Assembly (NCBI GenBank): GCA_035084275.1
Contig: CM068763.1
Location: 9,734,001 to 9,798,000 of the forward strand
DNA: 64,000 bases
Direction: 5' to 3'
DNA from: Hydrolagus colliei
Lineage: Eukaryota
Shown here: positions 1-64,000 of the stretch, piece by piece
How positions within the stretch are numbered: the first letter of the stretch is position 1
How the letters are laid out: each line of letters starts with the position of its first letter
Notes under the pieces: model-generated
Database searches by the model: none
Told to the model about the DNA's origin: nothing
What the model saw: the letters and a program-made list of their open reading frames with translations, nothing else
Position numbers and translations under genes: made by a program

Positions 1-230
1 TTCAAAAGTGCCATGTTATTCCTTTGTATTTTTATTTATAACGAGCGACAGACAAACACGCACATTCGATGGTGTTTTATTTGTAGCTCCACTGATTTTT
101 TTTCGGCGGGGTGGGGGATGATTTCGGCTCAACCGAAATAAGATTTTTAAACACAAAGTGAGTTTATCTCTCTCTCTCTCTTTCTCTCTCTCCGGTGTAT
201 CCTGGAGAATTTGGTCATTCTCTTCTCCGA

Positions 231-646
231 TAATAATAATCCTTGCATTTTTGTTGCTTACCACTTTTCACATCAATCAATCAATCCGAACTTAAATTTA
301 TATAGCGTCTTTCACGTTGAGAGGACGTCCCAAGGCGCTATACAGGTAAGTAGGGACAAGAGCAGGGGGGGGAGGGATGGGGGAAGGATGAAGAAGAGTA
401 GGAAAATTGACTGTATATTTGTGGGCGAAACGCAGCAGCCAAATTGCGCACAGCAGCGTCCCCACAAACAGTCGTGGATTGAAAATGATCAATTTTATTA
501 TTGTGTTTTCTGGCAGGATTATTAGGTGTGTGTGTGTGTGTGTGTGGAGTAAGGAAACTCGCCCGAGGTTTCACCCTGATCTGCCTGGATTCAAACGCAA
601 ATCTCACGCTTGTAAGGCGAGCGCTGTCACCACTGAGCTACAGGAG
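231..646 (-). mobile_element. SINE (same family), interrupted by an L2 3' fragment at ~283-400
   Basis: Head at 646-580, core to ~405, tail remnant at 231-250; (TG)n at 526-546. Confidence 0.8.
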
Positions 647-1508
647 GTCTCTTCGCTGCATGAAAAATAGGCTGGCGCAGAACGCAGCCGCTTACACTCT
701 TCAGCGAATCTCGCTGCGAGAAAAGCTGCCTTCACCGTGAGAGATGCTGCGTCAAATATCAGCCGTCTAACTCGTCTGTAAACCCAGTGCTCCTTCTATC
801 ACACGCACCGCGCGTCGATCCACTTTCAAGGGCGACAATGGACAGTGACGAGGAGCCCAAGACCTCTGGCTCGATCTCACCTTCCCTGAACACCAATGGT
901 TGGATCTCCACTGTTGCCCCGATTGAAATCAATCAACGCGACACAACACAAGACTTGCTACCGTACAGCACAGCCATTCACTGAGGCTAAGGTGGGCGCC
1001 ACGCTGAGGTCTTTCATCCACTGATAATTAACGCATGGTACATCGACCACAAATTCAGTACATGTCTGCAGAGCGGTCGAAGTGAAAAGAAATCACAGGG
1101 ATCCAATTTAACTCATAGTTTGTGGGAACGCGGAGAGGGACTGCTCGCGCACGACATTCGAAGACAATTTGCCGAGTTAAGGAAGATAACGGTGGCGTTG
1201 CTTTTGGTTCTTGCAGACCTGTCCGAGCGGACGAGCTGTTAACTGGCCTTAAGAGGTACAAATGAGCCGACTTTTACCACCGACCGTCAAGGGGAACGCG
1301 GGTTCACTTTGGGATCTTGCTAGGTCACGTCTTGAGGGATTTCTGCGCGCATCGCTGACTCGGTAACATTACTCTGACCCCAAATGCCTCGGCTTGTCAT
1401 TGTTTTCCGGGTCGAAAGAGGAGACTCCGGAAAAAAAAAACCCCGGCAACAATTTCATGTCATTGCTGGGAGAACTACTGTGTGGGTAACACACACATCG
1501 ACAACACA

Positions 1509-1826
1509 GAGCTCCCGTAGCTCAGTGGTTAGAGTGCTCGCCTTGCAAGCGTGAAGTTTCGAATCCAGGCAGGTCAGGGCCAAACCTTGGGTAAGTTTCC
1601 TTACTCCACACACACACACACACACAGACACACACACACCTAATAATAATCCTTCCAAAGAAACACAATAATAATATTGGTCATTTCAATCCACAACTGT
1701 TTGTGGGGGATGCTGCTGTGCGCAATTGGCTGCCCTGTTTCGCCCATAATTATACAGTCAATTCAATGAGACGTCTGGAAGACGTGAAAAGCGCTATATC
1801 AAAAGCGCAAGAATTCTTATTATTAT
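1509..1826 (+). mobile_element. SINE (same family)
   Basis: tRNA-like head, internal (CA)n expansion, core and tail. Confidence 0.85.
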
Positions 1827-2227
1827 TGTATTATCATTATCATCCATCCAACCTTTCCCGTGAAGCTGCGATATCCTCAAAAAACAATTGTTTTCACTCA
1901 CCAGGAATGTTCAGGTGATTATTTTTCACAAAGAAGGGGAATTCGATATTGCTGTTTGAAAAACAACTGGGGTCCGCACATGATTTTGAAGCCCTTAGGT
2001 CTGAACGTTTGAATGCCGATGAAATATTTCAGCGCTGGCTTACAGGCACCCGTGGCTATTGTCTCAAAATAATGATTAATAACTGGCCTGCGTAGATCTC
2101 ACGCCTTCCCAAACACGTACTCAATCAAGTGATGTTGATCGCGCACTTCCAGAGCCTGACCCGGTGCAGACATTGCCATTCAATCCGATTCTCTTGAGAT
2201 TCCGAGATTAGCCCAGAAATAGTTCAG

Positions 2228-2702
2228 GCCTTTCACTTTACAGTATCTTCTGTGAAGCGCTTTGAGACGTCTAGAAGACGTGAAAAGCACTATATCAAAT
2301 GCAAGGATTATTATTGTTATTATGATTATTATGATTATTATTATTATTATCCTAAGTAATGTTATTTACTTTATATACCTTTATATAGCTCAGTGGTTAG
2401 AGCATTCGCCTTAAAAGCGAAAGACCTGGGTTCGATTCCGGACAGGGTGATACCTTGGGAAAATTTCCTTACCCCCCCCACACACACACACACACACACA
2501 CGCCTGATAATAATCCCTCGCCCCCCCAAAAAATAGGTCATTTCACTCCATGACTGTTTGCGGAGTCACTGCCTTGCGCAATCGGCTGCCGGGCTTTGCC
2601 CACAAATACGCAGTCAATTCACTTTGCAGTATATTCTGTGAAGCGCTCTGAGACGTTTAGAAGACGTGAAAACGCGTCATGTCAAATACGAGGATTATTA
2701 TC
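2228..2702 (+). mobile_element. SINE tail fragment (2228-2350) followed by a full SINE (2386-2702)
   Basis: Both match the family head, core and tail strings. Confidence 0.85.
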
Positions 2703-2924
2703 GTCCTTGTTATTGTTTCCAAACTCGTAGCGGTAACTGCCAGAAATGCCGTCAAAAGAATACAAGGAATGTTAGACGCGAAAAAAAAAGACCGAGGTCA
2801 ATCATATCGCGTTCACATATGTCCAGAGCTAGCTTTGTGCTATGTCCCATCATGTTATTTCCTAAAACAAAACTATCTAAATCTGTTCCTGCTTCAACTG
2901 TCGCGCGCAATGCAACGCCAACGC

Positions 2925-3165
2925 CAACAAAATTACACTTGTATAGCGCCTTTCACATCGGGAGGGCGTCCCAAAGCGCTGGACAGTCAGTGTTTCAGAC
3001 CCGAGCTGGTGTCGGCATCAAGGAGGGCAGAGGGAAGAAGGGAGGGAGCAATGGCGCATTCGAAGAGGAGGGTCCGAATGAGGGAGTTAAAGGAGGCTAG
3101 CGAGGGGAGAGGTGGAGGGACTGGGGGACGGAATTCCAAAGGTTGGCGGCAGAGTGGCTGAAGGC
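2925..3165 (-). mobile_element. L2-clade LINE 3' fragment
   Basis: Reverse complement of the RAFS..P.LWNS.P..FNS.I.T.LF coding end plus the GCGC..GACG..CCCGA.GTGAAAGGCGCTATAC tail. Confidence 0.75.
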
Positions 3166-3939
3166 TTGTTAGGCCATTTATTGAACTCATCCTAATCCTT
3201 TAGTTTGAAACACTGCATGGATTGATGGATGCTTCTTACTACAGCATTACAGTGTCCGTGTGGGATTAAACATTGGACCCAAACTTTAAATATAAGCCAC
3301 GTGTTTTATTCGTGACTGAAGCCATCAACAGATCACTCTCTTCGCTTTGCTTCCCCGCCCCTACAAAACCGTGTTTTATTTCTCCAACTTTTAGTTGTTC
3401 TCCGTTTGCTTGTTGCAAACTGTGAATACTTGATAAATGAAATTCACCGAACCAATTTTCACAAGCAAATTCATTTGCATACCTTCGAACTCCGATGCGA
3501 TTGCACGGTTAAATCAGTTGCGAGCCAAAAACAATATTGTTTGGAATCAAATGCCGAAAAAGCGGCATTAGCATTTTAATAGTAATTTTGCATATTATAT
3601 CTTTTCCGGCTGAATTATTAACGAAAAAATGGTCAATGTTTGCAGCAAAATCTGTTGCCTAACCGTCATCCCACATAGTGGCATTGTTCGAATCTACAAT
3701 CTGTATTTATTTAATTTGCGTTAGGGAATTGCACTTACCTGCCAAACCCTGTTACATTTTACCGATGAGAAATTGTTTTCTCTGAGAAATGTTTCATAAT
3801 ATTTGTTCTCTCACTGTCAGGACACAGAACCTGCAGAGTGTCACGTGCTGTACACAGTGGGGGAAAAAAAATGAACGCATGCAGAATCCACTGGGTGTGG
3901 TGTAAAACCGAGGTCCCGTCTGCCAATCTGTGTGAATGT

Positions 3940-4239
3940 GGAGCTCCTGTAGCTCAGTGGTTAGAGCACTCGCTTTACAAGAGAGAGACCTGGGTTCAAT
4001 TCCAGGCAGGTCAGAGCGAAAGCTTGGGCAAGTTTCCTTACTCCTGATAATAAACCCTAAAAAAAATAGTAACTTCGCTCCACGACTGTTTGTGGGACAC
4101 TGACGCTGCTGTGCGCAATTGGCTGCCGGGTTTCGCCCACAAATATACAGTCAATTCATTTTAAAGTATATTCTGCAAAGCGCTTTGAGAAGTCTAGAAG
4201 AACTGAAAAGCGTTATTTCAAATGCAAGGATTATTATTA
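3940..4239 (+). mobile_element. SINE (same family)
   Basis: GGAGCTCCTGTAGCTCAGTGGTTAGAGC head through ATGCAAGGATTATTATT tail. Confidence 0.88.
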
Positions 4240-5408
4240 GTTGATTTTTGTTAATCCTTCATGTTCATTCCAAAAGAGGAATTTTCTCCCAATGACCTGG
4301 CCAGCAATCCCGCCAAATAAAAATAGATGATTGACTTCAAGCCTCTTGCTGTTTTCAAATTGGCAGCTGTATTTGCCCACAAAGTACTCAGTCACTGCTA
4401 TCCACGACAGACTGTATATTCTGTCGTGCGCTTTGAGATGGCCTCTTGCCCTGACGTACCAAAGTAAATATTATTGATATCATCTGCCGAAATATAATTT
4501 GTGAGATCGTATCTTCTGTCGCATTCAAAACGAGAGAAAGAGTTAGCTCAACACAAACACCAAATATTTAATATAGGCCACATTCGATTACAACAGGAAT
4601 CGTTAAGCTTTCTTGTGATTAAATCTCCTAATCTTTTTTCCTTCGCGCTCGCCTCTTTTTCTTTCTCGATACGCGTTTTGTTATGCTTCAATTTTCATTC
4701 ATTTCAGAATATCAATTTCGGCATGTGATTGACTTTCAGCTGCCTAGAAAAGGTTTCACTGGCACTATTTGCATTTATCATTTTTTTTTGCAGATGATGA
4801 AACGACAAATTGAAATTCCATATTGAATATTCCTCTACCGCGATCGACTCGTTCCACTTCTATCTCCTGCTCCTTTTCACAATTCGCTTTAAGGAGGTCG
4901 AATACATATTCGAAATCCAGATCATTTCGAGGCCTGTCCTTTCTAGCATAAATGTGACTCTACCCTTTGAAAAAAAAACAAAAGCAAATGATAACTTTGA
5001 TATACATTTCTTTCATAATTTCCTGACAACTATCACTTGCAAAGGCTCCCTTCGACTCACCTCAGTGTTCCAACTCAAAATTCCTTTTAAGTTAACATTG
5101 AAAGGGACCTCAAACCATCCTTTCTTAAGCCTCAAATTACTCGACTTGTCATTAACTTGCCCCCCCACAAAAAAATATACCTCAGCAACTCTAACAAAAA
5201 TCAAGATTTAAAGGCAGAAATATTCCCAAAGTAATATTGTTATGATTATAATCAATTAAATTTTTTTGAAGCGTCCTCACATCCTAAGACCCTCTTTTGA
5301 GGGGATAAATAGACATTATTGGTGGATCCTAGACGTAAGAGAATTAGTTGAGTTGTACAACAACAATAGCACTTGACATACACATTGCTCCGTGATGTCT
5401 GCATAATA

Positions 5409-5736
5409 TAATAATCATAATCATTACATTTGATATAGCGCTTATCACATTTTATCAACGTCTCAAAGCGCTTCACAGAATATACTGTAAAGCGAATTGA
5501 CTGTATATTTGTGTGCGAAACACGGCAGCCAATTGCGCACAGCAGTGCGCAAACAGTCGTGGATTGAAATGATAAATTTTTATTATTGGGTTTTTTGGAT
5601 GGATTATTATTAGGCGCGTGTGTGTGTATATGGAGTAAGGAAACTTGCCCAAGGTTTCGCCCTGATCTGCCTGCATTCGAACACAGGTCTCACGCTTGTA
5701 AGGCAAGCGCTCTAACCACTGAGTTACAGGAGCTCC
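5409..5736 (-). mobile_element. SINE (same family)
   Basis: Full head-to-tail match on the minus strand. Confidence 0.88.
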
Positions 5737-6300
5737 ATAACCAGTTCTATCCACATCTGAGATTCTATGGAAGCATGAGGGGTGGTGGTGGTGGACATTT
5801 AAAAATCCTTGGAAGATTATAACACGCTTGCTGCCATCAGTGAAGGGACGCCTGCTCCATCCACTTAGACACAAGGCTGATGAGAACAGGTTCCGCCTCA
5901 ATTAACATCAAATTCAGGATCCTTTTCATTGTACAATATTTAATGGCAACTTATTTTGATTAAGTCAATCCATTCCCTTTACAGGCTTCGCACTCGGATT
6001 CAATGGTCGCTCCAGCGGTTGCTGTCGAAAAGAATCGCTTAGAATCAGCAATTGGCAATTTGGAGGCTACAGTAATTCTCTTCAATTACCAATTTTCTCA
6101 TTGTAATGGACGATCAAAGTCTGATATGAACTGAAGAGTTAGTTGCTTCTAAACAGTATTTTTCTTGTTCGATAATCCTGACTGTCTTGAAAAAAAAGAA
6201 TACAAAACTGTACCTTTCTACATGCAGTAACATTCGATCTTCCATTTCATTTAGAAATAGAATCCAAATGAAACCCTCTTCCTTCTTTGTTGTAGCCATT

Positions 6301-6680
6301 CTGTACCTCAGAATGGTTAGAGCACTTGCCTTACAAGCGTGAGACATGGGATCGAATCCAGGCAGGTCAGGACAAAACCTTGGGCAAGTTTCCTTACTCC
6401 ACACACATGCCTAATAATAATCCCTCCAAAAAAACACAATAATAAAATTGGTCATTTCAATCCGCGACTGTTTGTGTGGGGGACGCTGCCGCGCGCAATT
6501 GGCTGCCGCGTTTTGTCCACGAATGTACAGTCAATTCACTTTACAGTATATTCTGTGAAGCGCTTTGAGACGTCGATAAGACGTGAAAAGCATTACGGTA
6601 TATCAAATGCAAGGATCATTGTTATTACATATTACATGGTATATTCTGCAAAGCGCTTTGAGATGTCTGGAAGATGAGAT
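6301..6680 (+). mobile_element. SINE with partially duplicated tail
   Basis: Family match; second tail fragment at ~6638-6680. Confidence 0.85.
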
Positions 6681-8024
6681 GTGGCACTAGATCAAACATT
6701 ATTAAATATACTGTCGCATCTTCTATGATCTTGAAAAATATCTATTAAGAATGCAGATTCGCTCCCCATAAATAATTCCGGAGGAAGAACGTGTGCAATG
6801 CGGCGGATTAATTGTGTCCTTCCACCCTCTCAGGCTGCGGGTATTTTAGGCAGTCTCCAGCACAGCATAAAGCGACTTGAGAAATTTGCACTAATCTATC
6901 AGTTTCACTCGAAAAGGTCACAAAGAGACACAGTGACATTTCAACATTATTTGTTTAAAAAGTTAATTTCGCCAAACAAACGACATACTTTTATTTTTGG
7001 CAAACTTGGCTGTCGGCCAAAGGCTGAAACTCTCTTGCTCGATTATTTTCTCTCCCCGCCAGTGAATTGAAATGAATACGAATTTCTTTCTTCGAATTCA
7101 CTCAGCCACCACGTGCATACACAGGAGAAACTTATGCAGTGCGTTGGATTAATGGTGTCCTTCCCCTCTCCGAGAGTTGCATCGACCGGCCCGTGAATAC
7201 GTCGATATGAAATTCTTTTTATTTACGCATCCGTGTTTGGGTGCCCTTTGCACAAATATCGGGATCAATCTGCGTTGAAAGCAGCTATTTAAAATCTATA
7301 ATATGAAGGAACCATCTACCGACATCCATTAAGAAGCCAGAGCCACAATATTAATAGGCTGAGAAGTCAATTGAGCTGCTTGTTTGGGTTGTCCAAAACT
7401 GTTTTAAGATTGATAAGTAAACTAAAGGACTCTGCTGAATGAACAATCCAATTATACCCTTTCCATAACACATCTCCCAGAAGAGTCACTTCAACAGACT
7501 GCTGTGGAGATTTCTATTTATCAGGACGGTTCCTTGCAGACAAATCTTAAGGGAATCTTCTTGAATTTGCATATTTAACTTTTTTTTAAATACACAGACA
7601 ACGCACTCAACGCAAGACAAAATGGTTTGCATTAAAAAACTCTGGAAAATTAAAAAAAATTATGCTTTGGGACTCGACAAATTGAGCAGTCCACAAACTA
7701 CTCAAATGTAGAAAAGTCTATTTTTAAAAAAGGCCAGCATTGGTCATGACAGCAACTAATAGGCTCAATGTACACCCACCTCATCCCCAGTGTATTAACC
7801 CAGTTACTGAAGCTTTTAGCAGTAAGTTTTTTGAGTGAATTGGGACAAACCTATTCCCGTGCAGAAACTCAATACAATATTGTTTTTTTTTGCTGTTAAA
7901 AGAAATAATTCTTCCTGCCCTCAGGCTCGAGCCCGCAATGCTCCAGCAGTGCCATGGTGTTGGCAAAGGCTCCTTCTCGTACCTCGCCCGAGTCTACTCT
8001 CACGTGCGACACATTGAGTGTTGA

Positions 8025-8417
8025 CAGGCTATTTGGGACGTCTGCCCGACGTTAACGGCGCTAAGATCCAATGTAATTTTGTTGTTGTTCTTTGTGGAGC
8101 TCCTGTAGCTCGGTAGTTAGAGCACTTGCCTTACAAGCGCAAGACCTGTGCTCAAATCCAGGCAGGTCAGGGCGAAACCATGGGCAAGTTTCCTTACTCC
8201 ACACATGCGCGCCTAATGATAATCCCTCCAAAACAATAATAAAATTGGTTGTTTAAATCTAAGACTGTTTGTGGGGATGCTGCTGTGTGCAATTGGCTGC
8301 CACGTTTCGCCCTAAAATATTACAGTAAGTCAATTCACTTACTGTATTATTGTTAATGCACTTTGAGATGTCTAGAAGAGGTGAAAAGTGCGACGACAAT
8401 GGAAGGATTATTATTAT
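8025..8417 (+). mobile_element. L2 tail (8025-8089) followed by a SINE (8096-8417)
   Basis: GGGACGTCTGCCCGACGT...GTTGTTGTT tail, then the SINE head. Confidence 0.85.
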
Positions 8418-8930
8418 GGGAGTCATGATTATTCGTGTACTAGGAGCCATGCAGCCCATAAATAACTAAATCCGCCATATATTGGTTCCCAAGAGTACAC
8501 ATTCAGAACATTGTGCAGTGAGTTGCAGCATATTTGAACACTGAATGTATGATTTTTTTTAGCAACCTGGCGTTAAGCAAAGTGGGAAATGCAAACATAT
8601 CACTGCACTTCTGCGCCAAGTAAAAGTCTGGAAAGCTGTTTGCATATCGTCGGAATTGGGTTGAAAAGGCTGTTTAATTCTGAAGGCTTAAGGTTTTAGC
8701 CTCAGTAACGCTGTCTTCAAATTTAAAATGGTGTAGAAATTTGGAAAATGCTTTGAACTCCACCTTAGTTTAAACATCAATTTTCTATAGGGCCCTCTGC
8801 CTCCTTCCACAGTTGAATCTTTTCTGACATTTGCTATCCAGAGATGGGTTTAATGTTGCTGAAATAAGAGCGGTTGTAGGGTACAGCTGTAATGGGCAAA
8901 GGAAATCACTCCACACTTTCCAGGCAGACG

Positions 8931-8947
8931 TTTATTCACATTTTATT
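8931..8947 (-). terminator. Tandem AATAAA polyadenylation signals of SRSF4
   Basis: Two AATAAA on the minus strand (8947-8942 and 8936-8931), about 500 nt after the stop, followed by a GU/U-rich tract (gtgtggagtgatttcctttg). Confidence 0.7.
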
Positions 8948-9450
8948 AAACCAACCCCCAAAAAAACATGCGGGTAGCCAGATGAAAAAAAATACAAGCA
9001 GAAATCCAGGCAAATAGCTTTTTTTCTTCCTTCACAACTGAGGGAAGTGGGGGGGGGAAGGGAAATAGCCCTACATTCTGATTACACCGAATTGGCAAAT
9101 TTTATAATGTCCCATACGTTTTGGTTATGAAATCCACAACATTAGAAAGATTTTTTTTTTTAAAAAAGCTCAATACAGATGAAAAACGTTTTAAGACTTC
9201 ATCATACATATCTGACAACACCAGCAGTGATGGGCACTTTCCTTTGCTTACAGCATACCTACACAATACTCCTTCTGTCAGTACATGCCCATCATAAAAC
9301 TTTTAATTTAACACTAAATACATCCTTTCTATTTTGAAAAATGTACAGCATCAGTGTCTATTGTGTGTGTTATCTGTGATACGGCTAACAGGACCTACCA
9401 GATAAAAATCTGTTAAAGGTTTTCATATAAAACGTAGAACATTAAGAAAT

Positions 9451-10267
9451 TTAGGACTTCGAGCGTGACCTTGACCGAGACACCGATCTTGAAGGTGAGC
9501 GCGATTTTGAATGTGATCTGGCTTTAGAGTTGGATTTTGCACTGGGATGAGTCGGGGATTTGACCTTCAATGGGGACAATGACCTCGACCTAGAGCGGGG
9601 TTTGGTACAGCTGGGTTTGGCCTGCTCCTTCACACCAGATTCTCCATCCATTTGATCATCCTCACCCTTAGTTTCCTTTTTCAGTGTCTCCAACTTCGTA
9701 TCGGGTTCGACCCTTTCTTTTGACCTGGACCTAGACCTACATTCTTTGTCTTCACCCTCGCTCTTTCTCTTTTTACTCTTATTTGAACCTCTCATTTTGC
9801 TTTCATGCTTGTGTTTTTTGCTTTTCCCTCCTTTGCTGTGACTCCTGCTCCTACTCCTACTTCTCTTCTTCCCCTTTCGTTCCTGGCTCTTACTGCGGCT
9901 CCTGCTCTTGTCCTTGCCCCTAACTTTGCTATTGGCTGGACTGCCACTAAGGCTTCGGCTCTTACTCTTCTCTTTGCTTCTACTTCTGTTGACGCTCTTT
10001 TCCCCGCCGTTATTCCTAATTTTGTCTCGGCCCAGACTCCGCTCATTCTCCCCGTTTTCATTTCGTTTCTCAACCTTTACCTCAGCACTGTTGCCCCTGA
10101 CCTTCTCTACACTCTTGCTTCTGCTCTTAGCTTTTCCTTCACTGCCGCTCCTACTCTTCCTCCTGATTTTCTTATCGTTGCTCCTGCTCCTGCTTGGGTT
10201 TTTGTTCTTGCTCGGACTCCGACTTTTGCTACCACTGCGACTCTTGCTTCTGGAGCGTGATCGCGAC
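9451..10267 (-). CDS. SRSF4: SRSF4 terminal coding exon 6 (long RS domain)
   Basis: Acceptor ctctttgaacag|G; RS/K/E-rich frame ending SRSRSRSKS-TAA. The six exons total 1470 nt = 489 aa plus stop, the length class of SRSF4 rather than SRSF5/6. Adjacent to MECR as in human. Confidence 0.95.
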
Positions 10268-10576
10268 CTGTTCAAAGAGGCAACGAGAAAGTTTGTCAGA
10301 TACGGTATTCTACTCCAAAGATCAAACTAAATTCACAAATAGACGTGCAAAGAAATGCTGCGACCAGCGAAGTCGACGTATATTTTGACTCTTGAAAGAG
10401 GGACCCTCAACACAGCACCATTTACACACAAAAAACATAACATCTTCGTCATCCTCTCCCTTCTAATGGCAAAATTTGTCTTGGGACATCTATAAAATGA
10501 ATTCCCTCCTCCCAATATAACACGTTAACACGTGATTCAGCATTGTTGAAACATAACAGCAAGAGGAAGTAGGATA

Positions 10577-10806
10577 GTAATAATAATCCTTGCATTTTGA
10601 TAAAGGCGCTTTTCAAGTCTTCTAGATGCCTCAAAGCACTTCATAGAATATACTATAAAGTGAATGGACTGTATATTTGTGAGCAAAACGTGGCAGCCAA
10701 TTATGCACAACAGTGTCCCACAAACAGCCGTGGACTGAAATGACCAATTTTTATTAAGGGTTATTTTGTGAGGGATTATTATGTGTGGAGTAAAGAAACT
10801 TGCCCA
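10577..10806 (-). mobile_element. Headless SINE in SRSF4 intron 5
   Basis: Core and tail match; starts about 18 nt downstream of the exon 5 donor. Confidence 0.85.
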
Positions 10807-10824
10807 AAAGGATAAAGCACATAC

Positions 10825-10899
10825 CTGGATCGGGATTGACTGCTCTTACTACTCCCACTCCGACTCTTACGAGAGCGATTTCTGCTTGGTGAGCGAGAC
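10825..10899 (-). CDS. SRSF4: SRSF4 coding exon 5 (RS domain)
   Basis: Acceptor aacctag|G; SRSPSRNRSRKSRSGSSKSSQSRS; donor AG|GTATGT; 75 nt, phase 2-2. Confidence 0.88.
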
Positions 10900-11202
10900 C
10901 TAGGTTTTTGTCGGATTGGGGGGTGGTCAGGAAAAATGCCAATTAGTAGATCATCTACACATTTCAACAACCATGACAAACACAGAGATGTTCAAAATGA
11001 ACACCAATTGGTCAAGATTGAAATTTGGTCGTTTCAGAACTAGACGAGAAACCACCTGTACTTGCAGTACTATTCAGGCAAACCACCCCATGTAATTAAT
11101 TTGCATTCCCGTTGAAATAAAGTACCACCACTTTTTGATAGATTTGGTTTTACTACATAAATTAGCAACAATCGCTCATTCCGAACATTTATCCTGTGGT
11201 AC

Positions 11203-11417
11203 CTTGAATGACTCCGGCTCCTGGAATATGAGCGTCGTCGTCTCGATGAAGGCCTGTCCTCAATCAGTCGGATTTTTCTGCCATTAACCTCTGACCCATC
11301 TAGTTTTTCAAGAGCTCTTTTCATGTCAGAATAAGATTTAAATTCAATCACACCTTCGTTCTTTCTTCCTTTGTGTGCATCTGCATATGTCACTTCTCCT
11401 GCTTGACGCATATAATC
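11203..11417 (-). CDS. SRSF4: SRSF4 coding exon 4 (RRM2 and start of RS domain)
   Basis: Acceptor ttgtgtag|GAT; [71 protein letters not shown]; donor AG|GTACCA; 215 nt. Confidence 0.97.
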
Positions 11418-12529
11418 CTACACAAAGAATAAAATGGCATGTAAACTTTCATCATCAACCTTTACTGAACTTCCCTTCTCGACTGAATTTGTGCTTCATA
11501 AATTCAACAGAACTTTTGTTACATTTACATGAATAAACTTCAGCTACAGATCTCATTCTAGACATATAAATGATGATAGACTTGTCAATACAAGGCAGAA
11601 AACTAATTTGGTATATTATACAATACTGGTTTGTTCTTATAACAATCCCTACTGATTCTGTGGAACATATTGTATACAAAAAGCTCAGAAGCATTACAGT
11701 AAAATTTCCATAAAATAAGCAAACCAATATTGGAATCTAATATGAATAATATCGCATTACATCCGCTTGAGATGCCCAGCCCAATGCCTCAATTTGGACC
11801 CTATGTTATTTTTCACTATATTTTTTAATTTCAGCGATACAAGCTTGTGAGTATGTTCACTGCAAACTGGCAGCTAATCCTAATTGGAACCGACAGTAAT
11901 ATCATCCTCTCCGATTCTGACATCTCAAATCCCACCTGGCCGCACGGCAACTTTTCGCCTTTGGCAACCAGCATTATCCCTACCAAAAATCAGCGAATAA
12001 TGCTGAAATTGTCAAAACTCAAGCCTAAACAAAGCAAATGAAGTCTTGTGCTGCATCCACCATTGATCTGACTTCTAGTCTTCGGCACTCCATATATATT
12101 TAAAAAATAATAAGTTTGGATCAGCCGCCTCCTCCCACGTACAAACAATGCCCAAAAGGCATGTACATATCTGCTGGGAATGCTTCAAAGTTACACCACC
12201 AGTGTCATTTTATTCAGTACCATATGTGAATTTTTCAAATCATGCTTTAATTTGAATACAATTAGATCATCTTTACTTGGATCATAGTTTTGTGTTAACA
12301 CTTAAAACAAGGGAAAATTGAGTTGTCAAATCTGTTTTAAAAAATGGTACAAATAGCCCATTGTAAACTGCATATCTCTAGTATGGAAAAGGAATGTAGG
12401 ATGTTTCTTATTCTATCTACAAAACAAATTTGAAGGCATAAGACGAAATACGCAATTTTGAAAGCTTCTACTACACGCAAAGGGAATTTGAAAGTGAGAA
12501 TTCAACATCAGTCATTAAATATCACAAAC

Positions 12530-12642
12530 CTTTAAATCTTGCCAGCTGCACCGACTAGATAAGTTCTCCACAACAAGTCTATATTCGGTGCGAGTCGGTG
12601 GCCCATATCGATCTCTTCCAGTTCTTCTATAACCATAACCAC
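12530..12642 (-). CDS. SRSF4: SRSF4 coding exon 3
   Basis: Acceptor cttaaag|GT; [38 protein letters not shown] (SWQDLKD pseudo-RRM motif); donor AAG|GTTTGT; 113 nt. Confidence 0.97.
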
Positions 12643-13030
12643 CTTTAAGGTGACAGGTAAACACAATAATAATATCTTAGGTACTGGCACCTCAGCAAAA
12701 TGGGATTTGAATTGCCTTCTAATAAAACTATAATAGTAAAAATTACACACATAATAAATGTACAAAGATTAACATTCCACCCTTCCCACAAACACTAGAC
12801 TATCATAACTGTTTAACGCTACAGAATTAACATTACTTCCCACCCGCACAAAATAGAATATCAAAATTTACAAGAAATCTACAAGTACAAATGTTACTTC
12901 AATGTTATATACTTTATTGTATTTTAATATAATCTGAAAAATTACACAAACATGCATATAAATTACATGAAAAGTGATAATGATTTGATAAAGTAACCAA
13001 GCCACTAAACCAGTTACCATCTATACTTAC

Positions 13031-13309
13031 GGTGAACAATGGTTTTCAGAATATCTGACATGAAAAAGATTTTCAGGCACCTATTTTCAGTTTTATCACA
13101 TCTGCCTCTAACCCTTGGGGTCCTCACCACCCAGGTCTAATGGCAAAAGTAGCAGTCGTCACATGGCTTCCTTAAGGTCAGCCAAAGGTCTTAGGTCTTA
13201 GGTCTTAGAGCCACTCATGGAAAGGTAACCCAAGGCCAGCAAATGGAACAGGCAGTCATCTTAGCCTCAAAGGACTCTTTTAATTAAAACATTGAGGTCT
13301 TCGTTAAGA
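13031..13309 (-). other. SRSF4: Putative SRSF4 poison (PTC/NMD) cassette exon in intron 2
   Basis: Acceptor tgatacaatag|TCTT, donor CC|GTAAGT (weaker alternative AG|GTGCCT at 13081/13080). Spliced to exon 2 it reads I-L-T-K-T-S-M-F-TAA (13286-13284). Contains blocks GAGGCTAAGATGACTGCC, CTTTGGCTGACCTTA, GGAAGCCATG, TTTTGCCATTAGAC and CCAAGGGTTAGA, which I recall from the SRSF4/5/6-family poison exon. Confidence 0.8.
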
Positions 13310-13576
13310 CTATTGTATCAACAATCACAATGAAAACAGCGATTCAATTAAGCTTTAAATGAGTTATAATAAAACAAACATAAATCAAATTATGAACATT
13401 AGGGTATATTTGAACACTAAATACAAATTTGAAAAGATGTAGTTTCTATGTGCAAAGGTTTAAAGTTGTAAATTACAAAATGTAAATTGCGACTAGTTAT
13501 TCTACATGTAATTTTACTTTTTAAAAAAAAACATTAAACACTTTCAAATCGTGACATATAATGTATAAATGCTTAC

Positions 13577-13719
13577 TGCGCTGAGAGCTGTAACCACCGT
13601 CCCTCCGAGGACCTCGAGCATGTTCAACGATTACTCTTTCCCCACAAAGTTCTTTACCATTCAGTTCATAAACTGCATCATCTGCATCTCGTGGATCATC
13701 AAACTCAACAAAGCCATAT
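13577..13719 (-). CDS. SRSF4: SRSF4 coding exon 2
   Basis: Acceptor cttatag|A; [47 protein letters not shown] (contains RNP1); donor A|GTAAGC; 143 nt, phase-compatible. Confidence 0.97.
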
Positions 13720-16700
13720 CTATAAGTGAGAAAATATCAGATTAAATTTTAATCACTCTTTATCGCAAATGGAGTCCCTAAGAAGGTGTGAAAGTACCTG
13801 AATGATATACACACTACGTAGTGTAAGGGTCTGAGTAAAGTCATAAAGCTAAAGAAGAGACTACTGCCCTGCGGATCTCAGGCCTTACAGAAACATATGT
13901 AGCACAAATTATTCCTATACAACGAACACGGTTAATGATCAACAACAAATATCAACAATTTGACCTGTAGAGTTCATTTTACACTAGTAAAATCGATCCT
14001 TTTAACAGTCAACTTCTGTTCTTAATCCACCTGTATCCCTAGAACATATGCTCAATATTCTAGTTTTACAGATTCATAACGTATGATGAGTCCATACTTC
14101 ATGGGATAATTTAAAACACACGCAGGCAGAACATACAAATGATATGGCCTTGTTAACTATTAAATGTTAGAATAAGTTTGAATTATACTGTAATCAAAAC
14201 GTGAATTTTGAAATAAATTCACAAACAAAAGAATCTCTTCTTTAGCATACAAGTCTTCCATAAAATATAAATTTGCTTAAGATATTAAGATTGCATCCTA
14301 ATAAATATGAAAGAGATGCTATCCAAAAGGATGTATTTTTAATGGAATTACACTTATGGAAAGCTTTAAAATAGTTAACGTGCTCTTAGAGAACATTAAA
14401 TGAGGAAAGCCACAGGACCAACAGAAAAGCAGCTGTGTTCTATGAATTTGTTCCGATGCTTCACATGCTATTGGGCTGTTTTCGGCGATCGTGCTGAAAG
14501 CAAGAATGTAATATTAATTCACTATATTCAAATTTAATTTACAGGATACCAATTGCATGAATGCACATATTTAATAATAAAGCAAACGTGGCTGCTGCTC
14601 AAATAGATCTTCATACAATGTGCAACAAAAACTGCCATGGGCACTTCAAATGGCTGTTTAAAACGTGAGGCTGGTACAGTATATTGAATACATTACCAGC
14701 ATTTATTTTAATTCATGGTTTCCAGTGGCAACAAAATGTTGACGATAGTTGCTCCTAATTACTGTAAACTAGTTAACCCTTTTTAAGGTAGGCTGATGAT
14801 TACCATCATTAAAATCAGCAAGACCATTTTCAAATTACTGAAACTAAATTCAATCCACATCAATAAAAGGTCACTGAGATGCATTGGAGGCTTCCCTCTT
14901 ATATAACTTTAATCAGAGTAAATTCAAACAACAGCTGAATTTAGTTCAGTGAATTTATATGAAAAAGGGAAAGTCTTAAATGCTGAAATCATTGATATAT
15001 CATAAAGCTATTGTTACAGTGCCTTGCAACAGTTCTTATTAACTCTGAAGTTTTAATAAATCAGAGTTGATAGTCAGGCACAGTTATGTTCATATACAAA
15101 TAACTAGTATGTTTATTTTTAAATTGTTACTACAAAGCCCTCAAAATTACTCTGTTACATTTAGGCTCATCCCTAGAATGGTACACAAGCAATCTGTGTG
15201 AAAATGGTACGGTAGTTGTTTTCACTATATGTGCTACAAATAGCACAGAGTGTAGAAGTCAAAAGCAGTATGAAGCTAAACTTGACAAATTGTGAAGGTG
15301 GGTTAAATATTTATATTTGGGTTAAATATTTTGGGGGCAGATAAACGTTAGCTATGATTTGTACACAAAACACATTGTGCATTTCGCACTGGAATGACGT
15401 CTTCCTTAGCGAATGCAATTAGAAATTGCACTATTGGAAGCTGTACTTACAAGTTTAGGCACACTACATTCCAGCACATTCTTATTTATCACTGCCAATT
15501 TCAATTCATTCCAATCTGAAAGTACAGTGGACGTTACAACAGAAAGCATTATGAACTTCAGTCAACTTATTACATAATGAATCGTATTTGAGAATACGGC
15601 GAGTTCCAATACTTCATAACCTTATACCCAGCTTTCAGTAACCATACATTTACTGGTATGATACTTGCACTGAATGTTCAACTGTACTTACTGTTGAAGT
15701 GCAAAAATAGACTTGGGTGTTCAAATGGATTTCAAACATCTGGTCTTCAAATTGTGGGTCCATGAAGAACTGAAAAGTTCATTGGAACACACTGATTCTA
15801 ACTTCAGTAACAGATGCTCCAGAATCTTTTAAGCATTATGTTGTGATGTAGGGTTGCAAACTAGTACCCTGCATGCTCAAACAGTTTGGATAATAATAAA
15901 TAGCATGAGTAATTAAACAAGTAGACAGAAAGAGTTTTCAAGTAACGTGCCAATCGACAATGACAGTCGCAAGGAAATATTCTACAGAATGTGTACATTT
16001 TTGACCTTCCATTTTTCATATCACATTTATTAAATATTGTACATGAAGTTTGACTTAATAATCCTCGCATTTGATATAGTGGCATATCACTTTATTGGGA
16101 TGTCTCAAAGTGCTTCAAAGGATATACTCCAAATGGATTGACAGTGGAATTTGTGGGTGAAATGTCCCATTGTTGTGCACAATTATGGCTTAAAATATTT
16201 TCAGTGTTTGGTGTTTATACTTTAGAGCTAAAGTCTACATAAAAATTTAGAGCCTGATGAAAAAAAATCTCAAAAGCTACAACTCAAAACACAATTTTCA
16301 CACTTTTCAGTGATGTGAAAATAAAATTGTGGCTAGAAATTGCTTGTTTACTTACATGAAAAATATCTATAAATCACTTCTTAGATTACATTCTCCTGCA
16401 ATAAATTTACAAACTGCACCGCCGTTTCATTATTAGTTCGGTAAAATCCCTTTGAAAATCAATTTAACTGAACTGGCTAAATGGAATTGAAACTCAAAAG
16501 AGTTATATGTGATTGGAGATTTCAGATGCATTAACCTTAACCATCTGATATTTAGTTGTATCAATCTTCAGCATGTTTAAAACCAGTGCTCAGCCAATGA
16601 AAAACTTTAGGAAAAGCTTTATACAATTCAGCTGGGTGTGTGAGGTAAAACATTGCAAAGTGTGGCTTCCTAGTGTTTTTTATGGATGCTTTTAACAAAA

Positions 16701-17514
16701 AAAAGTTATGAACACAGAAGGGGGAAAAAGAGGATATTTTCACAATTTATGCCACGGAACGGTATAAATCGACAAGATACAAGTTCTAACCAACATTTGA
16801 GAGAAAACGATTAAGATTGACATTTCAAGTTTGACTTGTTTTTTAAAACAACTCAAACTTCAGGTAGCAGCTTCCCTTTTCAGGTGTTGTTTGATTTGTA
16901 ATTTTGTTGTTGTTTTCCTCTATTTCCCATGGGTACCATATTGCATGGAGACAATAGATTCACACTAACACATGGGCCATTGACTTTAAAATAAGTTTGT
17001 TTGGTGTATGCGTACACAGTGGGAGTTTTTTTGAATGGCAAGAGAGATATTATTGATCGGGGAAATGTGGGCAGGGAAGTGAAAGGGCAAGGTTGTGGGT
17101 GGAGTATGTGAACAGGCGAGGGCAGGAGGAGGAAGAGCGTGAGTGAATGAAGATGTGTGAATGGTTGAGGCAGTATGGATGCGGGGAAATGATTGTAGTG
17201 GGAAATATGAGTGTGGGGGAGGGGGAAGGAATGAGTGTGGGGGAGGGAAGAATGAGTGGTGGGGGCTGGTGGGGGAGAAAAAGGAATGTGTCTGGGGAGG
17301 AACGGAAAAATGAGTCGGGGATATATGCAGAGGAGTGTGGAGTTAATGTGGCAGTGAGTGAAGGTGTGCAGGGAGTGAACATGTGTGAGTGCGTGTGTGT
17401 GTGTGGGGTGGGGGGAAGTAAGTGAGTGAACGTGGGATGTGTGGTTGCTCACTAAAGCGTTCTGAGACGCTATCCAGCACGGAGGGAGCTACATAAGAGC
17501 AAGCTGATGTCCTT

Positions 17515-17881
17515 GTGGTCGAATTCAAGATCTTTGACCTTACTTTGGCCTTTGCCCCCTCCTACCTCCCCAACTTGCTGTCCCCCTATCAACCTCCCTG
17601 CCCCCTCCGTTCAGCAGGCGCTAGCCTGCTCCATGTCCCCCCCGCCCTACCATCGGTGGCCATGCTTTCAGCTTCTCTGGCTCCCCACCCCCACCATCCC
17701 TTCGCCTCGCTCCCTCACTCTTCAAGATCTTCCTCTTCGACCGTGCCTTCTGCTGCCCTCCCAACTCTCTCCCTCTCCCCTCCCCCCCTCTCTCCACCCC
17801 ATCTTGCTTGGGTCCCAACCGCCCCCTGACTGTTCAGCGCGTTGGGACGCTCTACACATGTCATTTTGTTGTTGTTGTTGT
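17515..17881 (+). mobile_element. L2-clade LINE 3' fragment in SRSF4 intron 1
   Basis: Encodes a degenerate EFKI..L..APSYL..LL..Y.P..PLRSAG L2 ORF2 C-terminus; ends in a (GTT)n tail. Confidence 0.8.
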
Positions 17882-18357
17882 GAGTGGGGTGGTGGGGGGG
17901 GGGGGGGGGGGGAGAGGAGAGAGAGAGCAAATTCGCATGCGCAATGACCATCTAGCCGGTTTGGCGCGCGTGTGACGCACTCGCCTTATGAGGGGGGGGG
18001 GGGGGGGGGGGGAGAGAGAGACGACAAAAGACGACCTCAACCGCCCCCCCCCCCCCCCCCACCGCAACATACATACACACACCCTTCCCCCCCCCCCCAC
18101 CCATCCTCACCTCCTGTACCGGGGGGGGGGGGGGAGGGGGGCGGGGAGAGGCTTTTATAAAAGCAAAACAAAAAATCACAGCGACCGTGAGGTAACCGAG
18201 GAGTCATCGGTCGGTCGCTAGAGGCGATTTGAGGCCTGAGAGGGGAGCGAGCGAGTGACCCGTCGGCGCCATTTTCTTTTCCCACCCCCCTCTCCCTCCC
18301 TCCCTTTTCCTCCTCCTCCCTCTCCCTCCTCCCCTCCCTCTGCCTCCTCTCACTCAC

Positions 18358-18464
18358 CCGTTCTTGATATCCACCTCCAGGATTTTACCGTAACCTTTGA
18401 AGAATCGCTCCACGTCCCTCTCCCGGGCCTGGTAGCTCAGCCTGCCGATGTAAACCCGCGGCAT
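18358..18464 (-). CDS. SRSF4: SRSF4 coding exon 1 (RRM1 N-terminus)
   Basis: ATG at 18464; translates MPRVYIGRLSYQARERDVERFFKGYGKILEVDIKNG; donor GG|GTGAGT; 107 nt. Near-identical to the human SRSF4 N-terminus as recalled. Confidence 0.97.
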
Positions 18465-18615
18465 CCTCTCCTCTCCTCTCTCTGTCTCTGGCGGCTGATG
18501 TTCTTGTTGTGGCTGCTGCTCCCCTCAGGGCCTCCTCTCCTCCTCCTCCTCCTCCTCACGCCGCTCCCGCTTCTCCCTCCGTCTGCGTGTGTCTCTATCT
18601 CTCCCTCAGCCGCGT

Positions 18616-18757
18616 GCTGAGGTCTTCACGCACAGGCATAACTGACGTCCTCACGCACAGGCATAACTGACGTCCTCACGCACAGGCATAACTGACGTCC
18701 TCACGCTCAAGCGTAAGTGACGTCTCCACGCTCAAACCGTAAGTGACGTCCTCACGC
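18616..18757. repeat. 25-bp tandem repeat carrying CRE-like TGACGTC motifs
   Basis: Unit TCACGCACAGGCATAACTGACGTCC; TGACGTC starts at 18643, 18668, 18693, 18718 and 18744; degenerate TGAGGTC at 18618. Confidence 0.92.
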
Positions 18758-18814
18758 CGTTGTGCGTGAAGGGCTGACTGTTTGCCCACCCCCTTTGTCA
18801 CGTGACTAGCGTCC

Positions 18815-19455
18815 TAATAATAAACCTTGCATTTCATATAGCATTTTCCAGACGTCTCAAAGCGCTTCACAGAATATACTGTAAATATGAATTGACTGCG
18901 TGTTTTGTGGGCGAAACGCGGCGGCCCATTGGCGCGCAGCAGCGTTTCTCCCCCCCCCCCCCCCCCGGCAAACAGTCGTGGATTGAAATGACCAATTTAT
19001 TATAGTTTTTTTGTTGGAGGGATTATTATTGGGCGTGCGGAGTAAGGAAATTTGCTCGGATTCGAGCACAGGTCCCACACTTGTAAGGCGAGTGCTCTAA
19101 CCACTGAGCAACAACAACAACATATTTGCATTTGTACTGCAATATCAATAAGAATAACCCTTGCATCTGTTGTAGTGCCTTATCAAGTCATTGATAAGCG
19201 CAATCGGCTGCCGCGTTTTGCCCACAAATGTACAGTCAATTCACTTAACAGTGTATTTCTATGAAGCGCTGTGAAACGTCTAGAAAACGTGAAAAGTGCC
19301 ATATCGAATGCAAAGTTTATTATTAAAGAATCGACTGTATTTTTTTGTGTGGGGGTGGGGTGACTTTCAAATTCAGGAGGACATCCCAACTCTTATCGTT
19401 TTGCTCACAAAATATACAGTCCATTCACTTTACTGTATATTCTGTGAAGTGCCTT
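18815..19455. mobile_element. SINE cluster upstream of SRSF4: minus copy 18815-19109, plus fragments 19200-19325 and 19398-19455
   Basis: Family core and tail strings in both orientations. Confidence 0.82.
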
Positions 19456-19764
19456 GAGAAGTGAAGTGCCACATCTACAGGAGGTGATAGTCCATTAAAT
19501 CAAATGCAGTGATTATCATCTCTGCATCCACCCTTGACTCTAGGATCACTGCTGCCCTGATTGTGTGTCTGAACATCAATTGCAGGATGAGGGCTAACTT
19601 TCATATAAATGGCTAATTTACTCACCGGATCTTCCTGCATGTGAAATGACTCCTCTATGTTGGCCTAGCAAGTTGCAGATACCACAACTAATTAATTGTA
19701 AAGTGCTTGGGGACATTTGATTTTTATAGGTGCAATATCAAACTAGGATAAGTATTATTACTAC

Positions 19765-20012
19765 GGAGCTCCTGTAACTCACTGGTTAGAGCAGTTGCCT
19801 TACAAGCGTGAGACCTGTGTTCGAATCCAGGCAGATTGGGGAGAAACCTTAGGCAAGTTTCCTTATTCCAAATGCCTATTAATAATCCCTCCAAGAAACC
19901 CAACAAATATACAGTCAATTCACTTTACAGTATATTCTGTGAAGCGCTTTGAGACGTCGATAAGATGTGAAAAGCGCTATATCAAATGCAAGGATTATTA
20001 TTATTATTATTA
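19765..20012 (+). mobile_element. SINE with internal deletion of the core
   Basis: Head and tail present; the GCTGTGCGCAATTGGC core is missing. Confidence 0.85.
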
Positions 20013-21847
20013 ACTTGCGCTCATGTAATACCTGTCTAGTAAGAACGTCGAAGTACAGTACGGTATTTTACTTGGCTGGCAAGACACACAGCAAGTTGAG
20101 AACCAAAAGAGAAACAGGAGGAGATCATTCAGCCCACCAACTCTGTTCGATGGAGGAACAGGGAAAGTGAAAGGTTTCACTTTCAGAGGGATGAGCTGTA
20201 TTTTTAGAAGGGTTTTCAAGATGAAAAAACAGTGTACGGTGAAGGGATTTGGAAAGCGAATTCCAGAGTGTGATATTAGACGTAGCACTGACAATCTGAA
20301 AAATTAACAGTCAATGGCAGTGATGTATCAAAATGTATGTTCAGGTCACTCCTAATGATTGGCACTTGTTAGGTCCAATGTTTCACATCTCTAAAAATTC
20401 AGCGGTGAAAAATATCTTTGAATTTCAGTGCTGCCAAATGTCACTCATAATAAATGACACTAATTTGCGTTGAAAATGCAAGCCACTATATTTTGATGTG
20501 CGTCACTCTTTCATAAGGGAATCGCCATCGGTTGAAATGAGTTTGAAATCTATAATTCTTATCAATCATAAAACGACTGCTAAATTTCCCTGACATTGAC
20601 AACACTGTCATTTATTTTGATGCATCGACCCCCCCTGATAAAAGGAAACACATGAGTTTGCAAACACATGTGTCCAGCACCCGCTGATCATGAATTGCAG
20701 CCTTAACCACACGCTCGGCCTTTGTGAATGTAGAAAGAATAATAGGTGCCTGGGAACAAGACTTGTCAACATATGAGCAATGGTTGGAGTGGCAAGCAAG
20801 ACTGATGTAGCTGAGAAGTTCCATTCGGACACATAGTGAAACTGGGTGTATTTTTACGAGTCACATTCATTAAATCGGCTTACAACTTGTAGAAACTAAA
20901 TGACCGGTCGTTAGTCTCCAGTGAGCAATGGTTCGCAGAACTGATAGCGACCTAATGGAAAGGAAGTCAGATAATTTCCATTCGGAACAATGGATTGCCG
21001 GACATCAGAAGCTGTCACCTAAACCCGCAATATCAGATGACTGCCTCAAAATCTATTGCCTTGTGTCTGCCTTGTGGGGTAAGATTTATGGTGCATGTCA
21101 ACAGTCAGGAAGCTGCATGGAGTCTCTCTTTGGCAATGGCTCCTGTTGTAATGAAACAGGACATAGAAGATTGTTGGCTTGGGATTGGGATAGAAGTTGG
21201 CAGAAACGTACTGATTGTCTCCGAGGTCAAGTGGAAACACATTCCGATCTGAAAAGGATGGAGCCCAGAAACCATTAGTCACAGTTTACTGAGAGGACAG
21301 TTAATCATCTTGAAAATACGCAGGGAAGGATGATGTGCAACGTAATGGGGGAGAGCCTGATGGACCATTTCTGATTTGAAAACTATCTCCCACATCTCTG
21401 CTCATGCCTTTCTACGCAGCTAATTCGGGCTAAATTTGGGACATCCTCGCGACATGAGGGATGCTCTATAAATGCAATTGGGTTTTTGTTGTCCCTTGGC
21501 CCCCTCCGCATGACCATTGGTGACTGAAGCCTGGAAAACTCTGCTTTTACCCCTTATCTAAAAAAACAACCTACCTCTTTGATTGGTGGTTATGGACAAC
21601 ACCTAATCCTCTTTACTCCCTCATCCCGCCTCGGAATCAAACCCTATCACTGTGAAGCGCTCTCCAAAACATTATCCTTAGTGAAAGGCACTTTGTAAAT
21701 TAAAATTACACTATCGAATTGATTATTGTTATCTGAGACCCAGAATGGGACACTATCGGTCCAAGATCACAGGGAAATATGAACGTACAGGAGCAAGAAT
21801 CATATAAATAGCCAGCAATTGTTTCACAAGTGAAGTTGTGGTGCATG

Positions 21848-22083
21848 AATAATAATAATAATAATCCCTCAAAAAAAAGCAATAATAATTTGGTGGTCAT
21901 TTCGATCCACAACTGTTTGTGGGACGCAGCTGTGTGCAATTGGCTGCTGCGTTTCGCCCACAAAATGTACAGTCAATTCACTTTATAGTATATTCTGTGA
22001 AGCGCTTTGAGATGTCTAGAAGATGTGAAAAGTGCTATGTGAAAAGTGTTATATCAAATGCAAGGATTATTATTATTATTATT
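21848..22083 (+). mobile_element. 5'-truncated SINE
   Basis: Core and tail; local duplication of TGTGAAAAGTG. Confidence 0.85.
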
Positions 22084-22711
22084 AGCCAACCACTGTCTAG
22101 GTAGTTAGGAATAACCATTTGTGCATTTGGCACTGCACCTGTTCACATCATTGGAGCTTCTCAAAGTGCTTCAAAGGTTTGACTGTGGAGTGTAGTGACT
22201 CCCTGTGTATTTGTATTTGAATACGGCACAATTTGTGCACAACAATGACTTGTCAGCCTTTCGGAACACTGATGGTCATTAATCAACTTGCTGTGTGGCT
22301 TAATTAAAAATCCCAGTTTGAAAACTATTCTCTGTGTGTTCTTTGGGAGCAAAAACCCTCTTTCGGTGTTGCGTGATTTCCCCTCACCAGCGGTTACTGA
22401 ACCGTTGGCAGTACAGAACAGCGGAGAACAAAATTCCCGCTGACAGGTTAAAGCAAAGGATGGAAAATTAATACCCATTACAGTGCAAATTAAATGGCTC
22501 CTATTGACTTCATAGGAATGTAGAAGAAAAGATTGAAGTGCAAAATCCATCATATTTGATGATGAACACAGCTAGGGGTGGATTGACGCACCCATTGCCC
22601 TGTGAATCAGACAGTGAGTATGCACTTGCTGTCACCTGGTTGAAAGGTGGCGACTGTACTTCTCGGTAAAGTCTTGCTTGTCACACCTTTGAGCTTTTCA
22701 CAGTCAACAAA

Positions 22712-22985
22712 TGAACAACGACAAAATTTGAATGGCGTCCCAAGGCACTGGACAGTCGATGCTTCAAACCCAAGCTGGGGGACGGGATCGGGGAGGGTGG
22801 GGGGGAAAAGGAGGAGAAGGTGGGGGGGGGGTGGGGGGGGAGGGAGGGGGGTGGTGACCGATGGCATAGTCGAAGAGGAAGGTCTTGAGGCGGGACTTGA
22901 AGGAGGATAGGGAGGGAGCGAAGAGGAGGAGGGTCTGCGGGATGGAATTCCAGAGGTTGGGGGCAGAGCGGCTGAAAGCTCTCGC
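22712..22985 (-). mobile_element. L2-clade LINE 3' fragment
   Basis: ORF 22764..22988 reads RAFSRSAPNLWNSIPQ..SLSSFKSRLKTFLF, the characteristic L2 ORF2 C-terminus. Confidence 0.85.
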
Positions 22986-23074
22986 CAAGACTGAAATATC
23001 CGAAACAAAATCTATAATTTATCATTTTAGTTGGAGTTTGGAGACGAGGGGGAATAACAATAATGATGAAAATA

Positions 23075-23570
23075 GCAATCCTTGCATTTGCATAAAGCGC
23101 TTTGAGACGTCTAGAAGATGTGAAAAGCGCTATATCAAATGCAATTATTGTTATTATTTGAAGAAATGCCTTATTATGTCCTTGAAAACTTCCCAAGAGC
23201 TTCATAAATTATATTGCAAAGTGGATTGACTGTGTATTTTCTGGGCGAAACGCTGCAGCCATTGTGCACAGCCATGCCCCCACAAACTGTTGTGGATTGA
23301 GTGACCGATTTTATTCTAATTTTGTTTTGGAAGGAATATTATCCCTGGAAAAGCGATACGCCTCGGGATTCAACATCCCGACATGAAAGGCACTACAAAT
23401 GTCATTTTGTTGTTGCTGTAGTTGTGGTGCCAATTGACTAACAGTCAGGTTCCTATTTAGTGCTGGGTAAACAGAGGCGTGTGGAGTAAGGAAACTTACC
23501 TAAGGTCTCACCCTGGCTGGGATATCAAATCCAGCTCCTCTCCCTTGGGCGACAAATGCTCTAACCACTT
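23075..23570. mobile_element. Nested/rearranged SINE fragments
   Basis: Plus-strand tail at 23095-23158 inside an older minus copy; minus head at 23478-23570. Confidence 0.7.
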
Positions 23571-24120
23571 TCCGGAACACCATAAATAACACCGTAAATG
23601 GATAACACGGGCTGCAGAAAGGTTTAAAGATGTATTTATGCTTCAGGGTTAAAAATACCTGATAGTGTAATTCATTCTTAGAACTGTTGGTATTTCATCC
23701 CCCTGGATGTTATTGCCTTAGAACACGCTGCAGCCCACTCAGTAACCTATCTATAATATATTTTGGCTATTGCAATATTGTATTAAATATGTATCTTGCA
23801 ATCATTTGAAATCTACCACAAAAGACGTATCAACTTCTACTCGTGATTCATTTCTGAAAGGCCTGGCACAGGAATAATTATTCCAATAAATACTACGGTA
23901 TTTACATCATAATGCTGCCTGAGACTTTAATAACATGACTAAATCAGGTGCAATTGAGCAAAAGATAAATAAGAAGTGAAAATAATCCCTCCACGTATGA
24001 TGGGAATCTGGGAGGGGGTAGTTGTCGGGGGGGGGGGGGGGGGGGGGGAAACAACAGGAGTATCAGCTGAAATGAAAGAGGATTGAACGTTTGAGGTGTC
24101 GTGCCTCTTTATACTGTCAA

Positions 24121-24406
24121 TATTATCCTTGCATTTGATATAGGGGCCTCTTCAAGTCTTGCAGACCGACCGCTCAAAGCGCTTCGCAGAATATACTGTA
24201 AAGTGAATTGACTGTATATTTGTGGGCGAAACGCGGCAGCCGATTGTGCACAGCAGCGTCCCCAAAACTGTCATGAAAAATTTAGGATTATTCTCAGACA
24301 GGCGAGTGGACAAAGGAAATTTGCTCAAGGTTTCGCCCTGGGTGGAATCAAACCCAGGTATCTCACTTGTAAGGGGATTGCTGTAACCACTGAGCTACAG
24401 GACTCC
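24121..24406 (-). mobile_element. SINE (same family)
   Basis: Head-to-tail match. Confidence 0.85.
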
Positions 24407-24709
24407 ACAAGGTCTTATCAGTCGTAAGTACAGTAGCAGATTGGAACAACTTTCTATAGGACAGAGCACAGCAAGAGAGAAACACGACTAACACAGAGCA
24501 AAAGACATTAAAAAGCCATCAGCCCAGGAGATCAGAGACAAGCTAATGAGCCATTGACGGATTGCAAACCACAACTGTTAGGTGGTTGATACATTAAAAC
24601 ATTCACAGCAGAGACAGCAATAAGAGGTGTGAGTAAGGCAGAGGGATGCAGCTCACAGTGAAAGAAAACAGCAAAGCTTGAGAGCCAACAATGGAGGAGT
24701 GGAACACCC

Positions 24710-25029
24710 AATAATAATAATAATAATCCTTTCATTTGGTATTGTGCTTTTCAAGTCTTCTAGACGTCTCAAAGCGCTTCACGGAATATACTGTAAAGTG
24801 AATTGACTGTATATTTGTGGGCGAAACACGGCAGCCAATTGCCCACAGCAATGTCCCCCGCAAACAGCCGTGGATTGAGTGACCAAATTATTATTGTTTA
24901 GTTTGAGGGATTATTATTGGGCAGGTGGAGTGAGGAAACTCACCCAAGGTTTCTCCCTGACCCTGACCTGCCTGGAATCGAACCAAGGCCTCTCGCTTGT
25001 GAGGCGAGTGCTCTCTAACTACTGAGCTG
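24710..25029 (-). mobile_element. SINE (same family)
   Basis: Head-to-tail match with (TAA)n tail. Confidence 0.87.
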
Positions 25030-25767
25030 CACGATAAAATAATTTCAGAATACATCATGGACAAAACAGATAGAAGCATCCGAGGAGGAAATGGCTGGAA
25101 GAAGAGTACAGAGAATGATTGCCCAGGTTTGGTGGGAAATCATTGTACAATTAGTGGACATTTGGGCATGACAGGAACAAGCTCAGCTATGATTTACTCC
25201 AGTCAAACAACCTGCCAGCACTCACAGTTCAGCACCACACATGAAGTATGACTGTGAATGCAGTTAATATAGACCTTAATCTAATATGGGTTTTAATGAA
25301 TGTTCTTATATGCTTGATGAGGGGATGGAGATTAAGAACTAATTAAAGTTAAGGCAGAACTTTGTGCTTTAATTAAATTGAATCCCTTTCTTCCAGCACA
25401 GATTTTGATGAAAACATTCATTACGACCATTAGTAGATAGGTGCTGACATGACTATTGAGCTGTGGAAGTTGAGCTTGTTATTAGAATGCTGACTTTTAT
25501 CAGACATTTAATGCCAGCTCTCTCGCCGATAGATGGGATTTACAAGACTTAATTCTCGGTCTTGATTGTAAATTATGGGTAATTTGCAAGCAGTCACTTG
25601 GTATTGCTCTAGTTTCCAAGATCAGGGGTTTAATTTGACACTCTGCCTCATCCTCGAAAGCCCCACAAATGCTTCAAATTGATCACTCGTCTCCTGAAAG
25701 TAATCATGCGGTTCTCAGACATCTAGTTGCCCTGACACTGCACTCTTTTCCTCTCTCTCTGCTCCCA

Positions 25768-25992
25768 CAGTGTGGAACTCCATCCCGCAATCCCTTCGCC
25801 TCACCTCCTCCTTTTCCTCCTTCAAGACCGGTCTCAAGACCTTCCTCGTTGACTGTACCTTCTGCTCCCCTCCTACCTCTTTCCCCTCTCCTACTCTCCG
25901 TCCCCCTACTCCGACCCGACCTAATTGTTCAGCGCCTTGGGACGTCCTCCCGACGTGAAAGGCGCTCTCTAAATGTAATTCTATTGTTGTTG
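25768..25992 (+). mobile_element. L2-clade LINE 3' fragment
   Basis: WNSIPQSLRLTSSFSSFKTGLKTFL plus the intact tail CAGCGCCTTGGGACGTCCTCCCGACGTGAAAGGCGCT. Confidence 0.85.
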
Positions 25993-26629
25993 ATTCTCCC
26001 GTTCTCTCCCGCTTTCACACTCCATCGACTGTGCGCCCCATTTAAATAAACCGCTGGGCCTGAAGACATCCCTGTTTGACCAAAACCCATCTCCCCCAGG
26101 CTTGGGTATTGCGCTCCGTCACTGTCAAGAGCTCTGGGGCGCTATACAAAGGCAAGTTGTGGCTGCAAATATTCTGACAGCATCAATAATGGACACCGAT
26201 TGTGATGTCTCATACCGCGTTCCAAACTACTGCTGTCCAAGAACACAAAGGCCAAGATCTGAATGGTGTGGGTTGTTTTTTTCAATCTCATTTCAAATTC
26301 CAAACACCTCCACAAGTCTCCTTCCCTCTGAGATACCTCCTGTCAAGACTTGTCTAATCATTGCACATAGCACATTCCTCTAACCCCGCGGCCAAGGTGA
26401 TTTGAGTGGGAAACCGAGGAAACATCAATGGTAAACAGGACTGCAGTACTGTACTGTACATGACTGGAAGATGAGAGGAAGCAAATATGGGATTAGCTAT
26501 GCGGAGGCAAATTATCACTGGATGAAGGTGAGTACCGATAAAATTTATTGGCAGCGTAAATCAAATCAAATTGACTTCAGTCTTTTATCTAAACGTGGAA
26601 ACTGACATTGTGTGAATAAAATATGAGCT

Positions 26630-27030
26630 TGGTCCTCATCTACAAAGCCCTCCATGGCTTTGCCCCACCCTACCTCTGCGACCCCCTAACCCCCCACTAC
26701 CAACCTATCTGTTCCCTCCGCTCAGTGGGCTCCGGCCTGCTCCATGTCGCCTAAACCACCTGCTCGGTGGGCGAGCCTTCAGGCGTTCTACTCTAACCTT
26801 TGGAATTCCATCTCAAAATCAATCCCTATCGCCCCCCCCCCCCCCCCCCCCCCCTCCCCCCTCCATGGCCTCCTTCAAGTCCCTCCTCAAGACCGTCCTC
26901 TTCGACCATGCCATCGGTCATCCTCCTTCCCCTCGCTTCCCTTCATTCTCCTTGATCCTGAAGCACTATCCAGCACCTCAGAGGTCCTCCCAACGTGAAA
27001 TGCACTTTACACTTGTAATTTTGTTGTTTA
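26630..27030 (+). mobile_element. L2-clade LINE 3' fragment
   Basis: YKALHGFAPPYL...LRS...LWNSI...ASFKSLLKTVLF and tail. Confidence 0.82.
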
Positions 27031-27681
27031 AAATCTTGTTCCACTTTTTTAAACCTCAAATGGGGTAAAGTTAAACTCTTAACAAGGTGAGGGATGTCAC
27101 CTAGAGGTAGGGGGACCGGCAATTTTGTGCACAGTGGATGTTAACACTAACACATATAACTTACACAACGAAGGCCTGGCAAGAAGAGAGAGATTTGTGT
27201 GATAATTTGTCAAGTTTGTTTTTTGATGGAACAATCACATTGAATGCCAGTGATGGCTTGGTGAAATGTGCGCTTGCTTAGAGCTGCCTAGGAAAGTGAT
27301 ATGGGTACTCTTGAGTAACATTAATAAGACCACAGTTAAAATCTAAGATCCAGTTTCAGTAATTGACCTTACAAAAAGACGGAGAGTGATTGGAAAAAAT
27401 CCCAAAGCCAACAAGAGTGGCTTTGGGTTTTACTTCAATGAGCCTGAGGGAAATTAAATCAATTTTCAGTAAGAAAAATAAACCCTGACATGGAACATGA
27501 TGAGGCATATTCATAGTTTCCAGAAGGAATCCCCCATTTGCAAATCTCCCAAGTTTCTCCCAGTGTCCTGTCCTGTCAAACAATCCCCCACATAAAATAT
27601 TGGTCAGTCGCCTCAGGGCTACTTGAGTACAGTATTACTGTTTATATCTAGTGTTGAGAGCATTCACCCACTACCAATCAT

Positions 27682-28192
27682 CATAACAATCCTTGCATTT
27701 GACATGGCACCTTATCAAATAAGAAGTCTCGAAGTGCTTCATGGGATATAATGTAAAGTGGAGTGACTGTGTTTTGTGGGTATGACCCAACAGTTAGTTT
27801 GCGCATGGCAGCGTGCCAAAAACAGCCACGGCGTGATTGACTTGTTTTATTCTGAGGGGTTTTATTGGCCAGGACAAACGACAGACACCGAGAACTCCCT
27901 TCTCTTGTTGAATAGTCCAACGGGATCTTTAATGTCCACCTGAACAGGCAGGCGGGACAACAACAACAAAACTTCGATTTATGTCGCGCCCTCCACGCCG
28001 GACGGCATCTCAGAACACTTGGCCAACGTGTCACCTAAGGAACGTCACATCACCTCCAACAATGCCACACACCTCCTGCCCTGCATTGGAGGGTCAATTT
28101 AGATTATGTGATCCCTAGTTCCATTGTGGGCCTTGAACCCACTAACCTTCTCAAGCAGAGGTGAGAATGCCATCACTGCACCGGGGCTGTCA
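27682..28192 (-). mobile_element. Older DeuSINE (SacSINE1/AmnSINE-like) with full Deu domain, interrupted by a short LINE tail (27959-28020)
   Basis: GGGATCTTTAATGTCCACCTGA..., CACCTCCAACAATGC..., AGATTATGTG..., CTTGAACCCACTAACCTTCT...AGAGGTGAGAATGC resemble the reverse-complemented DeuSINE consensus as recalled. Confidence 0.7.
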
Positions 28193-28528
28193 CAACTAAA
28201 TCCCCAAAACAGAAGCCAATCTCAACTGCTTTGTATAGAGCGTGCGTGACACTGCCTTCAAAGGCTGACAATGCGAGTTGTGGAAGGTTCAAAGAAGACT
28301 TTGAAGAATACCTTTAGATCCTGGGACAAGGATCTCTAAATTGGGGGGAAGGGATCACAGAGATGAATGTGTCTTCCTTGGCAAAGACATGGGGGAGTCA
28401 AGTAGCACAGAGAGGTATAAATGATGTAGATTGTAAATAAGTCACTTAGGTTACAGTGAGAGAGATACTACTTAACACACTGTAGTATCTACTTTGAAAG
28501 TAGATACTAGTGTATTATGATTGATAAA

Positions 28529-29305
28529 TAATAATCCTTGCATTTGAATTAGTTATTTTCACATGTTATCGATATCTCAAAGCTCTTCACAGAATATACT
28601 GTAAAGTGAATTGACTGTGTATTTGTGGGCAAAACGCCGCACAGCAGCGTCCCCCACAAAGTCGTGGATTGAAAATGACCAATTTTTATTATTGTGTTTT
28701 TTTTCGGATGCATTATTATTCGGCTTGAGTGTGGAGTAAGGAAACTTGCCCAAGGTTTCGTCCTGCCCTGACCTATGTGGATTTGAACACAGGTCGCATG
28801 CTTGTAAGGCGAATGGTCTAACCACTGAGCTACAGGAATGGTGTGCGCAATTGCTATGCGCAATTTGCTGCCACGTTTCACCCACAAAATACAGTCAATC
28901 CACTTTACAATGTACCCCATGCAGCTCTTTGAGACATCTACAGAGACAAAGGCACTGTATCAAATGCAGGAATTATGCTTTAAAATTATTATTAATAGCT
29001 CAGTGGCTAGTTCTGTAGCTCCGTGGTTAAATAACTCACCTCGCAAGCGAGAGACCTGGGTTCGTTTCCAGGCAGTAGCAAAACCTTGGGCAAGTTTCCT
29101 TACTCCACATGCCTAATAATAATAATCACTCAAAAAAATAATAATTTGGATACTCAATCCACGACTGTTTGTGGGATGCCGCTGTGCGTAAGTGGTTGCC
29201 GCATTTTGCCCGCAAAATGTACATCACAGTATATTCCGTAGAGCGCTTTGAGATGTCTAGAAGACATGAAAAGTGCCTTATCCAAGGATTATTAATATTA
29301 TTATT
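28529..29305. mobile_element. Inverted SINE cluster: minus 28529-28837, plus fragment 28843-28992, plus 29012-29305
   Basis: Family matches in opposite orientations, ending about 340 bp upstream of the TMEM244-like ATG. Confidence 0.85.
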
Positions 29306-29640
29306 TGAAAAATGTAATAAAGAGAGAGGTGGAGGATATTGGTGAAAACATCTGTGAGTGAAGCTAGCAAAGGAAAACAGAATAATAATTTACAGTTGAG
29401 AAATATTGGGGGATGGTGTGAGAGTGGGAGAGAGAATTGGGTCCCTGCCTTATTTTTATATCCCTGTTATGTGTTCTGATCTGTGGTGGGCGCTGTTTCT
29501 CTCCTTTATGCCCTCTAGTCAGAGAGAAACAGAGAGAGAGAGAGAGAATCAGTACTGGGAGCTGGAGGGTGAAATAAAAGCCATTGGAAAATGAGGAACC
29601 CTGGAATTCAATCCAATCTTCTAATCTAGGTGACATTTAT

Positions 29641-29673
29641 ATGGCCTTTAAGCACAGAATCGCTGGCACTAAG
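29641..29673 (+). CDS. TMEM244-like coding exon 1
   Basis: ATG GCC TTT AAG CAC AGA ATC GCT GGC ACT AAG|GTACTG = MAFKHRIAGTK; 33 nt, phase 0, the size I recall for human TMEM244 exon 1 (MALQVRVAPSK). Confidence 0.75.
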
Positions 29674-30611
29674 GTACTGTATAATTGGGTGGGTGTATGT
29701 GTATTTTTTTAGGTGAAAACGTTTCCCCTGTTTGTGAAAAAAACCCTAAATAAACAAATCCTGGAACATGGAGAATGGATTCTGCAGCAAAGTCCTTGTT
29801 AATCCCCTCTTAGAAAAGCGGATGTGAATTTATCTATATCTATATATATATATATATGTGTGTGTGTATGTGTGTGTCTCTTATTTCTCCTCTTCAAATT
29901 GTACAGTAATATCCTGTTTTGAAAGTTAGACTGTAATGGTACATTTGAATAGCTCTGTATGTGTGTGGGTGTGTGTATATGTGCATGTGAAAAAATACAA
30001 TCAAGTCATTTCTGCAAAAGAATATTATATTTGATATATCTATCTATATATCTATATATCTGTCGGTACACATTTTAAAGGGTTATATCAGCAACTGAGA
30101 TTGCAGCAAATTACAGTGTGTCGGTGTGAAATTGACATGTAATAGACGTGACATGAAGTTGAGTGCTCACCAGTGAGTGTCTTGTAAGAGCTGCTGCCTT
30201 CATTCCCTTTAAATAGCTTCCAGATATTGCAATCACCGAGATAGATTTAAGTCTTTCATCGAGTGTGTTGCCTCCGCATTACTATTCAGAGATATCGAGA
30301 AGAAGCCTCGACATCTTTTATATATACTGCAATACATATACACACACATACACAATACACACACAATACACACAATTTAATATAAAACAAAACAAGCTCG
30401 AAGTGGAAACAGAGCATTTTCAATCATTTGAATTATTTTTGCTAAATTATTCATCTTAATGTATAACTTCCCTCCCAACTCCTCCATGGGTTTTTCTTCC
30501 CCCAATGGACTATTTTCACCCACTGATCTAGGATACGTTTGTGGGTGTGTTTGTAAGGGATGGGGTAGGAGGTGGGGTTGGGGGGTGCGCGGGTGGAAAG
30601 ACAATATATCT

Positions 30612-30850
30612 GCCTAATCCCACCCCCCACCCCCCCACCCCCCCGACCCACCCTACCATCGGTGGACGGGCTTTCAGCCTCTCTACTCCCCACACTCTGG
30701 AACTCCATCTCACAGTCCCCTTCGCCTCGCTCCCTCCCTCCCTCGCCTCCTTCAAGGCCGGTCTCGGGACCCTCCTCTTCGACCGTGCCTTCTGCCGCCC
30801 TCCCAACTCTCTCCCTCCCATCTTACCTCTCTCCATCCCCTGCCCCCTGC
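30612..30850 (+). mobile_element. L2-clade LINE 3' fragment
   Basis: PTIGGRAFS...LWNSI...SLASFKAGLGTLLF. Confidence 0.8.
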
Positions 30851-31202
30851 CCCTGTCGATGGCAAGCTATACTGTTTTTTTAGCTGATAGATTCCCCAAC
30901 AGTTATGCCAATAATTAGTGTCCCCCAAGCCTTGGCTCTTGCTAACCTGCGCCTAATACTTTACGGAATTATATAAGCCTGATGTGTCCCTGCACAGAGA
31001 GACAGAGAGACAAAGAGAGAGTTCCATCTCACCATCTATCTCTGGGATTTCCCCATTCAGTGCGATGCATTGATTTCTCAGTTTGGTTTGGACATCCTTA
31101 AGCAATGGCGATGGGTTTCCACATGTGCCAAGACACCCAGCTGACCCAAACAAAAATGAATGCATGTATACATGAGGAGGAGGATGAGGAGGAGGAGGAA
31201 CT

Positions 31203-31504
31203 GTGTAGCTTAGTGGTAGAGCAATCACTTTGCAAGCGAGAGACCCGGGTTCAATTCCAGGCAGGGGGCAAAACAGTGGGCAAGTTTCCTTATGCCACCC
31301 ACCTAATCACAATACCTTTTTCAAAAAATTGGTCATTCAATCCATGACTGTTTGTGGGGACGCTGCTGTGCGCAATTGGCTGCCGCGTTTCACCCACAAA
31401 TATACAGTCAATTCACTTTACAATATATTCTGTAGAGTGCTTTGAGATGTCTACAAGATGCGAAAAGCGCTAAATCAAATGCAAGGATTGCATTATTATT
31501 ATTA
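31203..31504 (+). mobile_element. SINE (same family)
   Basis: Head-to-tail match. Confidence 0.85.
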
Positions 31505-32544
31505 AACTGATGTTCTATCCAATTTCCTTCCCCATTTCTCTCCCACCCCCACCACTCTTTGCTTCCCCTCCCACTTTGCTTTCTTCCACCCCCCCCCCTC
31601 CCTCCCCTCCATTCCCCCCCCCCCCCCATCCACTGTCCAAGGGCCAAAATGGTGTTGATAATAATGTGGGTTCCTGTTGAGTACTGCTCTGAGTTCCTTG
31701 AATATGCAACGTCTGGATTGGTTGAGGTGGCTGCTAACACACAGTTACCTTAAATTAGGGATAGCAGACAGTGAGTGTTCATCTGTTGATCGTGAAATGT
31801 TGCAGCACAGAGACAGAAATATTGGCCCATCAAGCCGGAGTTGCTGGATTTTTTTCCTCCACTTTTGAGCGACCCGAGATCTCGCCAATTGATGGCACAA
31901 CACTGCAAATTAACCTTGCGACATATAATGCCACAGCACAAAACATGTAGCTTGTTCATTCATTTCTCTGATCCATTTACCCGACGGGGCCTTCAGTAAT
32001 TACAGTGTTGTTGCGTGAGATTAGGAAAGAAAATGTAAGTTTGCCTCCCGCTTCAAGATTTTGTTTATTTGAAATGTCCATTTTATTTTTCTGAAATGCT
32101 GGTTTTCAAATGTGGCAATTTCATCCCATAATTGTCAGGCACGATGTTTTCCTCTCTCTCCAAAAGTGTTTCCTTTTAGGATTATCTTAGAAATGACAAG
32201 AGTTTCTGGCGCCATATTCACTTAGTGAGATTCTGCACTTTCTCGCTTCACATCAAAGGGTGTAACAAGACGAGGAACATAGATGCAGAACATTTCAGCA
32301 ACTATCTGCCTTTGCCAGTCGCTACACAAAATATCAAGTTGAAGATTGATCCTTTAATCCACATCTCACAGATTAAATTCTCCCCGTCTAATAATTTCGT
32401 CCTGAGGATAGATAAATGCATGATCATGTTACATCATGGGCTGGGAATTAAACCTGGCCTCTTCCGAGTCTGTTTCATATTACGCAATGGACATGCAAGC
32501 TAAGCTGTGTGTGCAGTGAGGAGCTGTAGCTATTATTTATGAAC

Positions 32545-32662
32545 AAATAATAATAATAATAATACTTCCATTTGATATAGTGCTTTTCACGTCTTCTAGA
32601 CGTCTCAAAGCGCTTCACAGAATATTCTGTAAAGCGAATTTAACTGTATATTTGTGGGCGAA
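32545..32662 (-). mobile_element. SINE 3' fragment
   Basis: Tail hairpin and (TAA)n. Confidence 0.8.
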
Positions 32663-32754
32663 AGAAGGGAGAGGACTGCAAAGCTGTAACCATCAGATAT
32701 ATAATCATGCTTATAATCTTTCACACAACACATTATTCTTCTGAAAGCCTAGTG

Positions 32755-33028
32755 CAGTGGTTTCCAACCTCGGGTCCCGACCCAAACCAGGGTCGCGGGG
32801 GTCCTCAGTAGGGTCACAAAGGGTCATCAGAAAAAATATGTAATGCTGAAAAGTGCCCGAGGCGACACCGCCAAACAATTTGTATGAAACACTTACGGGT
32901 TTCGCTGAGTCCACAAAAGAGATGGAGATGTTGTCTTGGCTGAGTTTCGCTTCAGTCGCGATGTCGCCCCCCAAGGGTCGGGAGGACCTGTTGGCCAAGT
33001 AGATACACGTTAGGTTTGGTGGAACCCT
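32755..33028. mobile_element. Probable non-autonomous hAT (Charlie/URR1-like) DNA transposon remnant
   Basis: Begins CAGTGGTTTCCAACCT-CGGGTCCCGACCC...GGGTCGCG, typical of a hAT TIR with GGGTC(G) subterminal repeats; right end degenerate (AGGTTTGGTGGAACCCT). Confidence 0.55.
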
Positions 33029-33749
33029 AAGCCATACAGAGCAGCAGTTTGAGGTTTAAATACGAGAGGAACAGCTGATAGTATTCTTATAGTACAATAA
33101 TAACAATTTACTTTTAACAACAATAATAATAATTATTTTTATTATTGCCCTTGGGATCTTGAACCCCCAAGTCTAGATTGGTTCACTGCAGTCTCGTAGC
33201 AGATCTGAAACCAAGGATCAGGCCAACCCATGTTTAAATTAATATTCTATCATAGTTGAAAAGGAGAGTTTTTCCTGTTGTTGCCTCAAGACTCTCCTCT
33301 TCGATGGACCCATTGGCAACTCCTAATCCCTTCTTCCTTACAGACAGCTTGGGTCTGAAGCAATGACTGTCTAGTGCCTTGGGATGTCCTCCTGACGTGA
33401 AAGGCGCTATACAAGTGTAATTTTATTATTGTTAAAGGTCAATTATTTGCTTGCTTTAACGGCCATTTGTTGCTTTATGTGCGTGTATATATGCTGAATG
33501 TATATATATATATATAAATATATATATCGCTATATAAAAAACGTCTGCCCCGTTTTCCCACAAGCGCACAGTCACTACACTTGAGAGCAATTAGCCGCGA
33601 AGCCCTTTGAGAGGCTTCAGCGTCTCACCATTCTGTGCTGCAATGCAGTGAGACTCGGGTATGTAGGGCTCCTGTCACGATGTCATATTTGATATAGCCA
33701 GTTTCACCCGATTGAAATCAAATGTGTTCTCGGATTTTGTATTTTACAG

Positions 33750-33835
33750 ACAGTGATCTTGAACCTGTTGCTATGTCTGCTGATTTTCTACACCCTTTAC
33801 TACATGATTGGGAGTGTCTGCTTTGGTGCTTTCAG
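33750..33835 (+). CDS. TMEM244-like coding exon 2 (first TM helix)
   Basis: Acceptor ttttacag|; TVILNLLLCLLIFYTLYYMIGSVCFGAF; donor AG|GTAAGA; 86 nt. Confidence 0.9.
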
Positions 33836-34025
33836 GTAAGATATACATAATGTAGAGACACTCTTGTTGATTTCATGTAGGGGAATTAATGAGAGAATTC
33901 AAACACATTCATTGGAATCATATTCCATTCAATTTCATCTTTTGTTAAATAGAAAAACGCACCTTGTTTTAGGTCCTAAAAAAAAATCAATGTTCTCTGA
34001 CTCATTCCTCTGACTCATCCCTTGT

Positions 34026-34333
34026 GGAGCTCAGTGGTTAGAGCACTCGCTTTACAAGCGTGAGACCTGTGTTCGAATCCAGGCAGATCAGGGCGGAACC
34101 TTGGGCAAGTTTCCCTTACTCCACACAAAAAAAACCCCACTAGAATAAAAAATTGTCATTCTCAATCCAATGTTTGTGGGGACACTGCTGTGCTCAATTG
34201 GCTGCCGTGTTTCGCTTTCCCACAAATATACAGTCAATTCACTTTACAGTATATTCTGTGTGAAGCGCTTTGAGGCAATAAGATGTGAAAACCACTAGAT
34301 TCAAATGCAAGGATTATTATTATTATTATTATT
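34026..34333 (+). mobile_element. SINE (same family)
   Basis: Head-to-tail match. Confidence 0.87.
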
Positions 34334-34354
34334 GACCAAGAGGATGAGGAAGTC

Positions 34355-34500
34355 AGTCTCGGCAGACATCCCAGTGCAGTGATGGGTGAGTGCTGTATTG
34401 TTGGAGGCGCATTCCTTCAGTTGAGACATTAAACCTCAGCCTTACTGATTGGCGTTAAAGATCCCTGGATGTTATTGGTAAAAGAGCGAGGTGGGGGAAG
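34355..34500 (+). mobile_element. Old Deu-domain SINE fragment
   Basis: GACATCCCAGTGCAGT...GAGTGCTGTATTGTTGGAGG...GAGACATTAAACC...GTTAAAGATCCC...AAGAGC resembles the Deu domain as recalled. Confidence 0.65.
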
Positions 34501-34758
34501 GCGAGATTGAGGTTGAGTGCTGTGGTGGGAGGTCTCTATTGTTGCCTGGACAACAATCCCATGTTTAAATGAATAAATAATACAACTAATGATTACGTTT
34601 GACAGCTATTATCTGTGACATACCTCTGACTTGGGCAGGATTCTTATCATCACCCACTTATCATCTATTTTCCACCTCTCCATTTCCATTTGACAACCTT
34701 TCTGTTTGATATCTTCTGTAACCTTTTTTTGTTTTGTCATTCCCTTTCCATCTCGCAG

Positions 34759-34832
34759 ACTTGAATCATTTGATGGGTTAATTCCGTTTGACTTTAAAAC
34801 ACAAGCCATAAAGTCCAGTTCTAAATACCTAG
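34759..34832 (+). CDS. TMEM244-like coding exon 3
   Basis: Acceptor tctcgcag|A; (R)LESFDGLIPFDFKTQAIKSSSKYL with the family PFDFKT motif; donor G|GTAAGC; 74 nt. Confidence 0.92.
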
Positions 34833-35444
34833 GTAAGCAGCGCATCCATTAATCAAGTTGAAGTCAGTGGAAAAAAGGCGATTCGTAAAGCATTTTTACA
34901 CCGTTCAACTGTCATGATTTGAAACTCACTGGAAGAATAATTTTGTCTTATTCTGTTAATATATATTATATATATGTGTGTATGTATTAAGACTAGTTAA
35001 CATTCCTATTACCCTTTCTACAAAAAAAAATCTGTCTGGCTTTCCTTTCCTTCCCTTTGCTTCCTTTTAACTTTTTTCCCCCTGGCTTTTAACACTCTTT
35101 AGCGATTTGACTGAGTTAAACTTTTATCAATTGATTGTCATGTTTGTGAGTTGACGCCAGCGCTGTGATGAGGGGCTCTGTGTGGAGCCAATTCACTGTA
35201 CGCCTTCCTTGGGTGCATTACATTGGCAGTCCAACCGGGAGACACTCTATACATAAAGGCTGTTGCTTTGGGAAATCAAATCGTTGCAACTAATTTAATT
35301 TGGAGGAAAAAACACACAAACACACACAAGTGTGTACTGTGGGATGCATTGAAGGAACTCCTTAATTGTTTTATTCTGTGTGCATTTTTGCGATTGCAAA
35401 TTTGGGACGAGGGCAATTTACACCATCTATTTTGATCACACCAG

Positions 35445-35570
35445 TGAACCTCCTGTCTATGGAGTTGACCTACTTTGCGAGCGGTATGGCGTTTGTTCCA
35501 GTGGTTAAGAACTGGGTGTGGGATTATGCAATCACCGTTACACTTATCCACATCCTCCTGAGCTCGGCAG
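35445..35570 (+). CDS. TMEM244-like coding exon 4
   Basis: Acceptor caccag|TG; VNLLSMELTYFASGMAFVPVVKNWVWDYAITVTLIHILLSSA (WVWDYA motif); donor G|GTGAGT; 126 nt. Confidence 0.93.
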
Positions 35571-35591
35571 GTGAGTGCACAAACATAGGAG

Positions 35592-35840
35592 NNNNNNNNN
35601 NNNNNNNNNNNNNNNNNNNNNNNNNNNNNNNNNNNNNNNNNNNNNNNNNNNNNNNNNNNNNNNNNNNNNNNNNNNNNNNNNNNNNNNNNNNNNNNNNNNN
35701 NNNNNNNNNNNNNNNNNNNNNNNNNNNNNNNNNNNNNNNNNNNNNNNNNNNNNNNNNNNNNNNNNNNNNNNNNNNNNNNNNNNNNNNNNNNNNNNNNNNN
35801 NNNNNNNNNNNNNNNNNNNNNNNNNNNNNNNNNNNNNNNN
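35592..35840. other. Assembly gap (249 N) in TMEM244-like intron 4
   Basis: Run of N. The flanking exons join in phase, so no coding exon needs to lie in the gap. Confidence 0.99.
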
Positions 35841-35980
35841 AGGTCTCCAGGAAGGAGAAGGGGTTGTTGAGGCCAGGACTTGGGGAGTCATTTAAGAATT
35901 TAAGCGTAATAGGAGGATGGTAGAGTGGGTGATTCTGAATTGAAATGGCCAATCTCACTCGAATCTCTCTATTTTGATAT

Positions 35981-36143
35981 TGAGAGTGTGTGAGAGTGAG
36001 TGAGTGAGAGAGTGTGAGAGTGAGTGATGAGTGTGCGATGAGTGTGAGTGAGTGTGCGATGAGTGTGAGTGAGTGTGAGAGCAAGTGAGTGAGAGTGCGT
36101 GATGAGTGAGAGAGCGTGTGAGAGAGTACGAGAGTGAGTGAGA
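35981..36143 (+). repeat. (GAGT/GT/GA)n compound microsatellite
   Basis: Visible directly. Confidence 0.9.
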
Positions 36144-36657
36144 GGAGGATCAGAGAGCCGGAGAAACAAGAAACTCTGCAGCTAAAAAATAAGCAAGAAG
36201 TCCACAGTCTATTATTTATTTGTGTTGAAAATCACCCTACCAGCGCTGATGAAGTCATTAGCCTTTGCTGAGCATCAGTACATCAGAGGAGAGAGACACA
36301 CTCTATACCTGTCACAATACACGCTGTCTTGTCTCTCAGCACACTAGCTGGATTGAGAATTCCTATAAGATGCAGTGGTGGCTGCCAATTTCTGTTCAGG
36401 TTTGTGTTCAGGCGGCCAGGTAAAAATACACACAGCAGCACAGACACATCAACTGCTTCTGTGTGCCACTGTTTTCTTTGTTTTTCCCACAAAAATACGG
36501 TAAAATCACTTTACAGCAGATCCTGTGTCACGCGAGATATCTCAAAGACGCAATAAGGAGCTCGATCAAATGCAAGCTTATTACTATTATCACAAGCCTT
36601 CCATGATGAGAAATGGCCCTTTCTTTTGTTGATGGCAGTTTTGAATTTAATTTGCAG

Positions 36658-36702
36658 TGATGGCTGAATTCCCTCTTGTCTGGCAATGGTGGGTGGCACT
36701 GG
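36658..36702 (+). CDS. TMEM244-like coding exon 5
   Basis: Acceptor tttgcag|TG; VMAEFPLVWQWWVAL (cf. human VMLEFPLTSHWWAAL); donor G|GTAAGT; 45 nt. Confidence 0.9.
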
Positions 36703-36844
36703 GTAAGTCTGACCTCATTTTGCCCTGATGTTACCAAGCAGGAGTGGGTGGGGGGGGCACGATACAACGTTGACAGAGGCTCGGGAGAGTGCATCTGCAT
36801 TTTGTCATCAAGTGGGGTGGGGGGAGGGAGGGAATAGGGGAAGA

Positions 36845-37515
36845 TCCTGTAGCTCAGTGGTTAGATCACTCGCCTTATAAGAGTGAGACCTGTGTTCGAA
36901 TCCAGGCAGATCAGGGCAAAACCTTGGGCAACTTTCCTCACTCCGGTGGTGGGTTTCTGCCTGTAGCAGATAACTGGCTGGCTCCCAACCCCCCCACGCC
37001 CCCCCACCCCACACTCGTCAACACACAAAAAGAATTATCAGATTGTAAACGTTTTTTTTCTTTCCACTTCCAGGAAATTAAATTGTCCTAAATAAATCTA
37101 GAGGTAGATTTGGTAAGATGATCATATAATGCATCAATAAATAGGGGAAAAAAAGCCATCTCTTACAAATTTATAAATTATCAAAGGATAATTCTGTAGG
37201 GATAGTCTGGTAGCTCAGTGTCAGTGGTTAGAGCACTCGCCTTACAAGTGTGAGACCTGTGTTCGAATCCAGGCAGGTCAGGGTGAAATCTTGGCAAGTT
37301 TTGTTACTCCACATGCCTAATAATAATCCCTCCAAATAATAAAATTGATCATTTCAACCCACAACTGTTTGGGGGACTCTGCTGTGCGCAATTGGCTGCC
37401 ACGTTTCACCCACAAATATACAGTCAATTCATTCTACCTTATATTCTGTGAAGCGCTTTGAGACGTTTGGAAGACGTGAGCAGTGCTATATCAAATTCAA
37501 GGGTTAATAATAAAT
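36845..37515 (+). mobile_element. SINE head fragment (36845-36943) and full SINE (37209-37515)
   Basis: Family matches. Confidence 0.85.
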
Positions 37516-37521
37516 ATTATG

Positions 37522-37630
37522 TCATAAGGGACAAAAACGGGTCATTGGAATTGAAGTACAGATCAACCATGATTTAATAAAATGGTAGAACAGGCTTGAG
37601 GGGCTGAATGGCTTACTCCTGTTCCTGTGG
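37522..37630 (+). mobile_element. CR1-clade LINE 3' end (shark HER1-like)
   Basis: GATCAACCATGAT...AATGG..GAACAGGCTTGAGGGGCTGAATGGCTTACTCCTGTTCCT resembles chondrichthyan CR1 tails as recalled. Confidence 0.7.
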
Positions 37631-38231
37631 TTGGTCTTACCGATTTCAGGAATTACAAACTGAAGTGAAGCAGTACTTTTCTCACCTCGTTTTGCCCTTC
37701 AGGTTGCAATGGGGGTCAAATATTTTTTTTTCTCCAAGTTAGAGGGTAATGGGCAGCTCTCGATGCTAAGATAAGATGATAATGAAATCGAGAGACGCGC
37801 GAGGTCCCTATGAACCACAGGAGCAACAAGTGGCTAGTTTATCTGCTGAACCACTCAATCGTTGCCTGTCTTGTAATTCGCTGGAGAGATAGCGGCTGTC
37901 CTCTGAAAACACAAAGGTTATGAATTTTCCTTATGGTAATCTGTCCCTCCCTCCCTCCCTCCCTGTTGGGTCTCTACACTTTCATTTCCATTTCAAGCTG
38001 ACTGCGACACAAGACTTATAGGATTATGAATTTTATGAGGTGGGAATCTGAAGGAATATTGAATTTGTAACACTTGAAATGCAGTCTGACTAAACTATTT
38101 TTGACAGAGAATTTCATTAAAAAGAGACACACACATACCATTCTCACAAAGCACAGAGCCGGTAATTAGCATTGTGTATTTATGTGACTGCAATGAGCTC
38201 ACGTTATATATTTTTTTACCTCTCCCTGTAG

Positions 38232-38323
38232 GTTTGGGCCTAGTGTTGATGATAGGTAATGGTCATATAATTGCACACTTCATTTGCCAGAAAGACCAGA
38301 GTTATCCTTCAAACAGCTTCTGA
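38232..38323 (+). CDS. TMEM244-like terminal coding exon 6
   Basis: Strong acceptor ttttttacctctccctgtag|GT; GLGLVLMIGNGHIIAHFICQKDQSYPSNSF-TGA. Total CDS 456 nt = 151 aa. Downstream AATAAA at 38778 and 39022. Confidence 0.85.
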
Positions 38324-39886
38324 GGGGGACAGATCAAGCCAATTTCAAGCTTGGCAGGAAGAACAAAAGCATCGTGACTTTAAATCATCTGGACAAATTA
38401 CATTATATCTAGAACAATTTTATAAAAGGGTGGAATCAGATTTTTTTTTACAAAAAAGACCTACTTTGGAAATAATCGCTTTATAATTCTATTAACCTCT
38501 CCAGTCACCACCAGACAAGCTGGAAAATCGTGAACCTTACACGTGTGACTGGCCCTTGAAACCCAAAGCCCATTATCAGCGCAGAAGTGGACTTTTCAGG
38601 AATGGTTCCACGTTTAGGGGAACTTTCAAACCTGTTTCATAAGGAGTTTCTCTATTTCTCCTCAATCCCTTTCCCCTACATTGAAATTTCCTGGGACATC
38701 CTTTTGTTTGAAGCCAAGACAAACTGCATGACATCCCACAGTAGAAGAAATCTGAAGTTCGAACAATGAACCCACACAATAAATGAGGGTACGATTTGTT
38801 GTGGTTGGATCGGGCTCCATGCTGCCTTGCAATGTGAATCACTCGAACAATGTTTATGTCATGAACAAGCTCATGTATATCCAGTTTTTCCAATATGTAT
38901 AAGAGTGGCTGTAAAAAGAGATTAAGTTAACTAATGGTAATGCAACACCCAATTTGTCTACTAGATTATTTTGTCCCCAAAATGTTTTTCATATAACGAA
39001 TGTCAAATGTGTGTTCTTGCGAATAAATTTCAATCATAAATGTACGAAAGTGGAGTGCAAGGAATTTAATTAACCGAGGGGCACTTCTTAATCCACAATA
39101 TCCTTGTAACATAATACTGTATGGGCTGGTTATGCAGTAATTGCAATATTGATGCAGAAATGACTGCAGGCTCCTAAGGGTTAATGTGGTTTACAGCAAC
39201 AGTTCAACATTTAACTTAACCCCCCCCACCCCCCCCTGCACATTTTATCAATTTCATGCCCATTTATACTGAGATCTATTTTATTTATATTATATGTAAT
39301 GTGTTCTTTTAATCTGCTCTGATCCAATTTGTCAGGAGCCAGCATTGAATATGATGCCGCAGATATGCCAAGAGTTCAAACGAATTCTGCCTTTATATAA
39401 GAATATCACCCTCAAGTCAAAGATTTTATTGCACTGTCTTGCTTTAATACACTCGGTGTGTTGACAGCCACTGCTCTCCGAGCCCTTCCTGTTTACCGAG
39501 ATCGTCTTTCTCATCAACATTATATGTGGGCTGGTAATTTCATCTTTATCTGACCTGAAGGCACACTTTGTTGACTTTGCAATAAAATACCGCAGAAGCA
39601 CAGGAGACGAGGGCACTGACAGCTAATTCAACAAACCCATGGTTCACTATTGACGTCAGGCTTCCAGCACTTGGGTTGTAGACTCAATTACCTTAAAGCC
39701 TACAATACAAAAAGACATTTAGTTTTAATTCACTTATTCAGTTTCAAGAGCTGTGCATTTTAACTGTCTCCACGTTTGTCGACGAGAGTGTAATGTACTG
39801 TGGGATGTTTGTTGCTTTCTTCAATACTTGGAAGCGATGGGGAAACATTTCAGCCCAACTCCAAATCCGATGCAGGGTTCTGAATG

Positions 39887-40200
39887 ATAATAATAATAAT
39901 CCTTGCATTAGATATAGTGCTTTTCACGTCTTCTAGACGTCTCAATTCACTGACAAATATACAGTCAGTGAATTGACTGTATATTTGTGGGTGAAACGCG
40001 ACAGCCAATTGCGCACAGCAGCGTCCCCCACAAACAGTCGTAGATTGAAATGACCAATTTTATTATTCAGTTTTTTCTGGAGGGATTATTATTAGGAGTA
40101 AGGAAACTTGCCCAAGGTTTCGCCCTGACCTGCCTGGATTCGAAACATAGATCCCTCGCTTGTAAGGCGAGTGCTCTAACCACTGAGCTACAGGAGCTCC
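39887..40200 (-). mobile_element. SINE with internal templated inversion
   Basis: Head-to-tail match, except that 39942-39967 is replaced by inverted copies of adjacent sequence. Confidence 0.87.
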
Positions 40201-43111
40201 TATATATGCATCAGCTTCACAAATTGCAATCAATATTATTTCTTCCCCGCCACTCCCCCACCTCCCTGCCCGCCCAAACATCTCCCGTACAGCATTGCTT
40301 GTCGAAAGAACGCTTGCCCTTTTCAGTTTAGAAAGTAACTTGAACAATTATTAGTTACAAAAGTCTTTTAATGTCTTACCGTTAAGGCAAGAGATGACGA
40401 GCTATAATGCTGTGAGTTGTGGTAGCTGTTGGCCATACATCCAGCTGGTCTCCTTCCACATCGCGAGCTGTAAATCGCGGCTGCTTCCCACAAAAGCAAC
40501 ACAATCAGTTGCTTGGCTTTTGAGCTGGGCCACTCCGCTGTGACTAAATCCTGTGACTGACTGACGACGTGACGAGGCGATTACACCAAGTAAATGACAA
40601 CCCAGTGTCCAACACAGACCGGAAAAGTACATTTGTCGATTAGTCTGAGTTACAGTCCACCACCCAGGCAGACAATGAGTGATGGTGCAATTTACTTCCT
40701 CGTCATGGAGCATAAGACCACTTGCACTTGCAACAGAGCATTCCTATCTCGAGTTACAGCATCTGGACACGTCAACACCGTAGACCTCAGCCATGAAAGA
40801 GGTTGGCGGTGGCGAGGGGTGGGGGGGGGGGGAATGGGGATTTGGAGGTGTGGTGGGGGGGAGGGGTGTGGGAAAGAGTATGAAAGATAGTGAGAGACAG
40901 AAAGAGAGAGAGAGACAAGAGACGGAGAGAGGATTGCAATCTGAATCTAATCTTGTTCAGTAGGTCAAGTTGCAGTGCAATAGTAGTCAGGTTGAGCTCC
41001 TTATTTTAAATCGATGATACACTGGAATGATGAATCCCTCAGACAGAACATGTTCTGATAGTTTACCTTTATCATTTTTCTTACTCTCAGTAGCGGATTG
41101 AAAGAGATATCCTTCGAGGAGATGCTTGGAATCTGGTCACAGTTCCGTTAAGCTCCTTTTAAGCAGTACTGATATTCTGATACTATCCTGTAGAATCTCC
41201 CAACCGAGAGGGTCACTGACTTGGGCATGTCACCTAGATTTCCCCAACTGACCATTGCGACCCTGTAGATACAAATATGCACATATCCAGCAGGGGCCTC
41301 TGTTTAGCATCGGACATCTGCAATTGTAAATGGTCAGTAGCCTTGAGGCCGTTATTTTCAACTATCAAGTCCTGCGGAACTTCAGAAAAATCCTACGTTT
41401 GCGAGCCAACCTTTTACAACAACAATTATACTTAAAGAGCGCCTTTCACGTCGGGAGGACGTCCCAAAGCGCTGTAAGAACCGTGGTTTCAAAATCAAGA
41501 CTTAATTGAAGGATTTCCCCAAATTCTTGCCCAGAGTTGCGACACAATAAAATGACAATTTGACGTTCGTACAGCACCTTCCACATCAGGAAAAAGCAGA
41601 TCTAAGTGCTTTACGGCACAGTGCTGATTGGGAGCTTGGGCTGGGAATTAGAAGGGCTGAGAACATTAAGGGTGGGGGGTGTGTGAAAAAGAAGTCCAAA
41701 TGTCTGATTAAATAGAACGGCTATAAGATGGGCTTAAGAGATAGGGCATGATGGAGTGAGGAGGAAGGTGTAGGATGGACTCCCGGAGAGCGAGGGAAGA
41801 ATGCATGAGAGCTCATCCACCAATGGTCTTTGGGTGAAACCTGGGCGAAATTTCAGAGCAAACTGGGGATGGATAGATCCTAATTCACCCAATGGCGAGC
41901 TTGTGATCTCAGCCACGTAACAGGTGGGGTGGGGTGGAAGACGTGGGAGCCGGGGAATGGCCTGAACACACCCAGGTCGTGCACCAAGGAAACAACACCA
42001 GCTCGTAAGTCTCTCCAGTTTCCCGGAGATAAATATGCAAGGGGAAATAAAATAAGCCGAGACACATAGCAGAAGAAAAAGCAATATATATGTAAATAAA
42101 ACTATTTGGTTTCCCCAGTGGATGAATTTAACAGTTGGCGCTAAAGCTCCCACACCCACTGAGCAAATTACAGGAGCAACTGCTGGAGATTCTACGCAAA
42201 ACCATCCCCGCAATTCTGATGTGCAAACACTGAGCGAGAGATATAACTCCTCCTTTCCAGTTGAGTAAGTTAGAAGAGACTACACACGATAAATGTACAA
42301 ACGACAATAATGGCGAGTGATGTTTGTTGCAAGGTTATACCTGCTATTTATTTTGTAATGTGTTTCTAAACAATCTCTCCCCACCCCATCCCTTCATCTT
42401 ACTTAGATGCACTTCAGAAATGCCAGCTGTTCTTTGCTACCTTGCAGTTACCCAATCTCAATCTTCACGTTCAGCTGAAGTGGCAGTGGCAGTAATCAGT
42501 TCAGCTGAAATTAATCCGTTTGATGCAGAATTTAAGGTATCTTTGGAGTTTTTGTTCCTTTCTGTTCTCAGGGCGAGGGTTAGATCACCGCAGAGCTCCA
42601 ATATAAATCAGAGAAAAGATCTGATCAATCTACTGTCCGAAATTCCCCCCCGTTGGACTCAAACCCAGATGCCCATGGACTGCGTGCAAGGATTACAACA
42701 AAAAAACAAGTCGAATGCCTTGAGGAAAAGGATGAAATTGAAGGAGAGAAAAAAAATTGCCACATAAAGCAGGAAGAAATGGATTTGAACTCTGCTGACT
42801 TAGCGCCTAGTCGCCAGAAAAGCAATGTTGTGATCGACCCCAAAGCTCCTGGGCTAAAATAGGAGCCGGGGAGGGGAGGAAATCAACCAGGTTTCTCATT
42901 CCTGCGTTTCATCCAGTGAATTCAGATGTCACACCCACTCACACACATACACACACAGTCGTACATTTTGGCTGACAAAATAATCATTCCCTCGTCGAAA
43001 ATCAAGCCCAAACAGTGAGCCTGGACGGCCTGGGCTCATCAGTAGGAACGGTTGTCTGGTCTTGCGGGCAAACCTCATGATTCGTCATTCTGCGAGAGAT
43101 TACTTGACAGT

Positions 43112-43275
43112 TCACATGATTAAAATCTGTTTGGTGCCAGCGAAGGGCTTGGTGGCAGCCTCCAGGGCAACTCGATATTCCTGCAGCGGGACTTCAGTAC
43201 AGGCCGGCGCCGTCAGCTTCCCAGCACGAATTAGGTCGCAAAGCTCCGTGATCATCTTCTGCAGTTTGCCCGGCT
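43112..43275 (-). CDS. MECR: MECR terminal coding exon 10
   Basis: Acceptor tttttgcag|AG; [57 protein letters not shown], a typical MECR KQILxM C-terminus. Candidate AATAAA at 42352-42347. Confidence 0.96.
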
Positions 43276-43451
43276 CTGCAAAAACAAAGGTCAACATTGT
43301 TCTTGTTGTTCTTGTTGTTGTTGCTGGCGTTTAAACGTTAAGCGGAATTTACAGCGCAAAATGACGTTTAAGAATTCCAGCGAGGGAAGCAAAGGATTGA
43401 AGTTTGAGCATCGTGGGAATCGGGTGCCGAGCCCTGAGGTACAGATAGAGG

Positions 43452-43565
43452 GTTTTGCCCACAAATATACAGTCAATTTCACTTTACAGTATATTCTGTG
43501 AAGCACTTTGAGACGTTGATAAGATGTGAAAAGTGCTACGTCAAATGCAAGGATTATTATTATTA
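43452..43565 (+). mobile_element. SINE 3' fragment
   Basis: Tail match. Confidence 0.8.
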
Positions 43566-44389
43566 AACAAAAACAAGCCGCACATGGTATGAAAGAGCGA
43601 TCTGTCACCGTGAAACACCTTAACATTGCAAAAGAATGCGTTTTTTTAAAAAAATGGCTACAACATACATGTGTACACAACACATTTCATGTCAAAGGAA
43701 TATCATGGGAGCGCTTTATAGATTGAGATGAATTGCAAGTGAAAGCAATGTTCTTATGGAGGCAAACTCAGCAGCCAATCTGCACCCAGCAAAACCACGC
43801 ATTCAACAACAACAACAAAATTACACTTTGTGTAGTGCCTTTCACGTCAGGGGGAATTCCCAATTCCTGATAGGGTCATGAAAAGTGTTTCCATTGAAAA
43901 CCACTTCAGTAAAATCTTTATTGTTAAGGTGTAGCTGTATGGAGTTGCGTGACTATAGGTGATTCCCACAGTCCGCTATTACATGTCAGCGCTTTGGGAC
44001 GTCCCCTCGACGTGAAAGGCGCTGTGTAAATGCAACTTGTCGTTGTTATTGTCAACCCCAGCCCTATCCTCAACAACTCACGGCATTGAGCAACTGCGAC
44101 AAAGAAAATTATTTATTAAAGCACGCCTGAAGTATTTTTGCAAGATTATGCAGACTTGTGATGTTGCCAGACTGCAATCTCCAGCTCCAATCTTCCCTAC
44201 ATATAGAGGTTGCAAAGAGTTCATAAATAGATGGTGCAATTGCTGGATGAAGCAGAGTAATCGCACGGCTCTGCTTTTGTGAAGTCTTGCTAAAGCTCCG
44301 AGCACACCTTCGGAGATAGGCTTCGACGAGGCAAACAAGGTGACCCATTTCTCTAAATCATCCACCGATGCTTGGCATCACTTTTCTGT

Positions 44390-44721
44390 GGAGTTCTGTA
44401 GCTCAGTGGTTAGAGCTCTCACCTTACAAGTGTGAGACCTGTGTTCGAATCCAGGCAGGTCAGGGCGAAATCTTGGGCAAGTTTCCTTACTCCACACGCT
44501 TAATAATAAGCCCTCCAAAAAAACCCACAATACTGTAATAAATTGGTCATTTCAATCTACGACTGTTTGTGGGACGCCGCTGTGCGCAATTGGCTGCCGC
44601 GTTTCACCCACAAATATACAGTCAATTCACTTTACAGTATATTCTGTGAAGCGCTTTGAAACATCTAGAAGATGTGAAAAGCGCTATATCAAATGCAAGG
44701 ATTATTATTATTATTATTATT
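44390..44721 (+). mobile_element. Young tRNA-headed SINE, near-consensus full-length copy (resembles chimaera SINE2-1_CM as recalled)
   Basis: A-box TAGCTCAGTGG, B-box GTTCGAATCC, core GCTGTGCGCAATTGGCTGCCGCGTTTC, L2-like 3' hairpin, (TTA)n tail; about 20 related heads in the window. Confidence 0.9.
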
Positions 44722-44835
44722 CTATTCTCTCTTTCCCGAGAGCATTTTTAAATTCAATAAATTCTCGTAACCCAGCGTCGCGTTCAACCAGTCTACTGTG
44801 TTTGGGGCCAGATTTCAAACTAAAACTTCACTCAC

Positions 44836-44908
44836 CGTCTAGGTGGTCTTGCTTCCAGCGTGTGACCCAAAATCCGCGGATTTTAATATCTTTGAAGATA
44901 AGTGCACT
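44836..44908 (-). CDS. MECR: MECR exon 9
   Basis: Acceptor atctttag|AGT; SALIFKDIKIRGFWVTRWKQDHLD; donor G|GTGAGT; 73 nt. Confidence 0.96.
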
Positions 44909-44987
44909 CTAAAGATAAGGATGCAAAGGATTAAAATACTACATCTTGAAGCAATATCAAACATAAGTAACCCCCCTGAACTCACCA

Positions 44988-45186
44988 TAATAATTTGATA
45001 TAACGCTTTTATCACATCAAAGTGCTTCGCAGATTATACAAAGTGGATTGCAGGCAGTGATTTGTATTTTTTGCGGGTGAAACGCAGCAGACAATTGCAC
45101 ACAGCAGTGTCCCGCAAACAGACACTGCGGGGGCTTGAACCCACAACCTTCTGACTCAGAGGCGAATGCTACCACTGCGCCAGGCT
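44988..45186 (-). mobile_element. Older DeuSINE-type copy with internal deletion
   Basis: Tail and core joined directly to the old-type head GGCTTGAACCCACAACCTTCTGACTCAGAGGCGAATGCTACCACTG. Confidence 0.7.
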
Positions 45187-45787
45187 ATTTCTGTCCCGCA
45201 AATTTGCACCGTCCAGCATTTCATTACAAATGTTTACAAGCGAATTGGCTGCCACTTCTTTTCTAAAACTTTCAACTCCATCAAAAATAAATAGTGGGAA
45301 GTTTGTAGAATATAGTCAAGGCAGCACTTAACCGGCAACACCGGAAAGGTCAGTGCTTAAATAGTTCAATTTCAAACGTATTAAAATGATGTTAAGTATA
45401 AATCCTCTCCTTGCCTGCTACTCAGTCTTCCTTTATTGATCAAAGCAATGGGCTTGACATTTCACACCCTGAAACTGCATATAAAAATAACAGCGGCAAT
45501 TTGTTTTCCAACCAGCTGTATCAAAACTACTGCCACAATAAAATTCACCTCCGTGAGACACATTGAGAAAATTTACCACCCGAGTGTCAGTGATACTCAA
45601 CCTCTTTAGCTCGGAAGTGAACCCAAGTAGACAGTAACACAATGCACTGCAGGTGTTAACTGGATGTATTTATTATATAGATATATGCCAGGAAATAAGA
45701 GTCAGTGTAATCGACTGACGTTTATCACTCGACAAACTTGCAGGCAGTCCGTCCGTCCGGTTGCAAGTGCAATGCTGCGAAGCGTGC

Positions 45788-45789
<2 letters not shown>

Positions 45790-45835
<46 letters not shown>

Positions 45836-45854
45836 TGTGTGTATGTGTGTGTGT
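45790..45854 (+). repeat. (TG)n microsatellite
   Basis: Visible directly. Confidence 0.95.
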
Positions 45855-47749
45855 GGGAGGGGGGGGTGTGGCGCAGTAACTCACAGAAGGGAAAGTTGCT
45901 GACAAACAAAATTGACCCAGAACAAATTATCGAGAGCCTCACAAATCTAACACATCTGCTCCAGGCACTTGGCACCCCCAGCGACTTCCATTTCGCAATG
46001 GAACCAGGGAAATGTAAAGTTGATAAACAGATAAACAAGGAGGGCGGTGTTTGGGCGGAGGGGGAAAGGCGTCCCATTATGAATTCAGCGGCTGCAGTAA
46101 AACTAATACGAGGGATCGTTAACTGCAATGCAGCAGAATGGAAGTGTTTTCGATGCACAGACTACTGAGCAAATAACTCCAGGGTTGCCGTAGTCCAGCC
46201 AAATAAATCGCCCAAGTAGATTGTACCAACTGGTCCTACTTTCAGTGCCGCTGGCAATCTACTGCATCTCTAACCAGTGTCGGCATCACCGCTGGGTGCC
46301 TGTATAAAGCAATGGATGTGAAGAACCAGCGCGGCGACTCCCTTGCTCCCTCGTCCCGGATGAGCACTACGCTTGCTCATGAAAACGACTGACTAACGAT
46401 GGTTAAAAAAACAAAAAATCCCTCAAGCAGAAACGCATTGCTGGAGCACAAGCAACGAAAATGCAGAGATGAGAAGCACACTTAGCCATGGCTGGGCGCT
46501 GAAAACACATCATCATTTCCCTCAATACATCTTCCCCCGAATTGCAAAAAAAAAACACCATGGAAACCAAGGACCATTTCAGCCATCGAGAAAGAGCGTT
46601 AGCCTTTCTCAGCCACAATACTGCAGTTGAAATGCCTTGACTAAACAGCGAAAGCTGTGCTGCTTGGTGGCTCTCACCAGGAGCTGAGGAATCTTCGTGT
46701 CTTCACTGAAGGATTTACGAGCAAACCAGAGGATTCATATCTAACACCAGTACCTCCACTCAATGTGCCCACCACAAACACGAGAGCTTCGCTGAATCTC
46801 ACAGATACGATTTTCCCCCGTTATCCGTCCGTTATCGGAAGCCCGAGAGTTGTAATTCGTTCGTTTTTTTCCCCCTTGGAATGTTCACGACGTATAACAG
46901 TAGGTTTGGGGGGTGACATTGGCAGGATCAGGTGATTTACAGAACGATATTAGAATCTTTCTGTCTTTGTGTGATCAAAGCAGGATTGCAGCCTGACTGA
47001 TGAAGAGGTATTGCGAGCTGCCTTTTTGCGGCTGATTATAGAGTTTTATTAACGGTGCGGAATGCATTATGATGGTAATATATGCAAAAGCCATAAGTAA
47101 ATTGAGAAGCCCTCAGCTCTGTGTAAATAACACAGCACAGAGCCAGGACTAGCGGCTACCAATCTCTGTGAATCCATAAGCAGCAGCTCAGTGACTTTTT
47201 TTTTTGCACTGTTACCAACCATTGCACATTGGTCAGTTGTAGATACACACCTATAAGAGGGGGTGGGGTGGTGGAGGAGATGCCTTATTAAAAACACATG
47301 TTAATGTGAAAGAAGTTCATCATTTCAAACCCGGTTTAGAGACGGAGACGCAGTAAAGTTGAAATGACACCCATTCGCTGTTGGATGCTGTGCTATTTAT
47401 AATTATGAACAACAGCAATAACAAACCTAAGTGCCTTGCACGTTAACGATGCATTTTACATGCTTGAGATTAAAACAAGATTAGAGGGAATCTCATCTTG
47501 GAGGTAAGCGCGTCAACTAATTTATCCTGAAAACAATAAGATGAGCAGCCGAGTTGTTAAGACTATTCGCAGTGAATTTGGGTGAAGCGGGAATATAAGG
47601 CAGTATAACTTCACTTGTGCAGCTCCTAGCTGCTGGTTAAGAGTAGCGTTGTTGGAAGCCACTAATCAGCTTGCTATCCCTCCTCCGTTCTCCCTTACCC
47701 CTTTCAACCAGGGAAAACTGTATAAGAAAATATGAACCCATTTCCTTAC

Positions 47750-47810
47750 CATTGGAACTGTGATAGGCTGCTTTGCCATCCCTCCATACGTCACGATAGT
47801 CCCTCCGTGT
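47750..47810 (-). CDS. MECR: MECR exon 8
   Basis: Acceptor ttttatgtag|A; (Q)HGGTIVTYGGMAKQPITVPM; donor ATG|GTAAGG; 61 nt. Confidence 0.96.
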
Positions 47811-48493
47811 CTACATAAAAATACACAAGACCAATGTGGTTCACATTTACAGCAATTACACAACTCAAGTTTGATCTATACTCAAAAGCAGTCAACCATA
47901 TTTAGCTGTAACCCATGTAACAACAACAACTTAGATTTATATAGCGCCCTCTACGCCGGACAGCATCTCAGTGCGATTATAGTCCAAATAAAGAGCATCC
48001 TTAGGATGGTATGGGTGGGTGGGGGGGTGAGTGGGGAGGGAGGAGAAGAGGAGGAGGCACGAGAGAGAGAGTGAGAAAATAAATCTAACCTTGATTGTAC
48101 AGTAAAATTGGTCTGAATCAGCTTTGATGTCTGATAACAGAATTCTTGCAATGGTCTTGTCAAACCATGGTAGTTCAGTATGAATAGCCTCAAGAGCAGG
48201 TTTCAAAGGTGTAAGAGATTGCTATATTACCACTTACTTCAAAACAATTTCTGCAACATACCTATGGTAAATTGGAAATCCAATGGGTTGAATTGCGCTA
48301 ATAGGTGTTGTGAGCAGAGGAGTAGGAATTCAAAGTTTATTGTGTTTTGCGAGGAGCAATTGCCTCTCACTTTCCGGGCAACACCCGCCACATCTCTCAA
48401 ACGTGAAAGAAACTTAGGAATATTGCTGTGGCTCAGTGTTCTATTCATCCACCCTTGTGCAATCTTCTCATAATTTGGTTTGCTGAGAGAGGT

Positions 48494-49527
48494 GTTACCA
48501 CTTTGCCATTGTTTGCTGTCTGGCAAACCAAATTGCCCTTGCACTCTGCTGTTAGTTTGCTACACGCAACGCTGCTTTGGTGCTTGGAGCTCAACACAGA
48601 AAAGGGGGAACGAGTTGCATGCGAGTATCACACTTTGTGTTGTTATACAGAGTTAGCATCCAAAACTGTAGATGGATGCTGTAAACACCATCCTCATTTT
48701 CCTGCACTTAGTTCTAATGCATAGCTACCAGCCTATGGTTTCCCCCTCAGTGATGTCCAACTACTGCTTTTATAGTAAGAATATGTTGCTGTATATTGTA
48801 TGCTCCCATTACCTCTACAACCACCCACGCCCATGTATTCTGGGTTGTTTTTGCAGTCCAAGAAACTCAAGTCACTTTCTTTCTCAGTGGGAAAATTGAG
48901 CCTAATACAGTAGTGTCATTTGTGATCACCACACTGGTACCTGCTATTGCCTAGTAATAATAATAATCCTTGCATTTGATATGGAGCCTTATCATGTCGT
49001 CGAGACATCTCAAAGCACTTCACTGGTCGTACGTACAGTAAAGTGGATTGACAATATAAAATGTGTATTTTGTGGGCAAAATGCTGTGTCCTAAGATTAA
49101 ATCTGAAGATTTATTGTACCGTTATATTGCTGATGTTAATATCCAACCAAACATGGAGATGTCCAGATGGCTAAGCAGGTTGTTTTGTTACTGTCTGTAT
49201 ACTCAGTCCCCAATGACTGGTGTGATTCCTGCTTCGCAAGGAACAGATTTTAATCCTTTTTTGGGGGAGGTGGGTGGGTTGTGGGGGGGTGTAGGGAGCA
49301 TTTCCTCATTGTGCTTCAGTTAGCACTTTGCCATTTTTTGCTGTCTGGCAAACCAGATCGCCCTGAAATTGTGCCCACCTTTGACCCTGAAGTTTGTCAC
49401 ATGCAACACTGCTGTGGTCCTTGGTACTCAACACAGAAAAATGGGAGTTGTATTACGAGTATCACGCTGTGTGTTGTTATACATATAGTACTTTCGCATC
49501 CCAAACTGTCACCGGATGCTGTAAACA
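48494..49527. repeat. Diverged direct duplication (~195/210 bp) in MECR intron 7: 48494-48687 and 49319-49527
   Basis: Shared collinear blocks CACTTTGCCATT.TTTGCTGTCTGGCAAACCA, CTCAACACAGAAAA, CGAGTATCAC.CT.TGTGTTGTTATACA, GCATCC.AAACTGT....GGATGCTGTAAACA. Confidence 0.85.
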
Positions 49528-49806
49528 GCAGCCACAGCTGAACAATGCACACAGCGGGGGCGCTTAATGAAAGGCCTGATTTAGATCAGAAATAGGTCAC
49601 TGAGTGAAGATTTTAACAGAAACATTGCGTGGATCACTGCTGGGGTCCAACCTCACGTATTGCTTGAGCGGAGGCCTTTGAGGGGAGTTCTGATTATGCA
49701 TCCTGTGGCTGAACCCAAGCAAAACATTCGAGTGGCCCGCCACTCACACCACACTTCAAATTCTTTGTTCCCGCCCCGTCCATTCCGCTGAGCTAACCTT
49801 ACTTAC

Positions 49807-49880
49807 TGTAACTGCCGTAGAACCTCAACCGTGCTCTTGCCTCCGACGCAGTTCAGGGCGAGCCGAGGTCTTGGGACTTC
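49807..49880 (-). CDS. MECR: MECR exon 7
   Basis: Acceptor aaagcag|GAA; EVPRPRLALNCVGGKSTVEVLRQL; donor CA|GTAAGT; 74 nt. Confidence 0.96.
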
Positions 49881-52800
49881 CTGCTTTCAAAACAGACGAG
49901 GACGTGCAATGTTAGGAAGAAATAAGCACCTGTCAGTTCAACAGAGAAAGAGAGAGCACCGAGAAGAGAGATTTTCTGCGGAGGTGGTGGGGTGGGGGTG
50001 GGGGAGATGGATTAAATAAAAATGTGAACAAAAAGCGGAGAGAAAGTGGCTTTTTCCTTTGAAGCACTTTGTGTCTGTGTGGCCATTACTCTAAATCCTT
50101 CCCCGATTCTCCTAATGCAATTTTGACAAATGTTTCTGTGAAAAATGTTAAGATTTCCTTTCCCACCTTGAAAAGCTGAAATGATGGGAGCACGGTCAAA
50201 TGGCGTGCTAATAGAGTCATTTTGTTCGGTGAATGGTACTGTGGATTCTTCAGCTAACAATAATTTGCAAATGGCAATCTGGGCTTTCTACACCAAATCC
50301 ATTATCTATAACTGTTAAACTCAACAATCTGTTACAAATTGCTGTCTCAATGAAAGCAATGTCCTTTTTCAAGGTTTATTACACACACACACACACACCC
50401 CAAGAAGAAGAGTTGCTTCCTGGAGACAGGCTGACGGACTTTGGCTGAAATGTCATCTCTGAGTTTTATATTTTTTTAAAACATAAAATGACTTAGAATT
50501 GTTCATTTTTTTAAATCTGATTTTTTTTTTTTAAATGCCCGCCATCTATGGAATCCTTCATCAATCCTCTAAAACTGCACAGTCCCATTTCATTTTATTT
50601 GGCCATTATTTTTCTTTTATTATAATACACTGGAACCAGACACTGATGCTTTTTCTTGTTAAGAGAAAAATTATTTCCCTCCTCTTCTCCCGGCAGCCAA
50701 CCGCTCTCTGATGGCTTGTTCTAGCAGCCAGTGTTTTGGGAGTCTTTGAACAGCACGTTTCAGGTGTTATTCGACCATAAAAGGGTTGGTCTAAATTTAA
50801 CCTTCACACACAGGGACACAACCACACAGGTTTCTGCGAAGCATCCCTAGATGGTGTTCAGGAAGATTAATGTTGATCTGTCTTTCCCCTTTCTAAGCCT
50901 GGGTCACTAGTACAGACTAAAAACCCCAAAACTCTGCCCTGGTCGAGAGCGAGTAGATCAGGAATCAAACCTATGACCTGGTCTGTCTGTGTTAGTGCCG
51001 TACATTATCATCAGATTAACAGATGAGCCAACACACACATTTCACCGTAATTTGTCTATTTTTTTGTTAAAAAAAAGCTAAAATCCATTATACCAATGTT
51101 ACTATTTTCTTTTTGTTTGCTTTTTGTGTTGTAACAGGGCAGCAATGAAAAGTGCACAGAACAAAATAAAAAAAATTTTGCCAGCAAAAAGCATTCAGGT
51201 ATTTCAAACAAATTTAACTTTGATTATGACTATTCAGTGATAATAACAGGAGCACAAAGTACAGTACTTTCTTTTCTAAACTTTAACACTCCCCAGGGAA
51301 GTGCAGCATATCAGATAAACACAACCCTAACATGCCTTTTCATTTATTCATGTCATTGCATGACAGCTCATAGCATGCACAGTAGACATCCTTTCAGATC
51401 TGTACATCTGTGATAGCAACCACATGTATAGATTGAAAGCTGTTTAGGAAATTCGGTGCTCAAAAAGTCAAGGTCCAATGATTTTCGATTTAATGATACT
51501 GATATACTGGCTGTTGCGCTTCTGAGGAATGGGCCATCCATGAAAAGTAGCAAGTCAGGTGAATGGAAGGTGGTGGTGGCAGGTAAAGGAAATAGATTTG
51601 CTTGATGAGCTTTGGGGAATCAAGGGGATGGATTCTGAAAACATTTTGCTCCTCATATTACATTGGTGGGTTAGACTGTATCTGGTCAGATGAGCTAATT
51701 AAGCTTTCAGCATTCCACATTTTCTGAAGATTACATCATGTGGATACTATCTCCTATTATATTTGCCACCGAAACACAAATTCACATCAGCAGTCGTAAT
51801 GGGGTACGCAATAAAACTAAGTAGCTGAGTTTAAGATAACCTGAGGAATAAAGACGTCGCTTAATATTCAATGGAATGGCCGACGAATTAAGAGCAAAGG
51901 TTATTTCATCCATAAATGATAATAGGGATATTGAACACCTTCATAAATATTATAAATCTATCAGACAATTTCCACCAAAGTCACCATGTTACTCTGAACA
52001 GTGGACACCAACAAACACACCGTGTGCAAGAGCGGGAAGGCTCTTGGAGATGACAACTTGCTAGTTTTTTTCGTTCAAGTTGCACCTTCAGACCACTAAA
52101 GCACCTAGTGTTTGATCCCTTCCTTCCCACCAATTGGGTTTCCCAGTCCCAGAAGCTAATCACTCACTGTGTTCCTATAGTGTACAGAGGCATTATACTG
52201 ACAACGCGAACAGTAAAGATCGTCGTTGCAGGATTTGCAATAATGATTTATCCACTCATTTCCACATCTGCTCAAGCAAATCCTTGTTGGGCCCTGGAGT
52301 GTTCCATATTAGTACACGTTATGCACATCTACATTACATTGAAAGCTGATGGACAACACGACACTTGTGAATCTTGTTATCCAAGGTCATTCAGCATTGT
52401 AAAACTCAACGAACCTCACTTCACAGCCTTTTACCTTGTAAATGGTACAACTCACTGATTCTTTTGGTCAATTTGAGCGGTTCTTGGGTATCTTCTGTTG
52501 CTGTAGAGCTTAAATAAGCATTATAAATATGTTCAGTACTACAATCGGGCTTTGCAAGTGTAATCCTGCCCTGTAACAGACCTCTAATACTTGTGAGTAT
52601 TTTAAAGCAATGTTTGTGCAGGAAAAGATGGAAATTTGATTATTGCAAGTTTTTGCAACACCCAACCTCCAAATAGACTTTCCAACGCAAGATTCCTCCT
52701 CCCTGCAGCCACATGGTATCAAAATCAAGACCTTGCATGTCGGGAGGACGTACCGGGGTGCTGACAGTGCATAATGCGTTCCCCATCAGCTTCTGAATTA

Positions 52801-53030
52801 AAGGTAACCAACAACAACTTGGATTTATATATGGCCCTCCATGTCAGACGGTGTCTCAGAGTGCTTAGAATAACCAATCTATCTAATACAACACTAGATT
52901 TCTGTTATAAGAGAACAGGCGACAAAAGAGACTAAGATCAATCTAGGTAGCAAGATCCGATCGTTGGAATAATTATTGAATGCACAACGATCGATCTATT
53001 CTTGAATGCCTTGCCAAATCGAGCAGTTAC

Positions 53031-53133
53031 CTTAAATATCTCTTTCATCGCAGGCTTCCTAAGTGCCTCTTCAGTGACCACATAGTTGGCTCCCATTGAC
53101 TGAAGTCGGTCTGTCAGCTTCTGCAAGTCAGGT
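53031..53133 (-). CDS. MECR: MECR exon 6
   Basis: Acceptor tttgcag|A; [35 protein letters not shown]; donor AAG|GTAACT; 103 nt. Confidence 0.96.
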
Positions 53134-55569
53134 CTGCAAAGAAACATCAGGAAGATCTATAAAGGTTTAGGAATTACATTATTAAAGCTTTCAGTATTGT
53201 CATGCTCCCTGGTTAGAGATTCAATAAGATGCCACTTTCTCTATCATCTTAAGACATTTGAGTGAAAATCTCCCCATGTTGCTCTTGTTTCCATCTAAGG
53301 AAAGACAGCACTGAACAATACCTCCTTAGAGGAGCTCAGCGATGAAAAAACAAGAAAACCTCATTGTGAAGAGAAGCCTTATTTCTGTCAGAAATGTCAC
53401 AGGTACTGTGAAATGAGACTCACTTTGTGATATTTCCTTTCATTCAAAAACATTAGTTAGGAGGAAGCATGCATGTGGAAATGCACTAATCACAATGCAT
53501 TTGAGCAACATGACACACACTGAGCACAGCAGGCTGCACCACTGGGCTCGACACTTAGGTGTATAATCTAGGGCCCGGCAATGAAAATAGTAGGGCGGCG
53601 ATGGGGGAGAAGGACGCAGAGAAAGAGACAAGAGAGAAGAGTTATTCTTGGTGCCATTACTGAGCCAAGTTAAAAGTGACAGGAATGGAGTTCTGCTTTT
53701 CTGAGAACCACGATGGCGTGAAAAGGATGGGGATCATAAGCAAAATTTCCTGTGACAAACTTACAACTTTAGTTAACGTTATCTCAGCACTCGAAAATAC
53801 CCAAAGTACCCGAATATCTCGGTGTCCAAAGGGGCGCACACACCGTCTTTTAATAATTGCCTGGGAGCGTTTCAAGGATTTGATCGATTCTGCCAAGACA
53901 AGTGTGAACAATAATAAAAGATTCCCGAAAAAAAATCTTTGTCCCCCCACTCCCCCACCACCTACCCAGACTCTGAAAAATGTAACACATACTTATTTAT
54001 TTGCCTACGTTCCCTTCACTGAATCCCTGAAAGATGAGTGGCACATCTACAGTATTTGAAAGCCTTCACCAAATCGGTGGAGAAGTCAAATGCAAAACAT
54101 CCCCAAGGTCTGCCTTCAAGTCAAGGAACAGTCACATTACAGTAGCGAAGTAGAGGACATCAGTTGCTGGGAGCTTCTGACAGGGCTTGAACACACTCCA
54201 GGATATCAGTTGTTTATGGAATCCCAACCTCAAAGCGCAAGAAGCTTAAACATGCCCATTTAAAGCTGACTGTATTATCAACCCGACCCAACATTCTTTG
54301 TTGTTATTACACACAGATGGTTTAAAATATTTAATCTCTCTAATCTTACATTCCTACTAACCAGCCATTACAGCCACTTCTTGATACGAAATAGCTTCAA
54401 ACAAGAGTCCTAGAAAGAGCGTTCTTTTACAAGGTTATGGTGCAAAAAATCTGGCTTATAAACAACCTTATTTGCCTAAAACACAACATATTCTGCACAG
54501 TTTATAAGTAATGAAGGTAAATATCTAATAACTGTGCATATTGTGTTCGGGCTATCATTTCAAAGACTATGATCCTAACACCAAAAAACAATGTGATGGA
54601 GAATAATGCCCCACCCCACAGTTAACGATAGGTCCTCTCTATACCCATTAGTCATTTTAAGGAATTCGACATTTGGTGTAATGTTCCTGCAAAAAGTTGT
54701 AGAGATGTGTACTGCATTATGTACATGAATGGACAGAGTAGATATCTAACTAAGGCACAATAGAATTTAGGCTTGGTGACCTACCTAGTTAGACAAATTG
54801 AGTGCAAGTTTGTTAACGATGTCTCGCCAACCTCCGAGAACATTATCCTAATGGACTTTATAGAATTATACAATATAACACATGATGGAAGACATGGTCG
54901 TTTCTCAGAAATTATACCTATTATTCAGTCCACAAAGCAGTTGAAAGTAGTCTCCAGCTGACTATAATGCTTTCTGTCTTTAGCAATTCAAGTAACACAT
55001 AAGGAAAGATTAAAGCATTATTACGCTCGATGACAATAATTTTTTTTTAAACAAAAGAAAAAGGAATCTAAAATATTCTGAAGCCTACTTACATTGTGAT
55101 ATTTTTCCTACTGAGAAGACGTGGCACATGATGCCTGGCAATATTTCAGATGTATAGAAATCGTATTGTAACCAAGCGAATGAGAGACTCATTGTGTTAC
55201 AGCAAAACATCCATTTTCTGTCAACGCAATTAGAAGTTTGGTAGACTCATCATTTTCTCTTTAAAATTATTTTCCTGCAGGGACACAGTTTGAAGACATT
55301 GGCTAGCACATTGTTGTTTCGCCCGTGGGATATTGGGTTCAATTAAAGCCTAGACTATTGGCATTGAAGTCTCCTCTCACTCACAAACCTGTACGTGCAA
55401 AGAGCACTGATATTTTCGTCTCAGGAGTTCACAGCACAAGTTGCCTAGTACTCATTGTAATCTCACCAGACAGACAACAAAGGATGGCCAACTTGGTATT
55501 GGCATTGTTATTGACATTGATGTAGCAGTGGGTAGCCTACACCTGGGTTTACACCACATTGTTAGAACC

Positions 55570-55830
55570 ACAGGAATAAAAAATAGGCTATACAGCCACT
55601 CTAGCCTATAATAATAATTATTATAATATACTTAATATTAATATAATTATTATATACTCTAGCCTGTTCTTCCATTTTATAAGATCATGGCTGATCAGTA
55701 ATCTTAAATCAAGCTGCCCATCCTTGCTCCATATCCCTTAATATCATGACCAACCGAATATCTATCTGCTTCCTGTTGCTGTATGGGAGAAGCATTTATC
55801 TTGCGTCTAACTTGTGGTCAAGGAGTTCTT
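55570..55830 (-). mobile_element. CR1-clade LINE 3' fragment with AT-rich insertion
   Basis: AGATCATGGCTGATC...CCATATCCCTTAAT is the reverse complement of the tail seen at 37522-37630. Confidence 0.65.
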
Positions 55831-57061
55831 CAATGAACTTGACGTGTGATCAAAATGTGAAAGTATTCCATTCCTCAGCACCAATGGCGATGGCTACCAA
55901 TTGGAGAGAAAGCTGGCATTTTATAGTGAACCACATTATCAAACTGAGCATCCAAAACGGACGGGGATGAATGGCGGTAGACACTCGAATGAGAGGGTAT
56001 CCGTATCCATCCATTGAAAAGAATTAATGCAAAAGCGGTGATGAAGATGTCTGTTAAAAAGCAGTTGAATGTAACGGCAAATAAAAGTCTGTGGAGATTG
56101 ATAGGGCTGCTTCGCAAAAACGTGGTAATCGGGCAAACACACTTCACTTTTTGTGCTGATCGTAAGTGGGATATTTTGTCACGGTGCAAACCCAATAGAT
56201 TTGGGACTTGTGACCATGCAAATAGGAAAGCTTGACTTTTGCTGACATCTAAAAATAACGATGTGTCTGATCAGAGGACAAGCAATGGATATCATGCAAC
56301 CAAACTTAATGAAGTCGCAAATTGACGTTTATGCTTACATGAATCAAAACTCTTCCGAGAGTCCCCTAATAGTCCGATGGAAATTCAAGCATTCATTTAT
56401 TAAGGTGAAAGATAGATTCAATTACAGAATGTTGGGAGGCAAACCAATCAATGCACCACAGACCTCATTCAGCTGGTCTATTTCTGGAAAGATCCCTGTG
56501 GACAATTGGAGGAAATCACCCACTAAGCCTGCTCAAAGTGTAACAGTTTTTTTTACAGAAACTGACGTGATAAATCACTTCATCTGAACATGCAAGCTGG
56601 ACACACGCTGGTTCGAAGTGTTGCTGTTTTCAAATTATTCCTGAATCAAATCAGAGAAAAATTTCTGAAGGTTAGCGAAAAACAACAAGCCATGCCCCCG
56701 AGGTACAAGATCAAAATTAGTCAGTAAGGACACCGCTCAGTGAGGCACACAACACTAATCACAGCAGGAGGTCTGCAGTTTTGCACACGCTGAACAGTTG
56801 ATTTGAACCCAACAACAATAACAAGTTATGATTGTATAGCGGCTTTCATGTCTGGGGTGCGTTCCAAGGTGCTTCACAAGGGCAGTGACTTGAAGGACAA
56901 CTGATCTCCATTCTAATCTGCTCCTAGATTAGAGAAGGTAATATCAACCAAGGTTCCCACTCTTCCCTGCTATCCAGAGAATCACCCCTTGGCAGGTGTA
57001 AGTCTATGAGCCCAGCCCTTCCAAAGGAGGTGCATGCAAATAAAACGTTCTGTACACTCAC

Positions 57062-57164
57062 CTGTCTCTGATAACATTAATGGTCTTGAGCCCCATGGCA
57101 TTGGCTATCTGAATTACTGCTTGGCCCACAGCACTGTTTGCGGCATTTTGTATCACAGAGTCAC
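57062..57164 (-). CDS. MECR: MECR exon 5
   Basis: Acceptor ttttgtag|GT; [34 protein letters not shown] (NADPH-binding Rossmann segment); donor AG|GTGAGT; 103 nt. Confidence 0.96.
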
Positions 57165-57954
57165 CTACAAAACATTAACCTGGTTGTTACAGAAATATGG
57201 ACAGTTCGTACATCAACAACAAATTACATTTGAGTAGCACCTTTCATGTCACGAGGGGAGGTGTCCGAAACATTCTTTCCCAACGATTGGATGTACACCC
57301 AATAGCTGCAGATTCAGAATTGAATGCAACATTGCATATCAACTTCTGCTTACGTGTCAGAATCTTGTCCAATTTAGTTTCCCTAAAATTAGCTAGCTAG
57401 TTGAGCAACCAATCTAGTAGCTGACCAAAGCATACGCATGCTCAAGCTACGTGCTAAAATCCACACAGCTTTCTGAATCCATTAACAATCTCCACACTGT
57501 GAGACATGACATATTTCAACGGGTATTTTCCAGGTGAAGACTGAAGCAGGCTTTTATTGACACACTGAGAATCTTTATATGATAAAAACAAGTAGGGCTG
57601 TGCTCTGAACTGCAATCATCTATCTTGACTAATGGACTGATGCTAGACGTCTTTCCGCTCTGAGTGGAACCAAGCAGGGAGTCCATTACCCTCATTACAT
57701 GTTCTGCTTGCTGTGGAGCCATTTGTTCAGGCAATCAGCCTCTGTCTGTTGATACAAGAAGTAACTGTGGTGGGGGAGGGAGCCATGAATCACGGATTGT
57801 ACTTTTATGGCTATATAAAATCTGCATTACAAGTGCTGTAGATAATACTATTCCCTGTTAATAATGCCTGCCTGGGGTGAGGTAACATAACACCTGAGTT
57901 ATTGTATAGAGTCTCATAGCGAAGTGGTTATTATTTGATTGGCGGATGGCTTTC

Positions 57955-58160
57955 TGGGAGTATTAATCTCTCACCCCCAAATAATGTGGTCGCTCAATCC
58001 ATGACTGTTTGTGGAACACTGCTGTAAACAAATCGCTGCCACGATTTGCCCACAAAATTTGCCCACAATCCACTTACAATATATTCTGTGAAGCGGTTTG
58101 AGATGTCCCAGCGACATTATAAGGTGCAAGATCAGATGCAAGGACTATCATTATTATTGT
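57955..58160 (+). mobile_element. Diverged SINE core and tail
   Basis: CTCAATCCATGACTGTTTGTGG...ATATTCTGTGAAGCG...ATGCAAGGACTATCATTATT. Confidence 0.7.
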
Positions 58161-58361
58161 AGCTAGAGAGAAGTTACTACGTTTAAAAGAGGAGAGAGGG
58201 AGGATGGCAATGTTAAAGCATGGGACAGTGGTCAGCTGAATTAAGGGAGCAGTTTTGGATCAGTTTGATGGTTCATAGGGATTCCTTCAAGCACAAAAAC
58301 ACTAGTCAACAATACTGATAAACTAGACAAGGAGAGAAGGGAGCTGGGAATAGGAACTCCA

Positions 58362-58625
58362 TGTCCTTGCACCACCCTACCTCTGCAATCTTCTATCCCC
58401 CTTCTAACCTATCCGCTCCCTCTGCTCATTGAGCTCCGGCCTGCTCTATGTGCCCTGACCCGCCCACCCCACCACCGGCAGGCGAGCTGTCAGCCACTCT
58501 GCCCCCAACCTTTGGAATTCCATCCCGCAATCCCTCTGCCTTGCACCCTCCCTGCCCTCCTCGAAGTCCTGCCTCAAAACACTCCTCTTCTACCATGCCA
58601 TCGATCACCCCCTTCCCCTCCCTTT
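58362..58625 (+). mobile_element. L2-clade LINE 3' fragment
   Basis: Similar to the copy at 26630-27030. Confidence 0.75.
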
Positions 58626-61600
58626 CCCCTTGCTTACAAGGCTTGGAAAACCTGCATGAAAATAAAATCAAAGGTAGCACAAAAGTGCACAGATGGCTTA
58701 CCTAACCCCAATACACCTATAGAGGGTGAGATTAATGTGCGAAGCAGTGTACTAATGCTGAGGCAGCAAAAGGCACAGATGTTTGGGGATCCCCCAATCC
58801 TGAGGAAGTGCTGGGATATTGAGTAAACTGATACAGTATAATGCCAGAGACAGCTCTCTATACAGCATGAGAAGACAATGATACAATCAGTCCAGTAATG
58901 GAATACAATACTGGAAACAGCTTGAATGGAGAAGATTGCCCTTCAGAACCCAGTGTAATAGAGTTGATGTGTGTGAAGCTGTTTGGCAGTGAACAAAGGA
59001 AGCTTGATTGGGGTCTGGGATGGATCTGACGGAAATCAATCAAAGGTTAATATAAGTAAAGCAGTAAGGGGAGAAAATAAGACAGAAGAAATAAATTAGA
59101 TAATGTGCTTTACAGAATGATCGATGGCAAATGACTGAGAGCAAGGTACACATTACATTCTGCAAGTTGTAATTTTGTAAAATTAAGATTTGAATATTGT
59201 GGCTTGTGGCTGCGTGAGTTCGGAGGAGGATTATTTTCTTGGTCTAAAACTCACATAAAAATACCCGCTCCCCACCACCGAAAATGTTTTTGAATGAAAA
59301 CAAGAAGGTTTGTCCTGAAACTTTCGCAGAAGTCAAACTGATTTAAAAAAAAAACCTAACTCTACCACAAAACCAAAGCATCCTTTTATTGTTGGTCTCC
59401 TATGCATTTTAACCTTTATTGGTTTTGGCAAAGGGACAAACGGTTAAACTGTAATTTATCCTTTTTCAACCATCACCAGATTCAGTCTCTACAACAAAAT
59501 TAATTTGCACACATATAGTGCTCTCCACACATGGTAATGTCTCCGAGTGCTTAAAAGGGTAAGTGGAGAGTCTCTGGAGGGTAATTGGGAGCTTCACAAG
59601 CACAGGAAGGTGGATTGAATGTTTTAGCCGCTGTGATAGTTATTTATTGAAGCCTCAGATTAAAAAACATGTGTGGAACCATGCTGCTAAAATATTTTAA
59701 ATGGACAGCACTTACGTCAGGTGGATTACTGGCTGCTGTAATGGTGCTTAATTGCATGAAAAGAAGTTCCCCGCTTACCTCAGCATGTTGTCTATATCCA
59801 GAATGCGCACACAGACACAATCATCTTGGTTTGAACATGTACGGTCAGCCATTGGCAGCACACTGTGCTGAATTTTGCAATCCGTCCCTCAAAAACTTCA
59901 AAACTTATAATATAAAACAGTAAACTTAACTTCCTAACCGATCAAATGCCGCAGCTTCAATGCCCAAATAGCTATATCTTGCAAAGGCTCGACCGTCCAA
60001 ATATAAAGAGCGAGAGAGAGAGAGAATAAAAGTAGCACAACTTTAACCAGATGATCATAATTCTTTCTCAATGCCTCATAATTTAACTCAATGCCTCTGC
60101 CTTACCCACTCTCTCACCTTTTTCAATTGCTGCCTGAAAACCTTCCTCTTCGACCATGCTTATGGCACCTCCAGTTCATCCCCCCTCCCCACCCACCTTA
60201 CCCCACCCCAGGCGGTTCTCTGCCACTGTTAAGTACCCTGAGACGTTACCTTGCCTGGAGGGCACTGTGTAAGTGCAAGTTATTGTTATTATTGTTGAGG
60301 CATTAAAAATGTCTACTTTCTATTCGGAGTGTGCACTGACCATTATCTCGAACAGAATTCAAAGCCTGCTGTATTTAGTTAAAAATTCTGATTACCAGTT
60401 ATTTGGGAAACGTGTGAAAAATGACCTGATTAAATCATTTGCGAAAGACCAATTAAGGTGATCTATTTTGTTCCTCGGTATGTTATAGATTTTTGAGGGA
60501 AACTAATTATGTAGTTAGCAATTCTGGACAGTGGAGAAAGTTTTTTTTTTAAAAAAGTGATGGACAACAAAAGGCTCTTGGGTCACCAAGACTATTCCTT
60601 CCAATCGACCAAAGTACACCATTACCAACTTAATTTACTTCCAGTGAGGTGAATTCTCACAGGTAACATGTCTAAGATGATAAAGCTCTGCAAAACTTCT
60701 ACCCAAACCCTGCAGGTAATCAAGCAAAAACTCTAAGAAATCAATTCCATGTTATAATCTCCATTACTCAACTCTGACTAGTGAGATTTCACGCGTTAAA
60801 ATTCCCAAGATCTCAGCAGGTTTGGGACTATAAGAGTTCGGCCTGAAAGCTATTCAGACACCTCGGATCAATCTGTACTAGCTACAAACTGTTTAGAACT
60901 ACTATATAAAATAATCTTCTGCATCTCAGCCAGTTGAACAGAATGTATTAATACACGAATGCATCTTGAATACAAATTGTGATTGATAAATAGAGACACA
61001 TATTTGTAATTTTTGGAAAATAAAAGGGTTCGTAACTTAGTAGACCATCAGTGCATCTGGCCTTTCCACCCACTTCCCATAAAATCCCTTCAATATATCT
61101 AATGCTAAATCTTATAACCCAGAACCCTTTTACTGTACTTGGGAGAAACTGGTCTACTTGCTTTTCATAACCTTTTGTAATTCCTTATTCTCCCAATGTG
61201 CCCATCACTGTCTCGCCTGCATTTCCTACTCTGTTTTGTGTTGGAATATTATACAACAAAAGATTCCCAGAAGCAAAAAAATACACCTAAATGTAAAAGT
61301 TTGGGGAAAAAAACATTGGGAATTTTTGGATGGATGGAAAGCTGAAAGGTGTGTAACAAATCCTGGGGGCTGCATGCCTGAGGTGTTCCACATATATATG
61401 CTCACCCCAATAACTAGGGATTGTTATGAGATTTTCATCACCCTAGAAGTCCCTTGAATGACTAATTTTGAGTTATGAATGAGTTGAAGGACATTATCCC
61501 CTATGGAGAAGCTTATACATCATACAAAAGGTCAAGACAATGAAAGGACTGAGTTTTAAAAGCCATCGGCATTTGGTTTAGAGAAGATTAAAGTGGCTCT

Positions 61601-63549
61601 CTGATCTCTTTACACAAGATTGTTTAATAAGACCCTTCATTCAGTTTGGCATTAATGGTGATTCACTGCTCATTCTTACACTGAGTATTCTCACATCTGA
61701 TCCCACTCCAATTGTTCATCCCCCGTTTCCCACGCGGTTTCTCAATCTGGTTCTCGAGCTACAGTTTCTCACTGGCTGTGTGATGCTTGACATTGCTCTA
61801 GTCTCCTGATTCCTCAGGTTCAGTCTTTGGTCTTGTATCCACAAGATCCTGAGCAAGGGAAATCACTGAGGCTCTGACAGTGAGAAATTGAGAGACAAGA
61901 GAATCAGTCTGCAGCCAGTAGCAAGAAACCACAGGAGGAATTAAACCCAAGAAAACCGAGTATAAATCACTGAACAAGTAGCTTAAGAAACCAATTCAAT
62001 TATCTGAACACGGTGTATTGTGTGAAACATGCTCTACAATTCCTGGAAGCAGTTACACGATGATCATATACAGCCAATTCAACAGGTTCAATTCACTGAT
62101 GCATTGCGCTTCCAAACACTCTGTGAACACAATGTATAATGATTTATCAAAAACGTGCACGTTTCTGAAAAAATAAATACAAGGCTATTCTTCCGCTATC
62201 CCCTACACCTGTGCCAGCAATTGAGTGTTTCCGACTCAGGAAATCAGTCTTTGTAAGTAATGTTAACATATTTTGCAATCTTTAATTTTTGGTTTCTTAA
62301 AAGTATTTAAAAATAAATATTTATATAAATATATGTTTATATATACTGAATATAGATATATATAAAATATAAATGCTACAATGCCACAACAACCTGAGTA
62401 TGAGAAATTGTCTTGCAGAAAATCAAACAAAAAACAAGCCATCTTGGCAAACTGATTGCTTACTCAAAGTGAAATCTCTTAGGCGCTTTGTAGACTCATA
62501 ACATCTCTTTTAATCAGTCTAATTTTCCAGTCCCCCTAATGACCCCGTGGCTCATTACCTTCATTGGTGAATTTTAATCTTCTTTTAAATTACGCACAGC
62601 CCCTGTAATTTTTCAAACGTAAACACCTTGAGGAAGCAGCCACATCCTAATCCATTCCTTTTGGATTAGTTGTACATTCTAAAAATATGCTTAAATATCC
62701 AACCTGAATATTTATCGCATGCCCTACCTGTCTCGGTCAGGATTTCAGCCTGTCTGCCCCTGTTCGTTGGAACTCCATCCTGGAGTTCATCTGACTCACT
62801 TCCTCAATCACTTTATTTAAGGCCTGTCTTAAGACCTAAGAGACCTACGTCTTTGACTGTGATTTTAGTTATCTGTCCCCTCCCCCACCCCAGCTTGAAT
62901 GCCGAGCCATCATTGTTAAATGCCTTGAAGCATTGTCCCCACGTGAAAGGCATTATATCAGTAATTTTGTATTATATTTGTATTATAGACAAAAATCTAG
63001 CTAGTTTGGGAAACCTGCATCATGTAGACTCCCTTCTTTCAAGCAGCCCGGGACTCTACCCTATGTAAGATAAGCCATAAAAATGCAAATTGTTCTTGTT
63101 ATATACTCCACTCTTTACAGCTCAATACACCTCAGTTAGAGGCCTTCCAGGATCAAACCAAAAAACTAAACCCTTGCCCGCAACTGCTCATATCAGCACT
63201 GCTAGACATCACGCTAGACTAACCTCCTCCACTCCCATGAATTTATTCTGTGTGCTTGAACTAAGAACCTCTCCTCTTGTAAGCATTTCTCCTCAACCGA
63301 GGAATGACTCTGATAATAATAATCCTTGCATCTGATCCTATCACACCTGAACAGGTAGCACTATCAAAATCTACAATGCATCCCTAAATGTTTGTGCCTG
63401 CTAGCATTGTTAATACATCAGGTATCACCATGAAAAGTGCATGAACTTTGATAGATTCGATAAGGAAAGGATAGAAGCCTCTCAGATCTTTATAGGGTGC
63501 TCAGTTACCATACTTGAATGATATCTCATAAATGAATGGTGGTACGTAC

Positions 63550-63693
63550 CAGGCTCCAGGGACTCAAAGTCACTCAGCATTCTGTAGGCAGTACATGGGT
63601 TGACAGCTAAGGTGGCAGCACACAGAAGAGGCACATCAATGGGGACTTTAACAAAGGCACTCGCATTGCCCACTGCCTCCGTCGCCCAGGTTC
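63550..63693 (-). CDS. MECR: MECR (mitochondrial trans-2-enoyl-ACP/CoA reductase) exon 4 by human numbering; upstream exons outside the window
   Basis: Acceptor ggtacag|GA; [48 protein letters not shown]; donor G|GTACGT; 144 nt. Confidence 0.96.
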
Positions 63694-64000
63694 CTGTACC
63701 AAATAAATGTCAAAAAAAACACAATCCACTATCTGATTATTAGCCTTCTGAAATAACATGTTCAAATGAACTGCTTTTCTACCCCAAAATATCTCACTAC
63801 GCACCGTTGCTAAGATCTCAAACTACAGCTGCCTTAACTGCTGTCGATGTGTTACGAATAAAAAACAGAAAAACAGTAACCCCTCCCCGCATTAAAAAAA
63901 ACTATTTGCAAAAAAAAATACAGATCACAGTGAAAAACAGCAAAGAAAATATCGTCTCACAAAGTGTTAAGTTAGTTTTGGAATTCCCTGCATAAATATT

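Follow-up and report, generated by a model that had tools for sequence, protein, structure and literature searches.

A probable ohnologue of TMEM244 in a chimaera belongs to the SYS1 family and is apparently absent from mammals

SYS1 is the Golgi receptor for ARFRP1/Arl3p and a partner of JTB. Published accounts describe how it binds the acetylated N-terminal helix of ARFRP1 and recruits ARFRP1 to the trans-Golgi (PMC7864062, PMC6829661), and how its helices pack against JTB, a single-pass protein (bioRxiv 10.1101/2025.09.09.675133); knockout of SYS1 by itself frees ARFRP1 in HeLa cells, giving no sign of a back-up for SYS1 (PMC6829661). Human TMEM244 lies at 6q22.33, where it adjoins L3MBTL3 and is near LAMA2 (PMC3996012, PMC10011630), and the one experimental paper on it describes a poorly conserved, non-coding lncRNA with low, brain/pituitary-biased expression, a verdict reached because neither the native nor a FLAG-tagged protein was detected (PMC9963807). 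In addition, tmem244 has been reported lost in the rare minnow (PMC8809535), and a published gene list for human 1p35 is without a TMEM244-like gene (PMC8269103). Among the matches listed for TMEM244 in the open literature (titles and abstract starts, with subscription journals outside coverage), we found no treatment of paralogues and no paper linking TMEM244 with SYS1.

Here we describe a TMEM244-like gene in a 64-kb window (the whole stretch of DNA analysed) of the chimaera Hydrolagus colliei. The initial annotation had proposed six in-phase exons of 33/86/74/126/45/92 nt encoding 151 aa with PFDFKT, WVWDYA and EFP..WW.ALG motifs, and the sizes, phases, splice sites and translation were all confirmed (Table 1): the exon phases are 0/2/1/1/1, AG precedes exons 2–6, GT follows exons 1–5, and the frame runs to TGA with no internal stop. 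Its remark that the open reading frame list shows exon 4 alone holds at a length of at least 100 aa; at 60 aa the exon-6 frame is listed too. When the whole window was searched by tblastn with six protein queries, matches at E<=0.5 were confined to exons 2–6, which argues that the exon matches are not due to chance. All five of these exons were matched by four of the six queries (gar, caecilian, turtle and wrasse being among those used), four exons by the amphioxus query and two by the capuchin query; exon 1, with 11 codons, was unmatched in this search. The window model is identical at 143 of 151 positions, gapless and with exon 1 included, to a Callorhinchus milii protein named 'transmembrane protein 244' (P0001). 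Intron 4 contains a run of N, and all exons are clear of N. With splice junctions that rest on homology, the window gene is an apparently intact six-exon gene.

Table 1. Features of the TMEM244-like locus, in positions of the window
Feature	Position	Strand	Details and basis
SRSF4/5/6-type splicing factor, coding span; upstream neighbour, head to head with TMEM244-like gene	9451..18464	-	ATG at 18464
Coding exon 1, GT donor, residues 1-11	29641..29673	+	33 nt; 10/11 residues as in P0001; size identical in C3 copy
Coding exon 2, predicted helix 1 with F24-Y25..Y29	33750..33835	+	86 nt; tblastn, AlphaFold2
Coding exon 3, loop with PFDF motif	34759..34832	+	74 nt; tblastn, conservation
Coding exon 4, predicted helices 2-3 with W90-D91-Y92, T95, H100	35445..35570	+	126 nt; protein searches, AlphaFold2
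Coding exon 5, FP..WW motif, predicted helix 4 begins	36658..36702	+	45 nt; tblastn, AlphaFold2
Coding exon 6 with stop, residues 122-151	38232..38323	+	92 nt; tblastn, AlphaFold2, PMC9963807 supplement
Two candidate AATAAA polyadenylation signals (38778, 39022)	38778..39027	+	sequence only; putative
MECR last coding exon; downstream neighbour, tail to tail with TMEM244-like gene	about 43112..43273	-	PDB 2vcy, E=1e-15

The protein belongs to a described fold family. P0001, used as a 95% identical stand-in, scores 32.4 bits against the Pfam SYS1 model (PF09801; cut-off 22.3) over residues 14-141, so that the earlier description of the family as poorly characterised does not hold at the fold-family level; searched singly, none of four window exons matched SYS1 in Pfam. 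On this model, scores of full-length TMEM244-type proteins range over 21-61 bits and two single true-SYS1 exons reach 56 each, and the top matches in the ESM Atlas are exclusively TMEM244/SYS1 clusters. The expectation of about four hydrophobic segments is borne out by AlphaFold2, which for P0001 and 112 sequences predicts helices at 2-38, 61-85, 89-108 and 115-142 (pLDDT 82.5, pTM 0.74; this supersedes a first model from 38 sequences with pLDDT 65.5). The hydropathy peaks of the window protein fit membrane segments, the second being weaker. No solved relative was found by sequence among 177,635 entries, and Foldseek returned no structure at E<=0.001 for either model of the protein; the best VIA-align Z scores, 7.0 and 7.7 (TMEM16F, rmsd 5.1, 128 aligned), are at chance level for helical bundles. 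Across the 112 sequences, the best-conserved positions (F24, Y25, P49, F50, W90, D91, Y92, H100, W117 and W118) are aromatic and intramembrane. The window gene has the features of the TMEM244 subfamily, namely PFDF, WDY, H100, FP..WW, M..G and six exons. Relatives that may be TMEM244-type or form a third branch occur in jakobids, a cryptophyte, Ancoracysta and a green alga, and all five protist relatives score higher against the window protein (42-55 bits) than against the single SYS1 compared (17-35).

On balance, we favour an overall explanation in which the window gene is a SYS1-family sister copy of TMEM244, likely lost in mammals, whose product may act as a SYS1-like Golgi/endosome dock. 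The protein is reasonably likely to be a secretory-pathway adaptor, and its assignment as a GTPase dock specifically is tentative. Like SYS1, it would hold an ARF-like GTPase by its N-terminal helix at the Golgi or endosome membrane, with both of its ends and the short W90-D91-Y92 loop predicted to lie in the cytosol; the charges of loop 1 (four K/R vs three D/E) are not decisive for this topology. The residues common to SYS1 would form the four-helix bundle and the binding surface, and the altered loop would favour a partner other than, or besides, ARFRP1. Several points count against this explanation: the 16% identity to true SYS1, the replacement of the SYS1 loop, the lack of any sign of a SYS1 back-up in the HeLa knockout (PMC6829661), a window protein tail without the tyrosine motif of many relatives, and the failure to detect human TMEM244 protein (PMC9963807). 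A protein of the same origin might instead dock no GTPase and serve another membrane protein of the secretory pathway as its cargo receptor, chaperone or auxiliary subunit. This alternative, which we consider possible though rather unlikely, would suit the aromatic, intramembrane character of the top conserved positions, the packing of SYS1 itself on JTB (bioRxiv 10.1101/2025.09.09.675133) and the low, brain/pituitary-biased human expression (PMC9963807); however, GTPase docking is the role of the sole family member characterised, and the protein retains the D-[FY]-x-x-T-x4-H core. The near-invariance of D91 and H100, each conserved in 98% of the 112 sequences from chimaera to protists, could also point to a small membrane enzyme or a lipid/ion handler, but this is improbable, as SYS1 has both residues with no catalytic role reported in the available parts of its literature, and no additional conserved polar cluster is present.

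The origin of the favoured SYS1-like sister copy is traced by its neighbours. As had been noted, the gene lies between SRSF4 and MECR, with an SRSF4/5/6-type gene on one side and the last MECR exon on the other, both on the minus strand; we take the former to be SRSF4, which agrees with published gene order. On the window's chromosome (C30), the block begins with a 4.1-CTD gene (+, 9.679 Mb), a TMEM200 gene (-, 9.693) and a 3xMBT gene (-, 9.713-9.720), and continues through SRSF4 (-), the TMEM244-like gene (+) and MECR (-) to a tandem-phosphatase receptor (+, 9.942-9.953 Mb), for which the name PTPRU is given by position alone because its MAM exon was searched for and not found. A second copy had been predicted near ptprk/epb41l2, and an intact six-exon gene was found there, at C3:11,829,264-11,863,038, between an EPB41-family gene with TMEM200 and a RhoGAP gene with PTPRK. 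Its exons of 33/86/74/126/45/95 nt encode 152 aa; the first five sizes match those of the window gene exactly, and 78 of 151 residues (52%) are identical (dN 0.30, dS ~3.2, the latter saturated). The C3 block runs from a 4.1-CTD gene (+, 11.50 Mb) and TMEM200 (-, 11.657) through TMEM244 (+) to a RhoGAP gene (+, 11.926-11.931 Mb), a MAM exon (12.388) and phosphatase domains (12.66-12.69). The MAM exon has PTPRK as best match (162.9 bits, vs 121.2 for PTPRM); comparison of the RhoGAP exon with the PDB yields no name, and the gene is presumably ARHGAP18. The two TMEM244 copies thus share flanking 4.1-CTD, TMEM200 and receptor-phosphatase genes, identical in order and strand, and MBT and TMEM200 identities pair the C30 block with the C3 block. 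Two more related blocks lie on C2 and C26. Protein searches of the genome for a third or fourth copy gave C30 and C3 alone, plus a stop-containing C21 match (E=2.9), and a deep profile detected nothing beyond the C3 exons in 590 kb of genome sequence that took in portions of the C2 and C26 blocks.

In a tree of 65 proteins, the window gene falls in one clade (B; support 100/97), and the C3 copy with all six mammals in the tree falls in another (A; 93/87, short of the star level). Both clades contain cartilaginous and bony vertebrates, with amphioxus outside (98/95). AU tests on 24 proteins rejected a grouping of the window lineage with bony-vertebrate clade A (p=1.1e-4) and a single clade of the two chimaera copies (p=2e-58), and sharks, bichir, sturgeon, coelacanth and lizards each have one protein per clade. 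Single genes were seen in amphioxus, hagfish, lamprey, tunicate, hemichordate and coral (one cluster looked up per taxon). These comparisons place the duplication, as read from sequence, after the amphioxus split and before the shark-bony fish split. The tree alone cannot tie it to one doubling, because clade A support is low and the hagfish, lamprey and three divergent frog proteins could not be placed in either clade (p=0.34 each for the frog proteins); the blocks on C30 and C3 appear to be mutual nearest sisters, which would fit an origin of the pair in the second doubling. The idea of a sister copy on the paralogous block has therefore stood up, with its second copy on the PTPRK block, two gnathostome-wide clades and matching gene blocks, and the window gene is very probably an ohnologue of TMEM244 on the EPB41-TMEM200-SRSF4-MECR block, from an early vertebrate genome doubling. 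That it is instead the direct orthologue of human TMEM244 on a moved block, or a chimaera-specific duplicate, is highly improbable: NCBI labels both Callorhinchus proteins 'transmembrane protein 244', but the C3 copy on the PTPRK block groups with mammals, the AU tests reject both arrangements, and the paired proteins recur in the taxa listed above.

The ohnologue was rightly described as retained in the chimaera, and it is no relic confined to this lineage. Clade-B copies are annotated, under the sister gene's name, in sharks, rays, ray-finned fishes, coelacanth and lungfish, and also in caecilians, salamanders, turtles, a crocodile, emu and lizards; as far as annotated proteins indicate, most jawed vertebrates keep the gene. 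No mammal is among the 111 clade-B proteins, all 17 named mammalian proteins among the matches listed are in clade A, and no marsupial of either clade is among the named protein matches. These counts come from protein searches (37 of 37, 120 of 125, 120 of 274 and 150 of 265 matches listed). The clade-B gene is likely absent from mammals, its loss being suggested by its absence in these searches.

The initial annotation also pointed to a further exon missing from the short human reference. The human TMEM244 reference indeed has five exons and 128 aa, with the exon-5 donor read through and no part of exon 6, and some other mammalian models also end after exon 5. Exon 6 is not special to the window copy: it is common to both chimaera copies and to 14 of 14 mammalian proteins from named searches, and is ancestral to both copies. 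In the window gene it encodes the tail and most of predicted helix 4 (21 of 28 residues, including M128 and G132). Hand reading of the primers in the PMC9963807 supplement places four human exon borders at the same codons and phases as in the window gene. A Yxx-hydrophobic tyrosine motif occurs within the last 10 residues of 51/59 clade-A and 53/74 clade-B proteins having exon 6; the window protein's own tail is without it. The five-exon human reference offers an alternative explanation for the lncRNA verdict of PMC9963807, and, contrary to that study, protein-level conservation of the family extends from chimaera to mammals, and relatives occur in coral and protists. One joint reading, which we advance as doubtful, is that TMEM244 represents a second ancient SYS1-type GTPase-dock branch with two copies in jawed vertebrates, of which one was lost in mammals and the other is being lost or mis-ended in humans. 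If so, the 128-aa human form, without the sorting tail and the greater part of helix 4, would be unstable, and what is described as a lncRNA marker of Sezary syndrome would be a coding gene cut short, perhaps with a sixth exon missing from its annotation. A complete TMEM244 is represented by the six-exon form; the greater part of the predicted fourth helix is missing from the human reference.

Retained ohnologues that mammals lack are often found in cartilaginous fishes, and this gene is by itself a modest addition. The window protein is already in databases, where the two paralogues are not told apart; with one name for both, fish 'tmem244' results, such as the loss reported for the rare minnow (PMC8809535), may concern either gene.

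Among known systems, the 'TMEM244-like' entries of gar, teleosts, coelacanth and turtles and P0001 of Callorhinchus milii are orthologues of the window gene within one clade, automatically annotated under the sister gene's name and with no substantive difference from it. TMEM244 of clade A (C6orf191 in humans, the C3 copy in this genome) resembles the window gene in exon sizes and phases, in motifs and in its Pfam SYS1 assignment, with 48-52% identity, but it lies on the other gene block. The pair of residues before WVWDY is acidic in clade A (EE in 61/65) and basic in clade B (mostly KR/RR/KK, 111 proteins), and the tail is a fixed IYPxL[DE][DE]F-type in clade A and variable in clade B; unlike clade A, clade B has no mammalian member found. 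SYS1 proper (PF09801) is encoded elsewhere in the genome, by a gene of its own at 8.50 Mb on C26. This genome's own SYS1, of 156 aa, is like the window protein in length and four-helix layout, and both have D91, T95, H100, P112, W117-W118, M128 and G132. However, the two share 16% identity, SYS1 has three coding exons rather than six and lacks the PF(D/E) and WDY motifs, and the window protein lacks the basic loop and C-terminal motif of SYS1, the loop before the conserved Asp being replaced. The identity, exon layout, motifs and low SYS1-model score together rule out the window gene as a SYS1 orthologue.

The gene between the SRSF4-type gene and MECR is a real gene. Its six exons, placed as the initial annotation had them, join across canonical AG/GT borders into an open frame of 151 codons plus stop, and within the whole 64 kb exons 2–6 are the sole matches of the gar, caecilian, turtle and wrasse proteins. 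The model is identical at 143 of 151 positions, gap-free, to P0001, the NCBI-annotated 'transmembrane protein 244' of Callorhinchus milii. Upstream, on the opposite strand, is an SRSF4/5/6-type gene distinct from SRSF6, which we take to be SRSF4; MECR lies downstream. The window also contains 19 copies of at least 150 nt, 70–81% alike, of a tRNA-headed, SINE-like repeat of ~300 nt, which accounts for the 4 ARAGORN and 8 Rfam tRNA calls.

Coordinates of features in the window and elsewhere in the Hydrolagus colliei genome (G000)
Feature	Location	Strand
Exon 1	window 29641-29673	+
Exon 2	window 33750-33835	+
Exon 3	window 34759-34832	+
Exon 4	window 35445-35570	+
Exon 5	window 36658-36702	+
Exon 6	window 38232-38323	+
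tRNA-headed repeat, example	window 31198-31500	
tRNA-headed repeat, example	window 34023-34324	
tRNA-headed repeat, example	window 37223-37505	
Three-MBT gene (L044-L045)	G000:C30:9,713,208-9,720,467	-
Phosphatase exons, C30 receptor gene	C30 9.94-9.95 Mb	+
Second TMEM244-type locus	C3 11.83-11.86 Mb	+
Fourth TMEM200-family frame (L015)	G000:C3:16,031,019	
SYS1 gene (L037-L039)	G000:C26:8,496,814-8,498,945	

With the exon-4 peptide and P0001 as queries, the genome yields two TMEM244-type loci, the window gene on C30 and the second copy that had been expected, on C3. The C3 copy has exons of 33/86/74/126/45/95 nt and a frame open over 152 codons; it matches the window gene at 78 of 151 residues (dN 0.30, dS saturated). 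The C30 block runs 4.1-CTD gene (+), TMEM200 (-), three-MBT gene (-), SRSF4 (-), window gene (+), MECR (-) and tandem-phosphatase receptor (+); the C3 block runs 4.1-CTD gene (+), TMEM200 (-), TMEM244 (+), RhoGAP (+) and, further along, a receptor gene with a MAM exon closest to that of PTPRK. Two more such blocks lie on C2 and C26. Neither a genome search nor the 90 kb that follow the window (G000:C30:9,798,001-9,888,000) yielded a MAM exon for the receptor phosphatase on C30. Human TMEM244 lies at 6q22.33, adjoining L3MBTL3 and with LAMA2 nearby (PMC3996012, PMC10011630). A chicken table gives EPB41, TMEM200B, SRSF4, MECR and PTPRU without a named gene between them (PMC11507135), and an unordered human 1p35 list includes the same five and no TMEM244-like gene (PMC8269103).

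The three-MBT gene, of L3MBTL1/3/4 type, lies 14-21 kb before the window start in tandem behind SRSF4; in parallel, an MBT gene on C26 lies behind an SRSF6-like gene. Its best PDB match is L3MBTL3. The genome holds four three-MBT genes of L3MBTL type (C30, C2, C26 and the 40-kb unplaced contig C303), and the C30 gene is a candidate fourth L3MBTL ohnologue; no human gene is known at the matching position. Between TMEM200 and TMEM244 on C3 (11.66-11.83 Mb) there is no MBT gene and a 200-base N run, a gap in which C303 may belong. The TMEM200 family has a fourth open frame, of 447 aa, at 4.4 Mb distance from the C3 block; it is nearest to the C2 copy (44%).

To place the two copies we built a tree of 65 full-length representatives, chosen from 328 collected proteins or organism look-ups. 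Clade B (26 rows, support 100/97) groups the window gene with proteins of sharks, rays, gar, bichir, sturgeon, teleosts, coelacanth, lungfish, caecilian, salamander, turtles, emu and lizards. Clade A (29 rows, 93/87) unites the C3 copy with all six mammals and with the second proteins of sharks, bichir, sturgeon, teleosts, coelacanth, amphibians, reptiles and birds. Amphioxus and other invertebrates lie outside both clades, and the proteins of hagfish and lamprey, like two long-branched ones of frogs, do not group firmly with either. That the window gene is the direct orthologue of mammalian TMEM244 is contradicted by the grouping of the C3 copy with mammals and by an AU test on 24 proteins, which rejects (p=1.1e-4) a sister relationship between the window lineage and bony-vertebrate clade A. 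A chimaera-specific duplication, making the two chimaera genes one clade, is rejected in the same set (p=2e-58). The second copy, the gene blocks and the two-clade tree thus bear out the initial annotation's reading of the window gene as an ohnologue of TMEM244, which is supported here over its being the only copy and the orthologue of the human gene. In frogs, a fast-evolving TMEM244-type protein (P0190, P0194, P0245, P0327) occurs beside the clade A protein; it is compatible with either clade, and could represent clade B or else a third copy. Both paralogues are already in databases, under one shared name.

By profile scores, 183 proteins from three named searches divide into 65 of clade A, 111 of clade B and 7 that the scores do not assign. 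All 14 mammalian proteins among them belong to clade A, as do three more (marmoset, pangolin, pika). Among 129 further representatives, 51 without an organism name lean to clade B, and the one of these that is amniote-like by nearest named neighbour is a monitor-lizard isoform. The protein searches listed 37 of 37, the best 120 of 125, the best 120 of 274 and the best 150 of 265 matches, and the named matches listed include no clade-B protein of a neognath bird or snake. From these sequences, the proposed loss of the clade-B gene in mammals is likely: the named mammalian proteins listed are all clade A, although the matches listed include no marsupial protein of either clade.

Exon 6 codes residues 122-151, which comprise the tail and 21 of the 28 residues in predicted helix 4. 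The initial annotation was right that it is absent from the human reference protein (128 aa, five exons; PMC9963807), but it is not particular to the window copy: both chimaera copies have it, and so do all 14 mammalian proteins from the three named searches, among them that of capuchin. The mammalian tail is conserved (IYPxL-acidic-F); one of the 14 is a low-quality model whose end is altered. We read human exon borders by hand from primers in the PMC9963807 supplement; as far as these reach, exons 1 and 3 end, and exons 4 and 5 begin, at the codons and phases seen in the window gene, and the human mRNA reads W-A-A-L-G into I-S-K-L-L across the exon-5 donor position, which fits the 128-residue protein. 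Against a human-only event count the pika and pangolin models, which also stop shortly past the exon-5 donor, the origin of the 152-aa mammalian proteins as automatic predictions, and RACE in one cell line, for which PMC9963807 reports no sixth exon. A human product of three and a quarter helices would, we infer, be unstable. The same source describes no detectable human protein, even with FLAG constructs and proteasome inhibitor, and calls human TMEM244 a lncRNA. The interest of the window gene lies mostly in its bearing on human TMEM244.

P0001 scores above the Pfam cut-off for SYS1 (PF09801), and the ESM Atlas agrees; AlphaFold2 (112 sequences) predicts four helices (pLDDT 82.5), for which no solved structure was a clear match. 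Our literature search found no paper on this paralogue or joining TMEM244 to SYS1. Amphioxus, tunicate, hemichordate, brachiopod, snail and coral have TMEM244-type proteins, and remoter ones are present in Reclinomonas, Andalucia, Ancoracysta, Chroomonas and Chlamydomonas (five of ten looked up; another is from an acoel). These five match the window protein with higher scores than the one SYS1 compared, which suggests that TMEM244-type proteins and SYS1 split long ago. Most clade A and clade B proteins have a tyrosine-based, sorting-type motif at the C-terminal end, which the window protein is without. SYS1 is described as binding ARFRP1 by its acetylated N-terminal helix and, at the trans-Golgi, setting off the tethering cascade of ARL1/ARL5 (PMC7864062, PMC6829661), and as packing with JTB (bioRxiv 10.1101/2025.09.09.675133). 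By analogy, the reading we favour is that the window protein would dock an ARF-like GTPase at the membrane; its WDY loop and its two termini are predicted to be cytosolic. A table row in which ARL13A appears as a database partner of TMEM244 homologues (PMC6987440) is no more than a weak lead. The one SYS1 gene found, on C26, has a one-base frameshift between well-conserved flanks in its last exon, probably an assembly error. This true SYS1 shares D91, T95, H100, P112, W117-W118, M128 and G132 with the window protein, but has three coding exons rather than six and is only 16% identical to it.
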